Part shown: positions 1-64,000 of the stretch, piece after piece
Numbering within the stretch: position 1 is the first letter of the stretch
Layout of the letters: each line of letters starts with the position of its first letter
DNA from: Escherichia coli
GTDB lineage: Bacteria; Pseudomonadota; Gammaproteobacteria; Enterobacterales; Enterobacteriaceae
Assembly: GCF_029227855.1 (NCBI RefSeq)
Contig: NZ_CP074356.1
Strand: one strand, 5' to 3'
Length of the DNA: 64,000 nucleotides
The notes under the pieces: generated by a model
Seen by the model: the letters and a program-made list of their open reading frames with translations, nothing else
Databases searched by the model: none
What the model was told of the DNA's origin: nothing
Translations under genes and position numbers: made by a program

Positions 1-503
<503 letters not shown>

Positions 504-527
504 TAACGCTACGCCTGTAAAGCGCAC

Positions 528-590
528 TGGCAGTTCCCTCTCCCCTCTGGGGAGAGGATTAGGGTGAGGGGCGCAAACCCGCTCCGGGGC
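528..590. repeat. GC-rich palindromic intergenic element (REP/BoxC-like) between glnH and glnP
   Basis: Inverted repeat cctctcccctctggggagagg followed by gggtgaggggcgc...gctccggggcc; resembles E. coli intergenic repeat families but the family was not assigned. Confidence 0.35.
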
Positions 591-641
591 CATTAATTAC
601 CCTGAATTTGATTATTTACACCACGGTAACAGGAACAACAT

Positions 642-1301
642 ATGCAGTTTGACTGGAGTGCCATCTGGCCTGCCATTCCGCTTCTGATTGAAGGTGCCAA
701 AATGACCCTGTGGATTTCGGTCCTCGGTCTGGCTGGCGGCCTGGTGATCGGATTGCTGGCAGGTTTTGCACGCACCTTCGGTGGTTGGATAGCCAACCAC
801 GTCGCGCTGGTCTTTATTGAAGTGATCCGCGGCACACCTATCGTCGTCCAGGTGATGTTTATCTACTTTGCCCTGCCGATGGCGTTTAACGACTTACGCA
901 TCGACCCGTTTACTGCGGCGGTGGTCACCATCATGATCAACTCCGGCGCGTACATTGCAGAAATCACGCGTGGTGCGGTGCTGTCTATTCACAAAGGTTT
1001 TCGTGAAGCAGGACTGGCGCTCGGTCTTTCACGTTGGGAAACCATTCGCTACGTCATTTTACCGCTGGCACTGCGTCGTATGCTGCCGCCGCTGGGTAAC
1101 CAGTGGATCATCAGCATTAAAGACACCTCGCTGTTTATTGTTATCGGCGTGGCGGAACTGACCCGTCAGGGGCAAGAAATTATTGCCGGTAACTTCCGCG
1201 CCCTTGAGATCTGGAGCGCCGTGGCGGTGTTCTATCTGATTATTACCCTGGTGCTGAGCTTTATTCTGCGTCGTCTGGAAAGAAGGATGAAAATCCTGTG
1301 A
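642..1301 (+). CDS. glnP: Glutamine ABC transporter permease
   Basis: 219-aa ORF, polytopic membrane protein with an ABC permease signature, length equals GlnP; sits between glnH and glnQ. Confidence 0.93.
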
Positions 1302-2020
1302 TTGAATTTAAAAACGTCTCCAAGCATTTTGGTCCAACCCAGGTGCTGCACAATATCGATTTGAACATTGCTCAGGGCGAAGTCGTGGTGATTATCGGGC
1401 CGTCCGGTTCCGGTAAATCGACCCTGCTGCGCTGCATCAACAAACTGGAAGAAATCACCTCCGGCGATCTGATTGTCGATGGCTTGAAGGTTAACGATCC
1501 GAAAGTTGACGAGCGCCTGATTCGCCAGGAAGCGGGTATGGTGTTCCAGCAGTTTTACCTTTTCCCGCATCTGACGGCTTTGGAAAATGTGATGTTTGGT
1601 CCGCTACGCGTGCGTGGCGCGAACAAAGAAGAGGCGGAAAAACTGGCACGTGAGCTGCTGGCGAAAGTCGGTCTGGCAGAACGTGCACATCACTACCCTT
1701 CCGAACTTTCTGGTGGTCAACAGCAGCGTGTGGCCATCGCCCGCGCGCTGGCGGTGAAGCCGAAAATGATGTTGTTTGATGAACCGACTTCCGCTCTTGA
1801 CCCGGAACTGCGCCATGAAGTGCTGAAGGTTATGCAGGATCTGGCTGAAGAAGGGATGACGATGGTGATCGTGACCCACGAAATCGGTTTTGCCGAGAAA
1901 GTAGCTTCGCGCCTGATCTTTATCGACAAAGGCCGGATTGCGGAAGATGGCGATCCGCAGGTGTTGATCAAGAACCCACCGAGCCAGCGCTTGCAGGAAT
2001 TTTTGCAGCACGTCTCTTAA
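1298..2020 (+). CDS. glnQ: Glutamine ABC transporter ATP-binding protein (GTG start overlapping the glnP stop)
   Basis: 240-aa ORF starting [22 protein letters not shown] with Walker [10 protein letters not shown] and ABC signature LSGGQQQRV; matches GlnQ. Confidence 0.95.
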
Positions 2021-2027
2021 CTTCTCA

Positions 2028-2053
2028 GCCTCCCTTTCCCCCGAAAGGGAGGC
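2028..2053 (+). terminator. Stem-loop downstream of glnQ (gcctcccttt-cccccgaaa-gggaggc)
   Basis: Perfect inverted repeat immediately after the glnQ stop; no strong T-tract, so terminator function is uncertain. Confidence 0.3.
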
Positions 2054-2136
2054 ACACCAGATTCCTCTCATTTAAAATCGCCCCTCCCCCAGCATCTATA
2101 CTTATCTTTTTGCTCTGTTTTCTCACTGGAGGAGTC

Positions 2137-4362
2137 ATGCGGTGGATCCTGTTCATCCTCTTCTGCCTGCTGGGCGCACCTGCCCACGCGGTATCCATAC
2201 CCGGCGTTACAACCACAACGACAACGGACTCAACGACTGAACCGGCCCCGGAACCGGATATCGAACAAAAAAAAGCGGCCTATGGCGCACTGGCGGATGT
2301 GCTGGATAATGACACCTCGCGTAAAGAGTTGATCGACCAGTTGCGCACCGTCGCCGCTACGCCCCCTGCGGAACCGGTACCAAAGATCGTGCCGCCGACG
2401 CTGGTTGAAGAGCAAACCGTGCTGCAAAAGGTCACCGAAGTCAGCCGCCATTATGGTGAAGCCCTTTCCGCCCGCTTCGGGCAACTTTATCGCAATATCA
2501 CCGGCTCCCCGCATAAGCCGTTTAATCCACAAACCTTCAGCAATGCGCTGACCCATTTTTCAATGTTAGCGGTATTAGTGTTTGGTTTTTACTGGCTGAT
2601 TCGCCTGTGCGCACTTCCGCTGTATCGCAAAATGGGCCAGTGGGCGCGGCAAAAAAATCGTGAGCGCAGTAACTGGCTGCAGCTTCCGGCGATGATTATC
2701 GGGGCGTTTATTATCGACCTGCTGTTACTGGCACTGACATTATTTGTCGGTCAGGTTTTAAGCGACAACCTGAATGCGGGCAGTCGCACCATCGCTTTCC
2801 AACAAAGTTTGTTTCTCAACGCCTTTGCCCTGATTGAATTTTTCAAAGCTGTACTACGCCTGATTTTTTGCCCAAACGTGGCGGAACTGCGCCCGTTCAC
2901 GATTCATGACGAGACCGCCCGTTACTGGAGCCGTCGCCTGAGCTGGTTAAGCAGCCTGATTGGCTATGGCCTGATTGTCGCCGTGCCGATTATCTCTAAT
3001 CAGGTGAATGTACAGATAGGTGCGCTGGCGAACGTCATCATTATGCTGTGCATGACCGTCTGGGCGTTGTACCTGATCTTTCGTAATAAAAAAGAGATTA
3101 CCCAGCATTTGCTCAACTTCGCGGAGCATTCGCTGGCCTTTTTCAGCCTGTTTATCCGCGCCTTTGCGCTGGTGTGGCACTGGCTGGCAAGTGCCTATTT
3201 TATCGTGCTGTTTTTCTTTTCGTTGTTCGATCCGGGCAACAGCCTGAAATTTATGATGGGTGCAACGGTGCGCAGCCTGGCGATTATTGGTATCGCAGCA
3301 TTTGTTTCCGGTATGTTTTCCCGCTGGCTGGCGAAAACCATCACCCTCTCGCCACATACTCAGCGTAACTATCCGGAGCTGCAAAAACGGTTGAATGGCT
3401 GGCTGTCGGCGGCGCTGAAAACGGCGCGTATTCTGACAGTCTGCGTGGCGGTAATGCTGCTGTTGAGCGCATGGGGATTGTTCGATTTCTGGAACTGGCT
3501 GCAAAACGGTGCGGGGCAGAAAACCGTAGATATCCTGATCCGTATCGCACTCATTCTTTTCTTCTCGGCGGTTGGCTGGACAGTGCTCGCCAGTTTGATC
3601 GAAAACCGGCTGGCTTCGGATATTCATGGCCGCCCGCTACCCAGCGCCCGTACGCGTACCCTGCTGACGCTGTTTCGTAACGCGCTGGCGGTGATTATCA
3701 GTACCATCACCATCATGATTGTGTTGTCGGAAATCGGCGTTAATATCGCGCCATTGCTGGCAGGTGCCGGGGCATTAGGTCTGGCTATCTCTTTTGGTTC
3801 GCAAACGCTGGTGAAAGATATTATCACCGGGGTATTTATTCAGTTTGAAAACGGCATGAACACTGGAGATTTGGTTACTATCGGGCCGTTGACCGGTACT
3901 GTGGAACGGATGTCGATTCGCTCCGTGGGCGTGCGTCAGGATACCGGGGCGTATCACATCATTCCGTGGTCTTCGATAACTACCTTTGCTAACTTCGTCC
4001 GCGGCATTGGTTCGGTGGTGGCAAATTACGATGTTGATCGCCATGAAGATGCTGATAAAGCCAATCAGGCACTGAAAGATGCGGTAGCTGAATTGATGGA
4101 AAACGAAGAAATTCGCGGGTTGATTATCGGTGAACCGAACTTTGCCGGGATTGTCGGCTTAAGCAATACCGCATTTACACTGCGTGTTTCGTTCACCACG
4201 CTGCCACTCAAACAGTGGACGGTCCGCTTTGCCCTCGACAGCCAGGTGAAAAAACATTTCGACCTGGCGGGTGTTCGCGCGCCTGTACAGACTTATCAGG
4301 TGCTGCCTGCTCGGGGCGCGGCCCCGGCTGAACCGCTGCCGCCGGGGGAGCCAACGCTTTAA
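2137..4362 (+). CDS. ybiO: MscS-family mechanosensitive channel
   Basis: 750-aa ORF; internal ATG at 2137 preceded by GGAGGA gives the 741-aa YbiO ([18 protein letters not shown] signal-like N-terminus); conserved MscS core in the C-terminal part. Confidence 0.9.
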
Positions 4363-5285
4363 CGCTGGCGATTGACAAAACGGCGGCGCTGCTCGTCGTT
4401 CATAAAGGTCCAGGCAATAAAGCGGCTCTGCTTTTGCCCCTGGGCCATCTCTTTTTTGACCACTTTCACCGCGCCCACGTCCGTCAGAGCACGATACAAC
4501 GGCGGCAAGTTTTCGCCACGAGATACCAGCGAGGTAAACCACATCACCTGCTTCGCGAAGCCTTTGCTCTCTTCAATCATCTTTTTGATAAAAGCGACTT
4601 CACCGCCTTCACACCACAACTCCTGTTGCTGACCACCAAAGTTCAGTGCATCGTCTTTGTTCAGCCCCAGGTTACGGCGTTTACGTTCACTACCTGCCCG
4701 TGCCGCAGCGGCGGAATCGTGGAATGGCGGGTTACACAAGGTCGCGTCGTATTGCTCGTTTTTATGGATGATGCCGTTAAAAATCGCCCCACTCTCTTTT
4801 TGCCGACGCAGACGAATGGCGCGGTTAAGCCCCGGATTAGCACTGATGATCGCCTGCGCACTGCTTAACGCCTGGCTGCTGGTTTCACTACCAGTAAAAC
4901 GCCAGCCATATTCATGTACACCAATCAGCGGGTAAATACAGTTCGCACCAACGCCGATATCCAGAATGCTGGCATTAGCTGGAATTGTTCCGCTTGCTTC
5001 TGCCAGTAAATCGGCAAGGTGATGAATATAATCCGCCCGGCCCGGTACTGGCGGGCAGAGAAAACCGTCGGGGATATCCCAGTTCGCTACGGCGTAAAAA
5101 TGGGCCAGCAACGCCTTATTGAGCGCCTTCACCGCCAGCGGATTGGCAAAGTCTACGCTTTGCTCCCCGGCGGGTGTAAGCGTGAGGAATTGCCTGAGTT
5201 CAGGATTGACCTGACAAAGCGTGGCGAGATCGTAGCGGCTGTGATGACGGTTGCGCGGATGCAACCCCGGTTTCTGGGCGGACAT
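4359..5285 (-). CDS. rlmF: 23S rRNA m6A1618 methyltransferase
   Basis: 308-aa ORF matching RlmF (YbiN) in length and sequence; converges on ybiO with a 4-nt overlap. Confidence 0.9.
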
Positions 5286-5560
5286 AGCATTCTCCTTTAA
5301 GCAGCGGCGTAAGATACCCGCATAACGCGACAGGGTAAATATCTGGCTGCGTTTATCATTTCTAAAAACCTTAACATGGCTATGGTTTATGGCAATTCAT
5401 CATAAAAATCAGCATCATGCATGTCATTGATTTGTCTTATTTTGTAAAAATATATCGTTCAAAAAATAAGCGTATCTCTGTCAATTTTTTGCGTCATTTT
5501 CATCGCCCAGGCGACCTACACTTATCAGGCACTACCCGTTGTATTTATGAGGATGTCATT

Positions 5561-5821
5561 ATGAAAAAGTGCCTCACACTACTGATTGCCACCGTCCTGA
5601 GCGGAATCTCTCTCACGGCTTATGCCGCGCAACCAATGAGTAACCTGGACAGCGGTCAGCTACGGCCCGCCGGTACCGTTTCGGCAACTGGCGCATCAAA
5701 CCTAAGCGATCTGGAGGATAAACTGGCAGAAAAAGCGCGCGAGCAAGGCGCGAAAGGTTATGTCATTAATTCCGCAGGCGGAAATGACCAGATGTTCGGT
5801 ACTGCAACCATCTACAAATAA
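5561..5821 (+). CDS. mcbA: Small secreted DUF1471/YhcN-family protein (colanic acid/biofilm regulator McbA)
   Basis: Internal ATG at 5561 with GAGGA RBS gives 86 aa (MKKCLTLLIATVLSGISLTAYA signal peptide, C-terminal GTATIYK); paralogous to ybiJ in this window. Confidence 0.85.
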   Translation: MKKCLTLLIATVLSGISLTAYAAQPMSNLDSGQLRPAGTVSATGASNLSDLEDKLAEKAREQGAKGYVINSAGGNDQMFGTATIYK

Positions 5822-5835
5822 CCCCACCAACGTAA

Positions 5836-5861
5836 CTGCATTCGCCTCTGGATGCAGTTTT
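5836..5861 (+). terminator. Intrinsic terminator-like hairpin after mcbA
   Basis: ctgcat-N10-atgcag stem followed by TTTT. Confidence 0.4.
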
Positions 5862-5955
5862 CGCCTGTTTTGTAATCAAAAAACATCAAATATGAACGTA
5901 ATGTAAATAAATGTATTTCTTTTTCGCACAATGGGTGATAGAAAATCGCGCCAAG

Positions 5956-5983
5956 TGATAATGCTTATCAAAATTATTATCAC
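5956..5983. promoter_or_regulatory. Fur box candidate in the fiu promoter
   Basis: gataatgcttatcaaaattattatcac resembles the Fur consensus GATAATGATAATCATTATC; fiu is a known Fur-regulated siderophore receptor gene. Confidence 0.5.
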
Positions 5984-6085
5984 TTGCACGAGCACTATCA
6001 CGAGATTAACAGTGGCATCGCATCCGCAGAGAGGCTTTCTCGTGGCAGTGAAAATTTCAACATATAAGAAAAAGTCACCTGCAAA

Positions 6086-8368
6086 ATGGAAAACAATCGC
6101 AATTTCCCTGCCAGACAATTTCATTCGCTCACGTTCTTTGCCGGTCTTTGTATTGGCATCACGCCTGTGGCTCAGGCACTCGCCGCCGAAGGGCAAACTA
6201 ACGCGGATGACACGCTGGTTGTCGAAGCATCAACGCCTTCGCTTTATGCGCCACAACAATCTGCAGATCCGAAATTCTCGCGTCCGGTAGCGGATACTAC
6301 CCGCACGATGACGGTGATTTCTGAACAAGTGATTAAAGATCAGGGCGCAACCAACCTTACCGACGCACTCAAAAACGTCCCCGGCGTGGGTGCGTTTTTT
6401 GCGGGTGAGAACGGTAACTCCACCACTGGCGACGCCATTTATATGCGCGGTGCTGATACCTCTAACAGTATTTATATTGATGGCATTCGCGATATCGGCA
6501 GCGTCTCGCGCGACACCTTCAATACCGAGCAGGTCGAAGTGATTAAAGGGCCGTCCGGCACCGACTACGGGCGCAGCGCACCGACAGGCTCGATCAATAT
6601 GATCAGCAAGCAGCCGCGCAATGATTCCGGCATTGACGCCTCCGCCAGTATTGGTAGCGCCTGGTTCCGCCGCGGCACGCTGGACGTCAATCAGGTCATT
6701 GGTGATACCACCGCGGCGCGCCTGAATGTGATGGGCGAAAAAACGCACGATGCCGGACGCGACAAAGTCAAAAATGAGCGTTACGGCATCGCCCCTTCTG
6801 TCGCTTTTGGCCTTGGTACAGCGAATCGTTTGTATCTTAATTATCTGCATGTCACCCAGCACAACACGCCAGACGGCGGCATTCCGACCATCGGTTTGCC
6901 GGGCTATTCTGCCCCATCTGCGGGAACGGCGGCCCTGAATCATTCCGGAAAAGTTGATACGCATAACTTTTACGGCACGGATTCCGATTACGACGATTCG
7001 ACCACCGACACCGCTACCATGCGTTTTGAGCACGACATCAACGATAACACCACCATTCGCAATACTACCCGTTGGTCGCGCGTGAAGCAGGATTACCTGA
7101 TGACGGCGATTATGGGTGGGGCGTCGAATATTACCCAGCCCACCAGCGATGTGAATAGCTGGACCTGGTCACGCACGGCGAATACTAAAGATGTGAGTAA
7201 TAAAATTCTCACCAACCAGACCAACCTGACCTCGACGTTCTATACCGCTTCTATCGGTCATGATGTCAGTACCGGCGTGGAATTTACCCGTGAAACGCAG
7301 ACTAACTACGGCGTTAATCCGGTGACGTTACCTGCGGTAAATATTTATCATCCTGACAGCAGCATTCATCCCGGCGGCCTGACGCGCAACGGCGCAAACG
7401 CCAATGGTCAGACGGATACCTTCGCAATTTACGCCTTCGATACGCTGCAAATCACCCGTGATTTTGAGCTGAACGGCGGGATCCGTCTGGATAATTATCA
7501 TACTGAATATGACAGTGCCACCGCCTGCGGCGGCAGCGGACGCGGTGCCATCACCTGCCCAGCTGGTGTGGCAAAAGGTTCTCCGGTCACCACCGTCGAC
7601 ACCGCCAAGTCGGGCAATCTGGTGAACTGGAAAGCCGGGGCGCTGTATCACCTGACGGAAAACGGTAATGTCTATATTAACTATGCCGTTTCCCAGCAGC
7701 CTCCGGGCGGCAACAACTTCGCCCTTGCGCAGTCTGGCAGCGGTAACAGTGCCAACCGCACCGATTTTAAACCGCAAAAAGCCAACACCAGCGAGATTGG
7801 CACCAAATGGCAGGTTCTGGATAAACGCCTGTTGCTCACCGCCGCGCTGTTCCGTACTGATATCGAAAATGAAGTTGAGCAAAATGATGACGGAACTTAC
7901 TCGCAATACGGTAAGAAACGTGTCGAAGGCTATGAGATATCCGTGGCCGGGAATATCACTCCCGCGTGGCAGGTGATTGGCGGCTATACCCAGCAAAAAG
8001 CAACCATCAAAAACGGCAAAGATGTTGCCCAGGATGGTTCCTCATCGCTGCCGTATACCCCGGAGCACGCCTTCACCTTATGGAGCCAGTATCAGGCAAC
8101 CGATGATATCTCTGTTGGCGCGGGCGCACGCTATATCGGCAGTATGCATAAAGGTTCAGACGGCGCGGTGGGAACGCCAGCGTTTACCGAAGGTTACTGG
8201 GTCGCCGATGCCAAACTGGGGTATCGAGTTAATCGCAATCTCGACTTCCAGCTAAACGTTTACAACCTGTTTGGTACCGATTACGTCGCCTCAATCAACA
8301 AGAGCGGCTACCGTTATCACCCGGGCGAGCCAAGAACCTTCTTGCTCACAGCCAATATGCATTTCTGA
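6086..8368 (+). CDS. fiu: TonB-dependent catecholate siderophore outer-membrane receptor
   Basis: 760-aa ORF with signal peptide, plug and beta-barrel regions and terminal aromatic residue (…NMHF); length and sequence match Fiu. Confidence 0.93.
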
Positions 8369-8409
8369 TTCAGATGTGGGGCGCAGGCCCCACTTTTTGG
8401 AGAAATTGT

Positions 8410-9087
8410 ATGATGTACCACATTCCCGGCGTGTTATCGCCACAGGACGTCGCTCGTTTTCGCGAACAACTGGAACAAGCCGAATGGGTGGATGGACGCG
8501 TCACCACCGGCGCACAAGGTGCGCAAGTTAAGAACAATCAACAGGTCGACACCCGCAGCACGTTATACGCCGCCCTGCAAAATGAGGTGCTGAACGCGGT
8601 TAACCAACATGCTTTATTCTTTGCCGCGGCCTTGCCGCGTACCCTTTCCACGCCGCTGTTTAATCGCTATCAGAACAATGAAACCTATGGTTTCCATGTG
8701 GATGGCGCAGTACGCAGCCATCCACAAAACGGCTGGATGCGTACTGACCTTTCTGCCACGCTGTTTTTAAGCGATCCACAAAGCTACGACGGCGGCGAAC
8801 TGGTCGTTAATGACACCTTCGGACAACATCGGGTAAAACTCCCGGCAGGCGATCTCGTGTTGTATCCCTCCAGCAGCCTGCATTGCGTGACACCCGTAAC
8901 CCGCGGCGTACGAGTGGCATCATTTATGTGGATCCAGTCGATGATCCGTGATGATAAAAAGCGCGCCATGCTGTTTGAACTGGACAACAATATTCAGTCG
9001 CTGAAAAGCCGCTACGGCGAAAGTGAAGAGATCCTGTCGCTGCTCAATCTTTATCATAATCTGCTGCGGGAATGGTCGGAGATCTGA
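8410..9087 (+). CDS. ybiX: PKHD-type Fe(II)/2-oxoglutarate-dependent hydroxylase
   Basis: Internal ATG at 8410 preceded by GGAG gives 225 aa starting [10 protein letters not shown]; immediately downstream of fiu (fiu-ybiX operon). Confidence 0.88.
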
Positions 9088-9160
9088 CGCTTGAACTGCC
9101 CGAGTTCGTCCCTATATTAGCTACACTTAACTGTACAAGTATTGATATGGGGAGGACGAT

Positions 9161-9427
9161 ATGGCATCCGGTTGGGCAAACGATGACGCCGTCAACGAAC
9201 AGATCAACAGTACAATTGAAGATGCGATTGCCCGCGCTCGGGGTGAAATTCCGCGTGGCGAAAGCCTGTATGAATGTGAAGAGTGCGGTGCCCCTATCCC
9301 GCAGGCCCGTCGGGAAGCCATTCCTGGCGTGCGCTTATGCATTCATTGTCAGCAGGAGAAAGATTTACAAAAAACAGCTTATACAGGATATAATCGCAGA
9401 GGTTCGAAAGACAGCCAGTTACGTTAA
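9161..9427 (+). CDS. ybiI: DksA/TraR-family C4-type zinc-finger protein
   Basis: 88-aa ORF with CxxC…CxxC motif (CEECGAPIPQARREAIPGVRLCIHCQ); length matches YbiI. Confidence 0.88.
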   Translation: MASGWANDDAVNEQINSTIEDAIARARGEIPRGESLYECEECGAPIPQARREAIPGVRLCIHCQQEKDLQKTAYTGYNRRGSKDSQLR

Positions 9428-9691
9428 CTACAACTGACAGGATGTATAGCGAGTATAATTTGCACTTTGCGTGGCATTCCGTGCCTTTAACGCTGTCGTG
9501 ACTGCCACACTGCATAAAACAAGTCCATAAGTTCAACAAATAAATGGATTATCAGTATGTTAGATATCAATCAATTTATTTGAACAAGGCGGTCAATTCT
9601 CTTCGATTTTATCTCTCGTAAAAAAACGTGATACTCATCACATCGACGAAACAACGTCACTTATACAAAAATCACCTGCGAGAGATTAATT

Positions 9692-9952
9692 ATGAAAACT
9701 ATCAATACTGTTGTTGCTGCTATGGCTCTTTCAACTCTGTCATTTGGCGTGTTTGCCGCGGAACCGGTAACGGCATCCCAGGCACAGAACATGAATAAAA
9801 TCGGCGTGGTTTCTGCCGATAGCGCATCCACCCTCGATGCCCTGGAAGCGAAACTGGCTGAGAAAGCTGCGGCAGCTGGGGCGAGTGGATACAGCATCAC
9901 TTCTGCCACCAACAACAATAAATTAAGCGGTACTGCGGTAATTTATAAGTAA
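9692..9952 (+). CDS. ybiJ: Small secreted DUF1471/YhcN-family protein
   Basis: 86 aa with signal peptide and C-terminal GTAVIYK; paralog of mcbA. Confidence 0.88.
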   Translation: MKTINTVVAAMALSTLSFGVFAAEPVTASQAQNMNKIGVVSADSASTLDALEAKLAEKAAAAGASGYSITSATNNNKLSGTAVIYK

Positions 9953-10062
9953 TTCGTAAGCCGGATCAGGCGTTTACGCTACGTCCAGCACAAGTATTTC
10001 CCTGTCTGTTTGCCGACAGACGCATATGCTCTAACCCTCATTGATCCTATGTTACCCTTGTT

Positions 10063-10091
10063 TGCCCGTCCGCCACTGGACGGGCTTTTTT

Positions 10092-10093
<2 letters not shown>
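10063..10093 (+). terminator. Intrinsic terminator after ybiJ
   Basis: gcccgtcc-gccactg-gacgggc hairpin followed by a run of eight or more T. Confidence 0.6.
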
Positions 10094-11231
<1,138 letters not shown>

Positions 11232-11232
11232 T

Positions 11233-11311
<79 letters not shown>

Positions 11312-11317
11312 AAAGAA

Positions 11318-12280
<963 letters not shown>

Positions 12281-12307
12281 TTACGACTCCTTACCTGACT
12301 CACATCA

Positions 12308-14458
12308 TTAACGCCGCCGACGGCGTGGGGATTTCGTTTTTTCTTTCTTTTTAACTATACCTTCAGGGACTTCCGGTTGCTCTATCGGAAATACCGGTAA
12401 TGCATCCAGTAGCCGCTTGCCGTAGTTTTTGGTGAGCAAGCGTTTATCGTAAATCACCACTTCGCCCCAGCAACCGTGGCTTCGAATCAGTCGCCCAACC
12501 TGCTGAATCAGGTTAAACGAGGCGCTCGGCAGGCTTTGCACCTCAAACGGATAGCGGTTGAGGCTTTTCAGCCATTCCCCTTCGGTGATCACCACCGGGC
12601 TGTCGATGGGCGGAAAAGCGATTTTGTGGATATGCACCTGGCTGAGCAGATCACCTTTCAAATCAAGCCCTTCGGCAAATGACTGTAAGCCCACCAGCAC
12701 GCTGCGCTCACCGTTGGCGACGCGTTTGCGGTGCAGTTCAACTAAACGGTAACGCGGCTGATCGCCCTGCACCAGCAACATCAGACGTAAATCCGTCACA
12801 TAATCGAGAAAGCGCTGCATCGCCCGTCCGCTGGCAAACAGTACCAACATACCGAGATGTTTTTTGCTCTCCACCTGCTCACGGAAAAAGGCCGCCATTT
12901 CGGCAATATGCTGCTCTTCGTTGTCGAGGGAAGGCTCAACGCGCATCCGGGGAATAACAATTTTGCCCTGTTCGCAGTGGTTGAAGGGGGAATCCAGCGC
13001 CACAAAACGGTCGCCCGCTTTCTCTTTCAGACCACTCATCTCCTGCAAACGCGAAAAACTATTCAGCGAACGCAAGGTTGCGGAGGTGACAATAATGTGC
13101 GGAATACTGCGCCACAGCAGCCTTTCCAGCTGATCGCTGACACGTATCCCCACGCAGTGAAACCAGAGATGCAGTTGCCCTTCGCGCTCTTCCCGCGTCG
13201 CCCATTTGGTCACCGGCGCACCGGAAGATTGCGCCAGAGACGCCAGCCGCCAGAGTTTGCTTTGCGCCTCGAACATCCCCAACGCGCGGTTCATCTGCAA
13301 AATCAACCGATGCAGGCGTACAATGTCATGGCTGCCGGTTTTCTCACTTAAATCGTTAAGAAATAACTCCGCCAGACCACGCAGCATCTCGGTGAGTTTT
13401 GCCAGCCGCTGGCAGATCTCCAGCACTTCATCAGGCAGTTCGCCCATCGCAAAACGGTGCTCTGCCTCCTGCCCGGCAGGCATGTAGAGATTGAGAATGT
13501 TGTTTAACGAGGCGATAAGCTCATACAACTCTTCACAATGCGCATTCAAACGTTCAGGGATCGCCAGCGGTGGGATGGTCTTCGGGCGAAACTGCTCCGT
13601 GCAGGTAGCGACCAGTTTCGTGAACAAGTCCAGCTGTAGCCGATACCACGACGCGGTGATTTCGGCGCTCATCTCCAGCGCATCCCGCGCCACATCTGGC
13701 AGGTGATGACCTTCGTCCAGCACCAGCAGCAGATTTTTCGGGTCAGGCAGTACGGCTTCGCTTTCCATCGCCGCCATCACCAGCGCATGGTTTGCCACCA
13801 CCACTTCCGCTTCCTGAATCTCCCGACGAGCAACAAAAAACGGGCATTCACGATAGTAGTAACAGTTACGGTTGAGGCAGCTGGCTTTGTCGGTACTCAA
13901 ACGACGCCAGAGATCATCATCTATAGCGATATCCGTATGATCGCGCAGACCATCCCATTTATAAGTGTCGAGATCGCCCTTCAACTTTGCACAACGCTTT
14001 TGCTCTTCCTGATTGTTCGGCGTCAGCTCGTCGTCAAGAAACGCCAGCAGATCCTGTTGCGTGGGCTCAGTGCTGGCAAGCGCCGTCAGATTACGCGGGC
14101 AAACGTAGCGCCCACGCCCAAAAGCGGCAGTGAATTTAAGATCGGGAATGATCTTTTTCAGCAGTGGCAAATCTTTGCTGTAGATCTGATCCTGCAATGC
14201 TACGTTGGCGGTACTCACCACCAGCGTTTTTTGCTCTTCGCGGGCAATGGCGATACCGGGGATCAAATAGGAGAGCGTTTTCCCAACGCCGGTGGGGGCT
14301 TCAATCGCCAGATGCCGCCCTTCTTCTCCGGCCAGCGTTTTGGCGACGTCCGCAATCATCTGCCGCTGCGGCGCACGGGGAATAAAGTCGGGGATCTGTT
14401 CCTGAAGCGCCTTATACCAGGCGGCAATTTGCGCTTTAAGCGCGGCGGTTAATGCCAT
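12308..14458 (-). CDS. dinG: ATP-dependent DNA helicase DinG
   Basis: 716-aa ORF with DEAH motif (VLDEGHH) and Walker A (GVGKT); length matches DinG. Confidence 0.95.
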   Translation of the reverse strand: MALTAALKAQIAAWYKALQEQIPDFIPRAPQRQMIADVAKTLAGEEGRHLAIEAPTGVGKTLSYLIPGIAIAREEQKTLVVSTANVALQDQIYSKDLPLLKKIIPDLKFTAAFGRGRYVCPRNLTALASTEPTQQDLLAFLDDELTPNNQEEQKRCAKLKGDLDTYKWDGLRDHTDIAIDDDLWRRLSTDKASCLNRNCYYYRECPFFVARREIQEAEVVVANHALVMAAMESEAVLPDPKNLLLVLDEGHHLPDVARDALEMSAEITASWYRLQLDLFTKLVATCTEQFRPKTIPPLAIPERLNAHCEELYELIASLNNILNLYMPAGQEAEHRFAMGELPDEVLEICQRLAKLTEMLRGLAELFLNDLSEKTGSHDIVRLHRLILQMNRALGMFEAQSKLWRLASLAQSSGAPVTKWATREEREGQLHLWFHCVGIRVSDQLERLLWRSIPHIIVTSATLRSLNSFSRLQEMSGLKEKAGDRFVALDSPFNHCEQGKIVIPRMRVEPSLDNEEQHIAEMAAFFREQVESKKHLGMLVLFASGRAMQRFLDYVTDLRLMLLVQGDQPRYRLVELHRKRVANGERSVLVGLQSFAEGLDLKGDLLSQVHIHKIAFPPIDSPVVITEGEWLKSLNRYPFEVQSLPSASFNLIQQVGRLIRSHGCWGEVVIYDKRLLTKNYGKRLLDALPVFPIEQPEVPEGIVKKKEKTKSPRRRRR

Positions 14459-14472
14459 GAGAAAACCTGAAA

Positions 14473-14492
14473 TACTGTATAAACAGCCAATA
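14473..14492. promoter_or_regulatory. LexA (SOS) box of dinG
   Basis: tactgtataaacagccaata is the reverse complement of the known non-canonical dinG SOS box TATTGGCTGTTTATACAGTA, 15-34 bp upstream of the dinG ATG. Confidence 0.7.
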
Positions 14493-14628
14493 TTGTGGCA
14501 TTTTTCGGTTTTCAGGGGTAATGGTTTTTCTGTTTCTGGAAAGCGGCTCGCAATAACGTTTTCCGGATGTGAAGTTTTCTCGCGGCAGAAGAAACATCAT
14601 TGTGCAGCAAAAGACATTGTACATCAGC

Positions 14629-14910
14629 TTATTCCGCTGGCGGCCATTGCAGAGCGGTATGTAAAACACGCAGTACCGAGAGCGTATCGCCCTCCACTTG
14701 ATAGACAAGCACATAATGCGGCCTGACAACGGCTTCATGTGTACCAGCGACTCGTCCGGCCCGGTACATCTCCGGGCGTTCACAGGCCTGTTCCGCAATG
14801 GCTTCAAATTGATTATCAAGGGCTATTGCCGCTAGCGGATTATCTTTACTGATGTATTCCATGATTTGCTCCCTGTCAGACAGGGACATTGGCTTCCATT
14901 CCAGACGCAT
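14629..14910 (-). CDS. ParE/RelE-superfamily toxin-like protein (93 aa)
   Basis: MRLEW…IAEQACERPEMYRAGRVAGTHEAVVRPHYVLVYQVEGDTLSVLRVLH shows the ParE pattern seen in Caulobacter ParE1 (aligned by eye from memory); start overlaps the upstream gene stop as TAATG. Confidence 0.85.
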   Translation of the reverse strand: MRLEWKPMSLSDREQIMEYISKDNPLAAIALDNQFEAIAEQACERPEMYRAGRVAGTHEAVVRPHYVLVYQVEGDTLSVLRVLHTALQWPPAE

Positions 14911-15350
14911 TAATCCCCCTTCAGCAAGGCTTTTTTACGGGCAGCAAATAGACTTTTGGCCTCTTCATGAGAGAGTGCCGGGCGTGGATCGTCAATGGCG
15001 GCCTGCACCTGCTCTCGAAACCAGGCATCATACGCGGCAGCTTCATGAGCTCGTTTTAATGCCTCAGCCCTGTCTGGTCGGGTCGTTTTCTTCTGACCGT
15101 CCGGGTCGTAATTAGAGGCGTCGACTTCAAACCGGGCAATACCAACATCTTTCAGGTAGTTGACAACCGTTTCCAGCCGTTTGAACAGGCGGATTTGCCG
15201 ACTGCGTTGTGCTGCAAGAGGCCGTTCAGTGTGGCCGTATTTCACGGTCAACGACCAGCCTCCCTGGGTGCCAATAACGTGTGCTGCATCCACTACGCCA
15301 GATTCAACCAGTTTATGTAAGGTTGAGTGATCGATCGTTTCTGGTGCCAT
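14910..15350 (-). CDS. Putative cognate antitoxin / partner protein (146 aa) with unrecognised N-terminal region
   Basis: ORF with AAAGAGG RBS about 10 nt upstream, translationally coupled to the ParE-like gene; only one Met; C-terminal charged helical tail (DAWFREQVQAAIDDPRPALSHEEAKSLFAARKKAL); family not assigned. Confidence 0.6.
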   Translation of the reverse strand: MAPETIDHSTLHKLVESGVVDAAHVIGTQGGWSLTVKYGHTERPLAAQRSRQIRLFKRLETVVNYLKDVGIARFEVDASNYDPDGQKKTTRPDRAEALKRAHEAAAYDAWFREQVQAAIDDPRPALSHEEAKSLFAARKKALLKGD

Positions 15351-15377
15351 AATGCGCTAACCTCTTTGTATACAGCA

Positions 15378-15420
15378 TGCAATTTATAATTAAAGATAGA
15401 GCAATTAATAATAAATTGCA
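15378..15420. promoter_or_regulatory. Promoter/operator-like inverted repeats upstream of the toxin-antitoxin cassette
   Basis: tgcaatttat (15378-15387) and ataaattgca (15411-15420) are perfect 10-bp inverted repeats; an inner gcaatt-N7-aattgc palindrome lies in an AT-rich stretch with a TATAAAT-like -10 on the minus strand. Confidence 0.35.
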
Positions 15421-15506
15421 GCACCTTGATCGTAAATTGCCCAGGATAAAATTGCGGTAGAAAGAGACTTGTTGCGAAGATGCCGGGCATCGCCCGGCAT
15501 AAAAGA

Positions 15507-16871
15507 TTACTGCGCAGCGGCAGGTTTACGCGGACGGCGGCGGCGTTGTTGTTCGCCTGCCGGTTTGGCATCGCCAAGACGACGAGATGGTTTTTCTGCA
15601 GGCTTCGCGCTCGCAGATTTTGCGCCACCTTCAGCGCGGCGTGGTTGCTGTTGACCGCGACCACCACCTTGCCCACGACCGCCGCCGCCACGTTGCTGGC
15701 GACCGTTCTGGATTGGTTCGGCTTTGATTGACGGGTCCGGCTCATAGCCCGGAATCGCAATGCGCGGGATCTCTTTTTTCAGCAGTTTTTCGATATCACG
15801 CAGCAGTTTGTGTTCATCAACACACACCAGCGACAACGCTTCACCGGTAGCAGCCGCACGACCGGTACGCCCGATACGGTGAACATAATCTTCCGGTACG
15901 TTTGGCAGTTCATAGTTGACCACGTGCGGCAACTCTTCGATATCCAGACCGCGCGCAGCGATGTCAGTTGCCACTAGTACACGAATATCGCCCGATTTAA
16001 AATCAGCCAGCGCACGGGTACGCGCACCTTGCGATTTATTGCCGTGGATCGCCGCACTGCGGATGCCATCTTTATTGAGCTGTTCAGCCAGATGGTTAGC
16101 GCCATGTTTGGTACGGGTAAACACCAGCACCTGCTGCCAGTTCCCTTTCCCAATCATGTGCGACAACAATTCGCGTTTGCGTTTCTTATCAACAAAGTGA
16201 ACATGCTGGGTCACCTGATCAGACGCGGTATTGCGGCGTGCCACTTCGATTTCCAGCGGGTTGTGCAACAGTTTTTCCGCCAGAGCTTTAATATCGTCAG
16301 AGAAGGTCGCGGAGAACAACAGGTTCTGGCGCTTCGCAGGTAGTTTTGTTAACACGCGACGGATATCGTGGATAAAGCCCATGTCGAGCATGCGGTCAGC
16401 TTCATCGAGGACGAGGATTTCAACCTGATCCAGCTTCACCGCATTCTGATGTTCCAGGTCCAGCAGACGTCCCGGCGTTGCAACCAGCACATCAACGCCG
16501 CCGCGCAACTTCATCATCTGCGGGTTAATGCTGACACCGCCAAACACCACCAGCGAACGAATGTTCAGGTATTTGCTGTAATCACGGACGTTTTCGCCAA
16601 TCTGCGCCGCCAGTTCACGGGTCGGGGTAAGAATGAGCGCACGTACCGGACGACGCCCTTTGGCGTGCGGCTGGCGAGTGATCAGGTGTTGCAACAGCGG
16701 CAGCGTAAAGCCCGCTGTTTTGCCGGTGCCAGTCTGGGCGCTAGCCATCAGGTCGCGGCCTTCCAGCACCGCAGGGATCGCCTGCTGCTGAATAGGGGTG
16801 GGTTCACGGTAACCCTGCTCGGCAACGGCGCGCAGGATATCAGGGCTTAAACCCAAAGAATCGAAAGACAT
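15507..16871 (-). CDS. rhlE: ATP-dependent RNA helicase (DEAD-box)
   Basis: 454-aa ORF with DEAD motif (VLDEADRM), Q-motif, and a Gly/Arg-rich basic C-terminal tail; matches RhlE. Confidence 0.95.
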
Positions 16872-17064
16872 AACTACTCCGAACCGCCCCGACCGTTACC
16901 GGTGTAGTTTTCAGGGAGATACTGAAAAGGAAAATGACAAAAACCACAATGTCATGAGGGAGCGGAGTGTAGCAGTTTTTGTGACGCAGCGCATAAATTA
17001 TCCCTGTGACTGGCGTTGCTAAAATTCTTAGCCATACTGGACAACTCCCATATGGAGTCATAAT

Positions 17065-17086
17065 CTTAATCAATCATTTGATTAAG
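17065..17086. promoter_or_regulatory. TetR-type operator-like palindrome (candidate CecR site) in the rhlE-cecR divergent region
   Basis: cttaatcaa-tcat-ttgattaag is a perfect 9-4-9 inverted repeat just upstream of the cecR start. Confidence 0.4.
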
Positions 17087-17099
17087 AATGGACTGTGCG

Positions 17100-20490
<3,391 letters not shown>

Positions 20491-20498
<8 letters not shown>

Positions 20499-21624
20499 CC
20501 CGATCCTTTCCTGGCGTCGCGTGCGGGCGCTGTGCGTCAAAGAGACGCGGCAGATCGTTCGCGATCCGAGTAGCTGGCTGATTGCGGTAGTGATCCCGCT
20601 GTTGCTGCTGTTTATTTTTGGTTACGGCATTAACCTCGACTCCAGCAAGCTGCGGGTCGGGATTTTACTGGAACAGCGTAGCGAAGCGGCGCTGGATTTC
20701 ACCCACACCATGACCGGTTCGCCCTACATCGACGCCACCATCAGCGATAACCGTCAGGAACTGATTGCCAAAATGCAGGCGGGGAAAATTCGCGGTCTGG
20801 TGGTTATTCCGGTGGATTTTGCGGAACAGATGGAGCGCGCCAACGCCACCGCACCGATTCAGGTGATCACCGACGGCAGTGAGCCGAATACCGCTAACTT
20901 TGTGCAGGGGTATGTCGAAGGGATCTGGCAGATCTGGCAAATGCAGCGAGCGGAGGACAACGGGCAGACTTTTGAACCGCTTATTGATGTACAAACCCGC
21001 TACTGGTTTAACCCGGCGGCGATTAGCCAGCACTTCATTATCCCCGGTGCGGTGACCATCATCATGACGGTCATCGGCGCGATTCTCACCTCGCTGGTGG
21101 TGGCGCGAGAATGGGAACGCGGCACCATGGAGGCTCTGCTCTCTACGGAGATTACCCGCACGGAACTGCTGCTGTGTAAGCTCATACCCTACTATTTCCT
21201 CGGGATGCTGGCGATGTTGCTGTGTATGCTGGTGTCGGTGTTTATTCTCGGCGTGCCGTATCGCGGGTCGCTGCTGATTCTGTTTTTTATCTCCAGCCTG
21301 TTTTTACTCAGTACCCTGGGGATGGGGCTGCTGATTTCCACGATTACCCGCAACCAGTTCAATGCCGCTCAGGTCGCCCTGAACGCGGCTTTTCTGCCGT
21401 CGATTATGCTTTCCGGCTTTATTTTTCAGATCGACAGTATGCCCGCGGTGATCCGCGCGGTGACATACATTATTCCCGCACGTTATTTCGTCAGCACCCT
21501 GCAAAGCCTGTTCCTCGCCGGGAATATTCCGGTGGTACTGGTGGTGAACGTGCTGTTTTTGATCGCTTCGGCGGTGATGTTTATCGGCCTGACGTGGCTG
21601 AAAACCAAACGTCGGCTGGATTAG
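20491..21624 (+). CDS. ybhS: ABC-2 family transporter permease
   Basis: 377-aa ORF matching YbhS; overlaps the ybhF stop. Confidence 0.9.
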
Positions 21625-21634
21625 GGAGAAGAGC

Positions 21635-22741
21635 ATGTTTCATCGCTTATGGACGTTAATCCGCAAAGAGTTGCAGTCGCTGCTGCGCGAACCGCAAACC
21701 CGCGCAATTCTGATTTTACCCGTGCTGATTCAGGTGATCCTGTTCCCGTTCGCCGCCACGCTGGAAGTGACCAACGCCACCATCGCCATCTACGATGAAG
21801 ATAACGGCGAGCACTCGGTAGAACTTACTCAACGTTTTGCCCGCGCCAGCGCCTTTACCCATGTGCTGCTGCTGAAAAGCCCGCAGGAGATCCGCCCGAC
21901 CATCGACACACAAAAGGCGTTACTACTTGTGCGTTTCCCGGCTGACTTCTCGCGCAAACTGGATACCTTCCAGACCGCGCCGTTGCAGTTGATCCTCGAC
22001 GGGCGTAACTCCAACAGTGCGCAAATTGCCGCCAACTACCTGCAACAGATCGTCAAAAATTATCAGCAGGAGCTGCTGGAAGGAAAACCGAAACCCAACA
22101 ACAGCGAGCTGGTGGTACGCAACTGGTATAACCCGAATCTCGACTACAAATGGTTTGTGGTGCCGTCGCTGATCGCCATGATCACCACTATTGGCGTGAT
22201 GATCGTCACTTCACTTTCTGTTGCCCGCGAACGTGAACAAGGTACGCTCGATCAGTTACTGGTTTCGCCGCTCACCACCTGGCAGATATTCATCGGCAAG
22301 GCCGTACCGGCATTAATTGTCGCCACCTTCCAGGCCACCATTGTGCTGGCGATTGGTATCTGGGCGTATCAAATCCCCTTCGCCGGATCGCTGGCGCTGT
22401 TCTACTTTACGATGGTGATTTACGGTTTATCGCTGGTGGGATTCGGTCTGTTGATTTCATCACTCTGCTCGACACAACAGCAGGCGTTTATCGGCGTGTT
22501 TGTTTTTATGATGCCCGCCATTCTCCTTTCCGGTTACGTTTCGCCGGTGGAAAACATGCCAGTATGGCTGCAAAACCTGACGTGGATTAACCCTATTCGC
22601 CACTTTACGGACATTACCAAGCAGATTTATTTGAAGGATGCGAGTCTGGATATTGTGTGGAATAGTTTGTGGCCGCTACTGGTGATAACGGCCACGACAG
22701 GGTCAGCGGCGTACGCGATGTTTAGACGTAAGGTGATGTAA
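21635..22741 (+). CDS. ybhR: ABC-2 family transporter permease
   Basis: 368-aa ORF matching YbhR. Confidence 0.9.
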
Positions 22742-23113
22742 CTTCTTATCTTTCGCCAGCAAAGACACTACCGCCGGGCCGGCAAGGATTGCCAGCCCTG
22801 CAATTGCCAGCAAAAAGTTGTTTTCCAGTACGCGGGACAACAGCCACAGCACAATCAGCGCTGCGCCAAAATACCAGGTCGTGGTCAGCTCTTCCAGCAC
22901 GTCTGCCACCTCACGCCAGCGTTGCTCGGGGTGGCGCTGAAACACCAGCATCATCACTACCGTGACACAATACAGTGCGCATAATCCCACACCGACGTGA
23001 ACCAGAGTCTTACTCATCCAGCCCACCACCAGCAGCGCCACTACCAGTAAATGCAACATAATCTGCCAGCAACTTAGACCCGTTGCGACACGAACACGTT
23101 GTTGCCACTTCAT
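22703..23113 (-). CDS. ybhQ: Inner membrane protein YbhQ
   Basis: 136-aa hydrophobic ORF; 3' end overlaps ybhR by 39 nt on the opposite strand. Confidence 0.85.
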
Positions 23114-23245
23114 GGCTTCTCTCCTGAAGAATTTATCTCTACTTACTCAGAGTACCGAACTTTACGGAAAATTCCGTAAGACCGCACCTTTTTGTGACGC
23201 CGACTACACTATTTCAATGAGATAAGAGGCAAAGACAGGAAAATT

Positions 23246-24007
23246 ATGCCCGATCAAACACAACAATTTTCGTTCAAGGTGCTCACCATCAATATTCACA
23301 AGGGCTTTACCGCGTTTAACCGACGCTTCATTTTGCCGGAACTTCGCGACGCCGTGCGTACCGTCAGCGCCGATATTGTTTGCCTGCAAGAAGTGATGGG
23401 CGCGCACGAAGTTCATCCGCTGCATGTGGAAAACTGGCCCGATACCTCGCACTACGAGTTTCTCGCCGACACTATGTGGAGCGATTTTGCCTACGGTCGC
23501 AATGCCGTATACCCGGAAGGGCATCACGGCAACGCTGTACTGTCGCGTTATCCCATTGAACATTATGAGAATCGCGATGTTTCGGTCGATGGTGCGGAAA
23601 AGCGCGGCGTGCTCTACTGCCGCATTGTGCCGCCGATGACCGGGAAAGCGATTCATGTGATGTGCGTACATCTGGGCCTGCGTGAGGCGCACCGTCAGGC
23701 GCAGCTTGCGATGCTCGCCGAATGGGTGAATGAGCTACCGGACGGCGAGCCGGTATTGGTGGCGGGTGATTTCAACGACTGGCGGCAAAAAGCTAATCAT
23801 CCGTTAAAAGTGCAGGCCGGACTGGATGAGATTTTTACCCGCGCCCACGGACGCCCGGCGCGCACGTTTCCGGTGCAATTTCCTCTACTACGACTGGACA
23901 GGATCTACGTCAAAAATGCCAGTGCCAGCGCGCCAACCGCGTTGCCGCTGCGGACATGGCGACACCTTTCTGATCATGCCCCTTTAAGTGCGGAGATTCA
24001 TTTATGA
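23246..24007 (+). CDS. ybhP: Endonuclease/exonuclease/phosphatase-family protein
   Basis: 253-aa ORF matching YbhP; overlaps the clsB start. Confidence 0.9.
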
Positions 24008-25245
24008 AATGTAGCTGGCGCGAAGGCAATAAGATCCAGTTGCTGGAAAATGGCGAGCAATATTATCCCGCGGTGTTTAAGGCGATTGGCGAGGCACAAG
24101 AACGTATCATTCTTGAAACGTTTATCTGGTTTGAGGATGACGTCGGCAAACAACTGCATGCGGCACTACTGGCAGCAGCGCAACGCGGGGTAAAAGCGGA
24201 AGTCTTACTTGATGGCTACGGTTCGCCGGATCTCAGCGATGAGTTTGTCAATGAACTGACGGCCGCTGGCGTGGTGTTCCGCTACTACGATCCCCGCCCT
24301 CGCCTTTTTGGTATGCGCACCAATGTGTTTCGCCGGATGCATCGCAAAATTGTGGTGATCGACGCGCGTATCGCCTTTATTGGCGGGCTGAATTACTCCG
24401 CCGAGCATATGTCCAGCTACGGCCCGGAGGCCAAACAGGATTACGCGGTACGCCTTGAAGGGCCGATTGTCGAAGATATTCTGCAATTTGAACTGGAAAA
24501 CCTGCCAGGACAGAGCGCGGCACGACGCTGGTGGCGACGTCATCACAAAGCGGAAGAGAACCGCCAGCCGGGAGAAGCGCAGGTATTGCTGGTCTGGCGC
24601 GATAACGAAGAACATCGCGATGATATCGAACGCCACTATCTGAAAATGCTCACTCAGGCGCGGCGGGAAGTGATTATCGCCAACGCCTACTTCTTCCCCG
24701 GCTATCGATTTTTACACGCCTTGCGTAAAGCGGCACGGCGCGGAGTGCGGATCAAACTGATCATTCAGGGCGAACCGGATATGCCGATTGTCAGAGTCGG
24801 CGCGCGCTTGCTGTATAACTATCTGGTTAAAGGCGGCGTTCAGGTGTTTGAGTACCGCCGCCGCCCGCTCCATGGCAAAGTTGCATTGATGGACGATCAC
24901 TGGGCGACAGTAGGGTCCAGTAATCTCGATCCGCTCAGTTTGTCACTGAATCTCGAAGCAAATGTCATCATCCACGATCGTCATTTTAACCAGACGCTGC
25001 GCGATAATCTGAACGGCATCATCGCCGCAGATTGTCAGCAGGTGGATGAAACCATGCTGCCCAAACGCACCTGGTGGAACCTGACTAAAAGCGTGCTGGC
25101 GTTCCACTTTTTACGCCACTTCCCGGCGCTGGTTGGCTGGCTTCCGGCACACACGCCACGTCTGGCGCAGGTTGACCCGCCCGCTCAGCCGACAATGGAA
25201 ACGCAGGATCGGGTAGAAACTGAAAACACGGGGGTAAAACCCTGA
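24004..25245 (+). CDS. clsB: Cardiolipin synthase B (phospholipase D family)
   Basis: 413 aa with two HxK(x)4D-type motifs (HRKIVVID…, HGKVALMDD…); matches ClsB/YbhO. Confidence 0.92.
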
Positions 25246-26201
25246 TGAGTAAATCACACCCACGCTGGCGCTTAGCAAAGAAGATCCTCACCTGGCTGTT
25301 TTTTATCGCGGTGATAGTGTTGCTGGTGGTCTACGCCAAAAAGGTGGACTGGGAAGAGGTCTGGAAGGTCATCCGCGACTACAATCGCGTTGCGTTGCTC
25401 AGTGCGGTCGGGCTGGTGGTCGTCAGTTATCTGATTTACGGCTGCTATGATCTGCTCGCCCGCTTTTACTGCGGTCACAAACTGGCGAAGCGCCAGGTGA
25501 TGCTGGTGTCGTTTATCTGCTACGCCTTCAACCTGACGCTTAGTACCTGGGTCGGCGGCATTGGTATGCGCTATCGTTTGTACTCCCGGCTAGGGTTACC
25601 GGGCAGCACTATTACGCGGATTTTCTCGCTCAGTATAACCACCAACTGGCTGGGCTATATTTTGCTGGCCGGGATTATCTTTACCGCAGGCGTGGTGGAG
25701 CTGCCGGACCACTGGTATGTCGATCAAACCACGCTGCGCATTCTCGGCATTGGCTTACTGATGATTATCGCGGTTTATTTGTGGTTTTGCGCTTTCGCGA
25801 AGCACCGCCATATGACCATCAAAGGACAAAAACTGGTGCTGCCTTCATGGAAATTTGCCCTCGCCCAGATGCTGATTTCCAGCGTTAACTGGATGGTAAT
25901 GGGGGCGATTATCTGGCTGTTACTTGGTCAAAGCGTGAACTATTTCTTTGTACTGGGCGTGTTGCTGGTTAGTAGTATTGCTGGCGTCATCGTGCATATT
26001 CCGGCGGGGATTGGTGTGCTGGAAGCGGTGTTTATCGCGCTACTGGCTGGGGAGCATACCTCCAAAGGTACAATTATCGCCGCCCTACTCGCTTACCGTG
26101 TGCTGTATTACTTTATCCCACTGCTGCTGGCGCTGATCTGTTACCTGCTACTGGAAAGCCAGGCGAAGAAGCTACGAGCGAAAAATGAAGCGGCGATGTG
26201 A
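25245..26201 (+). CDS. ybhN: Inner membrane protein YbhN (UPF0104 family)
   Basis: 318-aa polytopic membrane ORF, translationally coupled to clsB. Confidence 0.88.
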   Translation: MSKSHPRWRLAKKILTWLFFIAVIVLLVVYAKKVDWEEVWKVIRDYNRVALLSAVGLVVVSYLIYGCYDLLARFYCGHKLAKRQVMLVSFICYAFNLTLSTWVGGIGMRYRLYSRLGLPGSTITRIFSLSITTNWLGYILLAGIIFTAGVVELPDHWYVDQTTLRILGIGLLMIIAVYLWFCAFAKHRHMTIKGQKLVLPSWKFALAQMLISSVNWMVMGAIIWLLLGQSVNYFFVLGVLLVSSIAGVIVHIPAGIGVLEAVFIALLAGEHTSKGTIIAALLAYRVLYYFIPLLLALICYLLLESQAKKLRAKNEAAM

Positions 26202-26236
26202 AGTTTAGTTAAGTTCTTTAGTATGTGCATTTACGA

Positions 26237-26626
26237 CTAATGAAAAAAACGCGTATGCCTTTGCCAGACAAGCGTTATAGCTATCGCGGCAAGTATCCCA
26301 AAGAAGCCGATAAAATAGTAATAGAGTGTTAATGCACCTGTAAAAGCGCAACGAACCGGACTCCACAACTCTTCGCTATGGCATTTTCCTGCCAGTTCAA
26401 GGAGCTTATTTCGTCCATGCGAGATAATGCCTAACCATAACACAATCATTAAGCAACTTATTACCCAAACGGGTCGTTCACTCATTAATGCGGCATTCAT
26501 GATGATCACCAGGGCCAGCCCTGCGGTTGCCACCATACCCAAAGCGGTAATGAGCCATATGCCGTTTAATATCCTGGCTTCGTGCTGAAAATCTAATTTA
26601 TTGCTGTTTTGCGAGTATGATTCCAT
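26237..26626 (-). CDS. ybhM: Small 3-TM inner-membrane protein at the ybhM position (BI-1/YccA-like N-terminal pattern; possibly truncated)
   Basis: 129-aa ORF; residue pattern ARILNGIWLITALGMVATAGLA and AFTGALTLYYYFIG resembles the first three TM helices of BI-1 family proteins (YccA/YbhL); gene symbol assigned by position and is uncertain. Confidence 0.5.
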   Translation of the reverse strand: MESYSQNSNKLDFQHEARILNGIWLITALGMVATAGLALVIIMNAALMSERPVWVISCLMIVLWLGIISHGRNKLLELAGKCHSEELWSPVRCAFTGALTLYYYFIGFFGILAAIAITLVWQRHTRFFH

Positions 26627-26830
26627 TCTTTTAGTTATCCTTAGATAAAATATTAATATTCACCATCAATAAATTTAAAACCACGCATACAAAATACTTT
26701 TGTATTTATGGATACGGAAAACACTTCCGCTCGGCCATAAGGCATATTTTATACCTGGTACTTGTTAAGTGTCGTTTTTAGTAAGAAAAAAATCCCGACA
26801 CATGGCCGGGATATTGATGGTGAAAAAGAA

Positions 26831-27535
26831 TTAACGGCGGTTGCCGAAGATCCGCAACAACATCAGGAACAAGTTGATGAAGTCCAGATACAAGGTTAAC
26901 GCGCCAAGAATGGAATATTTGCGCAGGTTCGACGTGTCGCGGGTATCAATCTGCTCACCCATATTTTTCAATTTCTGAGTGTCATACGCCGTCAATCCGA
27001 CAAAGACAATCACGCCGATGTAGGTAACTGCCCACATCAATGCTTCGCTTTTCAGCCAGAAGTTGACCAGCGATGCCAGCACAATGCCGATTAACGCCAT
27101 AAACAGCATATTGCCAAAGCCGCTTAGATCGCGCTTCGTGGTGTAACCGTACAGGCTCATTGCGCCAAACATCCCGGCAGTAACGACGAAAGTACTGGCG
27201 ATAGAAGCAGCGGTATAGACAATGAAAATACTGGAAAGCGTAAGACCCGTCAGCGCCGAATAAAGCATAAAGAGCATCGTCGTTACACCTGCGCTCAGCT
27301 TTTGAATCATCGCTGATAACACAATAACCAATGCTAATTGCGCGATGATCAGACCGATTAAAAAGACACGGTTAGTGAACAACAGCTCCATCACGGCCGC
27401 GGAATTAGCCGCATACCAGGCAACAAATGCGGTCAGCAACAAGCCAACGGTCATCCAGCCATAGACTTGCGCCATATAAGTTTGCAAGCCAGCCCGGGGT
27501 TGTACAATTGAATCAGAACGTGGGAATCTGTCCAT
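26831..27535 (-). CDS. ybhL: BAX inhibitor-1 family inner-membrane protein
   Basis: Internal ATG at 27535 with AGGAGA RBS gives 234 aa (MDRFPRSDSIVQPRAG…); seven predicted TM segments. Confidence 0.88.
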   Translation of the reverse strand: MDRFPRSDSIVQPRAGLQTYMAQVYGWMTVGLLLTAFVAWYAANSAAVMELLFTNRVFLIGLIIAQLALVIVLSAMIQKLSAGVTTMLFMLYSALTGLTLSSIFIVYTAASIASTFVVTAGMFGAMSLYGYTTKRDLSGFGNMLFMALIGIVLASLVNFWLKSEALMWAVTYIGVIVFVGLTAYDTQKLKNMGEQIDTRDTSNLRKYSILGALTLYLDFINLFLMLLRIFGNRR

Positions 27536-27634
27536 GACGATCTCCTGAAGATATAAGGAATATCTTAAGGATACTGCAAAATGATGAGGCTGTGCATCGA
27601 CGCAGCGTAAACGCATGTACTGAGCGGTGAAATT

Positions 27635-27661
27635 GCCGGACGCAGCGGTGACTTATCCGGC
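27635..27661. repeat. REP-like palindromic unit downstream of moaE
   Basis: gccggacgcagcggtgacttatccggc resembles the REP consensus GCCGGATGCGGCG…CTTATCCGGC. Confidence 0.45.
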
Positions 27662-27671
27662 TAACAAAAAA

Positions 27672-28124
27672 CTACCAGCGTTTTGCCGCCTGCTGATCGC
27701 TCTCCCGAGCTTCAACCCAGCGGTCGCCTTCCGGCGTGGCTTCACGCTTCCAGAACGGTGCGCGGGTTTTGAGATAATCCATAATAAACTGTCCGGCTTC
27801 AAACGCACTGCTGCGATGCGCACTGGTAACACCGACAAAAACGATTTCATCTCCCGGCCATAATTCCCCGATGCGGTGAATTACCGTGACGCGCCCCAGC
27901 GGCCAGCGGTTACGCGCTTCATCGACAATTTCTGCCAGTGCTTTTTCAGTCATCCCCGGATAGTGTTCGAGGGTTAATGCTTTGACACTGTCGCCAAGGT
28001 TATGGTTGCGCACCTTACCGGTAAAGGTGACTACCGCACCGTCTTCGTCACACTCAGCCAGCCACGGGTACTCTTCACCTACACTGAACGGCTGCGGGCC
28101 GACAACAATTTTGGTTTCTGCCAT
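27672..28124 (-). CDS. moaE: Molybdopterin synthase catalytic subunit
   Basis: 150-aa ORF matching MoaE; last gene of moaABCDE. Confidence 0.95.
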   Translation of the reverse strand: MAETKIVVGPQPFSVGEEYPWLAECDEDGAVVTFTGKVRNHNLGDSVKALTLEHYPGMTEKALAEIVDEARNRWPLGRVTVIHRIGELWPGDEIVFVGVTSAHRSSAFEAGQFIMDYLKTRAPFWKREATPEGDRWVEARESDQQAAKRW

Positions 28125-28125
28125 C

Positions 28126-28371
28126 TTAACCTCCGGTTACCGGCGGGAAGAAAGCCACTTCGTCGCCGTCAGTCAGCGGATGGTCAAAACTCACCAGCGT
28201 CTGGTTGACGGCAGCCAGCAATTTGCCATCTTCCAGCGCCAGCGCCCAGCGATCGCTCTGCGCAGCCAGATGTTGGCGTAACGCTTCAACGGTTGGGAAA
28301 TCAGCAGCCACTTCGGTTGCATCTGTTCCCACCAACTCGCGCACCTGGGCGAAAAAAAGAACTTTAATCAT
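28126..28371 (-). CDS. moaD: Molybdopterin synthase sulfur-carrier subunit
   Basis: Internal start gives 81 aa ([13 protein letters not shown]… ending in GG). Confidence 0.9.
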
Positions 28372-28849
28372 CCGCTTCCACCTTAAAGTCACCCGACTTG
28401 CCGCCGCTCTTCGCCAGCAAACGTACCGGACCAATCACCATATCTTTTTGCACCGCTTTGCACATGTCATAAATGGTCAGCGCCGCCACGGAGGCCGCGG
28501 TTAATGCTTCCATTTCGACACCGGTTTTCCCGGTCAGGCGGCATAAGGTTTCTATACGCACCCGATTGTGCTCCGGCTCGGCCTGTAAATTGACTTCGAC
28601 TTTACTGAGCATCAGCGGATGACACAGCGGGATCACATCCCAGGTGCGTTTTGCCGCCTGAATACCGGCAATACGCGCAGTGGCAAATACGTCGCCTTTG
28701 TGGTGGCGACCATCAATAATCATCGCCAGCGTCTCGCTGCGCATGGTGACAAAGGCTTCGGCGCGCGCTTCACGCACGGTTTCCGCTTTGGCGGAGACAT
28801 CCACCATGTGCGCTTCGCCAGCGGCGTTGATATGGGTCAGTTGCGACAT
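28364..28849 (-). CDS. moaC: Cyclic pyranopterin monophosphate synthase
   Basis: 161-aa ORF matching MoaC. Confidence 0.95.
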
Positions 28850-28851
28850 AC

Positions 28852-29364
28852 TTATTTCTTCAAATGTGGATGGAAATTACACGGACGCGTACGGGCATCC
28901 AGCTGCGGCGCAATGATATTTTCCCATGCGGTACGGCACGCTTTGGTCGAACCCGGCATGGCGAAAATCAGCGTTTTGTTAGCGACGCCCGCTACCGCAC
29001 GAGATTGCAACGTGGAAGTGCCAATCTCTTCGAACGACAACATCCGGAACACTTCACCAAAACCTTCAACTTCACGGTCGAACAACGGCAGCAGCGCTTC
29101 GGGAGCCTGATCTCCTTCCGTCAGGCCAGTCCCCCCCGTAATCAATACCACTTGTACATCGTCGCTGGCGATCCACGCAGATACCTGAGCGCGAATAGCG
29201 TAGCGGTTTTCTTTCACAATGGCTTTATCGACAACGTGATGGCCCGCTTCCTGCGCCGAATCGCGCAGATAGTGACCGGAGGTATCGTCTTCTTCACCGC
29301 GACGATTAGAAACCGTAAGAATAGCAATACGGGTCGGGATAAATTCAGTGCTTACCTGACTCAT
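28852..29364 (-). CDS. moaB: Molybdenum cofactor biosynthesis protein B
   Basis: 170-aa ORF matching MoaB. Confidence 0.95.
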
Positions 29365-29385
29365 CTGATCTCTCCTTTTGACGTT

Positions 29386-30375
29386 TTAGCCGCCAATGTA
29401 CGATAAGTTTTGCGTAATACCGGTGTTATTTTGATGCAGGAAATGGGTCTGTTTCTTCTCCCGCAGCGCCGCTGAAATACGCGCTTCCAGCGCCTGTTGC
29501 TGGGTATCGTCTTCCAGCAGATCGCGCAGGTTAACGCCGCCTTCACCAAACAGGCAGAGATGGAGTTTACCAATGGAGGAAACGCGCAGGCGGTTGCAAG
29601 TGGCGCAGAAGTCTTTTTCATACGGCATGATAAGGCCAATCTCTCCGGCGTAATCCGGATGACAAAAGACTTGCGCGGGACCGTCGCTGCGTTGACGTAA
29701 TTGGTGGATCCAGCCGCGACGCAGTAGCTCGTCACGCAGAACCTGACCAGAGATGTGATGCTTACGGAAGAGCTCGCTGCCCTCACCCGTTTCCATCAAT
29801 TCGATGAAACGCAGCTGGATAGGGCGATGCTGGATCCAGTTCAGAAAGGTGTCGAGCTGATGATGATTAACATCACGCATCAGCACGGTATTGACTTTGA
29901 CCTTCTCAAAACCGGCCTCAAATGCAGCATCGATCCCTGCCATGACCTGGTTGAATTTATCCTGCCCGGTAATGGCATGAAACTGGCGAGCGTCAAGGCT
30001 ATCAACGCTGACGTTGATGCCAGTAAGTCCCGCATCGCGCCAGTTCGCCACATCGCGTTCCAGACGGTAACCATTGGTGGTGACCGCAATCTGGCGGATA
30101 GCGTCGTTTTCCCGCACAGCGGCGATGATATCGGTAAAGTCGCGGCGTAAAGACGGCTCACCACCTGTCAGACGGACTTTTTCGGTGCCCAGACTGGCAA
30201 AGGCGCGCGTAATCCGGCGAATTTCATCGACGGTAAGAAAGCCTTTATTGGTGACGCCGCTCGGTTTGTAGCCATCCGGCAGGCAGTAGGTGCAACGAAA
30301 GTTACACACATCAGTAATCGACAGGCGCAAGTAGTAAAACTTACGCGCAAATGCATCAGTCAGTTGTGAAGCCAT
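29386..30375 (-). CDS. moaA: GTP 3',8-cyclase (radical SAM)
   Basis: Internal ATG at 30375 gives 329 aa ([31 protein letters not shown]) with the CxxxCxxC radical-SAM motif. Confidence 0.93.
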
Positions 30376-30379
30376 GTAC

Positions 30380-30520
30380 ACCTTTCCAGATACGGGAGGC
30401 GAAGTCATTTCTTTCTTCGCCCTGGTGGCAATCTTTACGAGCATTGTCACGGCCAAAGCACCGTATCAGTTGACCCAGGTGCAGAGGCTAGAGTGTTTAG
30501 TGGTTAAGCCGATACTAGCG
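30380..30520 (-). promoter_or_regulatory. Molybdenum-cofactor (Moco) riboswitch candidate in the moaA leader
   Basis: Long structured 5' UTR upstream of moaA; the E. coli moaABCDE leader is the described Moco RNA motif; transcript ends …GCGAAGAAAGAAAUGACUUCGCCUCCCGUAUCUGG before the start; boundaries approximate. Confidence 0.5.
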
Positions 30521-30550
30521 TGTAAATGAGATTTTTACCATCCACACTTT

Positions 30551-30574
30551 CGCTATGTAATCATGTATATAGCG
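30551..30574. promoter_or_regulatory. ModE operator-like palindrome in the moaA promoter
   Basis: cgctatgtaatcatgtatatagcg (CGCTAT-N12-ATAGCG), similar to ModE sites. Confidence 0.45.
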
Positions 30575-30711
30575 TCATGATCGTGCTATTTCGCTACAGA
30601 ATAAGGGAAAATGGCGGTTTTACTTTGATATACATCATCAGGAAGGCATAGCGTACATCGTCCTTTAGAGGTAGAAGAAAATAGTTTGTATCCTCAATAT
30701 TGGCAGGTTAA

Positions 30712-31680
<969 letters not shown>

Positions 31681-31717
31681 CACGAAGCCGGAAGAATATT
31701 CCGGCTTCGTCATCTTG

Positions 31718-33739
31718 TCACGACGCGGCAATAAACAACTCACGCAACTGATGCAACTGGTCACGAATTTGCGCCGCTTCTTCGAACTCCAGATTCTGCG
31801 CGTGTTGCATCATCAACCCTTCCAGTTCATGGATCTTCTGCTGTAACGCTTTAGGCGACATATCCATCGGCACATTATCCGGCTCAACAATTGGGCGCGA
31901 TTTTCCTCTGCCCTTCGCTTTGGTTTTGGCAATGTTCTGCCCCAGCGCCAGGATATCGACCACTTTCTTGTTCAAGCCCTGCGGCGTAATACCGTGTTCC
32001 TCGTTGTACTTCTGCTGTTTCTCGCGGCGACGTTCGGTTTCGCCAATCGCTTTCGCCATTGACGGGGTGATCTTATCGCCGTAGAGAATCGCTTTACCGT
32101 TAACGTTACGCGCCGCACGACCAATAGTCTGGATCAACGAACGTTCAGAACGCAGGAAGCCTTCTTTGTCGGCGTCGAGGATCGCCACCAGCGACACTTC
32201 TGGCATATCCAGACCTTCGCGCAGTAAGTTGATCCCCACCAGCACGTCGAACTCGCCCAGACGCAAGTCGCGGATAATCTCCATACGCTCGACGGTGTCG
32301 ATATCGGAGTGAAGATAACGCACGCGCTCGCCGTGTTCTTCGAGATATTCCGTGAGATCTTCCGCCATTCGCTTGGTCAGAGTTGTAACCAGTACGCGTT
32401 CGTTAATTGCCGCTCGCTGACGAATCTCCGAAAGAAGATCATCAACCTGTGTCGCCACTGGCCGCACTTCGATAATCGGATCAAGCAATCCGGTTGGACG
32501 CACCACCTGATCCACCACATCGCCGCCCGATTTTTCCAGCTCGTAATTACCCGGCGTCGCCGAAACATAGATGGTTTGCGGCGCTAATGCTTCGAACTCT
32601 TCAAACTTCAGCGGACGGTTATCCAGCGCTGATGGCAGGCGGAAGCCGTACTCCACCAGCGTCTCTTTACGCGCCCGGTCACCGCGATACATGCCGCCAA
32701 TTTGCGGAATGGTGACGTGTGATTCATCGACCACCAGCAGCCCATCGGCAGGCAGGTAATCAAACAGCGTCGGCGGTGGCTCACCCGGTCCACGACCGGA
32801 GAGGAAGCGCGAGTAGTTCTCAATCCCGGAACAGTAGCCCAGCTCGTTCATCATCTCCAGATCAAACTGGGTACGCTGGGTCAGCCGCTGCTCTTCAAGC
32901 AACTTGTTGTTCTCCAACAGCACTTTGCGTCTGGCGGCCAGTTCTTCTTTGATCTCTTCCATCGCCTGTACGATGCGCTCGCGCGGCGTGACGTAGTGCG
33001 TTTTCGGGTAGATGGTAAAACGTGGAATAGTGGAAACAATCTGCCCGGTGAGCGGGTCAAATAACGACAATCGTTCCACTTCCTCGTCAAACAGCTCCAC
33101 GCGAAGTGCAATGTCATCCGATTCTGCTGGGAAGATATCAATCACCTCACCACGAACGCGGAAAGTACCACGCTGGAATGCCTGATCATTACGAGCGTAT
33201 TGCAGCTCCGCCAGTCGGCGCAGAATCGCGCGCTGATCGATAATCATACCGACCGTGAGATGGAGCATCATCTTGAGATATAAATCAGGATCGCCCAGAC
33301 CATAAATCGCGGAAACAGAGGCCACTACAACCACATCACGCCGCTCCAGCATCGCTTTGGTGGCGGATAAACGCATCTGCTCAATATGTTCGTTAACCGA
33401 GGCATCTTTCTCAATGAAGGTGTCGGAACTCGGTACATAGGCTTCCGGCTGATAGTAGTCGTAGTAGGAGACGAAATATTCCACCGCGTTTTCCGGGAAG
33501 AACTCTTTCATTTCGCCATACAACTGGGCCGCCAGCGTTTTGTTGGGCGCAAGTACCATGGTAGGGCGCTGAAGATCAGCAATGACATTGGCAATGGTGA
33601 AGGTTTTCCCGGAGCCAGTCACGCCAAGTAACGTCTGATGCGCCAGGCCATCTTCCAGCCCCTCTTCGAGACGTCGAATCGCCTCTGGCTGATCGCCAGA
33701 AGGTTTAAAAGCGGAATTCAGTTTGAACGGTTTACTCAT
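31718..33739 (-). CDS. uvrB: Excinuclease ABC subunit B
   Basis: 673-aa ORF with Walker A GVTGSGKT and helicase motifs; matches UvrB. Confidence 0.97.
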
Positions 33740-33813
33740 GAGTCGCTACCTGAAGGAGTTGGGCGGGCAGGTATGTAATTTTACTCGTCGTACTTAATTA
33801 TGCCAACAAATTA

Positions 33814-33833
33814 TACTGGATAAAAAAACAGTT
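33814..33833. promoter_or_regulatory. LexA (SOS) box of uvrB
   Basis: aactggataaaaaaacagtt (CTG-N10-CAG) in the uvrB promoter region. Confidence 0.65.
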
Positions 33834-34135
33834 CCTCACCATAATATTTCTGTTACAGCGTAAACTCCGCTGTCAATCATGAGCAAAATTTACTCTGTGG
33901 CGAGATAAAACTCCGGCCTTACCGGGTTATCCCCAAAGCAACGGCTTTTTTAACATTTGTCAAGATGAGTGATGACAGTTTTATGGCAAGAGATGCCTCT
34001 TCAGTGACTGCCATTGCAATTATCTAACCAGTTAAAAAATAAAAGATATTTCTTTGAGCCGTCTTTAACGCCAATTCGCGTGCAAGCCGCGTATTCTCTC
34101 GCTTGCCTCGTGTTTTCTAACTCTAATACACATGG

Positions 34136-34159
34136 TTATCCACAGGAATAGTGGATAAC
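34136..34159. promoter_or_regulatory. Pair of inverted DnaA boxes in the uvrB upstream region
   Basis: ttatccaca (34136-34144) and gtggataac (34151-34159) match the DnaA box consensus TTATNCACA in opposite orientations. Confidence 0.5.
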
Positions 34160-34317
34160 TGTCTGCAGCCCCTATCCCCCGCCGCCTGGGCAATTCCCAC
34201 ATTCATCGCATGATGCGGAAGTAAAATTTTTTTCGTGATTATTTTAGAATTTAATTGGTTAAATTGCAGTCAATCGAAGACGCGATCTCGCTCGCAATTT
34301 AACCAAATACAGGATGG

Positions 34318-34995
34318 CTACAACAAGGCAAGGTTTATGTACTTTCCGGTTGCCGCATTTTCTGGATTTTCTGCAAGCCAGGGGATCTCTCCCAGCAGCG
34401 GCGCGGGAATCATGCGGGTGAGCGTGGTCATATATTCAGCGTGACGTTTTCCCGGAGGCGTGACATCATTCGCCACCCAACCCGCCAGAGTCAGCCCGGC
34501 GTGTTGTATTGCCTGTGCCGTCAACATCGCGTGATTAATACAGCCGAGTTTCACACCAACTACCAGTATCACCGGCAGTTGTTCCTGTGTTACCCAATCT
34601 GCAAAAGTGAAAGTGTCAGAAAGCGGCGTAAACCAGCCGCCAGCACCTTCCACTAACACCCAGTCAGCCTGTTGTTCAAGCGCGCGTAATCCGGCGCTCA
34701 TTACCAATGATTCTATCGGCCTGCCCTCTTGTGCGCTGATGATGTGCGGCGAAGTGGGTTCTGCGAAGGTGTAAGGATTTACCGTTGCGTAATCCAGCTG
34801 CAGGCTGCTGTTGCGCTGTAACGCCAGCGCGTCACTATTACGTAAGCCTTCCGGGGTCTTTTCGCTGCCAGAGGCGACCGGTTTATAACCTGCCGTCCGA
34901 TAACCTGCTGCCTTCGCGGCTTGTAAAAGTGCACAACTGGCGACAGTTTTCCCCACTTCGGTATCCGTTCCGGTGACAAAATAACGTTTACTCAC
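34318..34995 (-). CDS. bioD: Dethiobiotin synthetase (GTG start)
   Basis: 225 aa from the GTG at 34995 ([17 protein letters not shown]-loop); matches BioD. Confidence 0.93.
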
Positions 34996-35743
34996 GAGCA
35001 ATTACTCCCAAAAAAAGATGATACGTCAGAGGATATCGCCCCTGTTGTTGCGGCCAGGCCAGTTGCAATCGCTGCAACTGCGAACGCGTTAATATTCGTG
35101 GGTCGCGCCCTTTATGAATATGCGTGGCACCGATGCCTTTCAGCGAACGCATGGCACTGAGCGCATCAGCAAACCACAGCGTGATGGGCTGAATATGATG
35201 TTGATAATGCACGCCGTTCAGCGACTGTTCGATTTCATCTGGCGGTAAAAAGCGATTAGCATGCGGGCGCTCGTCCACCGCCTGCCACGCCTGATGTAAT
35301 TCAGGGAGCGATCCCTGCGCCAGCGTGGTAAACGCGACCACGCCTCCGGGGCGCACCACCCTGTATAGCTCGCGGAGTGCCGTGGATAAATTACCGCACC
35401 ACTGCACCGCGAGATTGCTCCATGCAAGATCGAACGTCGCAGTCGCTAACGGCAGGGATTCGATATCTCCCGCCAGATAATGGTCTGCGGCATCTTTATG
35501 GCGGGCTTGCGCAAGCATTGGCGGCGAGAGATCTAACGCCGTCACCTGCGCGTGACGTTCCCGCCAGTGGCGGCTCATCCAGCCAGGTCCACAACCCGCG
35601 TCCAGTACGTGGGTGTATTTACGCTGTGGAAGCATTGCCAGTAAGACGTCAGCACTCTGGCGCTGTAACTCTGCGTGTTGCTCATAGTGCGCGGCTGCCC
35701 GACCAAATGCCGCTGCAATGGCTTGTTTATTAACCGTTGCCAT
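34988..35743 (-). CDS. bioC: Malonyl-ACP O-methyltransferase
   Basis: Internal ATG at 35743 gives 251 aa ([22 protein letters not shown]…) with a SAM-binding motif (LDAGCGPG). Confidence 0.92.
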
Positions 35744-36884
35744 GCAGCACCTCCAGCAGACGGTCGATATCCTGCATTTCATGCGCGGCGGTTAGTGTTA
35801 AGCGCAGTCGCGCAGTACCAGCAGGTACGGTTGGCGGGCGAATCGCCGTGACCCAGCAGCCTTGCTGGCGCAGTTTTTCTGCCAGTTGTAACGCACGGCT
35901 GTTATCACCAACAATCAATGGCTGGATGGCGCTGCATGAATCAGCAAGCGTAAACGGTAAATCCTGTACTCCGGCACGAAAACGCGTAATGAGTGCCGCC
36001 AGTTTTTCGCGCCGTGCATCACCCTCATCACTGCGAATGACCGCCAGCGATGCACGTAATGCCTGCGCCTGAGCGGGCGGCATACTGGTGCTGTAGATAA
36101 GATGGCGGGCGAATTGCAGCAGATAATCCGCCACCGTATTGGAGCAAAGCACCGCAGCCCCGCTGACGCCAAATCCTTTGCCAAAAGTCACCACCAGCAA
36201 TTCTGGTTTTACCTTTTGCAACCAGCAGGTGCCGCGCCCCTGCTCCCCGATAACGCCCGTGCCGTGGGCATCATCGACCATCAACCAGCCATTGTGCTGT
36301 TGCGTTACCTGCTGGATTTCCGCCAGTGGCGCACTATCGCCGTCCATGCTGAACACGCCTTCTGTCACCACCAGTTGCTGCCCCGGACAGGGGGAAGCAA
36401 GCAGTCGCGCCAGATGAGTAACATCGTTATGAACAAAACGGCGAAGCTGCGCCGGGCTTAAACTGGCAGCTTCCAGCAATGAGGCGTGACTCAGCCGATC
36501 GGCAACAATACGGTCCTCTTTCGCCGTCATCGCGGTAATAACTGCCTGGTTAGCGGCAAAACCAGAGATAAACAGCAGTGCCCGCGAATAGCCCAGCCAC
36601 TCGGCCAGTTCTTCTTCCAGCGCCTGATGCGCCACGCTATAACCGCTGACGTGACCGGAACCGCCGCTACCGACGCCAAATTGCTCCGCACTCTGCTTCC
36701 AGGCACGGATAATTTGCGGATGATGGCTTAAACCTAAATAATCGTTACTGGAAAAGTTCAGATACTGGCGATCGTCCGCCACCAGCCAGCGTCCGGCCCC
36801 TTGCGCCACTGGATAACGGCGACGCAGGGCATCGGCAGCACGCCGCGCATCGAGCGCCGCGTTGATTTTATCCTGCCAGCTCAT
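35730..36884 (-). CDS. bioF: 8-amino-7-oxononanoate synthase
   Basis: 384-aa PLP-dependent ORF matching BioF. Confidence 0.95.
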
Positions 36885-37921
36885 AGCGCTGCCGCGTTGT
36901 AATATTCGTCAGTGTCCGGGGTCATCAGTGCCTGCTCCAGACGCTGCTGTTGTTCGTTATCCCCTGCCAGCACGGCAGTTTGCTGCGGATTTAGCCCCAG
37001 TTTGCGGAACAGTTGCAGGTCTTTATCTTCTTCCGGATTCGGCGTGGTTAGCAGTTTGCAACCGTAGAAAATCGAGTTAGCCCCGGCCATAAAGCACATC
37101 GCCTGAGTCTGTTCATTCATCTGCTCGCGTCCGGCAGAAAGGCGCACGTATGAGGTCGGCATCATGATCCGCGCTACGGCAATGGTGCGAATAAAATCAA
37201 AGGCATCGACATCATCGTTATCCGCCAGCGGTGTGCCTTTCACCTTCACCAGCATGTTGATTGGCACGCTTTCCGGCGGCGTCGGCAGGTTTGCCAGTTG
37301 CAGTAATAATCCGGCGCGATCTTTCACCGTTTCGCCTAAGCCCACAATGCCACCTGAGCAGACTTTGATCCCGGCATCGCGCACTTTTTCCAGCGTATCA
37401 AGGCGTTCCTGATAAGTGCGTGTGGTGATGATATTGCCGTAAAACTCCGGCGAGGTGTCGAGGTTGTGGTTGTAGTAATCCAGCCCGGCGTTCGCAAGGC
37501 GCTGCGCCTGAGATTCACTCAACGTACCCAGCGTCATACACGCCTCCAGCCCCATCGCTTTTACTCCCTGCACCATTTGTTCCAGGTAGGGCATATCGCG
37601 TTCGTGGGGATTCTTCCACGCCGCGCCCATGCAGAAGCGCGTCGATCCTGCCGCTTTCGCTTTGCGCGCCGACTCCAGCACCTGTTCAACTTCCATCAAC
37701 CGCTCGGCTTCCAGCCCGGTTTTGTAGCGCGAGCTTTGCGGGCAGTATTTGCAATCTTCCGGACAAGCTCCGGTCTTAATTGACAGCAAAGTGCTGACCT
37801 GCACCTGACGTGGATCGAAATGCTGACGATGCACCTGCTGCGCTTCAAACAGCAGATCCAGCAACGGTTTTTCAAATAATTCTGTGACTTGCGACAATGT
37901 CCAGCGTGGGCGGTGAGCCAT
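36881..37921 (-). CDS. bioB: Biotin synthase (radical SAM)
   Basis: 346 aa with CxxxCxxC motif ([10 protein letters not shown]); matches BioB. Confidence 0.97.
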
Positions 37922-37961
37922 GGGGCTTCTCCAAAACGTGTTTTTTGTTGTTAATTCGGTG

Positions 37962-38001
37962 TAGACTCGTAAACCTAAATCTTTTCAATTTGGTTTACAA
38001 G
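37962..38001. promoter_or_regulatory. Biotin operator (BirA binding site) in the bioA/bioB divergent promoter
   Basis: Imperfect palindrome cgtaaacctaaatcttttcaatttggtttacaag between the divergent bioB and bioA starts. Confidence 0.6.
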
Positions 38002-38007
38002 TCGATT

Positions 38008-39297
38008 ATGACAACGGACGATCTTGCCTTTGACCAACGCCATATCTGGCACCCATACACATCCATGACCTCCCCGCTACCGGTTTATCCGGTGGCGAGC
38101 GCCGAAGGTTGCGAGCTAATTTTGTCTGACGGCAGACGCCTGGTTGACGGTATGTCGTCCTGGTGGGCGGCGATCCACGGCTACAATCACCCGCAGCTTA
38201 ATGCGGCGATGAAGTCGCAAATTGATGCCATGTCGCATGTGATGTTTGGTGGTATCACTCATGCGCCAGCCATTGAGCTGTGCCGCAAACTGGTGGCGAT
38301 GACGCCGCAACCGCTGGAATGCGTTTTTCTCGCGGACTCCGGTTCCGTAGCGGTGGAAGTGGCGATGAAAATGGCGTTGCAGTACTGGCAGGCCAAAGGC
38401 GAAGCGCGCCAGCGTTTTCTGACCTTCCGCAATGGTTATCATGGCGATACCTTTGGCGCGATGTCTGTGTGCGATCCGGACAACTCGATGCACAGCCTGT
38501 GGAAAGGCTATCTGCCAGAAAACTTGTTTGCTCCCGCCCCGCAAAGCCGCATGGATGGTGAATGGGATGAACGCGATATGGTGGGCTTTGCCCGCCTGAT
38601 GGCGGCACATCGTCATGAAATCGCCGCCGTGATCATTGAACCGATTGTCCAGGGCGCAGGCGGGATGCGCATCTACCATCCGGAATGGTTAAAACGAATC
38701 CGCAAAATGTGCGATCGCGAAGGTATCTTGCTGATTGCTGACGAGATCGCCACCGGATTTGGTCGTACCGGCAAACTGTTTGCCTGTGAACATGCAGATA
38801 TCGCGCCGGACATTTTGTGCCTCGGTAAAGCCTTAACCGGCGGTACAATGACCCTTTCCGCCACACTCACCACGCGCGAGGTTGCGGAAACCATCAGCAA
38901 CGGCGAAGCCGGTTGCTTTATGCATGGGCCAACTTTTATGGGCAATCCGCTGGCCTGCGCAGCAGCAAACGCCAGCCTGGCGATTCTCGAATCTGGCGAC
39001 TGGCAGCATCAGGTGGCGGCTATTGAAGGGCAGCTACGCGAGCAACTTGCCCCCGCCTGTGACGCCGAAATGGTTGCCGATGTGCGCGTACTGGGGGCAA
39101 TCGGCGTGGTCGAAACCACTCGTCCGGTGAATATGGCGGCGCTGCAAAAATTCTTTGTCGAACAGGGGGTATGGATCCGGCCTTTTGGCAAACTGATTTA
39201 CCTGATGCCGCCCTATATTATTCTCCCGCAACAGTTGCAGCGTCTGACCGCAGCGGTTAATCGTGCGGTGCAGGATGAAACATTTTTTTGCCAATAA
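38008..39297 (+). CDS. bioA: Adenosylmethionine-8-amino-7-oxononanoate aminotransferase
   Basis: Internal ATG at 38008 gives 429 aa ([20 protein letters not shown]…); PLP aminotransferase class III. Confidence 0.95.
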
Positions 39298-39355
39298 CGG
39301 GAAGTCAGCGTGAGGGTTTCTGGCTACACTTTCTGCAAACTAGAAAGGAGGGTTC

Positions 39356-39832
39356 ATGAAACTCATCAGTAATGATCTGCGCGATGGCGATAAGCTGCCG
39401 CATCGTCATGTCTTTAACGGCATGGGTTACGATGGCGATAATATTTCACCGCATCTGGCGTGGGATGATGTTCCTGTGGGAACGAAAAGTTTTGTTGTCA
39501 CCTGCTACGACCCGGATGCGCCAACTGGCTCCGGCTGGTGGCACTGGGTAGTTGTTAATTTACCCGCGGATACCCGCGTATTACCGCAAGGGTTTGGCTC
39601 TGGTCTGGTAGCAATGCCAGACGGCGTTTTGCAGACGCGTACCGACTTTGGTAAAACCGGGTACGATGGTGCAGCGCCGCCGAAAGGCGAAACCCATCGC
39701 TACATTTTTACCGTTCACGCGCTGGATGTAGAACGTATTGATGTCGATGAAGGTGCCAGCGGCGCGATGGTCGGGTTTAACGTCCATTTCCATTCTCTGG
39801 CAAGCGCCTCGATTACTGCGATGTTTAGTTAA
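39356..39832 (+). CDS. ybhB: PEBP/YbhB-family (kinase inhibitor-like) protein
   Basis: 158-aa ORF matching YbhB. Confidence 0.9.
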   Translation: MKLISNDLRDGDKLPHRHVFNGMGYDGDNISPHLAWDDVPVGTKSFVVTCYDPDAPTGSGWWHWVVVNLPADTRVLPQGFGSGLVAMPDGVLQTRTDFGKTGYDGAAPPKGETHRYIFTVHALDVERIDVDEGASGAMVGFNVHFHSLASASITAMFS

Positions 39833-39983
39833 TCACTCTGCCAGATGGCGCTATGCCATCTGGTATCACTTAAAGGTATTAAAAACAACTTTTTGTCTTT
39901 TTACCTTCCCGTTTCGCTCAAGTTAGTATAAAAAAGCAGGCTTCAACGGATTCATTTTTCTATTTCATAGCCCGGAGCAACCT

Positions 39984-41267
39984 GTGAACACATTTTCAGT
40001 TTCCCGTCTGGCGCTGGCATTGGCTTTTGGCGTGACGCTGACCGCCTGTAGCTCAACACCGCCCGATCAACGTCCTTCTGATCAAACCGCGCCTGGTACC
40101 TCTTCTCGCCCGATTCTGTCGGCAAAAGAAGCGCAGAATTTCGATGCTCAACACTATTTTGCATCCCTGACACTAGGTGCGGCAGCGTGGAATCCTTCCC
40201 CGATTACCCTGCCTGCGCAACCTGACTTTGTTGTCGGCCCGGCGGGTACTCAAGGTGTAACGCATACCACGATTCAGGCGGCGGTAGATGCGGCAATTAT
40301 CAAGCGCACCAACAAGCGCCAGTATATTGCCGTGATGCCTGGTGAGTATCAGGGAACGGTGTATGTCCCTGCCGCTCCGGGTGGAATTACTCTGTACGGT
40401 ACAGGTGAAAAACCGATTGATGTGAAGATTGGGCTTTCCCTTGATGGTGGCATGAGCCCTGCCGACTGGCGTCACGACGTCAACCCGCGCGGCAAATATA
40501 TGCCAGGTAAACCGGCGTGGTATATGTACGATAGCTGCCAGAGCAAACGCAGCGACAGTATCGGCGTTCTCTGCTCTGCGGTCTTCTGGTCACAAAACAA
40601 TGGCCTGCAACTGCAAAACCTGACCATCGAAAACACGCTGGGCGATAGCGTAGATGCGGGTAACCATCCGGCGGTGGCACTGCGTACTGATGGTGACCAG
40701 GTACAGATTAACAACGTTAACATTCTCGGTCGTCAGAACACCTTCTTTGTCACCAACAGCGGTGTGCAGAACCGTCTGGAAACGAATCGTCAGCCGCGTA
40801 CTCTGGTGACCAACAGTTACATTGAAGGGGATGTGGATATCGTTTCTGGTCGCGGCGCAGTGGTGTTCGATAATACCGAATTCCGCGTGGTGAACTCACG
40901 TACTCAGCAAGAAGCGTATGTGTTTGCACCGGCTACGCTGTCTAACATCTATTACGGTTTCCTCGCCGTAAACAGCCGTTTCAATGCTTCCGGTGATGGC
41001 GTGGCGCAACTGGGTCGCTCGCTGGATGTTGATGCCAATACCAACGGTCAGGTGGTGATCCGTGATAGCGCCATCAACGAAGGTTTTAACACGGCTAAAC
41101 CGTGGGCCGATGCGGTGATTTCCAATCGTCCGTTTGCGGGTAATACTGGCAACGTTGATGATAACGACGAAGTACAGCGTAATCTGAATGACACTAACTA
41201 CAACCGCATGTGGGAATACAATAACCGCGGCGTGGGTAGCAAAGTGGTTGCAGAGGCGAAGAAGTAA
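39984..41267 (+). CDS. ybhC: Outer-membrane lipoprotein, pectinesterase-like acyl-CoA thioesterase
   Basis: 427 aa with lipoprotein signal (LTACSS lipobox); matches YbhC. Confidence 0.9.
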   Translation: MNTFSVSRLALALAFGVTLTACSSTPPDQRPSDQTAPGTSSRPILSAKEAQNFDAQHYFASLTLGAAAWNPSPITLPAQPDFVVGPAGTQGVTHTTIQAAVDAAIIKRTNKRQYIAVMPGEYQGTVYVPAAPGGITLYGTGEKPIDVKIGLSLDGGMSPADWRHDVNPRGKYMPGKPAWYMYDSCQSKRSDSIGVLCSAVFWSQNNGLQLQNLTIENTLGDSVDAGNHPAVALRTDGDQVQINNVNILGRQNTFFVTNSGVQNRLETNRQPRTLVTNSYIEGDVDIVSGRGAVVFDNTEFRVVNSRTQQEAYVFAPATLSNIYYGFLAVNSRFNASGDGVAQLGRSLDVDANTNGQVVIRDSAINEGFNTAKPWADAVISNRPFAGNTGNVDDNDEVQRNLNDTNYNRMWEYNNRGVGSKVVAEAKK

Positions 41268-41310
41268 AAAAGAAAACCCGATAGTCTGAACCATCGGGTT
41301 AATGAAACAG

Positions 41311-41338
41311 GGCGCTATATTTCATAGCGCCTTTTTTT
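41311..41338 (+). terminator. Intrinsic terminator after ybhC
   Basis: ggcgctatatttcatagcgcc hairpin followed by seven T; preceded by a second hairpin aacccgatagtctgaaccatcgggtt. Confidence 0.6.
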
Positions 41339-43598
41339 ACATCTGACGGTTTTTATTGAAATTAATCAAACTACCCGCCTTGATAATCTCGCGCTCTTCA
41401 GCAGTCAGACTTTCCATATAGAGCGTAATCTCTGTTACCGGCGCATCTTCATGGATCACATAACCTTTAAACGTCGTACCCGGATTATCCAGCGCCGCTT
41501 TAATGCCAGGGATGTAAATGTAATCCCCCACTTCAAACGTTGGTGCTTCCGCCATTTGCAGCGGTAACATCCCCCAGTTGATGACGTTAGAACGGTAGCG
41601 TTTAGTCGCGTATTCCTCGGCAATATTCGCCAGACCGCCAATCACACGCTGGCAGCTCGCCGCCTGCTCACGCGCAGAACCATCGCCTGGTTTCACCGCA
41701 TAGACCATGCTGCCAATTTCAGTTTGCAGCGGATCAATATGCTCCTGACCAGCAATCTGCTTAATGCGCGCAAACACCTCTGTCAGCTCGCTGACATTCC
41801 CCGCCAGACGCTGATTTTCCAGCTCGGCAGTCGCTTTACTTCTGCCAACATAACCTGGATCGCGGCGTGACAGGGTAAACTCCGCCAGACCAATCGGATT
41901 TGAACGATAAGAAGATGTTTCACCGGAAGGAATCAGTTCGTCGGTGGTGGTGACTTCGTCGAGGATCTTCGAGCACACTTTGAGGACGATATTGTCAGTC
42001 AGCGCACCCAATTCCGGCCAGTCTTTAATGTTCGGTCCGTAAATCAGCGGTTGCTGGGTCGCCCCTTTCACAAAGCCCTGATAAACACGGTTTTTATACG
42101 GCGTTACATCGAAGGCGTACTCCGGCACGTTGTCCCAGCAATCGAGTTCGCTGGCAGAAGTTAAATAGCCACCGTTTGCCGCAGTCGCAGCGATAGAACG
42201 AGCGTCCATCAACGCCACCGCTGACATCTGCCCATTAGCTGGCTTAGAGCCTTCGCGGTTCGGGAAGTTACGCGTAGTGTGGCGAATACTTAAACCGTTG
42301 TTGATTGGCGTATCGCCCGCGCCAAAGCATGGGCCGCAGAACGCGGTTCTGATGATTGCGCCTGCGCCAATCAAATCTGCTACCACACCTTTTTTGGCGA
42401 GATCCATAAACACCGGCTGTGATGACGGGTAAACCGCCAGCGAGAAGGTGTCATTGCCACAGGATTGACCGCGCAGTGCATTCGCCGCCGCGATGACGTT
42501 TTCGTAGTTACCGCCAGAACAGCCCGCGATAATCCCCTGCTGCACTTTCAGGCGACCATTTTCCACTTTATCCAGCAGCGAGAGTTTGGCTTTACCGTGC
42601 GCCACGCGTTCGGACTCAATTTCAATCTCACGCAGAATGTCGGTCAGGTTCTGGTTCAGTGTGTCGATTTCATACACGTTGCTCGGGTGGAACGGCAGCG
42701 CAATCATTGGTTTGATAGCGCTTAAATCAACGCTGATGCAGCCATCGTAGTACGCCATCGGTTGAGGGTTAAGCTGGCAGTAATCCTGGCCGCGACCGTG
42801 CAGCGCCAGCCAGTTATGGACTTCTTCATCGGTTTGCCAGACAGAACTTAAACAGGTCGTTTCAGTGGTCATAACGTCAACGCTGTTACGGAAATCGGTA
42901 GAGAGCGCAGCAACACCGGGACCTACGAATTCCATCACTTTGTTTTTGACGTAGCCGTTTTTGAACACCGCGCCGATAATCGCCAGCGCCACATCCTGCG
43001 GACCCACATACGGAGCAGGTTTTCCGGTCAGATGCACCGCAACCACGTCCGGATAGTCGATATCCCATGTGTCATTAAGCAGTTGTTTTACCAGCTCGCC
43101 GCCGCCCTCACCGACTGCCATTGTCCCTAATGCACCGTAACGGGTGTGGCTGTCTGACCCGAGGATCATTTTGCCGCCGCCTGCCATCATTTCACGCATA
43201 TATTGATGGATAACCGCAATATGCGGAGGCACAAAAATACCGCCATAACGCTGCGCTGCCGATAAGCCAAAAATATGGTCATCACCGTTAATGGTGCCGC
43301 CGACGGCGCAGAGTGAGTTATGGCAGTTGGTCAGCACATACGGCAGCGGGAAACGTTCCATACCCGACGCTTTAGCGGTCTGTACAATACCAACAAAGGT
43401 AATATCGTGAGAGGCTAATGAATCAAACTTAATTTTAAGTTTATCCATATTTCCGGACGTATTATGAGAAGAGAGAATAGACCAGGCAATAGTGCCTTTT
43501 TTTGCTTCTTCTTTTTTAATTTCGCCGGTGAAATGTTCTTCGGCAATTATTTCGTTATTACTGGCGAGAAACACGCCTTTTTCAGATAACTTGATCAT
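41337..43598 (-). CDS. ybhJ: Aconitase-family protein
   Basis: Internal ATG at 43598 gives 753 aa ([18 protein letters not shown]…); aconitase-like domains. Confidence 0.88.
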
Positions 43599-43660
43599 CA
43601 AATGCTCCAGATATCTGCGCACCGAGAAGTGCGCAGAAAGATAATAAATGGATATACTCT

Positions 43661-43780
43661 AAATAATTCGAGTTGCAGGAAGGCGACAATCGAGTGAATC
43701 CCCAGGAGCTTACATAAGTAAGTGACTGGGGTGAGCGAACGCAGACGCAGCACATGCAACTTGAAGTATGACGAGTATAT
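43661..43780. repeat. ERIC (enterobacterial repetitive intergenic consensus) element
   Basis: Contains the ERIC core gtgaatccccaggagcttacataagtaagtgactggggtgagcg (both standard ERIC primer sites) between the ybhI stop and the ybhJ start. Confidence 0.75.
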
Positions 43781-45214
43781 TTACAGCATGTTCCAGCCGA
43801 TCAGCATATTCCACCACCACACGCCAAGGGTGATATGCACCAGGAAGGTTAATATCGTCAGTACCGCACCGACCAACCACCAGGATTTAATATCGTTATA
43901 ACCCACGCCAAAGATGACCGGACCTGCCGCGCCGCCATAGTGAGTAACCATGCCGCCATAGGAGTTGGAGAACAACAGTGCCAGCGCGGTTAACATTAAC
44001 GGTGCGCCGGAGACGTTCGCCAGCATGGCAAATACCGGTAACATGGCAACGATATAGGCACTACCGGAAGCGAAGAAATAACGCACGATAATGCTGAGGA
44101 AAATAATAACGAAGAAAGCAACGTTACCGTGACCATCAAATGCCAGGTTATTTTTAAAGACTTCAGCTAACCATTCGAAGAATTTAACTTTCGATAATAA
44201 GGAGCTTAAGCCGATAATACCGCCGTACCAGATTAAGGTATTCCAGCCGCCTTTATTTTTAACCACGTCTTCCCAGGTAACGATACCCAGCAGCAGCATA
44301 GTCGCCATAACAACGATTGCCACGGTGGATTCATCAACCCCCAGTGACTTACTGAAAATCCAGCCCAGCAGCGCCAGCACGAAGACACCGAGCAGCATTT
44401 TTTCGCGGATTTTCATCGGTCCCAGTTCGGCAAGGCCCGCTTTGGCGATGGTTTTGTTATCCACCTTCTTAATTTCTGGCGGATACATGGTGTAAATCAC
44501 CAGCGGGGTGACCAGCAGCATAATGATACCCGGCAATCCGGCTGCCAGCGCCCATCCACCCCAGCTAATTTGCAGGTGCAGAATGTCGTTGATCATTTTC
44601 AGCGCCAGAATGTTCCCCGCCATTGCGGTAAAGAACATATAGCTGGTGGTTTTGGTGACCATGTAAATGGACATCATCAGGTAATGTCCGACACGACGCG
44701 GACTTTTTTCCGGTTCTGACCCCAAAGCCACCGCCACGCTGTTGATGATCGGTAACACAATGCCGCCCGCACGCGCGGTGTTAGACGGTGTTGCCGGAGC
44801 CAGTACCAGATCGAGGAATACCGTAACGTAACCCAGACCCAGCGTGGTGTTACCGATTTTACCAATCAGCAGATAGGCAATACGTTTACCTAAGCCGGTG
44901 GTCACAAATGCGGCGCTTAAGGTAAACGCGGAGAACACCAGCCAGGTGGTACCTGAAGAGTAACCGCTTAATACGGCGGTGGTCTTAAACGCACCGTCGG
45001 ATAAGTTACCGACCACCACCATGGAGGCAGCAACGGCAATTAACAGTACGACAGGTTCCGGGAAAGGCTTGATAACCAGCCCCACAATGGCCGCCAGGTA
45101 AATACCAAAAAGCACCCACGCCAGTTCGCTTAATCCTGCCGGAGCTGGCATAAAGCCAATAATACATGGGATCGCTAATATCAGAATTAGCTTCCATAAC
45201 GATTTTTTATTCAT
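43781..45214 (-). CDS. ybhI: DASS-family (divalent anion:Na+ symporter) transporter
   Basis: 477-aa polytopic membrane ORF matching YbhI. Confidence 0.9.
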   Translation of the reverse strand: MNKKSLWKLILILAIPCIIGFMPAPAGLSELAWVLFGIYLAAIVGLVIKPFPEPVVLLIAVAASMVVVGNLSDGAFKTTAVLSGYSSGTTWLVFSAFTLSAAFVTTGLGKRIAYLLIGKIGNTTLGLGYVTVFLDLVLAPATPSNTARAGGIVLPIINSVAVALGSEPEKSPRRVGHYLMMSIYMVTKTTSYMFFTAMAGNILALKMINDILHLQISWGGWALAAGLPGIIMLLVTPLVIYTMYPPEIKKVDNKTIAKAGLAELGPMKIREKMLLGVFVLALLGWIFSKSLGVDESTVAIVVMATMLLLGIVTWEDVVKNKGGWNTLIWYGGIIGLSSLLSKVKFFEWLAEVFKNNLAFDGHGNVAFFVIIFLSIIVRYFFASGSAYIVAMLPVFAMLANVSGAPLMLTALALLFSNSYGGMVTHYGGAAGPVIFGVGYNDIKSWWLVGAVLTILTFLVHITLGVWWWNMLIGWNML

Positions 45215-45289
45215 TTAAAATCCTGTTCTTTCTGTATGACTCATACAGAAGTCCTTTATTGATTGTCCTTATCCTGACAACGAATTTTT

Positions 45290-46342
45290 TCAGGGAAGAA
45301 AAACTTCACCGGAAAATATTTTTCTGGTTGTCCGAATAACAGATGCGCGTAACGTCGTGGCATCCTGACCTTCATTACTTAAATGAACGTCGAGCGCACC
45401 ACTGGGGTGTTCAATATTGATATTGCCGTATCCTATAGAAGAGACGATTTGTCGGGTGACGGTGCCTTCCAATGCACAACTACTGGAAATGGCAATAGCA
45501 CCGGTTATCGCCAGCGCGCGATGGCAAGAATGCGGCATAAAATAACGCACATTAATTGCTCCGCCTTTCTGCGCTGGAGAAATAAGCACAGGTTTAGGGA
45601 TAACCATATTACTGACATCGCCTAAGCCCATTGCTTTACCCGCTTGTAGACGGATAGATTCAATGCGAGCTAATAATGCTTTGTCGGCATCCAGTTCCGT
45701 CGGTAATTCATAGCCTGTTTTTCCCAGATATTCAGCAGGAATAATGACAACTGGCATCGCCATATCGATACAGGTCACCGGGACATCGTCAAAATAATCA
45801 ATCTGATTATCCGTCGGGAAGACTTTTCCGGTTTTGGTTCCGGCGGCATTCAGGAAAGTGAGCGCAACCGGTGCGGCAGTACCCGGTACGCCGTCAATTC
45901 TGGCGCTACCCTCGTACTCGACAACACCATTTGGCGTTTGCACATCAGCTTCGATGAACGTACCCGTATTGACGTTGCGGATACGTACGCGGGTAACTGG
46001 CGAAGTCGCTGCAATCAAACCATTTTCAATGGCGAATGCCCCAACGCCAGACAGCATATTGCCGCAGTTAGGCGTGGTATCGACACGTTGCTCATGGACG
46101 ATAACTTGAGCAAACAGATAATCGACATCAGCACGCGGATCGCTGGAACGGCTAATAATGGCGACTTTACTGGTCAGCGGATTACCGCCGCCAATACCGT
46201 CAATTTCCAGATCGTTACCGGAACCCATAATTGCCATCAATATTTTATCGCGCTGCGTTTGATCTTCGGGTAGATGTTCCGCTAACAGGAACGCGCCCCT
46301 CGAGGTTCCACCTCGCATCATCACGCAGGGTATTTTTTTCAT
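45290..46342 (-). CDS. ybhH: PrpF/AcnD-accessory-family isomerase
   Basis: 350-aa ORF matching YbhH. Confidence 0.9.
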   Translation of the reverse strand: MKKIPCVMMRGGTSRGAFLLAEHLPEDQTQRDKILMAIMGSGNDLEIDGIGGGNPLTSKVAIISRSSDPRADVDYLFAQVIVHEQRVDTTPNCGNMLSGVGAFAIENGLIAATSPVTRVRIRNVNTGTFIEADVQTPNGVVEYEGSARIDGVPGTAAPVALTFLNAAGTKTGKVFPTDNQIDYFDDVPVTCIDMAMPVVIIPAEYLGKTGYELPTELDADKALLARIESIRLQAGKAMGLGDVSNMVIPKPVLISPAQKGGAINVRYFMPHSCHRALAITGAIAISSSCALEGTVTRQIVSSIGYGNINIEHPSGALDVHLSNEGQDATTLRASVIRTTRKIFSGEVFLP

Positions 46343-46525
46343 AATAATGCCCTCAATTTAAAAACATAACTTATTGCGATATGGTTACATTAAGGGCAAA
46401 GCATCTCTAATGACTTTAGCTCAACGATTAATAACATTTTTTCATTAATTTAAGTTAGCTAAATGCAGTTAGAATTTTTAACGGCCAGTCACCCAAAATC
46501 GACGCTTCCATTTTCCGGAGTAATA

Positions 46526-47479
46526 ATGAAGCATGAATTATCAAGTATGAAGGCATTTGTCATACTGGCAGAGTCCAGTTCATTTAACAATGCCGCTAAA
46601 TTACTCAATATTACGCAACCTGCATTAACGCGAAGAATAAAAAAGATGGAGGAAGATTTACATATCCAACTATTTGAGCGTACAACTCGCAAGGTTACGT
46701 TAACAAAAGCAGGAAAAAGATTGCTCCCGGAGGCGCGGGAATTAATAAAGAAATTCGATGAAACGCTTTTTAATATTCGTGATATGAATGCTTATCATCG
46801 TGGTATGGTGACATTAGCGTGTATTCCGACCGCAGTATTTTATTTTTTACCGCTGGCAATCGGTAAATTTAATGAGCTTTATCCCAATATTAAAGTGCGG
46901 ATTCTGGAACAAGGTACGAATAATTGCATGGAATCGGTGCTGTGTAACGAATCAGACTTTGGCATAAACATGAACAACGTCACAAATTCATCCATCGATT
47001 TTACCCCACTGGTCAACGAGCCGTTCGTGCTGGCCTGTCGGCGTGACCATCCATTGGCCAAAAAGCAGCTTGTAGAATGGCAGGAGTTAGTGGGTTACAA
47101 AATGATTGGCGTACGCTCCTCCAGCGGCAACCGACTGTTGATAGAACAACAGCTAGCCGACAAGCCCTGGAAGCTGGACTGGTTTTACGAAGTGCGTCAT
47201 CTTTCGACGTCATTAGGACTGGTGGAGGCAGGACTGGGGATTTCGGCGCTTCCTGGTCTGGCAATGCCCCATGCGCCCTATTCTTCGATTATTGGTATCC
47301 CACTGGTGGAACCGGTTATACGTCGGACATTGGGGATTATTCGCCGCAAAGATGCCGTGCTTTCTCCGGCAGCTGAACGCTTTTTTGCCTTGCTGATTAA
47401 TTTGTGGACTGACGATAAAGACAATTTGTGGACCAATATCGTCGAACGCCAGAGACATGCGTTACAGGAGATAGGTTAA
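46526..47479 (+). CDS. ybhD: LysR-family transcriptional regulator
   Basis: Internal ATG at 46526 gives 317 aa with an N-terminal LysR HTH; divergent from ybhH. Confidence 0.88.
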   Translation: MKHELSSMKAFVILAESSSFNNAAKLLNITQPALTRRIKKMEEDLHIQLFERTTRKVTLTKAGKRLLPEARELIKKFDETLFNIRDMNAYHRGMVTLACIPTAVFYFLPLAIGKFNELYPNIKVRILEQGTNNCMESVLCNESDFGINMNNVTNSSIDFTPLVNEPFVLACRRDHPLAKKQLVEWQELVGYKMIGVRSSSGNRLLIEQQLADKPWKLDWFYEVRHLSTSLGLVEAGLGISALPGLAMPHAPYSSIIGIPLVEPVIRRTLGIIRRKDAVLSPAAERFFALLINLWTDDKDNLWTNIVERQRHALQEIG

Positions 47480-47519
47480 TACACCGGCGCAGAAGAGACT
47501 GCGCCGGGTAAATCAGCGG

Positions 47520-48551
<1,032 letters not shown>

Positions 48552-48669
48552 CTAAAATTAGTCGCTTTTGGCGGTGAATGCTGAATTAAAACGCAGAATT
48601 TTGTCCGATAGTGGTATCGGTGTACCATTCGCGCAGAAGAAAATTCTTAACCTTAATCTGGAATACGCC

Positions 48670-49488
48670 ATGACCACACGCGTGATTGCTCTCGACTTAG
48701 ACGGCACCTTATTGACCCCGAAAAAGACCTTGCTTCCATCATCGATAGAAGCCCTGGCCCGCGCTCGCGAAGCAGGCTATCAATTAATCATCGTCACAGG
48801 TCGCCATCACGTCGCTATTCATCCTTTTTATCAGGCGCTGGCGCTGGATACACCTGCTATTTGCTGTAATGGCACCTATTTGTATGATTATCATGCAAAA
48901 ACAGTGCTGGAAGCGGACCCAATGCCCGTTAATAAAGCCCTGCAACTCATTGAGATGCTGAATGAACACCACATTCACGGTCTGATGTATGTCGATGATG
49001 CAATGGTCTATGAGCACCCGACCGGGCATGTCATTCGCACGTCTAACTGGGCGCAAACCCTGCCGCCGGAACAGCGTCCGACTTTCACACAAGTCGCTTC
49101 TCTGGCTGAAACGGCGCAACAAGTTAACGCCGTATGGAAGTTCGCCCTGACGCACGATGACCTGCCGCAATTGCAGCATTTTGGTAAGCATGTCGAACAT
49201 GAACTGGGACTTGAGTGTGAATGGTCCTGGCACGATCAGGTTGATATTGCACGCGGCGGCAACAGCAAAGGTAAACGTTTGACGAAATGGGTTGAGGCAC
49301 AAGGTTGGTCGATGGAAAACGTCGTGGCATTCGGCGATAACTTTAATGATATCAGTATGCTGGAAGCCGCTGGTACAGGCGTGGCGATGGGCAACGCCGA
49401 TGACGCGGTAAAAGCGCGCGCCAACATTGTGATTGGTGATAACACTACCGACAGCATTGCCCAGTTCATTTATAGCCACCTGATTTAA
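48670..49488 (+). CDS. ybhA: HAD-family pyridoxal phosphate / sugar phosphatase (Cof-type)
   Basis: Internal ATG at 48670 gives 272 aa (MTTRVIALDLDGTLL with the HAD DxDGT motif). Confidence 0.9.
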   Translation: MTTRVIALDLDGTLLTPKKTLLPSSIEALARAREAGYQLIIVTGRHHVAIHPFYQALALDTPAICCNGTYLYDYHAKTVLEADPMPVNKALQLIEMLNEHHIHGLMYVDDAMVYEHPTGHVIRTSNWAQTLPPEQRPTFTQVASLAETAQQVNAVWKFALTHDDLPQLQHFGKHVEHELGLECEWSWHDQVDIARGGNSKGKRLTKWVEAQGWSMENVVAFGDNFNDISMLEAAGTGVAMGNADDAVKARANIVIGDNTTDSIAQFIYSHLI

Positions 49489-50547
49489 TCAGGCGGTTAT
49501 CGACACACTTTTAATTTGCGCGTACAGCCACAGGCCTGGTTTGATCGCCAGTTCATCCCTGGCCCACGGGCTGATACGCGCCCACAGCGTTTTACCGCCG
49601 ACTTCCAGCTCCACTTCCACCTGGCCGTTGTCGTCATAACTATTAACAACTTTTGCCCGCAATACGTTACGAATGCTGGTTTGCTGCGGCGGTTGTAAAA
49701 CCAGCGAGACATCGGAAGCCTGAATGCGGATGCGTAGTGCAGCTTGCAGCGGTTCGTCCAGCTTATTGACCCACAAATGCTGATCGCCCAGCGCCAGCGC
49801 GGTCATCGCGTAATGCGGATGATGCTCAAGCACCGTCACTTTCAGAATGCTACTTTGTTGCTCTTTCGGCAGCCACGGATTCATCACGCTACTGCCCCAC
49901 ACTTCCTCCAGCGCGCCAAAGGCTTTCACCTGACCGTTTTCCAGTACCATCACTCTGTCTGCCAGATGGAGGATCTCATCCAGCGAATGGCTGACATACA
50001 ACATCGGAATGTTGATTTCCCGTGTCAGCCGTTGCAGATAAGGCAACAGTTCGCGTTTACGCGGAATATCCAGTGACGCCAGCGGTTCATCCAGCAACAG
50101 CAATTCCGGTGCTGTCAGCAAAGCCCGACCAATCGCCACGCGCTGTTTTTCGCCTCCGGACAGGCTGCCTGGTAAACGGTCAAGCAACGGTTCAATGCCT
50201 AAAAGCGCCACCAGCTTATCGAACTGATCGACCATACTTTTCGACATGCCGTAGCGCAGATTGCCACGCACTTTGTAATGCGGGAACAGCCGCGCATCCT
50301 GAAAAACATAGCCAACGCGACGCTTTTCCGGCGTCAGGCAGATACCTTTTTCGGCATCATTTAGTACCCGCCCATTGAGGACAATCCGCCCTTTTTGCGG
50401 ACGCGTCAGTCCACTGATGGCGTTAATCAGCGAAGTTTTTCCGGCACCGGAGACGCCAAAGATAGCAGTGATGCCATTGGCGGGCAGCGTTTCATTAATG
50501 GTCAGGCAATGGTTGCCCAACGTCTGGGAAAAATTCAGTTCCAGCAT
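49489..50547 (-). CDS. modC: Molybdate ABC transporter ATP-binding protein
   Basis: 352 aa with Walker [10 protein letters not shown] and C-terminal TOBE domain; matches ModC. Confidence 0.95.
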
Positions 50548-50549
50548 GA

Positions 50550-51239
50550 TTAGCGCCCCGCCCGTTCACGGCTGATTCTGGCCAGCCATTCTGAAATCAA
50601 CAGGGAGATCATCGCCAGCGCAATAGAAATAATGCACAGTCTCGCCGCGCCACTTTCCCCGCCGGGGGTCTGGATCAGGGTATACATGGCAGAAGGAATG
50701 GTTCGCGTTTCACCAGGAATGTTCGACACAAAGGTGATGGTTGCACCAAACTCACCGAGAGAACGAGCAAAAGCCAGTACCGTACCAACAATAATGCCCG
50801 GTAAGGTCAGCGGTAACGTGATAGTAAAGAAAACGCGCCAGCGCCCGGCACCCAGTGTTCTTGCGGCCTGTTCCAGTTTGACATCAACCCCTTCCAGCGC
50901 CAGACGAATTGCCCGCACCATCAGCGGAAACGACATGACGGCGGCAGCGAGAACCGCGCCGCGCCAGCTAAAGGCGAAGGTAATGCCAAACCAGTCATAC
51001 AGACGTTCACCGATAAATCCGCGCCGTCCCATCGAAACTAATAATAAGTAACCGACGACCACGGGCGGTAACACCAGCGGTAGATGCAGTACGCTGTCGA
51101 GCAGAGCTTTGCCCGGAAACGTGCAACGCACCAGTAACCAGGCAAAAAAGATCCCAAACGGCAGGCTAAACAGCACAGCCAGGGAAGAAACTTTCAGGCT
51201 TAATAAAACTGCCTGCCATTCTGGATCGGTCAGTATCAT
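50550..51239 (-). CDS. modB: Molybdate ABC transporter permease
   Basis: 229-aa ORF matching ModB. Confidence 0.95.
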
Positions 51240-52012
51240 TACTTGGTTGTAAATCCGTAACGTTTAAAGATTTCCGCAGCCTGCGGCCCTTTCAAATAAT
51301 CATAAAATGCTTTCACCGTCGCATTGTTATGCCCTTCCACAACAGCAACCGGATATTCCACTTTTTTATGCGAATCTTCCGGGAAGGTGGCAACCACTTT
51401 TACCCCTTTGCTGGCAACTGCGTCAGAACCGTAAACAATACCCAGCGGCGCTTCATTGCGTTCGACCAACGCCAGCGCGCCACGAACATCTTCCGCCGGA
51501 GCCAGTTTCGGGGAGAGCGTATCCCATGCGCCCAGTTTTTGCAGTGCTTCTTTTGCATAAATGCCAGCGGGAACATGTTCCGGATCGCCAACCGCCAGAC
51601 GACCGCCATTCAGCAGCGAAGTCCAGTTGGTTTTGCTGTCGATGGTGAAATCTTTCTGCTCGCTGGCTTTCGGTGCTACAACGACCAGGCTATTGCCGAG
51701 CAGTGTCTGACGCGTAGCTGTATCGATCGCTTTTTTATCAACCGCATAATCCATCCATTTCTGATCGGCAGAAATAAACAGATCCGCAGGGGCTCCCGCT
51801 TCAATCTGACGGGCGAGAGTAGATGACGAAGCGAAAGAAGAAACCACATCCACGCCTTTCTCTTTTTTATACTGCGTAGCAATGTCCTGCATTGCGTTAG
51901 TCAGTGATGCGGCGGCGAACACCGTGATTTTCCCTTCATCTGCCAGTGCATTGCCAGCAACAGCGAAAGAGAGTGCCGCCCCGGCAAACAAGTTCAACCA
52001 TTTACGAGCCAT
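51239..52012 (-). CDS. modA: Molybdate ABC transporter periplasmic binding protein
   Basis: 257 aa with signal peptide; matches ModA. Confidence 0.95.
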   Translation of the reverse strand: MARKWLNLFAGAALSFAVAGNALADEGKITVFAAASLTNAMQDIATQYKKEKGVDVVSSFASSSTLARQIEAGAPADLFISADQKWMDYAVDKKAIDTATRQTLLGNSLVVVAPKASEQKDFTIDSKTNWTSLLNGGRLAVGDPEHVPAGIYAKEALQKLGAWDTLSPKLAPAEDVRGALALVERNEAPLGIVYGSDAVASKGVKVVATFPEDSHKKVEYPVAVVEGHNNATVKAFYDYLKGPQAAEIFKRYGFTTK

Positions 52013-52030
52013 TGGTAACCCCTTAATCTA

Positions 52031-52054
52031 ACGTTATGTAGGCGTCAATATAAC
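52031..52054. promoter_or_regulatory. ModE operator in the modA promoter
   Basis: cgttatgtaggcgtcaatataacg is a CGTTAT-N12-ATAACG palindrome just upstream of the modA start. Confidence 0.65.
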
Positions 52055-52140
52055 GGCAAGTTCGGAATTTTCCCAGCAGTTATTGCTAACCTTTGTGAGG
52101 TAGATGAGAAAAAATATCGGCAGGAAAAGCAGGAAGTTGA

Positions 52141-52169
52141 GAAAAAGAAAATGCCCGACTAAGCGGGCA
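52141..52169 (-). terminator. Intrinsic terminator downstream of acrZ
   Basis: atgcccg-actaag-cgggcat hairpin followed on the minus strand by TTTTCTTTTT. Confidence 0.5.
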
Positions 52170-52177
52170 TTCAGGGA

Positions 52178-52346
<169 letters not shown>

Positions 52347-52456
52347 TCATGAGACTATTCTAACCGCTAAGCACAGAAAAGCACTCCCCTTTTGTGCGGT
52401 CAGCTTTGCGTGGCGTTCGTTTTCCGTCACAATAAGACTTTTGCCAGGATATTGTT

Positions 52457-53245
52457 ATGCAGGCCGAAATCCTTCTCACCCTTAAGCTCCAACAAAAATT
52501 ATTCGCCGACCCGCGCCGCATTTCGCTACTAAAACACATTGCGCTTTCCGGTTCCATTAGCCAGGGAGCGAAAGATGCCGGTATCAGCTATAAAAGCGCC
52601 TGGGATGCCATTAACGAAATGAATCAGTTAAGTGAGCATATTCTGGTCGAGCGCGCAACAGGCGGTAAAGGTGGCGGCGGCGCAGTACTGACCCGCTATG
52701 GTCAGCGACTGATTCAGCTCTATGACTTACTGGCGCAAATCCAGCAAAAAGCCTTTGATGTGTTAAGTGACGATGACGCCCTGCCACTGAACAGCCTGCT
52801 GGCCGCGATCTCACGTTTTTCACTGCAAACCAGCGCCCGTAACCAGTGGTTCGGTACCATCACCGCCCGCGATCATGATGACGTTCAACAGCATGTTGAT
52901 GTCTTACTGGCTGATGGAAAAACACGCCTGAAAGTCGCAATTACCGCACAAAGCGGCGCGCGTCTGGGGCTGGATGAAGGCAAAGAAGTGTTGATATTGC
53001 TAAAAGCGCCGTGGGTAGGCATTACTCAGGACGAAGCTGTCGCACAAAACGCCGACAACCAATTACCGGGTATTATTAGTCATATTGAGCGCGGCGCAGA
53101 GCAGTGCGAAGTATTAATGGCGCTACCCGACGGGCAAACACTGTGCGCCACAGTGCCGGTAAATGAAGCGACTTCTCTTCAGCAAGGACAGAATGTCACG
53201 GCCTACTTTAATGCCGACAGCGTGATTATCGCCACGCTGTGCTAA
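52457..53245 (+). CDS. modE: Molybdate-responsive transcriptional regulator
   Basis: 262 aa with N-terminal HTH and tandem Mop/TOBE domains; matches ModE. Confidence 0.95.
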   Translation: MQAEILLTLKLQQKLFADPRRISLLKHIALSGSISQGAKDAGISYKSAWDAINEMNQLSEHILVERATGGKGGGGAVLTRYGQRLIQLYDLLAQIQQKAFDVLSDDDALPLNSLLAAISRFSLQTSARNQWFGTITARDHDDVQQHVDVLLADGKTRLKVAITAQSGARLGLDEGKEVLILLKAPWVGITQDEAVAQNADNQLPGIISHIERGAEQCEVLMALPDGQTLCATVPVNEATSLQQGQNVTAYFNADSVIIATLC

Positions 53246-53312
53246 GCGTGTTGACAATTTGTTATGAAACACGTATCCCTGTCAGTAATCTCTGCAAAAA
53301 ATGGGATATAAA

Positions 53313-54785
53313 ATGTCATCGTTGCAAATTTTGCAAGGCACGTTTCGTCTTAGCGACACAAAAACACTGCAATTGCCTCAGCTAACGTTAAACGCGGGTG
53401 ATAGTTGGGCGTTTGTCGGTTCGAATGGAAGCGGCAAGTCAGCGCTGGCCCGCGCGCTGGCGGGGGAACTTCCGCTTTTGAAAGGTGAACGGCAAAGCCA
53501 GTTTTCCCACATCACTCGTCTCTCCTTCGAGCAATTGCAAAAGCTCGTCAGCGACGAATGGCAGCGGAATAACACCGATATGCTCGGCCCTGGCGAAGAT
53601 GACACCGGGCGTACCACGGCTGAAATCATTCAGGATGAAGTAAAGGATACTCCGCGTTGCATGCAACTGGCGCAGCAGTTCGGTATTACCGCCCTCCTCG
53701 ACCGACGCTTTAAATACCTTTCCACTGGCGAGACGCGAAAAACCCTGCTGTGTCAGGCGCTGATGTCGGAGCCTGACTTGTTGATCCTTGATGAACCGTT
53801 CGATGGCCTGGATGTTGCCTCACGTCAGCAGCTGGCTGAGCTACTCGCCTCGTTACATCAGTCCGGTATTACTCTGGTACTGGTGCTCAATCGCTTCGAT
53901 GAGATCCCAGAATTTGTCCAGTTTGCTGGCGTGCTGGCGGATTGTACGTTAGCGGAAACTGGCGCTAAAGAGGAACTGCTCCAGCAAGCACTCGTCGCGC
54001 AACTGGCGCATAGCGAACAGCTTGAAGGTGTACAATTGCCGGAGCCGGATGAACCTTCAGCACGTCACGCCTTACCCGCCAACGAACCGCGCATTGTGCT
54101 GAGCAATGGCGTGGTTTCTTATAACGATCGCCCCATTCTTAATAACCTTAGCTGGCAGGTGAATCCAGGCGAGCACTGGCAAATTGTCGGGCCAAATGGC
54201 GCGGGAAAATCGACGTTATTAAGCCTGATTACTGGCGATCATCCGCAAGGTTACAGCAACGATTTGACGCTTTTCGGCCGACGTCGCGGCAGCGGCGAAA
54301 CCATCTGGGACATCAAAAAGCATATCGGTTACGTCAGCAGTAGTTTGCATCTGGATTACCGGGTCAGCACTACTGTGCGTAATGTGATTCTTTCTGGCTA
54401 TTTTGATTCGATTGGCATTTATCAGGCCGTTTCGGATCGCCAGCAAAAACTGGTGCAGCAGTGGCTGGATATTCTCGGCATTGATAAACGCACGGCTGAC
54501 GCTCCTTTCCATAGTCTTTCCTGGGGACAGCAGCGTCTGGCGCTGATCGTCCGTGCACTGGTGAAACATCCGACGTTGCTTATTCTCGATGAACCACTAC
54601 AGGGGCTTGATCCGCTCAATCGCCAGCTTATCCGCCGTTTTGTTGATGTGCTGATTAGCGAAGGTGAAACGCAATTGTTGTTTGTTTCGCACCACGCTGA
54701 AGATGCGCCTTCCTGTATTACCCATCGTCTTGAGTTCGTGCCGGACGGTGACTTTTATCGCTATGCGCTGACAAAAATAAACTGA
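53313..54785 (+). CDS. modF: ABC-type ATPase ModF (two ATP-binding domains)
   Basis: Internal ATG at 53313 gives 490 aa (MSSLQILQGTFRLSD…) with two Walker A motifs (GSNGSGKS, GPNGAGKS). Confidence 0.92.
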   Translation: MSSLQILQGTFRLSDTKTLQLPQLTLNAGDSWAFVGSNGSGKSALARALAGELPLLKGERQSQFSHITRLSFEQLQKLVSDEWQRNNTDMLGPGEDDTGRTTAEIIQDEVKDTPRCMQLAQQFGITALLDRRFKYLSTGETRKTLLCQALMSEPDLLILDEPFDGLDVASRQQLAELLASLHQSGITLVLVLNRFDEIPEFVQFAGVLADCTLAETGAKEELLQQALVAQLAHSEQLEGVQLPEPDEPSARHALPANEPRIVLSNGVVSYNDRPILNNLSWQVNPGEHWQIVGPNGAGKSTLLSLITGDHPQGYSNDLTLFGRRRGSGETIWDIKKHIGYVSSSLHLDYRVSTTVRNVILSGYFDSIGIYQAVSDRQQKLVQQWLDILGIDKRTADAPFHSLSWGQQRLALIVRALVKHPTLLILDEPLQGLDPLNRQLIRRFVDVLISEGETQLLFVSHHAEDAPSCITHRLEFVPDGDFYRYALTKIN

Positions 54786-54952
54786 GTCGGTAATGCTGAC
54801 TGTACCGGAGGCGGCCTAAGCGCCCTCTCCGGCCTAAAGTCCGACGCATCCAGGCATGAAACCGCGACTTTTTTCAGATAAAAAGCGCAATCATTCATAA
54901 ACCCTCTGTTTTATAATCACTTAATCGCGCATAAAAAACGGCTAAATTCTTG

Positions 54953-54968
54953 TGTAAACGATTCCACT
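54953..54968. promoter_or_regulatory. gal operator OE (GalR/GalS site)
   Basis: gtgtaaacgattccac upstream of the galE promoters. Confidence 0.7.
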
Positions 54969-55045
54969 AATTTATTCCATGTCACACTTTTCGCATCTTT
55001 GTTATGCTATGGTTATTTCATACCATAAGCCTAATGGAGCGAATT

Positions 55046-56062
55046 ATGAGAGTTCTGGTTACCGGTGGTAGCGGTTACATTGGAAGTCATACCTGTGTGC
55101 AATTACTGCAAAACGGTCATGATGTCATCATTCTTGATAACCTCTGTAACAGTAAGCGCAGCGTACTGCCCGTTATCGAGCGTTTAGGCGGCAAACATCC
55201 AACGTTTGTTGAAGGCGATATCCGTAACGAAGCGTTGATGACCGAGATCCTGCACGATCACGCTATCGACACCGTGATCCACTTCGCCGGGCTGAAAGCC
55301 GTTGGCGAATCGGTACAAAAACCGCTGGAATATTACGACAACAATGTTAACGGCACCCTGCGCCTGATTAGCGCCATGCGCGCCGCGAACGTCAAAAACT
55401 TTATCTTTAGCTCCTCCGCCACCGTTTATGGCGATCAGCCCAAAATTCCATACGTTGAAAGCTTCCCGACCGGCACACCGCAAAGCCCTTACGGCAAAAG
55501 CAAACTGATGGTTGAACAGATCCTCACCGATCTGCAAAAAGCCCAGCCGGACTGGAGCATTGCCCTGCTGCGCTACTTCAACCCGGTTGGCGCGCATCCG
55601 TCGGGCGATATGGGCGAAGATCCGCAAGGCATTCCGAATAACCTGATGCCATACATCGCCCAGGTTGCTGTAGGCCGTCGCGACTCGCTGGCGATTTTTG
55701 GTAACGATTATCCGACTGAAGACGGTACTGGTGTACGCGATTACATCCACGTAATGGATCTGGCCGACGGTCACGTCGTGGCGATGGAAAAACTGGCGAA
55801 CAAGCCCGGCGTACACATCTACAACCTCGGCGCTGGCGTAGGCAGCAGCGTGCTGGACGTGGTTAATGCCTTCAGCAAAGCCTGCGGCAAACCGGTTAAC
55901 TATCATTTTGCACCGCGTCGCGAGGGCGACCTTCCGGCCTACTGGGCGGACGCCAGCAAAGCCGACCGTGAACTGAACTGGCGCGTGACGCGCACACTCG
56001 ATGAAATGGCGCAGGACACCTGGCACTGGCAGTCACGCCATCCACAGGGATATCCCGATTAA
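55046..56062 (+). CDS. galE: UDP-glucose 4-epimerase
   Basis: Internal ATG at 55046 gives 338 aa (MRVLVTGGSGYIGSHT… Rossmann motif). Confidence 0.97.
   Translation: MRVLVTGGSGYIGSHTCVQLLQNGHDVIILDNLCNSKRSVLPVIERLGGKHPTFVEGDIRNEALMTEILHDHAIDTVIHFAGLKAVGESVQKPLEYYDNNVNGTLRLISAMRAANVKNFIFSSSATVYGDQPKIPYVESFPTGTPQSPYGKSKLMVEQILTDLQKAQPDWSIALLRYFNPVGAHPSGDMGEDPQGIPNNLMPYIAQVAVGRRDSLAIFGNDYPTEDGTGVRDYIHVMDLADGHVVAMEKLANKPGVHIYNLGAGVGSSVLDVVNAFSKACGKPVNYHFAPRREGDLPAYWADASKADRELNWRVTRTLDEMAQDTWHWQSRHPQGYPD
55065..55080. promoter_or_regulatory. gal operator OI (internal GalR/GalS site within galE)
   Basis: gtggtagcggttacat inside the galE 5' coding region, as described for the gal operon. Confidence 0.7.
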
Positions 56063-56071
56063 GGAACGACC

Positions 56072-57118
56072 ATGACGCAATTTAATCCCGTTGATCATCC
56101 ACATCGCCGCTATAACCCGCTCACCGGGCAATGGATTCTGGTTTCACCGCACCGCGCTAAGCGCCCCTGGCAGGGGGCGCAGGAAACGCCAGCCAAACAG
56201 GTGTTACCTGCGCACGATCCAGATTGCTTCCTCTGCGCAGGTAATGTGCGGGTGACAGGCGATAAAAACCCCGATTACACCGGGACTTACGTTTTCACTA
56301 ATGACTTTGCGGCCTTGATGTCTGACACGCCAGATGCGCCAGAAAGCAACGATCCGCTGATGCGTTGCCAGAGCGCGCGCGGTACCAGCCGGGTGATCTG
56401 CTTTTCACCGGATCACAGTAAAACGTTGCCAGAACTCAGCGTTGCGGCATTGACGGAAATCGTCAAAACCTGGCAGGAGCAAACCGCAGAACTGGGGAAA
56501 ACATACCCATGGGTGCAGGTCTTTGAAAACAAAGGTGCGGCGATGGGCTGCTCTAACCCGCATCCGCACGGACAGATTTGGGCAAATAGCTTCCTGCCTA
56601 ACGAAGCTGAGCGTGAAGACCGCCTGCAAAAAGAATATTTTGCCGAACAGAAATCACCAATGCTGGTGGATTATGTTCAGCGCGAGCTGGCAGACGGTAG
56701 CCGTACCGTTGTCGAAACCGAACACTGGTTAGCCGTTGTGCCTTACTGGGCTGCCTGGCCGTTCGAAACGCTACTGCTGCCCAAAGCCCACGTTTTGCGG
56801 ATCACCGATTTGACCGACGCCCAGCGCAGCGATTTGGCGCTGGCGTTGAAAAAGCTGACCAGTCGTTATGACAACCTCTTCCAGTGCTCCTTCCCCTACT
56901 CTATGGGCTGGCACGGCGCGCCATTTAATGGCGAAGAGAATCAACACTGGCAGCTGCACGCGCACTTTTATCCGCCTCTGTTGCGCTCCGCCACCGTACG
57001 TAAATTTATGGTTGGTTATGAAATGCTGGCAGAGACCCAGCGAGACCTGACCGCAGAACAGGCAGCAGAGCGTTTGCGCGCAGTCAGCGATATCCATTTT
57101 CGCGAATCCGGAGTGTAA
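56072..57118 (+). CDS. galT: Galactose-1-phosphate uridylyltransferase
   Basis: 348 aa with HPHGQ active-site motif. Confidence 0.97.
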
Positions 57119-57121
57119 GAA

Positions 57122-58270
57122 ATGAGTCTGAAAGAAAAAACACAATCTCTGTTTGCCAACGCATTTGGCTACCCTGCCACTCACACCATTCAGGCGCCTG
57201 GCCGCGTGAATTTGATTGGTGAACACACCGACTACAACGACGGTTTCGTTCTGCCCTGCGCGATTGATTATCAAACCGTGATCAGTTGTGCACCACGCGA
57301 TGACCGTAAAGTTCGCGTGATGGCAGCCGATTATGAAAATCAGCTCGACGAGTTTTCCCTCGATGCGCCCATTGTCGCACATGAAAGCTATCAGTGGGCT
57401 AACTACGTTCGTGGCGTGGTGAAACATCTGCAACTGCGTAACAACAGCTTCGGCGGCGTGGACATGGTGATCAGCGGCAATGTTCCGCAGGGTGCCGGGT
57501 TAAGTTCTTCCGCTTCACTGGAAGTCGCGGTCGGAACCGTATTGCAGCAGCTTTATCATTTGCCGCTGGACGGCGCACAAATCGCGCTTAACGGTCAGGA
57601 AGCAGAAAACCAGTTTGTTGGCTGTAACTGCGGGATCATGGATCAGCTAATTTCCGCACTCGGCAAGAAAGATCATGCCTTGCTGATTGACTGCCGCTCA
57701 CTGGGGACTAAAGCAGTCTCCATGCCGAAAGGTGTGGCTGTCGTCATCATTAACAGTAACTTCAAACGTACCCTGGTTGGCAGCGAATACAACACCCGTC
57801 GTGAACAGTGCGAAACCGGTGCGCGTTTCTTCCAGCAGCCAGCGCTGCGCGATGTCACCATTGAAGAGTTCAACGCTGTTGCGCATGAACTGGACCCAAT
57901 CGTGGCGAAACGCGTGCGTCATATCCTGACTGAAAACGCCCGCACCGTTGAAGCTGCCAGCGCGCTGGAGCAAGGCGACCTGAAACGTATGGGCGAGTTG
58001 ATGGCGGAGTCTCATGCCTCTATGCGCGATGATTTCGAAATCACCGTGCCGCAAATTGACACTCTGGTAGAAATCGTCAAAGCTGTGATTGGTGACAAAG
58101 GTGGCGTACGCATGACCGGCGGCGGATTTGGCGGCTGTATCGTCGCGCTGATCCCGGAAGAGCTGGTGCCTGCCGTACAGCAAGCTGTCGCTGAACAATA
58201 TGAAGCAAAAACAGGTATTAAAGAGACTTTTTACGTTTGTAAACCATCACAAGGAGCAGGACAGTGCTGA
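57122..58270 (+). CDS. galK: Galactokinase
   Basis: 382 aa with GHMP kinase motifs ([11 protein letters not shown]). Confidence 0.97.
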
Positions 58271-59304
58271 ACGAAACTCCCGCACTGGCACCCGATGGTC
58301 AGCCGTACCGACTGTTAACTTTGCGTAACAACGCAGGGATGGTAGTCACGCTGATGGACTGGGGTGCGACTTTACTTTCAGCCCGTATTCCGCTTTCCGA
58401 TGGCAGCGTCCGCGAGGCGCTGCTCGGCTGTGCCAGCCCGGAATGCTATCAGGATCAGGCCGCGTTTCTGGGGGCCTCTATTGGTCGTTATGCCAACCGT
58501 ATCGCCAATAGCCGTTATACCTTTGACGGTGAAACCGTGACGCTTTCGCCAAGTCAGGGCGTTAACCAGCTGCACGGCGGCCCGGAAGGGTTCGACAAAC
58601 GTCGCTGGCAGATTGTGAACCAGAACGATCGTCAGGTACTGTTTGCCCTGAGTTCAGATGATGGCGATCAGGGCTTCCCGGGTAATCTCGGTGCGACGGT
58701 GCAATATCGTCTGACCGACGATAACCGTATCTCCATTACTTATCGCGCCACAGTTGATAAACCTTGCCCGGTGAATATGACTAATCACGTCTATTTCAAT
58801 CTTGACGGCGAGCAGTCTGACGTGCGCAATCACAAGTTGCAGATTCTGGCGGACGAATATCTGCCGGTTGATGAAGGCGGCATTCCGCTCGACGGCCTGA
58901 AATCTGTCGCCGGAACGTCTTTTGATTTCCGCAGCGCCAAAATCATCGCCAGTGAGTTTCTTGCCGACGACGATCAGCGCAAAGTGAAAGGTTACGATCA
59001 CGCATTCTTGTTACAGGCCAAAGGCGATGGCAAGAAAGTGGCGGCGCATGTCTGGTCAGCAGATGAAAAATTGCAGCTGAAGGTCTACACCACCGCTCCG
59101 GCTCTGCAATTCTACTCCGGCAACTTCCTCGGCGGCACACCTTCGCGGGGAACCGAACCTTACGCCGACTGGCATGGGCTGGCTCTGGAAAGCGAGTTTC
59201 TGCCGGACAGCCCGAACCACCCTGAATGGCCGCAACCGGACTGCTTCCTGCGTCCTGGCGAAGAGTATTCCAGCCTGACGGAATATCAGTTTATTGCTGA
59301 GTAA
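58264..59304 (+). CDS. galM: Aldose 1-epimerase (galactose mutarotase)
   Basis: 346-aa ORF matching GalM; overlaps the galK stop. Confidence 0.95.
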
Positions 59305-59308
59305 TGTT

Positions 59309-59329
59309 AAGCCCTCGTCATGAGGGCTT
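59309..59329 (+). terminator. Terminator-like hairpin after galM
   Basis: aagccctcgtcatgagggctt inverted repeat directly after the galM stop; weak T-tract. Confidence 0.4.
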
Positions 59330-59457
59330 TATCTTCATATTGTTCAAATCACCAGCGAACACCGACATATTTGCAACTCAATATTCACAACAACCTTACA
59401 CTGCGACACTATTTTCGCTATGGTTATGCGTAAGCATTGCTGTTGCTTCGTCACGGC

Positions 59458-59482
59458 AATATAATGAGAATTATTATCATTA
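59458..59482. promoter_or_regulatory. Fur box-like sequence upstream of gpmA
   Basis: aatataatgagaattattatcatt resembles the Fur consensus; gpmA is reported to be Fur-regulated. Confidence 0.4.
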
Positions 59483-59506
59483 AAAGATGATTTGAGGAGT
59501 AAGTAT

Positions 59507-60259
59507 ATGGCTGTAACTAAGCTGGTTCTGGTTCGTCATGGCGAAAGTCAGTGGAACAAAGAAAACCGTTTCACCGGTTGGTACGACGTGGATCTGTCTG
59601 AGAAAGGCGTAAGCGAAGCAAAAGCAGCAGGTAAGCTGCTGAAAGAGGAAGGTTACAGCTTTGACTTTGCTTACACCTCTGTGCTGAAACGCGCTATTCA
59701 TACCCTGTGGAATGTGCTGGACGAACTGGATCAGGCATGGCTGCCCGTTGAGAAATCCTGGAAACTGAACGAACGTCACTACGGTGCGTTGCAGGGTCTG
59801 AACAAAGCGGAAACCGCTGAAAAGTATGGCGACGAGCAGGTGAAACAATGGCGTCGTGGTTTTGCGGTGACTCCGCCGGAACTGACTAAAGATGATGAGC
59901 GTTATCCGGGTCACGATCCCCGTTACGCGAAACTGAGCGAGAAAGAACTGCCGCTAACGGAAAGCCTGGCGCTGACCATTGACCGCGTGATCCCTTACTG
60001 GAATGAAACTATTCTACCGCGTATGAAGAGCGGTGAGCGCGTCATCATCGCTGCACACGGTAACTCGTTACGTGCGCTGGTGAAATATCTTGATAACATG
60101 AGCGAAGAAGAGATTCTTGAGCTGAATATCCCGACTGGCGTGCCGCTGGTTTATGAGTTTGACGAGAACTTCAAACCGCTGAAACGCTATTATCTGGGTA
60201 ATGCTGACGAGATCGCGGCGAAAGCAGCGGCCGTTGCAAACCAGGGTAAAGCGAAGTAA
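59507..60259 (+). CDS. gpmA: 2,3-bisphosphoglycerate-dependent phosphoglycerate mutase
   Basis: Internal ATG at 59507 gives 250 aa ([17 protein letters not shown] with the RHG catalytic motif). Confidence 0.97.
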
Positions 60260-60285
60260 ACGTCATTCGTTTAAAAAATAAATAT

Positions 60286-60311
60286 CCTCCGGCATAGCCG
60301 GAGGTTTTTCA
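60286..60311 (+). terminator. Intrinsic terminator after gpmA
   Basis: cctccggc-ata-gccggagg hairpin followed by TTTTTC, about 27 nt after the gpmA stop. Confidence 0.55.
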
Positions 60312-61026
60312 AATGCGCCTATAAGGCTCTCTTACCAGCCGCGCCCTAACAGGCGCACACGATCTGACATTTGCATCCAACTTCGTTACTTACGGCCCGT
60401 AAACGGGCTGCCCGGATAGGGAATCGATAACTGCTCTCCCATTTTATCCTCTTCAAGCTGGTGCTTTATGTAATCCTGTATCTTCGCCGTGTTCTTACCC
60501 ACTGTATCGACGTAGTACCCTCTGCACCAGAACTCCCTGTTCCTGTATTTGAATTTCAAATCACCAAACTGCTCGTAAAGCATCAGACTGCTTTTCCCTT
60601 TCAGATATCCCATAAACCCGGATACGCTCATTTTGGGCGGGATCTCCACAAGCATATGGATATGATCTGCACAGCATTCAGCTTCCAGAATCCGTACGCT
60701 TTTCCACTCACACAGCTTTCTCAAAATACTGCCTATTGCTCTACGCTTCTCTCTGTAGAACACCTGTCTTCGGTATTTTGGCGCAAAAACTATGTGATAT
60801 TTACAGTTCCATCGGGTGTGCGCTAAGCTCTTTTCGTTCCCCATTGGGACCCCCTTTTGATTTCTTGTTTGACACTTGCAGTTGCCAGACCGCAAAGTGT
60901 TTTAACAAATCAAAAGGGGTTTTAATAACTGGCTCAAAGCTGAAAGCTTTCCGGAACCCCCAGCCTAGCTGGGGGTTTTCTGTGCACAATGAGAAAGCCG
61001 ACTGCAAGTGAGTCGGCTTTTTTGTT
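60311..61026 (-). mobile_element. IS200-type insertion sequence (IS200/IS605 family), about 0.7 kb, termini approximate
   Basis: Contains a 152-aa Y1 HuH transposase and, upstream of it, the two IS200 hallmarks: an RBS-sequestering stem-loop (60852-60920) and a terminator-like hairpin (60955-60977); the gpmA-aroG spacer is about 0.7 kb longer than two native terminators/REPs would need. Confidence 0.7.
60386..60844 (-). CDS. tnpA: IS200 transposase TnpA (Y1 HuH transposase)
   Basis: Internal ATG at 60844 gives 152 aa MGNEKSLAHTRWNCKYHIVFAPKYRRQVFY… with the HxH motif (ADHIHMLVEIPP) and a catalytic Tyr region; near-identical to the IS200 TnpA as remembered. Confidence 0.92.
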   Translation of the reverse strand: MGNEKSLAHTRWNCKYHIVFAPKYRRQVFYREKRRAIGSILRKLCEWKSVRILEAECCADHIHMLVEIPPKMSVSGFMGYLKGKSSLMLYEQFGDLKFKYRNREFWCRGYYVDTVGKNTAKIQDYIKHQLEEDKMGEQLSIPYPGSPFTGRK

Positions 61027-61052
61027 TGTCGTTGCTAACAATGGAGCACATT

Positions 61053-61126
61053 GCCTGATGCGACGCTGCGCGTCTTGTCAGGGCTACGGTGATTCATCGG
61101 ATACGCCACTCTGACGGCGCATCCGA
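61053..61126. repeat. REP-like palindromic units downstream of aroG
   Basis: gcctgatgcgacgctgcgcgtcttgtcagggctac and cggatacgccactctgacggcgcatccg resemble REP consensus units. Confidence 0.5.
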
Positions 61127-61136
61127 CAATTAAACC

Positions 61137-62189
61137 TTACCCGCGACGCGCTTTTACTGCATTCGCCAGTTGACGTAACAGAGCATCGGTATCTTCCCAG
61201 CCGATGCAGGCATCAGTGATGCTCTTGCCATAGGCCAGCGGTTCCCCACTCTCGAGGCTCTGATTGCCTTCCACCAGATGGCTTTCCACCATCACGCCAA
61301 TAATGGCCTTTTCGCCACCGGCAATCTGCTGGCAAACGTCAGCACAAACATCCATCTGCTTTTTAAATTGTTTTGACGAGTTAGCATGGCTGAAATCGAT
61401 CATCACCTGTGCTGGCAGGCCTGCTTTGTTCAGCCCTTCTTTCACTTCAGCAACGTGCTTCGCGCTGTAGTTAGGCTCTTTACCGCCGCGCAGAATGATA
61501 TGGCAATCGCCGTTACCGCTGGTATTCACAATCGCCGAATGCCCCCATTTCGTTACGGACAGGAAGCAGTGCGGCGCACCGGCGGCATTAATGGCATCGA
61601 TAGCCACTTTAATCGTACCATCAGTGCCATTTTTGAAGCCTACCGGGCAAGAAAGCCCTGATGCCAGTTCGCGGTGCACCTGCGATTCCGTAGTACGTGC
61701 GCCAATTGCGCCCCAGCTCATCAGGTCAGCGAGATACTGCGGGGTGATCATATCGAGAAATTCACCCGCTGCTGGCAAACCGCTGTCGTTAATATCAAGC
61801 AGCAATTTACGGGCAATACGCAGACCGTCGTTGATCTGGAAGCTGTTATCCATATGCGGATCATTAATCAGCCCTTTCCAGCCCACAGTGGTACGCGGCT
61901 TTTCAAAATAGACGCGCATCACGATTTCCAGCTCATCTTGCAGCTCTTCACGCAGCGTCAGCAAGCGAGTGGCATACTCTTTAGCCGCGACAGGATCATG
62001 AATTGAGCACGGACCAATCACCACCAACAGGCGATCATCATTACCTTTCAGGATCTTATGGATCTCTTTTCGGGCATGGGCGACCGTATTCGCGGCATTT
62101 TCAGTAGCGGGGAATTTTTCCAGCAATGCGACAGGAGGAAGTAACTCTTTGATTTCTTTGATGCGTAAATCGTCGTTCTGATAATTCAT
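61137..62189 (-). CDS. aroG: Phe-sensitive 3-deoxy-7-phosphoheptulonate (DAHP) synthase
   Basis: 350-aa ORF starting MNYQNDDLRIKEIKELLPP; matches AroG. Confidence 0.97.
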   Translation of the reverse strand: MNYQNDDLRIKEIKELLPPVALLEKFPATENAANTVAHARKEIHKILKGNDDRLLVVIGPCSIHDPVAAKEYATRLLTLREELQDELEIVMRVYFEKPRTTVGWKGLINDPHMDNSFQINDGLRIARKLLLDINDSGLPAAGEFLDMITPQYLADLMSWGAIGARTTESQVHRELASGLSCPVGFKNGTDGTIKVAIDAINAAGAPHCFLSVTKWGHSAIVNTSGNGDCHIILRGGKEPNYSAKHVAEVKEGLNKAGLPAQVMIDFSHANSSKQFKKQMDVCADVCQQIAGGEKAIIGVMVESHLVEGNQSLESGEPLAYGKSITDACIGWEDTDALLRQLANAVKARRG

Positions 62190-62257
62190 GTCTGTTCCAG
62201 TGTTGCCATACTTATCTTAGTGAATGCAATACTTCCAATCTATATCTTCCGTCAGAA

Positions 62258-62275
62258 TGTGTAAACGGGGTTTTA
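62258..62275. promoter_or_regulatory. TyrR box in the aroG promoter
   Basis: tgtaaacggggttttaca matches TGTAAA-N6-TTTACA about 70 bp upstream of the aroG start. Confidence 0.65.
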
Positions 62276-62504
62276 CACTATGAACGGATTAATCCTGGAA
62301 TTAGCAAGAAAAACGCCAGATTGTCGCGAAAAACGAGATCTCTCCTACAATTTCTAACTGTAACTCCTTTGTTTGTTAATTATTTCAAGATTCTCTGCTG
62401 GATATCTTTGCCTGGCTGAAATCTTAAACCATTGCCTTATATTCACCTGCAAATGCACTGTTGGAAGAGGTTATCCGACATAACGACCATAACAGGAGCA
62501 TCCT

Positions 62505-62885
62505 ATGAAAATGACAAAACTGGCCACACTATTTTTGACTGCCACTCTAAGCCTTGCCAGCGGTGCCACACTGGCTGCCGATAGCGGAGCGCAAAGCAAT
62601 AACGGCCAGGCAAACGCCGCAGCTGATGCGGGCCAGGTAGCCCCTGATGCCCGTGAAAATGTCGCGCCAAATAACGTCGACAATAACGGGGTAAATACCG
62701 GCTCTGGCGGCACAATGCTGCATCCGGATGGTTCTTCAATGAACAATGACGGCATGACCAAAGATGAAGAGCACAAGAACACCATGTGCAAAGATGGTCG
62801 CTGCCCGGATATCAATAAAAAAGTCCAAACCGGTGATGGCATCAACAATGATGTCGATACCAAAACCGACGGTACCACGCAGTAA
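62505..62885 (+). CDS. ybgS: Secreted low-complexity protein YbgS
   Basis: 126 aa with signal peptide and Asn/Gly/Asp-rich low-complexity sequence; matches YbgS. Confidence 0.88.
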
Positions 62886-62998
62886 CCCTGCGAAATAGCC
62901 AATAATGGGAGAGCGGAGTCTCTCCCTTTTAATTTTTCCCTTCTAAAAGCAGTATGATGTCATAAAGTTAAGTGAGAATAATTAAGGGATGACTCGTC

Positions 62999-63940
62999 AT
63001 GGCGCACTCACACTCACACACTTCCTCACACCTGCCAGAAGATAATAATGCTCGTCGCTTGTTGTATGCTTTCGGCGTGACTGCCGGGTTTATGCTCGTA
63101 GAAGTCATTGGTGGTTTTCTTTCCGGTTCTCTGGCATTGCTGGCCGATGCGGGTCATATGTTGACCGATACTGCCGCCCTGCTTTTTGCCCTACTCGCAG
63201 TGCAATTTTCCCGTCGTCCTCCCACCATTCGCCACACTTTCGGTTGGCTAAGATTGACCACGCTCGCGGCGTTTGTGAATGCCATCGCCCTGGTGGTGAT
63301 TACTATTTTGATTGTCTGGGAGGCGATAGAACGCTTCCGCACTCCGCGTCCGGTCGAGGGCGGCATGATGATGGCAATTGCCGTGGCTGGGCTGCTGGCA
63401 AATATACTTTCTTTCTGGTTACTTCATCACGGCAGCGAAGAGAAAAACCTCAACGTGCGAGCAGCGGCACTGCATGTCCTCGGGGACCTGCTGGGTTCGG
63501 TTGGGGCTATTATTGCCGCGTTGATTATTATCTGGACCGGCTGGACACCTGCTGATCCCATTCTCTCAATACTGGTGTCGCTTCTGGTTCTGCGTAGCGC
63601 GTGGCGACTGTTGAAAGATAGCGTGAATGAATTACTTGAAGGTGCACCGGTATCGCTGGATATCGCCGAACTGAAGCGTCGTATGTGCCGGGAAATCCCG
63701 GAAGTCCGCAATGTGCACCATGTACATGTATGGATGGTAGGCGAGAAGCCGGTGATGACGCTGCATGTGCAGGTGATCCCGCCACACGATCACGATGCCT
63801 TGTTAGATCAGATCCAACACTACCTGATGGATCACTATCAGATTGAGCACGCCACTATTCAAATGGAATATCAACCTTGTCATGGGCCAGACTGCCACCT
63901 GAATGAAGGGGGGTCTGGCCATTCACATCATCACCATTAA
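62999..63940 (+). CDS. zitB: Zinc cation-diffusion-facilitator transporter
   Basis: 313-aa CDF-family ORF with His-rich N- and C-termini (…[10 protein letters not shown]); matches ZitB. Confidence 0.93.
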
Positions 63941-64000
63941 TGGGACAGCGCGCGTGAACCTCTTTCGCGTGCGCTGTTGATCCACATCCGGCTGCCGTTG

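Follow-up and report, generated by a model that had tools for sequence, protein, structure and literature searches.

A common Escherichia coli ybhM allele with a 324-bp in-frame internal deletion between direct repeats, most likely encoding a loss-of-function remnant

What stands at the ybhM position of a 64-kb stretch of Escherichia coli DNA (the window, meaning the whole stretch analysed), where the gene between ybhN and ybhL is little more than half as long as its K-12 counterpart, and how was it shortened? An earlier reading of this locus from the letters alone (the sequence-only reading) had found room there for one 129-aa open reading frame (ORF) and had put K-12 YbhM at about 237 aa. 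Both points held. The ORF listing gives no homology-supported gene other than the 129-aa ORF in 26202-26830, and K-12 ybhM comprises 714 bp and 237 aa (NZ_CP064680.1, WP_000446911.1). A K-12 protein of about 129 aa with the same sequence, which would have made this an ordinary gene, is not what K-12 encodes. An Rfam scan of 26000-27000 returned nothing meaningful, its one PsrR1 match being sub-threshold (E 0.89).

The ORF is the orthologue of ybhM by position. It is flanked by ybhN and ybhL, and the 35-nt and 204-nt spacers, the start and the stop are all as in K-12 (Table 1); the gap between ybhN and ybhM measures 35 nt in 16 of the 16 loci compared, with 0-4 differences. At ybhM the window is 100% identical to E. 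coli JNEC-KY178, and the RefSeq entry for the ORF is WP_001578023.1, named either 'Bax inhibitor 1 family protein' or 'hypothetical protein'; no NCBIfam model names the short or the full-length YbhM protein. Because it shows 96% identity to the corresponding parts of a full-length YbhM and matches Pfam Bax1-I with E=1.2e-7, the ORF is what is left of a real gene rather than a reading frame that arose by chance. In the neighbouring ybhL, the mechanical ORF (window 26831-27616) reaches an upstream ATG and yields 261 aa, the RefSeq form being 234 aa from 27535; the Pfam domain starts at residue 18 of the 234-aa form.

Table 1. Features of the ybhN-ybhM-ybhL locus, in window coordinates.
Feature	Position	Strand	Remarks
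ybhN, 318 aa	25245..26201	+	flanking gene
Gap between convergent ybhN and ybhM stop codons, 35 nt	26202..26236	.	between ybhN and ybhM
ybhM, delta-324 allele: 129-aa ORF, ATG start, 390 bp	26237..26626	-	collinear with full-length alleles
Deletion junction: one hybrid copy of the 11-nt direct repeat, CAGGGCTGGCC	26513..26523	-	ORF nt 104-114, codons 35-38
ybhL-ybhM spacer, 204 bp, AT-rich	26627..26830	-	K-12 length, 6 substitutions
Shine-Dalgarno-like AAGGA, 5' of the ATG at 26626	26638..26642	-	identical in full-length alleles
ybhM promoter-like ACGACA-16-TATAAA	26748..26775	-	-35 at 26775-26770, -10 at 26753-26748; consensus scan
Intrinsic-terminator-like hairpin of ybhL, ATCCCGGCCATGTGTCGGGAT	26792..26812	-	followed by T-run 26786-26792
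ybhL, 234 aa, canonical BI-1/YccA paralogue	26831..27535	-	PF01027 212 bits; BsYetJ match E=1e-8

Aligned as DNA and as protein with full-length ybhM, the window allele (hereafter delta-324; 390 bp against 714 bp in K-12) lacks exactly 324 bp from the middle of the gene, a multiple of three that corresponds to 108 codons, residues 37-144 of 237. The first 36 codons (5' 108 nt), the last 93 codons (3' 282 nt), the stop codon and the 35-nt gap beyond it remain collinear with full-length alleles. The gene has thus lost an internal segment in frame and has not been truncated at its C-terminus. The sequence-only reading had rightly proposed a BI-1/YccA-family gene shortened by a deletion without a frameshifted remnant, and the alignments to full-length ybhM bear this out; it had put the loss at the C-terminus, however, and had taken what is left for the first three BI-1 helices. 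The difference in length (129 against 237 aa) and the presence of three hydrophobic segments speak for such a truncation, but the allele ends as full-length ybhM does, through its last 93 residues, its stop codon and the 35 nt beyond, what is lost being codons 37-144, and the Pfam alignment falls on the C-terminal third of the domain. The DNA and protein alignments with full-length alleles thus refute a C-terminal truncation, to which we attach next to no probability.

Over its 129 retained residues, the short protein is 91-96% identical to full-length YbhM alleles and 93-96% identical to K-12 YbhM (b0787), an inner-membrane protein of the BI-1/YccA family with which it shares the locus, the 204-bp spacer, the start, the stop and the C-terminus. 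Its match to Pfam Bax1-I (PF01027) covers profile positions 129-205 of 207 at 32.1 bits, below the gathering cut-off of 34.1 bits; full-length K-12-type YbhM scores 68.8 bits over positions 3-205. Neither in Pfam score nor in coverage does the short product amount to a whole BI-1/YccA domain. PF01027 links it by distant homology to YbhL, YccA and BsYetJ (PDB 4PGR), with whose helices 5-7 its C-terminal part aligns; unlike those proteins, it stays below the gathering score and is without helices 2-4.

The AF2 model of K-12 YbhM (pLDDT 78), from which we used just the helix boundaries, places helices at residues 4-43, 54-76, 79-100, 103-127, 134-154, 159-189 and 197-235. By these boundaries residues 37-144 begin in the last part of helix 1 and stop midway through helix 5, so that the deletion is predicted to remove helices 2-4 entirely, together with the tail of helix 1 and the first half of helix 5. 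What is retained is a hybrid of helices 1 and 5 followed by helices 6 and 7, and not helices 1-3. Hydropathy gives three hydrophobic segments, in agreement with the three helices (3-48, 53-84 and 90-128) of a low-confidence AF2 model of the short protein (pLDDT 69.5, pTM 0.44), where the BI-1/YccA family, and K-12 YbhM by prediction, have seven. A Foldseek comparison of the full-length model with the PDB gave no match at E<=0.001; the alignment behind that model was shallow (10 sequences), and YetJ came second in the list (E 0.56, TM 0.39-0.42). Nothing relevant emerged from a sequence search of K-12-type YbhM against PDB chains, YbhL alone reaching BsYetJ.

YbhM departs from its relatives at full length as well. 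Identity to YbhL is 23%, and every YbhM allele aligned has Gly and Tyr ('SHGRNKL', 'LYYYF') at the positions where YbhL and YetJ have a pair of conserved Asp residues ('YDTQKL', 'LYLDF'). In BsYetJ this pair is D171/D195 and has a pH-sensor role. Full-length YbhM too is an atypical BI-1 paralogue, without the Asp pair of helices 6 and 7. Homologues of YbhM were found just in Escherichia and Shigella. The literature on ybhM, and that on YbhL, YccA and Bax inhibitor, assigns no function to YbhM, and the literature on ybhM does not describe the deletion allele.

The junction points to how the segment was lost. All breakpoint positions within ORF nt 103-114 cost the same, and full-length alleles carry an imperfect 11-nt direct repeat (consensus CAGGRYTGGCC) whose left copy, CAGG[A/G]CT[G/A]GCC, falls in helix 1 and whose right copy, CAGGGTTGGCC, falls in helix 5; each copy encodes G-L-A. 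The two copies lie 324 nt apart in all 11 of the full-length alleles examined, and a single hybrid copy is left in all nine short alleles. In the full-length alleles sampled, left and right copies agree at 9-10 of 11 positions, where chance would be expected to give 0-2 nt of microhomology. The repeats bracket the loss, one copy remains and the length of the loss equals the repeat spacing.

Loss of the DNA between short direct repeats, with one copy left behind, is the signature of slipped-strand events or illegitimate recombination, and spontaneous deletions of this type are classically described for lacI in E. coli. The ybhM case resembles them in its parents, with two 11-nt copies 324 nt apart, and in its product, with one hybrid copy; it differs in that delta-324 is no laboratory mutant but occurs in nature as a polymorphism that many lineages have fixed, and in that the copies are imperfect (9-10 of 11). 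Because the junction anatomy fits a deletion between direct repeats, replication slippage between them is the most likely mechanism. The two imperfect repeats, in the codons of helix 1 and helix 5, would mispair, and illegitimate recombination, most likely by such slippage, would remove the 324 bp between them.

The allele is frequent. We counted junction-spanning 45-mers in 5,426 complete E. coli genomes and found delta-324 in at least 477 of them (8.8%), a lower bound obtained by counting junction variants individually, because megablast needs a 28-nt exact word and the junction-spanning windows are polymorphic. The window-type junction accounts for 185 genomes, a G36E+N44D derivative for 178, the CAGGACTGGCC-type junction for 102 and CAGGGTTGGCC-type junctions for 12; the deleted segment is absent altogether from 617 of the 5,426 genomes (11.4%). 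Within a large protein collection, 199 contigs encode exactly the window protein, 848 a sister variant and 248 a Q122stop variant (121 aa). Carriers include PCN033 (phylogroup D), porcine ETEC, avian strains and O103 strains. Among short alleles, G36E at the junction codon together with N44D gives the hybrid helix two acidic residues (for example, at L024 1915-2304), and some others have frameshifts in the terminal T7 run. These counts also dispose of an assembly or sequencing artefact, a repeat collapsed in the window: the short repeats are present, which is all that such an error would have in its favour, but identical junctions recur in hundreds of independently finished genomes and the exact protein is found on 199 contigs, and we dismiss this explanation entirely. 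Delta-324 is a common natural variant and belongs to ordinary strain-to-strain variation. As an object it is already known, being an allele of a known gene, with its own RefSeq accession and from a textbook class of mutation.

The same 324-bp deletion could have arisen independently several times, at a slippage hot spot, or once, with later spread by descent and recombination. Recurrence would suit the three junction spellings (CAGGGCTGGCC, CAGGACTGGCC and CAGGGTTGGCC), each of which fits left- or right-copy polymorphisms of different full-length haplotypes, as well as the fact that deletion state and SNPs 6-17 nt to either side of the junction occur in every one of the four possible combinations. 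Short alleles differ pairwise by 2-5% in their retained DNA and sit on ybhN flanks that differ by 1.4-3.4%, and ybhM has undergone further repeat-mediated in-frame deletions, all of which point the same way. Against recurrence, L31M (nt 91) is common to the window, G36E and PCN033/O169 types (369 genomes), and a 132-nt L31M probe found no exact full-length allele, the best having 1 mismatch; because L31M is private to these three types, they share one origin despite their two junction spellings. The locus is also visibly mosaic, and recombination could explain the rest.

None of the sampled full-length alleles agrees with any short allele both 5' and 3' of the junction. The closest approach on the 3' side (276 nt) still leaves 3 differences and that on the 5' side (102 nt) leaves 2, each in a different strain, so that no recent recurrence was caught and the short alleles are old, mosaic or both. 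The remaining two types are without L31M and may be independent recurrences or recombinants. SNPs that had appeared private to short alleles were rejected as origin markers, because the addition of GF60 and N3 showed that full-length alleles have most of them too; L31M alone stayed private. Repeated origin strikes us as a serious possibility, a little short of an even chance.

Base composition and expression signals were compared with those of K-12. The interval 26202-26830 (629 bp) has a GC content of 39.4% against 52.3% for the whole window, and just 0.55% of 629-bp windows across the 64 kb are as GC-poor. The sequence-only reading had judged by eye that the ORF and its upstream region were richer in AT than the neighbouring genes, and the figures agree: 44.1% GC for the short ORF and 32.4% for the 204-bp spacer, against 52.5% for ybhN and 48.5% for ybhL. 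The AT-rich upstream region of some 200 bp is nonetheless not peculiar to this allele; it is the normal one, since the same 204-bp spacer, with 6 differences, lies upstream of ybhM in K-12. A SELEX study assigns both an H-NS site and a constitutive sigma-70 promoter of ybhM to the K-12 ybhL-ybhM spacer (PMC3946193), and the promoter hexamers in the window, ACGACA and TATAAA, are those given there for K-12. Comparison with the K-12 spacer shows that the terminator hairpin, the promoter and the Shine-Dalgarno sequence are kept in the short allele. Because the in-frame deletion spares all of these signals, transcription of delta-324 from the H-NS-bound, AT-rich promoter region and its translation should proceed as they do for ybhM, and the short ORF probably matches ybhM in its expression. 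It would yield a three-helix membrane protein of 129 aa whose first helix joins the front of helix 1 to the back of helix 5 and whose other two are helices 6 and 7.

A second GC-poor patch, down to 36.6% GC, lies at window 46050-46550. It covers the 5' end of a 350-aa ORF (45290..46342, minus strand), a 120-bp divergent intergenic region and the start of an ORF for a LysR-type regulator (46463..47479, plus strand), and it resembles an ordinary divergent promoter region.

Selective constraint on ybhM is weak. For the retained part pN/pS amounts to 0.14-0.16 and for the deleted part to 0.28, compared with 0.016 in ybhL and 0.022 in ybhN. Mobile elements interrupt the gene in several strains, namely IS1 in TUM9812, ISEc46 with a TnpB gene in GF43 and IS1B in E1433 (loci L012 1131-2620 and L022 1-2347), and an IS5 insertion in ybhM of HB101/RR1 has been reported (PMC5379014). 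Four other in-frame deletions leave proteins of 208, 195, 216 and 221 aa (losses of 29, 42, 21 and 16 aa; P0042, P0046, P0032 and P0029, respectively). Like delta-324, three of these four lie at short direct repeats (an exact 11-nt TGTTTTTAATC, a 9-nt ATCATCGTG and the 6-nt CGCCAT), which were read in parent-like alleles (L009 and L008) and not in the variants' own DNA. The four variants are rare, on 1-6 contigs each, whereas delta-324 is common, at about 9% of complete genomes. Because several in-frame deletions and insertions of IS1, IS5 and ISEc46 occur, we regard ybhM as dispensable, and a remnant would be tolerated because the gene is both dispensable and weakly constrained.

The locus varies in other ways. 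IS200C is found at the ybhM locus of strain E09, itself a carrier of the short allele. In some lineages, such as E. coli O104:H4 2009EL-2071 (L003 2421-3125), an extra BI-1-family gene of 234 aa (WP_001299026.1; 27-31% identical to YbhM) lies between ybhM and ybhL, at a site corresponding to window 26627-26830, and in strains with this extra paralogue the first 11 codons of ybhM are divergent (MNSRSANNITN...). Given the extra paralogue and the divergent ybhM start, the ybhL-ybhM locus appears as a small variable islet of BI-1 paralogues. In strain BHUCD02 (NZ_CM183444.1), whose 4,641,766 bp are K-12-sized, the central 317 nt of ybhM are 95.3% identical to those of K-12, and at this locus the strain is thus unfit as a stand-in for MG1655.

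Does delta-324, then, encode a remnant or a working protein? The absence of helices 2-4 would make the seven-helix BI-1 fold impossible, and because a product without them cannot form that fold, delta-324 most likely encodes a loss-of-function remnant as to whatever YbhM does. Some observations run counter to this. The reading frame is intact in the window, with neither frameshift nor premature stop, so that the allele does not qualify as a pseudogene by that measure, and the frame is likewise intact in most carriers although short alleles differ by 2-5% in DNA. Nor is pN/pS higher among short-short pairs (0.143, from nine sequences at a recombining locus, with pS 0.095) than among full-full pairs (0.158). 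This pattern fits purifying selection on a three-helix product, but it is equally expected from diversity inherited from several full-length parents or from recombination.

These same observations could be taken to mean that the delta-324 product is a selected, functional small membrane protein of three helices, for example one that modulates YbhL, YccA or FtsH or acts alone, and that the allele represents a functional length polymorphism and not decay. Consistent with this, the allele is old and widespread, being present in no fewer than 8.8% of complete genomes, its retained parts match no sampled full-length allele on both sides, and the union of two odd-numbered helices should, going by the AF2 model, leave helices 6 and 7 in their original orientation. 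Many short alleles, however, carry nonsense, frameshift or charge-introducing changes, the pN/pS signal can come from full-length parents or recombination, YbhM itself has no known function and is without the family's conserved Asp pair, and confidence in the AF2 model of the short protein is low. We consider a selected three-helix protein unlikely. The fuller proposal of an old length polymorphism, selected or repeatedly generated, whose three-helix product is made and is active in the inner membrane, for example in modulating YbhL, YccA or FtsH, seems to us slightly more unlikely still. We hold with high confidence that delta-324 is a natural ybhM allele, produced by an in-frame loss of 324 bp from repeat to repeat, and that its product is most likely a loss-of-function remnant.

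The significance of this allele is slight beyond annotation. Entries of 129 aa at this locus that are called 'hypothetical protein' or 'Bax inhibitor 1 family protein' are delta(37-144) YbhM and could be so labelled. Were the three-helix product expressed and active, it would offer a natural minimal fragment for an uncharacterised branch of BI-1 proteins, although nothing here indicates that. For the family, the locus presents ybhM as a variable, H-NS-associated and Escherichia-restricted BI-1 paralogue that accommodates deletions, IS insertions and an extra paralogue carried by some lineages.

Follow-up and report, generated by a model that had tools for sequence, protein, structure and literature searches.

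The window analyzed here (the whole stretch of 64,000 nucleotides) is a segment of the E. coli chromosome, oriented opposite to K-12 numbering. Within it, moaA, the first gene of moaABCDE, is divergent from ybhK/yvcK, and the intergenic gap between the two start codons measures 396 bp (ATGs at 30375-30373 on the minus strand and at 30772 on the plus strand), in agreement with the roughly 400 bp given in a first-pass annotation. Past moaA, the gene order continues with moaB, moaC, moaD, moaE, and ybhL. The identities of MoaA, YvcK/YbhK, and ModE, the last encoded elsewhere in the window, were confirmed with NCBIfam equivalog models. The features of the locus are the following:

29386-30375, minus strand: moaA coding sequence, 329 aa, first gene of moaABCDE (ATG 30375-30373; NCBIfam TIGR02666, 369.8 bits against a cutoff of 284; RefSeq annotation)
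30363-30507, minus strand: Moco riboswitch aptamer with built-in expression platform, P1-P5 (RF01055; PGAP; 143/145 nt identical to K-12)
30367, minus strand: position equivalent to the abundant K-12 RNA 3' end 817052 (Term-seq, PMC7815308 supplement; K-12 alignment)
30378-30384, minus strand: Shine-Dalgarno (SD) region AAGGUGU, in which GGUGU (30382-30378) forms the P1 3' strand (covariance-model alignment; anchor check; PMC2408646)
30394-30399, minus strand: conserved CCUCCC core element (invariant in 23/23 aligned aptamers)
30408-30411, minus strand: GAAA tetraloop capping P4 (covariance-model alignment)
30491-30496, minus strand: P1 core 5' strand ACAC(U)C, partner of the SD (covariance-model alignment; anchor-based pairing check in 25 gammaproteobacterial aptamers)
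30505-30517, minus strand: core of the S1 (ModE-activated) promoter, with a candidate -10-like TAGTAT at 30517-30512 and a start at ~30505-30506
30551-30574, either strand: ModE operator, CGCTATATA-CATGAT-TACATAGCG on the moaA strand (exact palindrome; 15/16 to consensus; conservation; PMC2408646)
30593-30603, minus strand: core of the S2 (FNR-dependent) promoter, with a candidate -10-like TATTCT at 30603-30598 and a predicted start at ~30593, from -87 relative to S1
30625-30638, either strand: FNR-type site TTGATATACATCAT (9/10 to TTGAT-N4-ATCAA; ~40 bp upstream of S2; 69 bp from the ModE centre)
30772-31680, plus strand: ybhK/yvcK (ATG at 30772)
31718-33739, minus strand: uvrB, flanking ybhK/yvcK

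The 501 nt around the feature are 100% identical to several RefSeq genomes, such as NZ_CP076709 (O158:H23), and the moaA leader region was found in 5,424 of 5,426 complete E. coli genomes. Relative to K-12 MG1655, there are four SNPs across 451 nt, two of them inside the 145-nt riboswitch match (143/145 identical). Two of 5,437 leader-region matches sit on plasmid-typed records, a few E. coli genomes hold two copies, and the match in NZ_CP183138 is truncated upstream of query position 123. Two further observations concern the surroundings. A perfect 15-bp palindrome, GCGCTAC-T-GTAGCGC, lies at 30732-30746, 26 bp upstream of the ybhK/yvcK start codon; in two Citrobacter loci its arms are altered yet largely complementary (CGTTAC.A.GTAGCG and CGTTA.CAA.TAACG). 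This pattern suggests a putative conserved operator or RNA element for ybhK. Farther away, an ORF for an IS200/IS605-family transposase (NF033573, 147.7 bits) within 60386-60977 (minus strand) is preceded by a full-length match to the Rfam STnc490 Hfq-binding RNA (60854-60977, 144.6 bits). The element is inserted between gpmA (59492-60259) and aroG (61137-62189) and looks like a strain-specific insertion, given that K-12 is not known to carry IS200.

A covariance-model search of the moaA leader returned a match to Rfam RF01055 (Molybdenum/Tungsten riboswitch aptamer) at 30363-30507 on the minus strand, with 102.9 bits against a gathering score of 36 bits and an E-value of 1.7e-24, covering the model in full (positions 1-135 of 135). 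In RefSeq genomes (NZ_CP076709), PGAP labels precisely these nucleotides as "molybdenum cofactor riboswitch". The candidate Moco riboswitch of the first-pass annotation was thus strongly supported by both. The RNA lies directly upstream of moaA and overlaps its start, taking in the SD, the AUG, and the first 13 nt of the gene, with moaBCDE downstream. Of the leader boundaries proposed earlier, the upper one coincides exactly with the end of the ModE palindrome, but the lower one falls short, as the aptamer reaches 17 nt further in the 3' direction.

With GGUGU as the 3' strand of P1 and the AUG 3 nt downstream of it, the ribosome binding site is within P1, which forms the expression platform. 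In the published model, too, the ribosome binding site is located within P1-forming nucleotides, and ligand binding is expected to repress (PMC2408646). P5 consists of only two base pairs, formed by the CC at 30396-30395 with the GG at 30387-30386 of UGGAAAGG (covariance-model fold and RNAalifold), and both CCUCCC and UGGAAAGG are invariant in 23/23 aptamers. It had been proposed that the 3' end of the leader pairs the start region with the CCUCCC stretch; this stretch is present at 30399-30394 and its CC does pair with GG, but the SD itself pairs with the P1 5' strand ACAC(U)C.

We examined the fold further in an alignment of 23 gammaproteobacterial aptamers built with MAFFT, independently of the Rfam alignment. 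RNAalifold recovered P2, P4, and P5, with compensatory changes at 10 pairs, and did not recover P1 and P3 on this alignment, because MAFFT sets the 5' strands of enteric and Vibrio sequences in different registers. P1 was therefore tested by anchors instead; this check placed a P1-SD pairing in 25/25 aptamers, with the start codon 3-8 nt later. Enteric P1 pairs 5'-ACAC(U)C-3' with 5'-GGUGU-3' (5-6 pairs and a 1-nt bulge), Vibrio and Aeromonas pair AACUCC with GGUGUU, and Psychromonas pairs AGCUCC with GGAACU, an A-U to G-C switch. In every lineage checked, the P1 3' strand is the purine-rich SD. For P3, the basis here is the covariance-model alignment alone, together with the published M1/M2 compensatory mutants. 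The P2 bulge, a putative variant of the tetraloop receptor, reads CCUGGG...GAUACGG in E. coli versus a CUAAG...AUA form in Vibrio and Aeromonas. A terminator scan found no intrinsic terminator in the moaA leader, which fits translational plus Rho control. In Citrobacter, Enterobacter, and Lelliottia (loci L043, L093, L050, and L113), an insertion of 17-24 nt separates the S1-start block (CATAACCAC) from the P1 core (UAAACACUC), at A3 columns 300-323, equivalent to between 30500 and 30499; hence, the position of the outer P1 pairs in the Rfam drawing of E. coli (AAC-C with G-UU around the AUG) is not conserved.

Single-sequence folding was set aside as uninformative for a tertiary-structured aptamer. 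It did not yield the consensus fold (minimum free energy -40.1 kcal/mol versus -24.6 for the consensus structure), and its z-score was only -1.73. In the alternative minimum-energy fold, the SD AGGUGU pairs with GCACCU of the P2 5' strand and CCGUAUC pairs with GAUACGG, so that the SD is predicted to be sequestered in this conformer too. The complementarity behind this fold is retained, with wobbles, in Enterobacter and Lelliottia, and not in Vibrio. The riboswitch takes two or more conformations in vitro according to DMS-MaPseq ensembles (PMC13271884), and the alternative fold may relate to these conformers and to the reported need for CsrA in exposing the SD.

Upstream of the leader, CGCTAT-GTAATCATGTAT-ATAGCG occurs exactly at 30551-30574; this is the ModE-type palindrome of the first-pass annotation. 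It is the sole exact CGCTAT-N12-ATAGCG in the 64 kb, and the exact pattern had 0 matches in 100 dinucleotide-preserving shuffles. When up to two mismatches were allowed, the pattern was not enriched in the window (4 found vs 2.9 expected); specificity is therefore argued from the exactness of the match, its score against the consensus, and conservation. The E. coli ModE consensus is ATCGnTATATA-N6-TATATAnCGAT (PMC545781), and the moaA site agrees with it at 15 of 16 core positions, where the best of 100 window shuffles reached 13. Scanning the whole window with this consensus, we found two sites above the shuffle maximum: the moaA site and a 14/16 site at 52032-52055. The second is the modA operator, CGTTATATTGACGCCTACATAACG, which lies just upstream of modA (51239-52012, minus strand) and adjoins modE and modF. 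The gene modE itself (52457-53245, 262 aa; NF007957, 509.8 bits against a cutoff of 369) is ~22 kb from the moaA site, so that the regulator, its classical modA operator, and the moaA operator all fall within the 64-kb window. The locus for molybdate uptake and regulation spans 49489-54785 in this window, with modC, modB, and modA on the minus strand and modE and modF on the plus strand.

The two promoters of E. coli moaA are described in PMC2408646, which relays Anderson et al. 2000. By this account, S1 is activated by molybdate-ModE and has the ModE site upstream of it, S2 is FNR-dependent and lies 87 nt upstream of S1, and the 131 nt that separate S1 from the AUG bring about repression that depends on Moco. 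The known ModE and Moco control invoked by the first-pass annotation is thus the arrangement described for this very operon. Counting back along the 131-nt leader places S1 at ~30505-30506, in agreement with a 5'-UTR clone starting with AACCAC (Adams et al., PMC7815308), and the ModE site lies between S2 and S1, with its centre ~57 bp upstream of S1. The S1 block ATTTACRCGCTAnTATCGGCATAACCAC is conserved in six Enterobacteriaceae, and the S2 block TATTCTGTAGYGAAA is conserved across the enterobacterial alignment. A simple sigma-70 scan found no promoter-like site in the region, and we therefore based the promoter positions on the literature and on conservation. Such a null result is expected for activator-dependent promoters; the hexamers TAGTAT and TATTCT and the exact S2 start are thus candidates. 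The FNR motif has five matches in the window vs 2.3 expected and is, taken alone, weak evidence.

To place the locus in a wider context, we scanned species-representative genomes with the DNA pattern GCCTCCCGTNNNTGGAAAGG, which gave 120 loci in many phyla, spanning Bacillota to Chloroflexi and Actinomycetota. Each of the 26 gammaproteobacterial loci examined has a full-length RF01055 match, scoring 68-105 bits, directly upstream of moaA. Six Enterobacteriaceae (E. coli, E. albertii, two Citrobacter, Enterobacter, and Lelliottia) have the ModE palindrome at 14-15/16 (0/500 shuffles as good), together with an FNR-type site (8-9/10) whose centre is exactly 69 bp from the ModE centre. The distance of these sites to the aptamer varies over 55-79 nt in the same six Enterobacteriaceae despite the fixed 69-bp spacing between them. 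When the six enterobacterial intergenic regions were aligned, discrete conserved blocks emerged, separated by diverged sequence: the FNR site, the ModE site, the -10 and start of each promoter (S2 and S1), and the aptamer. Upstream of the aptamer in Aeromonas, Vibrio, Aliivibrio, Photobacterium, and Psychromonas, by contrast, we found no ModE or FNR site better than shuffles. Since the DNA sites form conserved blocks in Enterobacteriaceae and are absent in the other gammaproteobacteria, the ModE/FNR transcriptional layer is an enterobacterial addition to a much older, widely shared riboswitch. At three Vibrionaceae loci, a gene for the Qrr quorum-sensing sRNA (RF00378, 86-108 bits) lies ~3 kb from the moaA Moco riboswitch (L067 5785-5890, L076 7587-7682, and L101 9302-9400); this proximity is probably merely conserved synteny.

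The two SNPs inside the riboswitch differ in frequency and position. At 30507 (minus strand), the window has T where K-12 and five other Enterobacteriaceae have A; the position is -2 of S1, at the unpaired 5' edge of the aptamer. The T allele is common, being found in 2,143 of 5,423 E. coli genomes (~40%), including O157:H7 and ST131. We considered and rejected the idea that it alters the initiating nucleotide of S1, as the UTR clone (PMC7815308) puts the start at 30505 and the allele reaches ~40%. At 30414 (minus strand), in the apical internal loop of P4, the window has A and K-12 has G. This A allele is rare: exact 60-mer matches in complete E. coli genomes gave 185/5,423 (3.4%), vs 5,203/5,424 with the K-12 allele. 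The A changes GAAGGAAG to GAAGAAAG, which leaves the S1 leader with a single GGA triplet instead of two, and it also replaces a potential tandem G-A/A-G mismatch in apical P4. Harm to the aptamer was considered and judged unlikely: Enterobacter and Lelliottia also have A at the equivalent position, and the aptamer therefore tolerates it. Should the lost GGA be one of the mapped CsrA sites, the lineage might have weakened or lost CsrA activation, or an altered docking of the P4 tetraloop, an outcome that we regard as improbable. If it were so, 30414 A would be a case in which natural variation uncouples the Csr input of a dual-input riboswitch from its cofactor input. This rare P4 variant could be used to probe the interplay between CsrA and the riboswitch.

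Much is known of the near-identical K-12 sequence. Without Moco synthesis, expression from a 149-nt K-12 construct increases more than threefold, the structural model agrees with in-line probing, and mutations that disrupt P3 abolish control, which compensatory mutations restore (PMC2408646). The leader has two binding sites for CsrA, which activates translation of moaA (PMC7652899, PMC3856055), and a rho mutant expresses a moaA fusion at a level more than twofold higher (PMC7815308). The Term-seq 3' end equivalent to 30367 falls two nucleotides past the last P1 pair, and the supplement of PMC7815308 gives a Rho readthrough region at K-12 817336, corresponding to window position ≈30083. By analogy with this literature, from which we take the ModE/FNR dependence, the Moco repression, the CsrA activation, and the Rho effect, a mechanism can be proposed. 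Under anaerobiosis, FNR at 30625-30638 would drive S2, while molybdate-loaded ModE on the palindrome at 30551-30574 would drive S1; both would be weak, activator-dependent promoters whose transcripts carry the ~130-nt Moco riboswitch. When a product of the Moco pathway is abundant, the aptamer would fold and P1 would pair ACAC(U)C with the SD GGUGU. With the AUG inside the closing part of P1, ribosome loading would be blocked, making this a translational OFF switch, and the untranslated moaA mRNA would be exposed to Rho-dependent termination inside the ORF. CsrA, bound to the GGA motifs of the leader, would counteract sequestration and activate translation. The order of events from the translation block to Rho, as well as direct ligand binding, are inferred steps of this scheme.

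The two-layer molybdate/Moco control suggested at the outset therefore counts too few layers, with at least five inputs at the locus: FNR, ModE, the Moco riboswitch, CsrA, and Rho. In this textbook case of layered control, FNR would convey oxygen, ModE molybdate, the riboswitch the end product, and CsrA carbon status, with Rho in addition. We consider it almost certain that the region is the native control region of the E. coli moaABCDE operon, which serves molybdopterin and Moco biosynthesis. The feature is already known and routinely annotated, being the archetype and founding example of the Moco riboswitch class. The case is thus useful mainly as a positive control, in which a reading of the raw sequence correctly placed both the operator and the riboswitch.

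Other readings of the same elements deserve weighing. CCUCC is a classic anti-SD sequence, and one could suppose that CCUCCC acts as such by pairing the moaA start region, so that a local hairpin and not P1 is the expression platform. Such a duplex is energetically plausible: an isolated GCCUCCCG pairs with the start-region UGG..AGGU at -5.8 kcal/mol, vs -5.2 for the P1 core duplex and -7.1 for the extended P1. Nevertheless, both the covariance model and PMC2408646 pair only CC with GG (P5) and place the ribosome binding site in P1. Moreover, the invariance of CCUCCC and UGGAAAGG in 23/23 aptamers offers no covariation for an extended pairing, whereas P1 differs between lineages in a compensatory manner. 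Moco riboswitches that work through terminators likewise retain CCUCCC (PMC2408646), which is therefore an element of the aptamer core. We thus find an anti-SD hairpin very unlikely and retain P1 as the sequestering stem. We put close to nil the probability that the palindrome arose by chance or serves some regulator besides ModE. The lack of enrichment at two mismatches (4 vs 2.9) would suit chance. Yet the exact match appeared in 0/100 shuffles, the sequence is kept in six Enterobacteriaceae while its flanks diverge, and its score of 15/16 to the ModE consensus exceeds a shuffle maximum of 13 that is otherwise surpassed only by the bona fide modA operator. A ModE site upstream of S1 is, moreover, what PMC2408646 relays, and we continue to read the palindrome as a ModE operator.

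A different question is whether the leader senses anything by itself. It might be a structured RNA without direct sensing, with repression exerted by an unnamed Moco-binding protein or by CsrA occupancy alone. Direct ligand binding was never demonstrated, Moco being unstable (PMC2408646), the effector was still to be identified as of 2024 (PMC10845959), and CsrA binds the same leader (PMC7652899). Against this stands a multi-stem fold of ~135 nt that is common to many phyla and includes a GNRA tetraloop as well as a strongly conserved junction. CsrA is not known from many lineages that have the Moco motif, which counts against repression by CsrA alone. The size and conservation of the RNA are typical of riboswitch aptamers rather than of protein sites, and the presence or absence of P3 tracks molybdenum or tungsten metabolism, which suggests direct discrimination (PMC2408646). 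Repression through a protein thus strikes us as highly improbable, and we favor a leader that would sense a product of the Moco pathway directly.

We finally compared the elements of the locus with known systems. Its FNR-type site resembles those of class II FNR promoters (TTGAT-N4-ATCAA near -41.5), with a 9/10 match ~40 bp upstream of S2 and conservation in Enterobacteriaceae, in a geometry that is approximate here (-38.5 to -41.5, within ~3 bp), the S2 coordinate being derived from "-87 relative to S1". The modA operator shares with the moaA site the inverted-repeat layout CGnTAT-N12-ATAnCG. At modA, ModE acts as a repressor. The modA operator is directly upstream of its gene start, whereas the moaA site lies ~57 bp upstream of S1, where ModE activates according to the account relayed in PMC2408646. 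The moaA site also differs from the extended ModE consensus in being without the flanking AT...AT. Among leaders activated by CsrA (moaA and ymdA; PMC7652899), the same moaA leader has been reported with two CsrA sites. As in the CsrA-bound leader of K-12, the GGA at CUGGAAAGG (30387-30385) is kept; unlike in K-12, the second leader GGA (GAAGGAAG, apical P4) reads GAAGAAAG here.

The closest relative is the Moco RNA motif of K-12 moaA (RF01055; PMC2408646), which is the same locus with essentially the same sequence (143/145 nt). The likeness extends to the full set of P1-P5 including P3, a P4 capped by the GAAA tetraloop, an SD embedded in P1, and the position upstream of moaABCDE, and the difference lies in two SNPs, A->T at 30507 and G->A at 30414. 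With the Tuco (tungsten-cofactor) variants, this RNA has in common the core junction and CCUCCC...UGGAAAGG. Tuco variants are, however, without P3, whereas the RNA described here has the P3 stem GUGACAAU...AUUGCCAC, the form that is tied to Moco and not to Tuco (PMC2408646).

Follow-up and report, generated by a model that had tools for sequence, protein, structure and literature searches.

Described DARS and uvrB control elements

The closest described systems are the two DARS loci of Escherichia coli and the promoter region of uvrB. A DARS core is defined by three DnaA boxes, wherein box I is opposite to boxes II and III and lies 5 bp from box II, and in DARS1 box II is a full consensus (PMC6868365, PMC5742627, PMC8682772). 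DARS1 fragments with boxes I and II release ADP from DnaA in vitro, which depends on both boxes and on Gln208 (PMC6868365). DARS2, located upstream of mutH, has the same three-box core, spacing, opposed box I and ADP-release chemistry, but it depends on sites for IHF and Fis within a regulatory region of ~400 bp and is dominant in vivo (PMC8682772, PMC5742627). In contrast, DARS1 requires no accessory proteins in vitro, where a flank of ~50 bp is stimulatory, and it is the minor of the two loci in vivo (PMC5742627). ChIP-seq enrichment is modest at DARS1, reaching 16-fold versus ~200-fold at DARS2 and datA (PMC11317965). Deletion of DARS1 delays initiation or shifts the initiation mass (PMC5742627, PMC12371093), and the resulting cells are larger and have fewer origins (PMC12371093).

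Boxes III and II of DARS1 resemble the direct double DnaA boxes of nrdA, polA, purH, oriC and datA, in that they are arranged head-to-tail at 3 bp, and the ChIP-seq list includes DARS1 alongside such sites (PMC11317965). However, those double boxes lack an inverted third box, and they serve regulation, origin opening or ATP hydrolysis rather than ADP release. The uvrB region has been described as carrying three promoters, with LexA-box1 falling between the -35 and the -10 element of uvrBp2 and overlapped by DnaA-box1, and with weak LexA-boxes 2-4 reported in addition by Wurihan et al. (PMC6015884). The distal promoter, uvrBp3 or P3, is repressed by DnaA through a perfect box called DnaA-box6, and ATP-DnaA footprints the boxes (PMC6015884). 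In Salmonella, a distance of 73 bp separates the uvrB SOS box from the ATG, and nalidixic acid induces the gene 14-fold (PMC8072944).

The window studied here is a 64-kb stretch of E. coli DNA in which the minus strand carries bioBFCD followed by uvrB (Table 1). The bioD-uvrB spacer measures 578 bp, just as the preliminary description of this DNA had given it and as is found in K-12 (bioD end 812947, uvrB start 813526). Over 751 bp spanning the spacer, the window is 100% identical to strain N3. This stretch is matched in 5424 of 5426 complete E. coli genomes, with at least 99% identity in only 817 of those 5424. Across 661 aligned bases there are nine substitutions and no indels relative to K-12, and none of these changes falls in the LexA box or in DnaA boxes I-III. 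One of them, at 34165, is 6 bp outside box I. The DARS1 element of K-12 (17.5 min) thus shares with the window its locus, the letters of its three boxes, the 5-bp and 3-bp gaps and the orientation, and nothing of substance differs apart from those nine flanking positions. Comparison with the published three-promoter region likewise revealed no differences: the identical 20-mer lies in uvrBp2 beside uvrBp1, and the DnaA-controlled P3 is ~350 bp further upstream (PMC6015884).

From these sequence comparisons, the spacer almost certainly comprises two known and separable cis elements, namely the SOS operator of uvrB and DARS1, the latter overlapping uvrBp3. Both have already been described. For this window, the result amounts to recognising again, correctly, two E. 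coli elements of textbook level, with the DARS1 label for the inverted DnaA boxes as its one correction. Sequence identity, geometry, statistics and conservation were derived here, whereas published work on the identical K-12 sequence supplies the binding by LexA and DnaA, the release of ADP, the effects on promoters and the deletion phenotypes. A search of positions 33000-35000 against Rfam at a permissive threshold gave no known RNA element and only a chance IRES match (E 0.52). In a few strains a copy of the spacer with DARS1 is plasmid-borne, accounting for two of ~5,429 places that match positions 33650-34400.

Table 1. Features of the bioD-uvrB spacer and its surroundings (window positions)
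Feature	Positions	Strand	Basis and remarks
uvrB coding sequence (673 aa)	31718-33739	-	ORF; NCBIfam equivalog TIGR00631 (1111.7 bits); carries the uvrB annotation in strain N3 and K-12
Sigma-70-like promoter TTGGCA, 17 bp, TAAAAT	33778-33806	-	Promoter scan, 10/12 matches; just downstream of the LexA box
LexA (SOS) box of uvrB, published LexA-box1	33814-33833		uvrB-strand sequence AACTGTTTTTTTATCCAGTA; 74 bp ahead of the ATG
Weak DnaA-like 9-mer TTATCCAGT inside the LexA box	33815-33823	-	6.65 bits
Short GC hairpin, CCGGTAAGGCCGG then AGTTTTATCT	33913-33925	-	Terminator scan; between uvrBp3/DARS1 and uvrBp2
Extra DnaA box TTATCCCCA	33927-33935	+	8/9 consensus; 12.25 bits, rank 6 in the window; between P3 and P2
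uvrB-proximal conserved flank of the core (...ATTAGAGTTAGAAAAC...ACGCGGCTTGC)	34084-34123		Conserved alignment block; exact limits inferred
DARS1 DnaA box III TAATACACA	34124-34132	+	Orientation of box II, 3 bp from box II; match to the published DARS1 double box cTAATACACAtggTTATCCACAg
DARS1 DnaA box II TTATCCACA, published DnaA-box6, operator of uvrBp3	34136-34144	+	Perfect consensus; DnaA-box search; matrix rank 1
DARS1 DnaA box I TTATCCACT	34150-34158	-	Opposite to box II, 5-bp gap; 8/9 consensus, matrix rank 14
bioD, upstream of the spacer, final gene of bioBFCD	34318-34995	-	NCBIfam TIGR00347; annotation

The inverted DnaA boxes and DARS1

There is only one zero-mismatch DnaA box in the 64-kb window. 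It is box II, which the preliminary description had already placed at 34136-34144, and it ranks first among 127,984 positions scored with a DnaA matrix built from the ChIP-seq sites of PMC11317965 with the DARS1 row omitted. Box I ranks 14th among the same positions. The matrix scans that had been proposed for both proteins thus put the LexA box and the perfect DnaA box each at rank 1. The second member of the pair had been located at 34151-34159. That interval is one arm of a perfect 9-bp inverted repeat, GTTATCCAC-N7-GTGGATAAC, and therefore the inverted partner is real but its coordinate was off by one, the 9-mer register being that listed in Table 1. The gap between boxes I and II occupies 34145-34149, and the gap between boxes II and III occupies 34133-34135.

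All of the sequence features that define a DARS core are present. There are three boxes of which box I is opposed to boxes II and III, the I-II gap is 5 bp, the II-III gap is 3 bp, box II has the full consensus, and the location is the bioD-uvrB intergenic region known for DARS1. The inverted pair therefore corresponds to boxes I and II of DARS1. In addition, the string cTAATACACAtggTTATCCACAg at 34123-34145 is exactly the one that the DnaA ChIP-seq study (PMC11317965) gives for DARS1, with a peak coordinate of 813,331 that is ~200 bp off the boxes in NC_000913.3 numbering. The preliminary description had seen here a multi-promoter, DnaA-influenced uvrB region. This agrees with the region described for E. 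coli (PMC6015884), but the role as DARS1 and the existence of box III were missed.

Chance occurrence of these motifs in an AT-rich spacer must be weighed, because a lone perfect DnaA box is unremarkable, being found in 72 of 200 random 64-kb sequences (36%), and because loose CTG-N10-CAG matches are common, with 32 in the window having two or fewer mismatches. However, the two boxes facing head-to-head across 5 bp together score 25.88 bits, which is the top score for any pair and is reached by none of the 200 random sequences (maximum 21.01), and the LexA score of the uvrB box also exceeds all 200. Furthermore, experimentally mapped sites have exactly these sequences, which are invariant across ~5400 genomes while the neighbouring sequence varies. 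Specifically, the 47-bp core at 34118-34164 is unchanged in 5422 of 5423 genomes of E. coli, whereas the adjoining 47 bp (34165-34211) are identical in only 170 of 5376. A chance origin is consequently rejected on the random-sequence scores and the genome conservation, and we assign it a negligible probability.

The mechanism published for DARS1 (PMC6868365) predicts the following sequence of events at these boxes. ADP-DnaA would first bind the perfect box II and would then recruit further protomers, head-to-head over 5 bp at box I and head-to-tail over 3 bp at box III. A Gln208-dependent head-to-head AAA+ contact would next make the protomers of boxes I and II release their ADP. The apo-DnaA would depart and rebind ATP to become initiation-competent. 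DnaA on the boxes that overlap the distal promoter would also repress uvrBp3.

This last effect leads to another possible interpretation, which is the one implied by the preliminary description, wherein the inverted boxes are only a transcriptional operator that represses uvrBp3 and have no part in nucleotide exchange. A TG-to-CA mutation of the perfect box does derepress P3, raising its activity 5.9-fold (PMC6015884), and similar head-to-head pairs are located just upstream of many genes elsewhere, as expected of an operator. On the other hand, DARS1 fragments with exactly these boxes release ADP in vitro, needing boxes I and II and Gln208 (PMC6868365), and it is already published for K-12 that this release by the fragment is lost on inversion of box I. 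Deletion of DARS1 also shifts the initiation mass (PMC5742627, PMC12371093), and the other DnaA-regulated promoters listed by ChIP-seq (nrdA, polA, purH) use direct double boxes rather than inverted ones (PMC11317965). We therefore consider it very improbable that the boxes act only as an operator. DARS1 is an element of the replication cycle and not primarily a uvrB operator, with uvrBp3 merely overlapping it. Its function as DARS1 is better established than its regulation of uvrB, and it explains the inverted geometry. The DARS1 label shifts the biology of this site from uvrB regulation to control of the nucleotide state of the replication initiator.

To compare other genera, genome contigs were searched with the pattern TTATCCAC-N6-TGTGGATAA, which fixes boxes I and II. 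Their conservation across genera is therefore by construction, and the independent observations are box III, orientation and linkage. There are 21 loci with uvrB and/or bioD among the listed matches, 19 of them with the core upstream of uvrB and two showing only bioD; because the sample is based on a pattern, it cannot give the frequency of orthologous bioD-uvrB spacers without the core. All 19 have the same orientation, namely box I, box II, box III and then uvrB. A box III TGT at the 3-bp gap, which is outside the search pattern, is invariant in all 21. Core and ATG are 332-447 bp apart in Enterobacterales and Vibrio. For Shewanella, Parashewanella, Colwellia, Cognaticolwellia and Pseudoalteromonas the distance is 428-1791 bp, and for Aliidiomarina, the nineteenth uvrB locus, it is 3255 bp.

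Outside Enterobacterales, a DARS1-type core upstream of uvrB is found in Vibrio (loci L036 and L069), Shewanella and Parashewanella (L042, L063, L075), Colwelliaceae (L071, L112), Pseudoalteromonas (L020, L032) and Aliidiomarina (L027). In the two Vibrio loci a LexA box is also retained, 37-40 bp ahead of the uvrB ATG. In the Alteromonadales uvrB loci, whose cores are 0.4-3.3 kb off, there is no scoring LexA box within the last 400 bp.

Within Enterobacterales, further conserved blocks are the flank at ~34084-34123, a block at ~33946-33966, the extra DnaA box at 33927-33935, and the LexA box together with the P1 region. The flank is placed like the ~50-bp stimulatory region of DARS1 and like the core promoter of uvrBp3. 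DARS1 is described as 101 bp long, including the ~50-bp stimulatory region (PMC5742627), and these limits, like the P3 start site, are second-hand or inferred.

The inverted repeat formed by boxes I and II also raises the question of an RNA hairpin, which could terminate transcripts reading through from bioBFCD. A terminator scan flagged this palindrome on the minus strand, and its predicted RNA fold has a free energy of -16.5 kcal/mol (z -2.46). However, only four of the nine stem pairs are G-C, and the stem is followed by the tail CAUGUGUAUU, which contains no U-tract. Moreover, it is the DnaA-box letters and the unpaired third box that other genera conserve, while the loop and flanks vary, and DnaA footprints and ChIP signal have been observed on the palindrome (PMC6015884, PMC11317965). 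An intrinsic terminator was rejected on the absence of the U-tract and on the conservation of DnaA-box letters; its probability is slighter still than that of a function solely as operator.

The SOS operator and promoters of uvrB

The LexA box of uvrB reads TACTGGATAAAAAAACAGTT on the plus strand, and its reverse complement AACTGTTTTTTTATCCAGTA is identical letter for letter to the published uvrB SOS box given by Wurihan et al. 2018, quoting Fernandez de Henestrosa et al. 2000 (PMC6015884). LexA footprint and mutation data have been published for this same sequence (PMC6015884). A symmetrised LexA matrix was prepared from 24 other E. coli SOS boxes, omitting uvrB and dinG. With this matrix the box scores 23.96 bits and ranks first among 63,981 positions in the 64 kb, with the runner-up at 14.69 bits. 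The training sites have a median of 21.0 bits and a weakest score of 13.2 bits; they come from the literature (Lewis 1994, Fernandez de Henestrosa 2000), and the exact score, though not the rank, is to be taken with caution. None of 200 Markov-1 random 64-kb sequences reaches the score of the uvrB box, their highest value being 21.99 bits and their mean maximum 11.7 bits. The preliminary description had proposed a CTG-N10-CAG LexA box at 33814-33833, and identity to the published site, matrix rank and the random sequences all uphold it.

This palindrome has an AT-rich centre and scores like known sites, and it also overlaps the promoter of a damage-inducible gene, in that it adjoins the TTGGCA-17-TAAAAT promoter and shares its end with a TATAAT. 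Of 5330 matching E. coli genomes, 5327 have the same 43-mer around it (33792-33834). A LexA box is present at the equivalent position in nine other Enterobacterales and in two Vibrio species, and genera with a high-scoring equivalent include Citrobacter, Enterobacter, Pantoea, Rahnella, Rosenbergiella, Photorhabdus and Vibrio. A LexA dimer on this site would occlude the proximal promoters uvrBp1 and uvrBp2. On DNA damage, RecA-stimulated self-cleavage of LexA would free them and UvrB would rise.

From the published promoter layout, the TTGGCA-17-TAAAAT promoter would be uvrBp1. Its hexamers are kept in most Enterobacterales alignment rows and are lost in Rosenbergiella and Photorhabdus and partly in Rahnella. 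Similarly, the minus-strand TATAAT at 33815-33810, which overlaps the end of the LexA box, presumably is the -10 element of uvrBp2. A consensus promoter scan recovered neither uvrBp2 nor uvrBp3 as a strong match and gave no strong sigma-70 match at the DARS1 core, and thus the positions of both promoters rest on the literature. The weak DnaA-like 9-mer inside the LexA box probably corresponds to the published DnaA-box1.

There is also an extra DnaA box between P3 and P2, probably equivalent to a member of the published series DnaA-boxes 2-4. Its uvrB-strand sequence is TGGGGATAA, and among ten Enterobacterales rows the GATAA half is found in all ten and the exact 9-mer in eight. Its first four columns are at least 90% conserved among these rows, and the box is absent from the search pattern. 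Beside it, at ~33946-33966, lies the block TTGACAAATGTTAAAA, which is conserved in most of the ten Enterobacterales spacers and is also outside the search pattern. This TTGACA block has no good -10 element at 17 bp.

The short GC hairpin at 33913-33925 has a weak predicted RNA fold (-13.5 kcal/mol, z -1.7). Its stem sequence is unconserved, and a GTTTT run recurs across Enterobacterales. Perhaps this hairpin could serve as a candidate attenuator of P3 transcripts. Another inverted repeat, with 16-nt arms TAATTGGTTAAATTGC and GCAATTTAACCAAATA and a 26-nt loop containing GATC, spans 34252-34309 and starts 9 bp past the bioD stop codon. Its predicted RNA fold is -20.9 kcal/mol (z -3.1) and no clear U-tract follows. 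It may be the terminator of the bio operon or a protein site.

Two further LexA-box matches were noted elsewhere in the window. The sequence TACTGTATAAACAGCCAATA at 14473-14492 differs from TACTG-N10-CAGTA at one position, and its LexA-matrix score is 11.5 bits. It is located 14 bp upstream of the ATG of a minus-strand ORF of 716 amino acids (12308-14458) that NCBIfam identifies as DinG. This sequence is the SOS box of dinG, and its 14-bp distance is the same as that listed for Salmonella. The other is TGCTGGTTTCACTACCAGTA at 4877-4896, which at 14.69 bits is the second-best match to the matrix. It scores just above the weakest training site (13.2 bits) and falls within the range of the random 64-kb sequences (mean maximum 11.7, maximum 22.0).

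The three-box arrangement in other bacteria

There are at least 120 loci that match the pattern for boxes I and II, where ~35 would be expected by chance for the whole collection. Among the listed matches, 68 of 121 instances have TGTG at a distance of exactly 3 bp past box II, a feature that is absent from the pattern. This recurrence of the third box indicates that the full three-box module is widespread. Approximately 48 of 120 listed loci adjoin genes for DNA metabolism, these loci not being phylogenetically independent. In the gene contexts that are tabulated, the motif is upstream of the 5' end of the gene (Table 2).

Table 2. DNA-metabolism genes downstream of the DnaA-box motif
Gene	Loci	Taxa	Distance of motif from gene
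priA	16 by clustering, 12 confirmed by tblastn (L013, L025, L046, L049, L093, L095, L102, L104-L106, L108, L121)	Xanthomonadales, Burkholderiales, Chromatiales, Thioalkalivibrio	5-325 bp
xseA	4 (L021, L028, L110, L114)	Neisseriaceae, Nitrosomonas, other Beta/Proteobacteria MAGs	167-211 bp
uvrC	3 (L006, L043, L122)	Acetobacteraceae	~36-72 bp from ORF start
dnaB helicase	2 (L004, L094)	Actinomycetota	222 and 293 bp
mutS	1 (L015), two motif copies	Conchiformibius	245 and 445 bp
dprA	1 (L014)	Conchiformibius	47 bp
DnaB_2-family gene	1 (L118)	Clostridium	195 bp

The head-to-head pair near genes for repair, restart or replication spans Proteobacteria, Actinomycetota and Bacillota, and a third box at 3 bp is usual. 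At the priA and uvrC loci, box III lies distal to the gene, which is the reverse of the uvrB arrangement. A search of one literature collection found nothing on such triads at priA, uvrC or xseA. We know of no DARS element that has been characterised outside E. coli. Conservation of DARS2 in beta- and gamma-proteobacteria has already been reported (PMC8682772, PMC5742627).

These gene associations cause us to consider, as a tentative and rather doubtful proposal, that the three-box arrangement, instead of being particular to enterobacteria, might be an old and widespread DnaA module found preferentially in promoter regions of genes for DNA repair, restart and replication. DARS1 at uvrB and DARS2 at mutH of E. 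coli would in that case be two examples of a general coupling, independent of LexA, between the state of DnaA and genome maintenance. If this is true, there would be a conserved link across phyla between initiator status and genome maintenance, and a simple sequence signature would be available for finding DARS elements outside E. coli.

Other contexts of the core involve metabolic genes or genes of unknown function. Two more groups of loci recur. In six Pseudomonas loci (L017, L019, L022, L023, L061, L103) the core is located beside DUF1232 and HTH genes, and in four Vibrio loci (L024, L035, L068, L084) it lies ~50 bp from a gene for an FtsX/MacB-like permease.

Follow-up and report, generated by a model that had tools for sequence, protein, structure and literature searches.

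The ERIC family of dispersed repeats (also designated IRU or RU-1) was described in 1990-91, and a paper of 1991 and one by Wilson and Sharp (2006) are cited for it in three later articles (PMC2759123, PMC2229807, PMC3184786). Two reference sequences, the Salmonella element SeRU-1 and a 127-nt Escherichia coli consensus, were subsequently tabulated (Delihas 2007, PMC2759123, Table 1a), and members of the family were noted to possess 5'-TA-3' termini and to be accompanied by duplication of a TA target (PMC2229807, Table 1; PMC3184786).

In 2005, an analysis of such elements in Yersinia (De Gregorio et al. 2005), as recounted in two reviews (PMC2229807, PMC3184786), reported that ERICs are co-transcribed with their flanking genes, and that when an element is inserted in one particular orientation the upstream transcript accumulates to a lower level than the downstream one. 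The explanation given for this behavior in those reviews was a conformational change, induced by a ribosome, that exposes an RNase E site within the ERIC; that model is also the basis for the role in RNase E cleavage that is proposed below for the 3' arm of the E. coli element.

While REP/BIME elements and the Correia/NEMIS repeats of Neisseria resemble ERICs in being palindromic repeats, found in intercistronic regions and 3' untranslated regions, that are co-transcribed with their neighbors and alter the stability of individual mRNA segments, they are unrelated to ERIC in sequence. The REPs are GC-rich palindromes of approximately 35 bp that are mobilised by RAYT transposases, and the Correia elements are substrates of RNase III that possess inverted repeats of 24-26 bp.

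An ERIC element between ybhI and ybhJ

Within the 64-kb stretch of E. coli DNA that was analysed (hereafter 'the window'), a full-length element of 127 bp occupies positions 43653-43779 on the minus strand, and it can be regarded as essentially certain that this element is an ERIC, a non-autonomous miniature inverted-repeat element. An initial annotation of the region had proposed a near-consensus ERIC, had noted both of the standard primer-site cores, and had named poor alignment to the consensus as the observation that would count against the assignment. The minus strand was found to align without gaps, from end to end, to Salmonella SeRU-1 (118 of 127 positions identical, or 93%) and to match the E. 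coli consensus in 115 of 130 alignment columns (88%), such that identity of 88-93% extends over all 127 nt. The central 44-nt core (GTGAATCCCCAGGAGCTTACATAAGTAAGTGACTGGGGTGAGCG), which corresponds to the tip of the predicted hairpin, is present in a single copy in the window (43694-43737, plus strand) with no mismatches, and was matched in none of 100 shuffled sequences; it is composed of exact matches to primer ERIC1R (43694-43715, minus strand) and primer ERIC2 (43716-43737, plus strand), the sequences of which were checked against PMC3696847. The location given at the outset, 43661-43780, was correct as to the locus but not as to the ends, one of which had been placed 8 nt inside the element and the other 1 nt beyond it.

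The element also displays the terminal inverted repeats of the family, detected as arms of 26 nt at 43652-43677 and 43755-43780 that are 81% complementary. As annotated within the element itself, and in the sense of the mRNA, the 5' terminal inverted repeat spans 43754-43779 (minus strand) and starts 1 nt beyond the stop codon of ybhI, while the 3' terminal inverted repeat spans 43653-43678 (minus strand) and contains the AU-rich segment GAAUUAUUUAG (43659-43669). When the ybhI-ybhJ copy was used as a query (E <= 1e-5), the number of matching sites in each E. coli genome had a median of 11 (range 2-21), as is typical of a dispersed, multi-copy repeat. Thus the length, the core, the identity to the consensus, the terminal inverted repeats, the TA termini and duplication, and the copy number all correspond to those of the ERIC (IRU/RU-1) family, as do the intergenic position within a same-strand gene pair and the predicted hairpin RNA, and no difference of substance from that family was found. 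The copy groups with those E. coli elements that resemble Salmonella SeRU-1 more closely than they do the consensus published for E. coli, and two E. coli paralogs (described below) differ from it at only 2-3 positions. It is an ordinary member of a known family, at a site that is already occupied in the K-12 reference.

A survey of Rfam returned no ERIC family, and the only relevant match was a sub-threshold one to V_AS5 (RF02818), a Vibrio antisense RNA (AS5), with a score of 49.7 bits against a gathering threshold of 96 and an E value of 2.8e-10. That match extends end to end across the 129-position model, including its outer stems and core, and lies on the plus strand, antisense to the ybhIJ message; V_AS5 is a Vibrio-specific family. 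By sequence comparison, the ybhI-ybhJ ERIC is homologous to transcribed, ERIC-like Vibrio repeats, but by the Rfam threshold it is not a member of V_AS5 itself. Weak matches to isrH and mir-1421 were dismissed as noise.

The genes that surround the element were also as originally described, namely a DASS transporter gene and an aconitase-family gene, both on the minus strand, with the ERIC situated between the stop codon of the former and the start of the latter: ybhI (43781-45214) matches Pfam Na_sulph_symp, and ybhJ (41337-43598), when read from the ATG start used in K-12, encodes an aconitase-family protein of 753 amino acids. Upstream of them on the same strand is ybhH (45290-46342), of the PrpF family, followed by the divergent LysR-type gene ybhD, which starts at 46463. 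The spacer between ybhI and ybhJ is 182 nt in length, as it is in the K-12 reference (K-12 positions 803321-803502), and is composed (in mRNA sense) of the ybhI TAA stop codon (43781-43783, minus strand, as assigned from the sequence and gene call), a single A, the 127-nt ERIC, a 15-nt AU-rich linker, a stem-loop, 5 nt, the ybhJ Shine-Dalgarno sequence GGAG, 6 nt, and the ybhJ ATG. The ERIC therefore begins 1 nt after the TAA and ends 54 nt before the ybhJ start codon.

The AU-rich linker (UCCAUUUAUUAUCUU, 43638-43652, minus strand), which joins the ERIC to the small hairpin, is unpaired in a predicted fold of 241 nt, and its alignment to the empty E. coli site described below, and to species that lack the ERIC, identifies it as part of the pre-insertion spacer. 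The stem-loop that follows (43614-43637, minus strand; predicted -17 kcal/mol, z -5.3) contains a GC-rich stem of 10 bp, with arms perfect at 9 of 9 positions, and is separated by 5 nt from the Shine-Dalgarno sequence of ybhJ that follows it. A hairpin of different sequence is found at the equivalent position in three Citrobacter species, in Edwardsiella and in Intestinirhabdus, and comparison of these spacers indicates that the stem-loop is an ancestral feature, separate from the ERIC. The ybhJ initiation region (43596-43608, minus strand), which was assigned from the K-12 start and from alignment, contains GGAG at 43605-43608 and ATG at 43596-43598, both of which are invariant across eight aligned sequences.

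A motif scan of 43599-43780 revealed no sigma-70-like promoter and no intrinsic-terminator-like site on either strand; because the spacer is devoid of such sites, and because ybhI and ybhJ reside on one strand, it is probable that ybhH, ybhI and ybhJ form a single message in which the ERIC is co-transcribed. An alternative arrangement, in which the ERIC separates two transcription units, either by terminating or attenuating transcription of ybhHI or by supplying a promoter for ybhJ, could draw upon the moderately U-rich stretch CCAUUUAUUAUCUUU that follows the hairpin in the mRNA sense, upon the treatment of ybhHI as a cluster (with ybhJ mentioned apart) in PMC9068703, and upon the existence in Clostridia of ybhJ homologues that are not neighbored by ybhH or ybhI. 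That arrangement is nevertheless very improbable, given the result of the motif scan, the AU-rich character of the base of the ERIC stem (which is unlike that of intrinsic terminators), and the short, operon-typical spacers (only approximately 57-75 nt) of relatives that lack the element. The study just cited, in which ybhD was deleted, contains no ybhJ expression values in its text or supplement.

The spacer can also be read as coding sequence, with translation of a small open reading frame coupling ybhJ initiation to translation upstream. Such a frame does exist: 53 codons at 43598-43759 (minus strand), in the frame of ybhI, with a TTG start and a TGA stop that overlaps the ybhJ ATG (as TGATG); furthermore, ERICs have been noted to contain open frames, in some cases fused to genes (Delihas, PMC2759123). 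Translation of this frame is scarcely credible, however, when it is considered that it possesses no ATG, that its TTG is located inside a stable stem, that ybhJ has a GGAG Shine-Dalgarno sequence of its own, that the frame's 18 non-ERIC codons would remain open by chance approximately 40% of the time (an estimate), and that the frame is missing from both the empty E. coli allele described below and the species that lack the ERIC. The open frame through the ERIC was judged to be a chance occurrence.

Filled and empty sites, and the age of the insertion

The presence or absence of the element across E. coli, a check that had been recommended when the region was first annotated, was established by searches of 5,426 complete genomes. 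The locus was found in approximately 5,320-5,370 of them, with filled spacing in every sampled case; among 39 sampled full-length matches, all 39 displayed the 831-nt spacing of a filled site, with one of these also containing an IS1. Queries that correspond to the filled locus, or to the locus with the ERIC deleted, are blunt instruments for the detection of empty sites, since an empty site still covers more than 80% of either query. A 92-nt query that spans only the hypothetical empty junction was therefore employed (E <= 1e-15), and it identified a single empty site among the 5,426 genomes, in GF4-3, a strain of Gambian guinea-fowl origin. Public metagenome contigs yielded 55 filled junctions and no empty ones. 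The element is near-universal in E. coli at this location, where it is effectively fixed and no longer moving.

The spacer of GF4-3 is 57 nt in length, and its junction (TAAATATCC) reads TAAATA|TCC, as compared to TAAA-TATAC...GTATA-TCC in filled alleles. A TA is thereby seen at both ends of the ERIC when the filled site (TAAA-TA-TACTCG...GAGTA-TA-TCC) is aligned to the empty one (TAAA-TA-TCC), which is the footprint expected of an insertion that duplicated a TA dinucleotide.

That the GF4-3 site might represent the ancestral, never-occupied state was considered and ruled out. Its flanking haplotype is that of an ordinary E. coli, nested within the diversity of the species near the ERIC-bearing strain LHM10-1 (with which it shares most of its SNPs), and E. 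albertii contains the ERIC. These comparisons indicate that GF4-3 carries either a secondary, precise loss of the element or a short imported segment. Two substitutions are unique to the empty site, one at a distance of 3 nt from the junction and the other at 6 nt. Because GF4-3 is viable in its absence, the element is dispensable.

Beyond E. coli, the ERIC is found at the identical junction in E. albertii, and it is absent from Citrobacter youngae, C. gillenii, Citrobacter sp. FP75, Edwardsiella hoshinae and Intestinirhabdus alba, all of which retain the gene order ybhD-ybhH-ybhI-ybhJ and possess spacers of 57-200 nt. This distribution places the insertion before the split of E. coli from E. 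albertii and after the split of their lineage from those genera. The ERIC accordingly inserted at a TA dinucleotide, one base past the ybhI stop codon, prior to the divergence of the two Escherichia species.

Four metagenome contigs (L088, L114, L128 and L129) were found to cease to match ybhIJ on the far side of the ERIC. For three of these (L088, L114 and L129) the switch occurs exactly at the ERIC boundary, and rearrangement was rejected in favor of assembly chimeras formed across repeat copies; in L128 the switch occurs approximately 17 nt beyond the ERIC.

Sequence constraint on the element and its paralogs

The ERIC at ybhI-ybhJ is under strong sequence constraint. Between E. albertii and the majority E. 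coli sequence there is not one difference in 127 positions (the window's own allele displays a single difference), whereas four-fold degenerate sites differ between the same species at 36 of 105 sites in ybhI and 36 of 97 in ybhJ (34-37%), and codon positions 1 and 2 of the flanking genes differ at 1.5-2%. The corresponding binomial probability is approximately 1e-18 to 1e-20, and that of observing one difference or fewer at a neutral rate of 0.30 is approximately 1e-18. The same pattern extends to two other divergent lineages, with 1 difference in 127 in a contig that is approximately 17% divergent at four-fold sites (L116), and 2 in 127 in another contig that resembles E. albertii (L090). 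Nucleotide diversity (pi) within E. coli is 0.013 in the ERIC, against 0.059-0.126 at four-fold sites. The part of the spacer outside the ERIC is also conserved, with 3 differences in 54 positions.

Two E. coli paralogs, located in the pgk-fbaA and yeiS-preT spacers and both recovered by way of chimeric metagenome contigs, differ from the ybhI-ybhJ element at no more than 2-3 positions out of 127, and such near-identity implies that the conservation is a property of the family rather than of this locus. The dinucleotide at 43690/43691 adopts the same variable states among ybhI-ybhJ alleles as it does among the paralogs. Hulton and colleagues, in 1991, are said to have characterised ERICs as strongly conserved in their sequence but variable in location, and the 93% identity of the present element to the Salmonella copy is consistent with that description. 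Both paralogs are located at least 61 nt from the upstream stop codon, in the orientation opposite to that of local transcription. De Gregorio and colleagues, in 2005, reportedly found that ERICs that adjoin or overlap stop codons are preferentially in the destabilising orientation, and the distance and opposite orientation of the two paralogs would match such a rule.

A rival view is that the ERIC is an inert relic, which is co-transcribed without measurable effect upon ybhI or ybhJ and which owes its conservation to a process that acts on the whole family, such as gene conversion together with selection. The near-identity of the paralogs leaves no signature that is specific to the locus; the states of the 43690/43691 dinucleotide are common to alleles and paralogs; one wild strain, GF4-3, precisely lacks the element; and no compensatory changes were found in its predicted stem (see below). 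All of these points are as that view would have it. On the other hand, the theory of multigene families holds that unbiased gene conversion by itself leaves the long-term rate of substitution undiminished. Since gene conversion alone cannot explain the missing interspecies divergence, the contrast between 0 of 127 differences and a neutral divergence of approximately 35% still demands purifying selection somewhere in the family. Moreover, a loss allele seen in one of approximately 5,300 genomes and in none of 55 metagenome junctions is a poor fit to a sequence that is neutral and freely losable, and loss is rare despite the direct repeats that flank the ERIC and a hairpin structure that renders it prone to deletion. 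We therefore consider an inert relic to be possible, but on balance rather unlikely.

A more far-reaching reading is that this copy, together with its near-identical paralogs, is subject to purifying selection at the level of individual nucleotides that is at least as tight as that which acts on the amino-acid-determining positions of the neighboring genes. That proposal seems unlikely to be correct. If true, it would point to a sequence-specific function that extends beyond the hairpin, of which recognition by a protein or RNA that acts in trans would be one example and a ribosome-gated switch, in which the 3' arm, once freed, pairs anew with the region of ybhJ initiation, would be another; the GF4-3 deletion allele would make such a function directly testable.

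A possible role in the stability of the ybhHIJ message

The RNA of the ERIC is predicted to form a long, imperfect hairpin, with a folding energy of -41.7 kcal/mol as compared to -24.1 +/- 3.1 kcal/mol for shuffled sequences (z -5.65), and with a stem of approximately 40 base pairs that is broken by many internal loops. In a fold of 241 nt, this hairpin and the small stem-loop upstream of ybhJ are predicted to form independently of one another. When pairing was forbidden at the ybhI stop codon and the adjoining 12-15 nt, in imitation of a terminating ribosome, the outer stems were lost and the predicted energy rose from -60.8 to -52.8 kcal/mol (a difference of 8 kcal/mol), with the freed 3' arm displaying a weak alternative pairing with the region in which ybhJ translation starts. 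No compensatory base-pair changes were found in a set of 52 natural E. coli sequences, and the polymorphisms of the element include several changes that break pairs (among them those at 43776 and 43669), so that the variation does not single out the fold, rather than the sequence, as the target of selection.

The remark with which the element was first annotated, that ERICs within operons give rise to structured RNA with possible effects on mRNA stability or on the coupling of adjacent genes, is a fair account of the Yersinia work as treated in PMC2229807 and PMC3184786, and we infer from that analogy that an effect of this type may also operate at ybhI-ybhJ. The locus resembles, in particular, the stop-proximal 'B-oriented' ERICs of Yersinia enterocolitica: it is oriented in the same direction as its flanking genes, it lies 1 nt from the upstream stop codon, and it places its AU-rich arm 3' in the mRNA. 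It differs from them in species and operon, and its assignment to the 'B orientation' is indirect, by way of the two reviews (PMC2229807, PMC3184786) and of the orientation of other ERICs.

The orientation of the element also coincides with that of ERICs that overlap the 3' ends of genes in Erwinia (PMC2759123). That orientation, as printed in Table 1a of the same article, corresponds to the minus strand of the window and thus to the sense of the ybhI and ybhJ mRNA. Translation of the mRNA in one frame (TAT ACT CGT CAT ACT TCA AGT TGC ATG TGC) yields the peptide YTRHTSSCMC, which has been reported as the C-terminus of Erwinia ECA0168, the product of a gene with an ERIC overlapping its 3' end (PMC2759123). 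In abutting the ybhI stop, in displaying the orientation of the 3'-end elements of PMC2759123, and in positioning an AU-rich arm downstream, the locus would appear to fit the Yersinia pattern.

By analogy with that pattern, we tentatively propose, as a plausible reading that we hold with less than even confidence, that the hairpin determines how stable the ybhHI and ybhJ segments of the message are with respect to one another, through the combined action of the ribosome and RNase E. Because the 5' arm begins 1 nt after the stop codon, a ribosome that terminates translation of ybhI would cover that arm of the hairpin. The 3' arm and the linker next to it, both AU-rich, would thereby be freed, and RNase E would then cleave within the exposed AU-rich region, for which GAAUUAUUUAG would be a candidate entry site when unpaired. 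The upstream ybhHI piece would subsequently be degraded from its new 3' end, and the downstream ybhJ piece would start just before the conserved 10-bp hairpin, which may possibly serve a protective function. The broader explanation that best accommodates the observations, in which an ancient insertion at a TA dinucleotide gave rise to a co-transcribed hairpin that tunes the two halves of the message, is one to which we would assign roughly even chances.

The hairpin might act instead without involvement of the ribosome, either as a barrier to 3'-to-5' exonucleases that stabilises ybhHI, in the manner of a REP, or as a substrate for RNase III, in the manner of a Correia/NEMIS element. A long and stable stem-loop (approximately 40 bp, with the energy and z-score given above), located directly 3' of ybhI, is what such a mechanism would employ, and reviews report that transcripts of miniature inverted-repeat elements can regulate mRNA stability, including Neisseria elements that are substrates of RNase III (PMC2229807). 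The ERIC data recounted in PMC3184786 describe destabilised upstream transcripts, however, and a dependence upon orientation that is not expected of a symmetric duplex barrier; the stem, moreover, is interrupted by its many internal loops. A role as a barrier or RNase III substrate is, in our estimation, distinctly improbable.

With respect to the spacer itself, relatives that lack the ERIC already possess an AU-rich spacer and a small hairpin. The arrangement required for segmental decay of the message may thus predate the ERIC and not depend upon it.

The element carries little weight as a discovery, given that the ERIC family was already familiar by 1990-91 and that the K-12 reference contains a copy at the same site. 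The locus does represent a clean and dated ERIC insertion, defined by its TA duplication, by a precise empty allele, by its presence in E. albertii and by its absence from Citrobacter and Edwardsiella, and the dated insertion, the single loss allele and the extreme conservation are mildly noteworthy outcomes. Strain GF4-3 constitutes a natural, scarless knockout, which would allow the RNase E model developed for stop-proximal ERICs in Yersinia to be tested on ybhHIJ in E. coli. The near absence of change within the ERIC, over a period during which one third of neutral sites have changed, sharpens the long-standing question of what function, if any, these elements perform in E. coli.

Variation within the ERIC copy, its near-identical paralogs and the empty allele

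Sequence variation within the ERIC copy that separates ybhI from ybhJ (window 43653-43779) is concentrated in a single hypervariable dinucleotide, at window positions 43690-43691, while the remainder of the element is almost invariant. Read in the sense of the mRNA, this dinucleotide occurs at the site as GA, GC, AC, TC or GT, and the GA allele carried by the window was a singleton among the sampled sequences. The same dinucleotide reads TC and AC, respectively, in two paralogous ERIC copies elsewhere in E. coli, one in the pgk-fbaA spacer (positions 375-501 of comparison locus L139) and the other in the yeiS-preT spacer (approximately 379-505 of locus L140). Over their 127 positions these paralogs show only 2-3 differences from the copy between ybhI and ybhJ, and both lie in the opposite orientation to it relative to local transcription. 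Both are also distant from the upstream stop codon; the pgk-fbaA copy begins 61 nt past pgk and ends 26 nt ahead of the fbaA start.

Three metagenome contigs (L088, L114 and L129) carry ybhI and the ERIC followed by the flank of pgk or yeiS, with the change falling exactly at the 3' boundary of the element. These contigs are most likely assembly chimeras, formed across near-identical repeats in low-coverage assemblies, and rearrangements should be inferred from such contigs only with caution.

The only allele precisely lacking the ERIC in a set of 5,426 complete E. coli genomes was that of strain GF4-3 (NZ_CP053258.1; locus L083, 2992-3048). The haplotype surrounding that empty site is that of an ordinary E. 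coli, which indicates that the loss of the element there was secondary. Two substitutions unique to GF4-3, at distances of 3 and 6 nt from the empty junction (equivalent to window positions 43646 and 43649), hint at either repair-associated change or the import of a very short patch.

Structure and reading frames of the ybhI-ybhJ spacer

In both E. coli and E. albertii, the Shine-Dalgarno sequence of ybhJ is preceded, at a distance of a few nucleotides, by a stable 10-bp stem-loop (window 43614-43637, minus strand; -17 kcal/mol). All five of the relatives that lack the ERIC (three Citrobacter, Edwardsiella and Intestinirhabdus; loci L003-L007, approximately 3940-3990) possess a hairpin of different sequence at the same relative position, which points to an ancestral feature of the spacer that is conserved in structure. 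The hairpin could act as a stabiliser of the ybhJ 5' end or as a processing signal.

Blocking the ERIC's 5' arm in silico released the AU-rich 3' arm, which was then predicted to pair weakly, through low-energy AU pairs only, with the Shine-Dalgarno and start region of ybhJ (43590-43680, minus strand). The freed arm might possibly serve, in such a model, as a switch coupling the termination of ybhI to the initiation of ybhJ. The ybhI frame also remains open past its TAA through the entire ERIC and spacer, and the TGA that closes it overlaps the ATG of ybhJ (TGATG); it contains a TTG-initiated ORF of 53 codons (window 43598-43759, minus strand). Open frames are a known feature of ERICs, so this one is probably the product of chance.

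Within ybhI itself, a match to Ysr283, an Rfam family of Yersinia antisense sRNAs, spans the full length of the model on the plus strand, antisense to the gene (window 44498-44749; E = 2e-8), with a score of 39.1 bits that falls below the gathering score of 58. It probably reflects only the origin of that family in sequence antisense to a ybhI homologue of Yersinia.

Probable disruption, divergence and proposed origin of ybhJ

In E. coli TUM9812 (locus L141, 608-1383), an IS1A element flanked by a target duplication, CAAATGCT, separates the Shine-Dalgarno sequence of ybhJ from the ATG (equivalent to window positions of approximately 43599-43606), and probably abolishes translation of the gene; in addition, ybhI is annotated as a pseudogene in that strain. 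Elsewhere, patches of unusually high divergence among E. coli occur at approximately 43000-43200 within ybhJ, where K-12 and the window differ at 15-21 positions per 200 nt. Two metagenome contigs (L095 and L101) match K-12 across ybhI, the ERIC and the spacer, and are approximately 33% divergent deeper in ybhJ, from about 43421 downstream. These divergent stretches could represent recombinant imports or assembly problems.

Among loci L002-L081, relatives of YbhJ (window 41337-43598) are present in six species of enterobacteria (E. albertii, three Citrobacter, Intestinirhabdus alba and Edwardsiella hoshinae); beyond these, the nearest that were found show 67-74% amino-acid identity and belong to Lachnospiraceae and other Clostridia. 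The clostridial genes are not adjoined by homologues of ybhH or ybhI, and this distribution suggests a horizontal exchange of ybhJ between gut Firmicutes and enterobacteria, the gene having become associated with ybhHI as a secondary event.

What the first reader, a model, noticed from the sequence alone, without database searches (positions are those of the whole stretch)
60311..61026. IS200-type insertion between the convergent gpmA and aroG genes
A complete 152-aa IS200 TnpA (Y1 HuH transposase), oriented opposite to gpmA, sits in an intergenic spacer about 0.7 kb longer than needed for the native terminators and REPs. Established knowledge: IS200 is about 707 bp, single-ORF, and is not present at this locus in K-12 (from memory). 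The insertion lies in a convergent terminator region, which would explain why it is tolerated. Exact termini cannot be set without an empty-site comparison.
Basis: partly seen in the sequence, partly recalled or inferred. Interest (0 to 1): 0.55.

Follow-up and report, generated by a model that had tools for sequence, protein, structure and literature searches.

The report
IS200C insertion at gpmA–aroG terminator
This is an ordinary, intact copy of the well-known small mobile element IS200C, recently inserted beside the shared terminator between gpmA and aroG; the only notable point is that this element family lands almost always just after terminator hairpins.

Summary
A 152-aa Y1/HUH transposase gene (60386-60844, minus strand) lies in a gpmA-aroG spacer of 877 nt, against about 157-166 nt in strains without it. 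The element is IS200C. Its TnpA is identical to the commonest RefSeq IS200C transposase.

The closest complete genome, JNEC-KY178, has identical flanks and an empty site. Against it the insertion is 712 nt, about 60276-60987, with 1-3 nt of ambiguity inside an A-run. The hairpin at 60286-60304 belongs to the IS. The hairpin at 60994-61020 is the native bidirectional terminator.

Only 7 of 5,426 complete E. coli genomes carry IS200C at this junction. They lie on several flank haplotypes, which suggests a recurrent hot spot.

In 11 of 11 E. coli loci, and in 114 of 116 IS200-like copies from other species, the left end directly follows a GC hairpin plus T-tract. In controls this is 0.8-20%. The association is known statistically from a preprint. 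That it reflects active targeting is my inference.

Verdict: a known element, low interest.

The parts
60276..60987 (-). IS200C insertion sequence. It is 712 nt relative to the isogenic empty site. An invariant 709-nt core spans 60279-60987. The ends are ambiguous by 1-3 nt inside an A-run, so 60277-60988 and 60278-60989 are equally compatible.
   Evidence: Empty-site alignments; the 709-nt core is shared by 11 independent loci; core 100% identical to copies in CFT073, JNEC-KY178 and others.
60286..60304 (-). Right-end (RE) subterminal hairpin, CCTCCGGCTATGCCGGAGG, followed on the tnpA-sense strand by ATATTTATT(T), the RE terminus. On the + strand it is followed by TTTTT, so it now sits 27 nt after the gpmA stop as a terminator-like hairpin.
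   Evidence: DNA fold -10 kcal/mol, z -3.7; I5. Its use as a substitute gpmA terminator is inferred.
60386..60844 (-). tnpA, a 152-aa Y1 HUH transposase with HUH motif H61-I-H63 and catalytic-type Tyr125.
   Evidence: identical in amino acids to the tnpA translated from loci whose RefSeq annotation is WP_000526135.1; Y125F is catalytically dead in Salmonella IS200 (PMC4513863).
60851..60919 (-). [quoted passage not shown] Arms 60851-60866 and 60904-60919.
   Evidence: I2, 94% complementary; Rfam structure alignment; function taken from PMC4513863, not tested here.
60854..60977 (-). Full-length match to Rfam RF01405 STnc490, covering the IS200 left-end regulatory region (LE hairpin, a small hairpin and the 5'UTR stem-loop).
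   Evidence: 144.6 bits against a gathering score of 56. It is the only such match in the 64-kb window.
60836..60925 (+). Approximate position of the antisense sRNA art200, complementary to the tnpA 5'UTR and first three codons. Placed by homology only.
   Evidence: Inferred from the Salmonella description in PMC4513863; neither transcript end was tested here.
60955..60977 (-). Left-end (LE) subterminal hairpin, AACCCCCAGC-TAG-GCTGGGGGTT. This is the IS200 internal terminator that blocks read-in transcription.
   Evidence: -11.7 kcal/mol; I9; function from PMC4513863. The exact 23-mer was found in 120 or more loci of other species.
60988..60993 (-). Target junction. On the tnpA-sense strand the flank reads ...GGCTTTCTCATT^GTGCAC. 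The insertion lies 9 nt after the native hairpin stem, after a TT dinucleotide.
   Evidence: The LE junction is identical in all seven other E. coli genomes that carry an IS at this site.
60994..61024 (.). Native bidirectional intrinsic terminator of aroG (minus strand) and gpmA (plus strand): AAAGCCGACTGCAAGTGAGTCGGCTTTTTT. It is host DNA, not part of the IS.
   Evidence: Present in all empty sites; fold -10 kcal/mol, z -4.7; (I10).
59507..60259 (+). gpmA, the flanking gene. It now reads into the IS right end.
   Evidence: RefSeq annotation of homologous loci.
61137..62189 (-). aroG, the flanking gene. It is co-oriented with tnpA, and its terminator lies immediately upstream of the IS left end.
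   Evidence: RefSeq annotation.

Best explanation
The feature is one intact copy of the insertion sequence IS200C (IS200/IS605 family, IS200 group). It is about 712 nt long and lies at about 60276-60987, with tnpA on the minus strand.

It inserted without target duplication into the T-tract 9 nt downstream of the native aroG/gpmA bidirectional terminator hairpin. That places it on the strand that serves as lagging-strand template, with tnpA co-oriented with aroG.

The inferred mechanism is the family's 'peel and paste' pathway. The Y1 HUH transposase excises the tnpA-sense strand as a single-stranded circle, using the two subterminal hairpins. It then pastes the circle 3' of a T-rich target.

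The insertion is recent. A genome with identical flanks has the empty site and carries an identical donor-type copy elsewhere.

The element keeps every known brake on its own expression: the LE terminator hairpin, the SD-sequestering 5'UTR stem and the art200 region.

gpmA is now followed by the IS right-end hairpin plus T5 instead of its native terminator. aroG keeps its terminator.

Shown: identity, anatomy, boundaries to within 3 nt, absence from relatives, and the hairpin-adjacent target pattern. Inferred: the transposition chemistry, activity of this particular copy, and the effects on gpmA and aroG.
For: - Identity: NCBIfam transpos_IS200 at 147.7 bits; Pfam Y1_Tnp at 4.4e-38; solved IS200-family transposases 2ec2 at 4e-23, IS608 TnpA 2a6m at 4e-19 and ISDra2 2xm3 at 2e-16.
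- Catalytic residues: HUH at residues 61-63 and Tyr125.
- TnpA is identical in amino acids to the tnpA translated from loci annotated WP_000526135.1, the IS200C family transposase.
- Rfam STnc490 at 144.6 bits.
- No terminal inverted repeats; hairpins at both ends.
- Empty sites in K-12-type and other genomes.
- JNEC-KY178 is 100% identical over 10,271 nt on the left and 3,011 nt on the right, has an empty site, holds 24 IS200C places, and one of them has a core 100% identical to the window's.
- No target duplication beyond the A-run.
- The + strand has negative GC skew across the window, so the tnpA-sense strand is the lagging-strand template. This matches the rule reported for the family (PMC5027513).
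- Target pattern.
Against: - No experiment shows that this copy is active. IS200 is described as nearly dormant (PMC4513863).
- The exact ends cannot be fixed, because both junctions lie in A/T runs. The inserted length is 711 nt against other haplotype-matched pairs and 712 nt against the isogenic site.
- The polarity of the event is a parsimony argument, because this family excises precisely.
- The ISfinder IS200C reference sequence could not be consulted. The IS200C name rests on RefSeq/PGAP annotation.
Confidence: 0.93

Rival explanations
1. Terminator adjacency is a by-product of selection, not of target choice. IS200 would insert broadly into T-rich DNA. Only copies that land behind a terminator, insulated from read-through and harmless to genes, would persist.
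For: [quoted passage not shown] About 20% of T-rich, TT-ending control positions already sit behind a hairpin.
Against: - 98% of 116 copies sit behind a hairpin, against 20% of those controls.
- The insertion point sits 6-9 nt from the last G-C pair in 90 of 114 copies.
- Eight genomes, counting the window, share exactly the same LE junction at gpmA/aroG, although other positions in the spacer should be equally neutral.
- The window's copy is very recent, with no flank differences from an empty relative.
Confidence: 0.15
2. The same-site copies in different E. coli genomes descend from one old insertion. It would have spread by homologous recombination of the gpmA-aroG region, or have been lost elsewhere by precise excision, rather than arising from repeated independent hits on a hot spot.
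For: All filled sites share one LE junction and one orientation. The family excises precisely (PMC5027513), so empty sites could be revertants.
Against: - Filled sites occur on at least four flank haplotypes, defined by A-run length of 4, 5 or 6, CGCTT versus CGTTT, and presence or absence of GTTTGTC. Each haplotype has a matching empty haplotype.
- Four different AroG protein accessions flank the filled sites.
- The window's IS differs by 6 nt from the same-site copy in OW967178, but by only 1 nt from copies at other loci and by 0 nt from a copy in its empty-site relative.
Confidence: 0.2
3. The relative JNEC-KY178 lost the element by precise excision, so the window shows the ancestral state rather than a recent gain.
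For: Precise excision is a property of the family. The two states differ only by the element itself.
Against: 5,418 of 5,426 genomes give a full-length match to the empty-site query, and 7 carry an IS at the junction. The next closest genomes at 99.0-99.3% flank identity are mostly not among the filled ones. IS200 activity is reported to be very low.
Confidence: 0.08
4. The ORF is a domesticated REP-associated tyrosine transposase (RAYT) serving the nearby REP, not a mobile IS.
For: A REP-like palindrome lies at about 61040-61085, with a naRNA4 match below threshold. There is weak similarity to NCBIfam REP_Tyr_transpos at 32.2 bits.
Against: The RAYT model scores 32.2 bits against a cutoff of 80, while transpos_IS200 scores 147.7 against 55. 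The REP is present in empty sites without the ORF. The element is multicopy and bounded by IS200 ends.
Confidence: 0.01

Closest known systems
IS200C of Escherichia coli (IS200/IS605 family, IS200 group), as annotated in RefSeq, e.g. in CFT073
   Same: The 709-nt core is 100% identical to copies in CFT073 and 13 other listed records. TnpA is identical in amino acids to the copies annotated WP_000526135.1. The LE and RE hairpins are the same, and the element has a single ORF.
   Different: Only the location differs. The gpmA-aroG terminator is occupied in 7 of 5,426 complete genomes. The RE tail has one more T than in the haplotype-matched 711-nt insertions.
IS200 of Salmonella enterica (707 bp; art200/STnc490 and 5'UTR control; PMC4513863)
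   Same: The layout matches: an LE terminator hairpin near nt 12-34, an SD-sequestering stem-loop, the antisense art200 region, a 152-aa TnpA with Y125, and a full-length Rfam STnc490 match.
   Different: Length is 711-712 nt against 707 bp. This is the E. coli subtype. Regulation was not tested here.
IS1541 of Yersinia pestis
   Same: It has the identical 23-nt LE hairpin, the same RE hairpin and tail (GGAGGATATTTATT), and the same hairpin-plus-T-tract target context in about 55 copies.
   Different: The LE begins GTGCCC instead of GTGCAC. Copy number is much higher, and head-to-tail tandem copies occur.
IS608 (Helicobacter pylori) and ISDra2 (Deinococcus), the mechanistic paradigms of the family
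   Same: Homologous Y1 HUH TnpA (2a6m at 4e-19, 2xm3 at 2e-16). Subterminal hairpins, no inverted repeats, no target duplication, and orientation consistent with the lagging-strand template.
   Different: Those elements carry tnpB and insert 3' of a fixed tetra- or pentanucleotide (an ISDra2 pentanucleotide; IS608 TTAC sites). The IS200 group has no tnpB. Its target is a degenerate T-tract (TTTTNTT) located 6-9 nt after a GC hairpin.

Membership tests
IS200/IS605 family, IS200 group | Encodes a Y1 HUH transposase (Pfam Y1_Tnp / NCBIfam transpos_IS200) | tested here: met
   147.7 bits against a cutoff of 55; Pfam E 4.4e-38; PDB relatives 2ec2, 2a6m and 2xm3.
IS200/IS605 family, IS200 group | HUH metal-binding motif and a single catalytic tyrosine | tested here: met
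   H61-I-H63 and Y125. Y125F is the catalytically dead mutant in Salmonella IS200 (PMC4513863).
IS200/IS605 family, IS200 group | No terminal inverted repeats; subterminal hairpins at both ends | tested here: met
   No inverted repeat links the two ends. Hairpins lie at 60286-60304 (RE) and 60955-60977 (LE).
IS200/IS605 family, IS200 group | Insertion without target-site duplication | tested here: met
   Comparison with the isogenic empty site shows only the element added. A duplication of 1-3 A residues cannot be formally excluded, because the junctions lie in an A-run.
IS200/IS605 family, IS200 group | tnpA alone (no tnpB), about 0.7 kb | tested here: met
   One ORF of family identity within 712 nt.
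IS200/IS605 family, IS200 group | Insertion 3' of a short specific target that abuts the left end | tested here: inconclusive
   The flank always ends in TT, with logo TTTTNTT. However, there is no fixed tetranucleotide, and the window's own target is CTCATT. The guide-target pairing was not tested.
IS200/IS605 family, IS200 group | Active (tnpA-sense) strand lies on the lagging-strand template | tested here: met
   The + strand has negative GC skew in 12 of 16 bins, cumulative -0.37, and tnpA is on the minus strand. The rule is from PMC5027513. The replication direction is inferred from skew only.
IS200/IS605 family, IS200 group | IS200-type left-end regulatory RNA region (STnc490/art200, 5'UTR stem-loop) | tested here: met
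   Rfam RF01405 at 144.6 bits against 56, full length.
IS200/IS605 family, IS200 group | Single-strand 'peel and paste' transposition activity | not testable with these tools
   Needs biochemical or genetic assays.
IS200C (ISfinder name) | At least 95% nucleotide identity to the ISfinder IS200C reference | not testable with these tools
   ISfinder is not available here. As a proxy, there is 100% identity to copies whose tnpA RefSeq names IS200C family.
REP-associated tyrosine transposase (RAYT) | Passes the NCBIfam REP_Tyr_transpos cutoff and is single-copy, flanked by REPs | tested here: not met
   32.2 bits against a cutoff of 80. The element is multicopy, and the REP is present without it.

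The most novel reading that the evidence does not exclude
IS200-group transposases may choose their targets by structure. An intrinsic-terminator-like unit (a GC hairpin, then a T-tract of the form TTTTNTT) mimics the element's own right end (hairpin, then ATATTTATT, cut 9 nt after the stem). On this reading the element is pasted 6-9 nt after such hairpins on the lagging-strand template. That would make terminators such as gpmA/aroG and the thr attenuator recurrent hot spots. It would also explain the head-to-tail tandem copies, and why tnpA always sits behind a host terminator. [quoted passage not shown] I did not find the targeting mechanism or the right-end mimicry in the searchable literature, but older IS200 and IS1541 papers could not be read.
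Probability: 0.5. Interest if true: 0.45.

Novelty: already known. Interest (0 to 1): 0.2.

Why it matters
For the window itself it matters little. This is a correctly recognisable IS200C copy that does not disrupt a gene. The same insertion is already annotated in a few RefSeq genomes.

It has some use as a clean, recent transposition event of an element reputed to be nearly dormant. The filled and empty states sit in otherwise identical flanks, and an identical donor-type copy exists in the relative.

The broader pattern seen along the way is that IS200-like elements in many phyla sit 6-9 nt after terminator hairpins. If it reflects active structural targeting, it would extend the guide/target model worked out for IS608. 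It would also explain how this element family multiplies with so little damage to the host.

Tried and rejected
- My first empty-site alignment against a K-12-type genome suggested a 713-nt insertion at 60275/7-60987/9. Haplotype-matched empty sites and the isogenic empty site showed that the A-run length varies among strains (4-6). The true added length is 711-712 nt.
- The Rfam matches below threshold, naRNA4 at 61023-61084 (33.1 bits against 59.5) and RcsR1 at 60945-61023 (24.9 against 60), were set aside. The first is a native REP and the second is a chance match to two terminator hairpins.
- A 10-nt perfect complement joins the IS 5'UTR stem (60873-60882) and the loop of the native terminator (61001-61010) (I8). 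By my own estimate about 0.4 such pairs are expected by chance in 900 nt, so I treated it as chance.
- The RAYT reading was rejected on scores.
- I tried to read Odaert et al. 1998 (PMC106867), Beuzon and Casadesus 1997 (PMC146608) and Siguier et al. 2014 (PMC7190074), to see whether the terminator target had been described. None is held.
Only the window is available, and it holds one copy.

Full report
**What is there.** The gpmA stop codon ends at 60259 on the + strand. The aroG stop lies at 61137 on the minus strand. The 877 nt between them compare with 157 nt in a K-12-type genome.

The extra DNA holds one ORF of clear identity, 60386..60844 on the minus strand, 152 aa from its ATG.
- It matches NCBIfam NF033573 (transpos_IS200) at 147.7 bits against a curated cutoff of 55.
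- It matches Pfam Y1_Tnp at E 4.4e-38.
- It matches the solved IS200-family transposases 2ec2, 2f4f, IS608 TnpA (2a6m) and ISDra2 TnpA (2xm3) at E 4e-23 to 2e-16.
- It has the HUH motif (H61-I-H63) and Tyr125. Tyr125 is the residue whose Y125F change kills Salmonella IS200 TnpA (PMC4513863).
- It is identical in amino acids to the tnpA translated from loci that RefSeq annotates as WP_000526135.1, 'IS200/IS605-like element IS200C family transposase'.

Comparison with 11 independent IS200C loci in other E. coli genomes shows an invariant 709-nt core, TAAAT...GTGCAC, at window 60279-60987. An AA dinucleotide lies on each side of it.

My first alignment, to a K-12-type empty site, suggested 713 inserted nt. 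However, the A-run next to the element varies among strains. Empty sites exist with A4, A5 and A6. Filled sites exist with A4, A5 and A6 followed by the core and AA-TGAG. Each filled haplotype has an empty counterpart with the same A-run, which gives 711 nt. The thr attenuator gives 711 nt as well: T8 + core + T3 in CFT073, against T9 in K-12.

The best comparator is the complete genome NZ_AP045174.1 (JNEC-KY178). It is 100% identical over 10,271 nt to the left. It has no mismatch over 3,011 nt to the right, and its site is empty: CGTTT-A5-TGAG. Against it the window has 712 extra nt.

Under the family convention that the target abuts the left end (PMC6006769), the element is 60276-60987. Placements 60277-60988 and 60278-60989 fit equally well.

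It follows that the hairpin CCTCCGGCATAGCCGGAGG + T5 at 60286-60309, which looks like a gpmA terminator, is the IS right end. The hairpin AAAGCCGACT...AGTCGGCTTTTTT at 60994-61024 is host DNA, because it is present in every empty site.

**Anatomy of the element.** There are no terminal inverted repeats.

Reading the tnpA-sense (minus) strand from the left end:
- the LE hairpin AACCCCCAGC-TAG-GCTGGGGGTT at 60977-60955;
- a long stem-loop whose arms (60919-60904 and 60866-60851) cover the Shine-Dalgarno region (I2);
- tnpA;
- the RE hairpin at 60304-60286, followed by ATATTTATT(T).

The left-end region gives a full-length match to Rfam RF01405 (STnc490) at 144.6 bits against a gathering score of 56.

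In Salmonella IS200 these parts are, respectively, a bidirectional terminator that blocks read-in transcription, a translation-blocking structure, and the template of the antisense sRNA art200 (PMC4513863). Those functions are carried over here by homology and were not tested. The window contains only this one copy.

**Population context.** Of 5,426 complete E. coli genomes, 5,418 give a full-length match to the empty-site query.
- Six have an intact IS200C at this locus.
- One more has it truncated by an ISL3 element.
- All share exactly the window's left-end junction and orientation.

They nonetheless sit on different flank haplotypes: A-run length, CGCTT versus CGTTT, and presence or absence of GTTTGTC. 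They also sit next to four different AroG protein accessions.

The window's IS differs by 6 nt from the same-site copy in OW967178. It differs by only 1 nt from copies at four other loci. It differs by 0 nt from a copy elsewhere in its empty-site relative JNEC-KY178, which holds 24 IS200C places.

The simplest reading is repeated independent insertion at one hot spot, with a recent gain in the window's lineage. A single old insertion moved by recombination, or precise excision in the relatives, cannot be excluded without trees.

IS200C as such is common. There are matches in 3,096 of 5,426 genomes, with up to 35 places per genome.

**Target site.** In all 11 independent E. coli loci the left end is preceded, on the tnpA-sense strand, by a GC-rich hairpin and a T-rich tail ending in TT.
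- The mean folding energy of the 45 nt upstream is -17.4 kcal/mol, against -5.3 on the right-end side (Wilcoxon p = 0.001).
- The neighbouring gene on that side is co-oriented with tnpA: aroG, thrL, uhpT, plaP, yfeX, ypfM, thyA, yfeY, ybhJ and mukB.
- The element therefore sits directly behind that gene's intrinsic terminator. In CFT073 it sits behind the thr attenuator.

They include about 55 IS1541 copies of Yersinia pestis, and copies in Vibrio, Brenneria, Dickeya, Edwardsiella, Oxalobacter and Mailhella, plus Bacillota and other MAGs.

Among 116 unique non-tandem flanks:

| Set | Share with a hairpin ending within 9 nt of the junction |
|---|---|
| IS200-like left-end flanks (n = 116) | 98% (114 of 116) |
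| T-rich control positions ending in TT | 20% |

On the stricter terminator-like test, which also requires a T-rich tail, 106 of the 116 flanks pass, against 4.8% of positions ending in TT and 0.8% of random positions.
- The distance from the last G-C pair to the junction is 6-9 nt in 90 of 114 copies. The element's own right end is cut 9 nt after its hairpin.
- The target logo is TTTTNTT, and the right-end tail is ATTTATT.
- In Y. pestis some copies lie directly after the right end of another copy...GGAGGATATTTATT|GTGCCC.

A selection-only explanation does not account for this nucleotide-level precision or for the same-site recurrences. I therefore favour active targeting of a right-end-like structure, but that is an inference.

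[quoted passage not shown] IS1541 between pheL and pheA in Yersinia is a published instance of the same kind (PMC3082878).

I could not read the older IS200 and IS1541 papers, so I do not claim that this pattern is new.

**How it most likely works.** The family mechanism is established for IS608 and ISDra2 (PMC5027513 and PMC6006769). TnpA binds the two subterminal hairpins in single-stranded DNA. It cuts at positions set by pairing between a guide just 5' of each hairpin and the cleavage sequence. It releases a single-stranded circle and integrates it 3' of the target on the lagging-strand template.

Here the sequences 5' of both hairpins are A-rich (AGAA-AA at LE, GAAAAA at RE), and both cleavage sequences are T-rich. 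That fits the scheme, but the pairing itself was not tested.

The + strand of the window has negative GC skew. The tnpA-sense strand is therefore the lagging-strand template, as the rule predicts.

**Consequences for the host (inferred).**
- aroG keeps its hairpin and the first 9 nt of its T-tract.
- gpmA now meets the IS right-end hairpin plus T5 27 nt after its stop codon.
- tnpA lies behind two terminators in series.

**Verdict.** It is a recent, harmless insertion at what appears to be a recurrent hot spot. Interest in the finding itself is low. The terminator-hairpin target preference is the one point worth following up.

Noticed in passing
L004-L013 (E. coli) and L022-L141 (other species), left-end flanks: IS200-like elements sit almost always 6-9 nt after a GC hairpin plus T-tract (target logo TTTTNTT): 11 of 11 E. 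coli loci and 114 of 116 copies from other species, against 0.8-20% in controls. The target resembles the element's own right end.
   Followed up: yes
L087, L088, L090, L104, L134 (Yersinia pestis NCTC5923): Head-to-tail tandem IS1541 copies. The right end of one copy (...GGAGGATATTTATT or ...ATTTATTT) abuts the left end (GTGCCC...) of the next. The one-T variation matches the 711 versus 712 nt difference seen in E. coli.
   Followed up: partly
L022-L082 (MAGs labelled Oxalobacter, Bacillota, Peptococcaceae, Mailhella, Desulfovibrio, Saccharibacteria, Elusimicrobiaceae): The exact 23-nt IS200 left-end hairpin of enterobacteria occurs in multicopy elements of very distant taxa, mostly at contig ends. 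This could reflect wide horizontal spread, or binning contamination in some MAGs.
   Followed up: no
L018 (NZ_CP116067.1), homologous to window 60460-61300: In strain DETEC-S792 the IS200C at this same junction is truncated at its right-end side by an ISL3-family element, and the gpmA side is rearranged.
   Followed up: partly
window 61025-61031: A 7-nt indel polymorphism (GTTTGTC) lies just after the native terminator's T-run. It is present in the window and many strains and absent from K-12-type genomes. The A-run at 60273-60278 also varies from 4 to 6 among empty sites.
   Followed up: partly
window 60873-60882 and 61001-61010: A 10-nt perfect complement joins the stem of the tnpA 5'UTR and the loop of the native aroG/gpmA terminator. 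By my own estimate about 0.4 such pairs are expected by chance in this 900-nt stretch, so it is probably chance.
   Followed up: partly
window 61040-61085: A native REP-type palindrome (GCCTGATGCGACGCTGCGCGTCTTGTCAGGGC) lies between the terminator and aroG. It gives an Rfam naRNA4 match below threshold (33.1 bits against 59.5) and is present in empty sites too.
   Followed up: partly
window 30363-30507 (minus strand): A molybdenum cofactor riboswitch (Rfam RF01055, 102.9 bits). I expect this upstream of the moa operon in this chromosomal region (from memory; its neighbouring genes were not examined).
   Followed up: no
window 60854-60977: The Rfam STnc490 model matches the tnpA-sense strand and begins at the LE terminator hairpin. 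PMC4513863, however, describes STnc490/art200 as antisense to the tnpA 5'UTR. The Rfam family therefore appears to model the sense-strand left-end region.
   Followed up: no

Follow-up and report, generated by a model that had tools for sequence, protein, structure and literature searches.

Introduction

The experimentally studied relative of the element reported here is IS200 of Salmonella enterica (Beuzon 1999; Ellis 2015, 2017; Trussler 2024), in which tnpA is transcribed from approximately nt 40 (PMC4513863). Its expression is repressed independently by an interior stem-loop, by the antisense RNA art200 and by Hfq, as determined by toeprinting, lacZ fusions and mating-out assays (Ellis 2015, PMC4513863). 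Mutations in the lower stem relieve the repression of tnpA translation, and Salmonella TnpA transposes in E. coli once translation is de-repressed, with a Y125F substitution as the catalytically dead control (Ellis 2015, PMC4513863). The antisense RNA, STnc490/art200, extends from nt 153/154 to approximately nt 64 (Sittka 2008, PMC2515195; Ellis 2015, PMC4513863). It is about 90 nt long, its promoter has a 'good -35, almost unrecognizable -10', and it is expressed in Salmonella, Y. pestis and E. coli carrying a plasmid-borne Salmonella element (PMC4513863). The hairpin at the left end is cited from Beuzon 1999 as an experimentally supported bidirectional terminator (Ellis 2015, PMC4513863; Sittka 2008, PMC2515195). 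In Salmonella, invF is repressed by two small RNAs, tnpA-110 and tnpA-90, which influence over 70 genes, and deletion of the IS200 copies there alters invasion and growth (PMC5435999); a 2024 preprint proposed that such sRNA domestication of IS200 is possibly widespread in enterics.

IS1541 of Yersinia pestis, Y. pseudotuberculosis and Y. enterocolitica is ~88% identical to the element studied here and has the same hairpins, lower stem and right end; it differs in the upper stem and, in IS1541C of Y. enterocolitica, also in the left-end hairpin, where C:G has become U:A through a compensated change. It is likewise found directly after a hairpin and T-run, and its copy number is far higher, with at least ~70 loci in one Y. 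pestis genome. IS608 (ISHp608) and ISDra2 encode homologous Y1 HUH TnpA proteins and have in common with our element subterminal hairpins at both ends, the absence of terminal inverted repeats and of target duplication, and a right-end hairpin ~9-10 nt from the tip. Unlike these two, our element lacks tnpB, has perfect rather than imperfect palindromes as hairpins, and seems to target a T-run following a hairpin instead of a defined TTAC or TTGAT. The left-end hairpin of IS608 lies 19 nt from the end, compared with 11-13 nt here. Terminal hairpins of the IS200/IS605 family were at one time suspected of being terminators; that they take part in the mechanism of transposition is now established (PMC7290912).

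Here we examine a 64,000-nt stretch of an E. coli genome, referred to as the window, to which all positions below refer. With high confidence, the segment at 60277-60988 belongs to IS200C, the isoform of IS200 in E. coli, and is an intact copy with the published silencing hairpins and a recent gain or loss at its site. The name follows RefSeq annotation usage, for example for WP_000526135.1 and for the copies in CFT073. The locus represents known biology and reveals nothing new about the regulation of IS200.

The Element, Its Insertion Site and Its Transposase

Comparison with the empty site of E. coli JNEC-KY178 delimited a complete element of 712 bp on the minus strand (60277-60988, IS nt 1 at 60988). 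The occupied and empty sites differ by exactly 712 bp, and this precise insertion relative to a 99.98%-identical genome, together with an intact TnpA, bears out the original prediction that the element is complete. The junctions with host DNA have a 1-2 nt A/T ambiguity and no target-site duplication, the run of five A/T being explained without one. The tips read TGTGCAC... and ...TATTTATT, with no terminal inverted repeats. Among copies at other loci the element forms a conserved block, with a right tip that is invariant to ...ATATTTATT and variable beyond it. A single Y1 transposase ORF, subterminal hairpins at both ends and the lack of tnpB place the element in the IS200 group of the IS200/IS605 family, and its length of 712 bp leaves no room for a second gene.

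Copies that match all 712 bp exactly occur in CFT073, JNEC-KY178 and at least 10 other strains. A C-to-T change at 60896 (IS nt 93), where six sampled copies have C, was considered as private to the window copy; it was ruled out by the 100% identity over 712 bp with CFT073 and many other strains. The position is a bulged nucleotide, and the energy of the stem (−32.1 kcal/mol) is unaffected.

The IS200 copy used to represent Salmonella enterica (L133) was drawn from a phage sequence collection. It is ~91.5% identical to the window element overall and has the same layout and coordinates, with a hairpin at nt 12-34, a transcription start at ~40, the interior repeat at 69-138, the ATG at 145 and the art200 start at 153/154. 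Aligning the hairpins was the comparison by which their intactness could have been refuted, and no difference was seen in the left-end hairpin or anywhere in the lower stem, the paired anti-Shine-Dalgarno and Shine-Dalgarno segments included; the right-end hairpin and the inferred art200 promoter hexamers are likewise identical. There are 5 differences in the upper stem, the first ~10 nt differ (TGTGCACAG in the window copy, TGTCTATGG in Salmonella), and the length of 712 bp compares with the 707-710 bp quoted for IS200.

The element is inserted between gpmA and the aroG terminator, within the terminator T-run on the aroG side and in the same orientation as aroG. The host hairpin that serves as a bidirectional terminator for gpmA and aroG (AAAGCCGACT...AGTCGGCTTT, 60994-61020) lies outside the element and is also found where the site is empty, in K-12, NY1601 and JNEC-KY178. 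IS200C copies elsewhere in E. coli are the same element, and the site occupied in the window is unusual.

The tnpA gene (60386-60844, minus strand) encodes a Y1 (HUH) transposase of 152 aa (Pfam PF01797 Y1_Tnp, E = 3.8e-38). As expected from the original reading of tnpA as free of frameshifts, the ORF is uninterrupted from an ATG at 60844 (IS nt 145 in the published map) to 60386. The HUH motif is H61-I-H63 and the catalytic tyrosine is Y125. The protein is identical at 152/152 positions to RefSeq IS200C WP_000526135.1 and at 143/152 (94%) to Salmonella IS200 TnpA. It also matches ISHp608 TnpA (2a6m, E = 3.9e-19), with the HUH (DHIH) and tyrosine positions aligned, and ISDra2 TnpA (E = 1.9e-16).

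Predicted Repression of tnpA

The interior stem-loop of the 5′UTR spans 70 nt of the minus strand (60851-60920, IS nt 69-138), with a lower stem formed by CCCCUUUUGAUUU and AAAUCAAAAGGGG and a predicted energy of −32.1 kcal/mol. Its repeat arms (60919-60904 and 60866-60851) are 16 nt long and 94% complementary. Folding of the 171-nt minus-strand region, a check proposed with the original prediction, gave −65.3 kcal/mol (z = −4.57), and 0/200 shuffled sequences were as stable. The minimum-energy structure of this region also contained long-range pairing between the host flank and early tnpA codons, which was set aside given the start of the tnpA transcript at nt 40.

The Shine-Dalgarno sequence AAGGGGGU (60849-60856, minus strand) is identical to that quoted for the Salmonella element (Ellis 2015, PMC4513863), and six of its eight bases fall within the 3′ arm of the interior stem. 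On a transcript beginning at the published start site, the predicted unpaired probabilities along its eight positions were 0.006, 0.005, 0.005, 0.005, 0.005, 0.009, 0.744 and 0.546, so that the AAGGGG core lies at 0.005-0.009. In the predicted fold the Shine-Dalgarno sequence is thus buried by the 3′ arm, and the proposal that the stem-loop sequesters the ribosome-binding site holds, with unpaired probabilities of ~0.005. The arms had been described as flanking the start region, which is not the case: both lie upstream of the ATG at 60844, the 3′ arm covering AAGGGGGU. Both stem-loops, as had been proposed, are intact, and their positions coincide with nt 12-34 and nt 69-138 of the published map (Ellis 2015, PMC4513863).

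A third, small hairpin (AAAGCUUUCAGCUUU, 60936-60950, minus strand, IS nt 39-53) is located at the published tnpA start (~nt 40, corresponding to 60949). It has 6 bp and a predicted energy of −3.0 kcal/mol, falls within the Rfam STnc490 consensus structure, and is paired in 100% of cells across 29 sequences. Across 29 elements from more than 15 genera, the lower stem of the interior stem-loop does not vary. Testing 29 non-redundant left ends for covariation gave essentially no support for the stems, with 27/42 pairs invariant and only 2/42 changing on both sides. Conservation of the left end could be attributed to any of the overlapping functions, namely TnpA binding, the promoter, art200 or mRNA structure.

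By identity with the Salmonella element, tnpA would be transcribed weakly from ~nt 40 (60949) and its translation would be blocked in three independent ways. Read-in transcription from aroG would be halted first at the aroG terminator and then at the left-end hairpin. From this identity and from the thermodynamic prediction we infer that the window copy is translationally silenced. A sigma-70 consensus scan called no promoter, which for tnpA fits the 'weak, undefined' promoter of the literature and adds nothing further.

art200 and 5′UTR-Derived Small RNAs

Besides the stem-loops, the opposite strand appears to carry an intact art200 gene, a putative additional repressor of tnpA that the original prediction had omitted. 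The candidate gene (60800-60926, plus strand) has a −35 hexamer TTTACA at 60800-60805, an 18-nt spacer and a −10 hexamer TAAGCT at 60824-60829; these hexamers were assigned in the present analysis, guided by the text of PMC4513863. Predicted starts at 60835/60836 (IS nt 154/153) are opposite tnpA codons 3-4. The candidate RNA, complementary to the 5′UTR, would form a long stem-loop followed by UUUUAAU and end at ~60923-60926, and its fold (−35.5 kcal/mol, z = −5.7) was matched in stability by 0/200 shuffles. The left-end hairpin, followed by TTTTCT on the plus strand, was considered as a terminator for art200; it was ruled out since art200 extends from nt 153/154 to ~64 (Ellis 2015, PMC4513863) and ends at its own stem and UUUU.

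Rfam RF01405 (STnc490, equivalent to art200) gave a full-length match (1-124) at 60977-60854, scoring 144.6 bits where the gathering score is 56 (E = 4.6e-31). The Rfam model covers the tnpA-sense strand (nt 12-135), whereas the RNA in the literature is antisense, and the match therefore identifies the locus but says nothing of the strand or termini of the sRNA. The warranted annotation is a complete IS200C with tnpA, an art200 antisense RNA gene and a 5′UTR repressor stem-loop; labels such as orphan sRNA or decayed element are unsuitable. The 5′UTR had also been put forward as a reported source of a small RNA, correctly so, given tnpA-110 and tnpA-90 in Salmonella (PMC5435999).

Insertion-Site Preference and the End Hairpins

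We compared 116 insertion sites from more than 15 enterobacterial genera. All 116 are co-oriented with, and located directly after, a host hairpin and T-run. In the T-rich flank logo T occupies −3 in 116/116 sites, −2 in 103, −4 in 94 and +1 in 114; position −1 is variable, and the T-run leaves the exact point of cleavage ambiguous. This terminator-adjacent preference was considered as a possible discovery and set aside, since terminator-like sequences upstream of ISs had already been described in a 2025-26 preprint, IS200/IS605 giving the strongest signal.

The left-end hairpin (AACCCCCAGC-TAG-GCTGGGGGTT, 60955-60977, minus strand, IS nt 12-34) has a 10-bp stem that is 100% complementary and includes 7 G:C pairs. 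Its predicted energy is −18.0 kcal/mol as RNA and −11.7 as ssDNA (z = −3.9, 0/200 shuffles as good). It had been identified as the left-end terminator, a claim that stands with regard to the position and the perfect stem; however, on the tnpA strand the hairpin is followed by UUCCGGAA and not by a U-tract, and it lies upstream of the tnpA start site. A consensus terminator scan called it on neither strand. With the stem counted as 8 bp, the tail on the opposite strand is UUUUCUGU.

The right end (60277-60309, minus strand) consists of GAAAAA, a hairpin CCTCCGGC-TAT-GCCGGAGG (60304-60286) and the terminal ATATTTATT (60285-60277). It was invariant in all elements sampled and is terminator-like on both strands in the consensus scan; as ssDNA the hairpin folds at −10.0 (z = −5.0), with 0/200 shuffles as stable. 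Set side by side, the left hairpin is GAAAA followed by CCCCCAGC-TAG-GCTGGGGG and the right is GAAAAA followed by CCTCCGGC-TAT-GCCGGAGG, both invariant across elements. Each thus comprises GAAAA, an 8-bp GC stem and a 3-nt loop, and the two ends differ by two compensated pairs. Owing to this close likeness and to the missing U-tract on the tnpA strand, the left-end hairpin probably doubles as a recognition hairpin for TnpA; the right-end hairpin, by analogy with characterized family members, would be a TnpA recognition hairpin as well. As in IS608/ISDra2, a TnpA dimer would bind both end hairpins as ssDNA for 'peel-and-paste' transposition. A further inverted repeat close to the right end (TGCGCCTATAAGG and CCTAACAGGCGCA, 60314-60357, minus strand, 13 nt, 85%) lies downstream of the tnpA stop and is kept in Salmonella with one loop-side change.

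These features raise the question of whether the left-end hairpin acts at this locus mainly in DNA or in RNA. There is a serious case, if one that falls a little short of an even call, that it is primarily a DNA element which TnpA, as in IS608, recognizes when the top strand is single-stranded, with a secondary or negligible role as a terminator. The shared and invariant design of the two hairpins, their stable folding as ssDNA, the homology of TnpA to ISHp608 TnpA, the absence of a U-tract on the tnpA strand and of any call in the consensus scan all point in this direction, as does the mechanistic role since established for such hairpins (PMC7290912). The hairpin would also be outside the tnpA mRNA, because it is upstream of the start site at nt 40. 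Furthermore, the host hairpin and T-run directly upstream at all 116 sites would make an internal read-in terminator largely redundant. Against a primarily DNA-level role stands the experimental bidirectional termination for which Ellis 2015 and Sittka 2008 cite Beuzon 1999, and one role does not preclude the other.

We give essentially no credence to the idea that the hairpins of IS200C are chance inverted repeats without function. Short inverted repeats are frequent in general, which is all that speaks for it, but in every test 0/200 shuffles folded as well (z from −3.9 to −5.7), the Rfam match is strong (E = 4.6e-31), the hairpins are invariant across more than 15 genera, and those of the Salmonella element have been probed experimentally (PMC4513863).

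Recent Mobility

The closest genome to the window, JNEC-KY178, differs by 8 SNPs in 48.5 kb and has an empty site. Its flanks are 100% identical to those of the window over 1,344 nt on one side and 2,250 nt to 3.0 kb on the other, and it carries a 100% identical IS200C copy at 531,927, with 24 matching places on that chromosome. Sequence comparison thus indicates that the window copy was very recently gained, or precisely lost from its sister strain JNEC-KY178. The element had been described as potentially mobile, which proves to be an understatement given this empty site and the identical copy elsewhere in a genome only 8 SNPs per 48.5 kb away. Repression is leaky on evolutionary time scales. 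The two genomes make up a clean natural before-and-after pair, with a single exact insertion of 712 bp and, in the sister genome, a donor copy identical to it, and they illustrate that the 'dormant' IS200 still moves in E. coli, to its typical type of site.

A presence/absence polymorphism of this kind could in principle arise by homologous recombination and not by transposition, through import of an occupied or empty allele, and the window copy could then be old and immobile. E. coli recombines often. Among 5,426 complete genomes, six have the gpmA-aroG site occupied, with IS200C at exactly the same position, and occupied alleles therefore circulate and could be imported. However, the occupied-site genomes differ from the window at 4 positions in 389 nt of flank and at 6 in the 712 nt of the IS, which leaves none of them a plausible donor, whereas the flanks of the window are identical to those of JNEC-KY178 and its IS is 100% identical to the paralogous copy in that genome. 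We consider recombination a quite improbable source of the difference.

The mobility of the window copy also bears on whether IS200C could be a domesticated sRNA locus, its left end kept for host regulation by a 5′tnpA sRNA and/or art200 and its transposase vestigial. The regulation of invF and more than 70 genes by tnpA-110/-90 in Salmonella (PMC5435999), the spread across enterics suggested by the 2024 preprint and the extreme conservation of the left end across genera would fit such a role. However, the transposase ORF is intact and identical in many copies, IS200C is numerous in some genomes (up to 35 places in one) and its copy number varies, and the presence or absence of this copy between 99.98%-identical genomes argues for recent transposition activity and not for a vestigial transposase. 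The regulatory targets, invF and SPI-1, are specific to Salmonella; E. coli lacks invF and has no known target of its own. Domestication therefore seems unlikely here, and a mobile, repressed IS200C remains the preferred reading.

A more tentative proposal, plausible by analogy with IS608 but one we would hesitate to back, combines this mobility with the insertion-site preference. IS200C may be active at present in this lineage despite its triple repression, through de novo insertion or precise excision within ~1.6e-4 substitutions per site, and the GAAAA 5′ of both hairpins may guide insertion in the manner of IS608, pairing with the terminator T-tract in ssDNA and so dictating the target habit. 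The left-end hairpin would then be foremost a transposition element, with host terminators borrowed for insulation.

Insertion at this site also has a local consequence for the neighboring gene. gpmA is separated from its native terminator by IS200C, the right-end hairpin of which substitutes, and 3′-end formation of gpmA could be slightly altered as a result.

Extent and Insertion Site of IS200C

A single minus-strand ORF (60844-60386) lies between aroG (61137-62189) and gpmA (plus strand, ending at 60259), and its 152 aa product matches Pfam Y1_Tnp (PF01797, E = 3.8e-38). The ends of the element carrying it, IS200C (60277-60988), were placed by alignment with empty gpmA-aroG sites (K-12, NY1601) and an occupied one (OW967178), by alignment with copies from four other loci, and by the right end ...GGAGGATATTTATT, which stayed constant in all elements examined before giving way to variable flank. 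The best evidence is a comparison with the sister genome JNEC-KY178, where the site is empty: its flanks match the window at 100% identity for 1,344 and 2,250 nt, leaving a difference of exactly 712 bp. The plus-strand sequence is CGTTTAAAAATGAGAAAGCC at the empty site and CGTTT-A6-TAAATATCC...CTGTGCAC-AA-TGAG at the occupied one. A target duplication is not needed to explain the insertion, and the junctions retain 1-2 nt of ambiguity inside the A/T run. Numbered from the left end (nt 1 = 60988, nt 712 = 60277), the left-end hairpin falls at nt 12-34 (60977-60955), a long inverted repeat at nt 69-138 (60920-60851) and the tnpA ATG at nt 145 (60844), the same positions that Ellis et al. (2015, PMC4513863) give for Salmonella IS200.

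IS200C now separates gpmA from the bidirectional terminator common to gpmA and aroG (60994-61020). The right-end hairpin of the element (60286-60304), followed by TTTTTC on the plus strand, was called terminator-like and lies 27 nt past the gpmA stop; it probably now acts as the gpmA terminator. Between the aroG stop and the aroG terminator there is also a REP-like palindromic sequence (61023-61130), which resembles Rfam naRNA4 weakly, below threshold (33.1 bits vs 59.5), and has a 7-nt indel plus several substitutions relative to K-12.

Intactness and Mobility

The transposase is identical to the RefSeq IS200C protein WP_000526135.1 (152/152) and shares 143/152 residues with a Salmonella IS200 TnpA. 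It carries H61-I-H63 and Y125, the residue changed in the catalytically dead Y125F control (Ellis et al., 2015, PMC4513863), and it matches solved TnpA structures from Sulfolobus elements, ISHp608 (2a6m, 3.9e-19) and ISDra2, in alignments that pair the HUH and Tyr residues. CFT073, MRSN346647, JNEC-KY178 and others have copies with 100% identity over all 712 bp. The hairpins, proposed to be undisrupted relative to functional copies, proved so on comparison with the IS200 copy of Salmonella enterica subsp. houtenae. The two elements are 91.5% identical overall and agree at every base of the left-end hairpin, the Shine-Dalgarno (SD) sequence, the lower stem in full with its anti-SD/SD pairing, the right-end hairpin and the putative art200 promoter hexamers; among the compared structures only the upper stem differs. 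The window copy is a textbook IS200 copy, and its biology is already known; the original reading of the element holds, with the refinements described here.

The T at 60896 (IS nt 93), a bulged nucleotide, is unlike several sampled copies, and the stem-loop energy stays at -32.1 kcal/mol with it. A private mutation was considered and rejected, as the T is a common variant found among the 100%-identical copies. Disrupted elements, contrasting with the window copy, were seen in Kluyvera genomosp. 3 (L089-L093), where homopolymer indels of 1 nt, from either decay or sequencing error, affect the two hairpins and the vicinity of the start codon, and in Pluralibacter (L014) and Y. pestis (L046/L060), where the left end is cut off inside the interior stem. 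Separately, a 136-nt segment that shares only 75.7% identity with the left end of IS200C occurs near iss on the E. coli IncF plasmid NZ_CP083479.1 (L010:901-1036) and again on several IncF plasmids. It keeps hairpin-like and stem-like parts without tnpA behind them, and may represent either the remnant of a left end or a separate small element.

The gpmA-aroG site is occupied in only 6 of 5,426 complete E. coli genomes. JNEC-KY178, the nearest relative of the window (8 SNPs in 48.5 kb), has the site empty and carries a 100% identical IS200C at 531,927, with 24 matching places in its chromosome. None of the six genomes with an occupied site is a likely donor by recombination, since in all of them both the IS and its flanks differ from those of the window. 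Most simply, the element either inserted recently in the lineage of the window or was precisely excised from JNEC-KY178, and both events require TnpA activity; "potentially mobile," as the element had been described, was if anything too cautious. JNEC-KY178, a clinical isolate from Japan, is the single close relative of this lineage among the 5,426 genomes (NZ_AP045174.1, 99.98% identity over window 14729-64000), the next-best genomes being at most 98.3% identical over ybhC-ybhJ-ybhI.

Structures Upstream of tnpA

Both inverted repeats proposed upstream of tnpA are real, rightly placed and far beyond chance. The left-end hairpin (AACCCCCAGC-TAG-GCTGGGGGTT, 60977-60955) is a perfect 10 bp stem, and the second repeat is long and interrupted, with arms at 60919-60904 and 60866-60851. 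The predicted folding energy of 171 nt of the minus strand is -65.3 kcal/mol (z = -4.57; 0/200 dinucleotide shuffles as good), and Rfam RF01405 (STnc490) matches at full length on the tnpA-sense strand (60977-60854, nt 12-135; 144.6 bits vs a gathering score of 56). In a transcript modeled from the published start site (about nt 40 = 60949), AAGGGG of the SD AAGGGGGU (60856-60849) has a predicted unpaired probability of 0.005-0.009, and the A of the AUG is open. In Salmonella IS200, the stem-loop, the ~90-nt antisense RNA art200 (STnc490) and Hfq each independently block 30S binding, and transposition rises when these blocks are relieved (Ellis et al., 2015, PMC4513863). By its identity with the Salmonella element, the window copy would be silenced likewise.

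Among 29 non-redundant left ends (E. coli, Salmonella, Yersinia, Citrobacter, Kluyvera, Kosakonia, Erwinia, Serratia, Pectobacterium and other genera), 94.7% of cells in the pair count were paired. Since no variation occurs at 27 of the 42 pairs, and changes on both sides at just two, covariation speaks neither for nor against the structures; what supports them is their thermodynamic stability, together with published structure probing of an almost identical RNA.

A putative art200 gene is present on the plus strand. By our own hexamer assignment, read from the sequence, a -35 TTTACA (60800-60805) and a weak -10 TAAGCT (60824-60829) are separated by an 18-nt spacer and precede starts at 60835/60836 (IS nt 154/153), in agreement with the published account, in which the -35 is good and the -10 barely recognizable. 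The predicted RNA folds into a long stem-loop with UUUUAAU after it (-35.5 kcal/mol, z -5.7). We know of no E. coli target of a tnpA-derived sRNA. The 5'UTR as a reported sRNA source is borne out by work on Salmonella tnpA-110 and tnpA-90, which repress invF (PMC5435999; 2024 preprint). STnc490/art200 itself is antisense and runs from nt 153/154 to about nt 64 (Sittka et al., 2008; Ellis et al., 2015, PMC4513863). Because the literature has an antisense RNA with different ends, the RF01405 match gives the locus, not the strand or ends of the sRNA, and the strand and extent of the model may not be those of the real sRNA. Elsewhere in the window, Rfam placed a molybdenum cofactor riboswitch (RF01055, 102.9 bits) upstream of moaA (30363-30507, minus strand), an ordinary instance annotated identically in JNEC-KY178.

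Terminal Hairpins

The left-end hairpin had also been interpreted as a terminator against read-in transcription. Several features temper this view: the hairpin lies upstream of the tnpA start site, no U-tract follows it on the tnpA strand (tail UUCCGGAA), and a consensus terminator scan called it on neither strand while calling the right-end hairpin on both. For its reported bidirectional terminator activity, Ellis et al. (2015, PMC4513863) and Sittka et al. (2008) both cite Beuzon et al. (1999). The two ends share a design that was invariant in all elements sampled, GAAAA[CCCCCAGC-TAG-GCTGGGGG] on the left (60955-60982) and GAAAAA[CCTCCGGC-TAT-GCCGGAGG]ATATTTATT on the right (60277-60309), and each hairpin gave a stable computed fold as ssDNA. 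IS608 and ISDra2 have a homologous TnpA, and by this analogy the transposase very probably binds these two structures as its subterminal hairpins. According to one paper (PMC7290912), that role in transposition has replaced earlier terminator speculation. We therefore regard the left-end hairpin as dual-purpose, with a DNA-level role by analogy. The common design points to IS608-type recognition through a hairpin and a guide, here A-rich and matched to a T-run target.

In Y. pestis NCTC5923 (L019 2625/3335, L021 12569/13279, L035-L036), head-to-tail IS1541 pairs are spaced by 710 nt, and the right end ...ATATTTATT runs straight into the left end (T)GTGCC; this junction looks like the RE-LE junction of an IS608-type excised circular intermediate.

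Insertion after Host Terminators

At 116 distinct IS200/IS1541-group insertion sites (window 60989-61030, L001-L011 and L013-L133), the left end always adjoins a T-run, and on the tnpA strand this run follows a strong, GC-rich hairpin. Position -3 is T in 116/116, and the 40 nt upstream of the left ends fold at a mean of -16.9 kcal/mol vs -6.8 for random 40-mers (Mann-Whitney p = 4e-58). The elements therefore sit just after intrinsic terminators, in the same orientation. Such insertion is not new, as a 2025-26 preprint reports a statistical association between IS and terminator-like sequences, strongest in IS200/IS605. Pairing of the A-rich guide with the T-tract would, speculatively, explain this preference. 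The host hairpin before the window copy is the aroG terminator (61020-60994).
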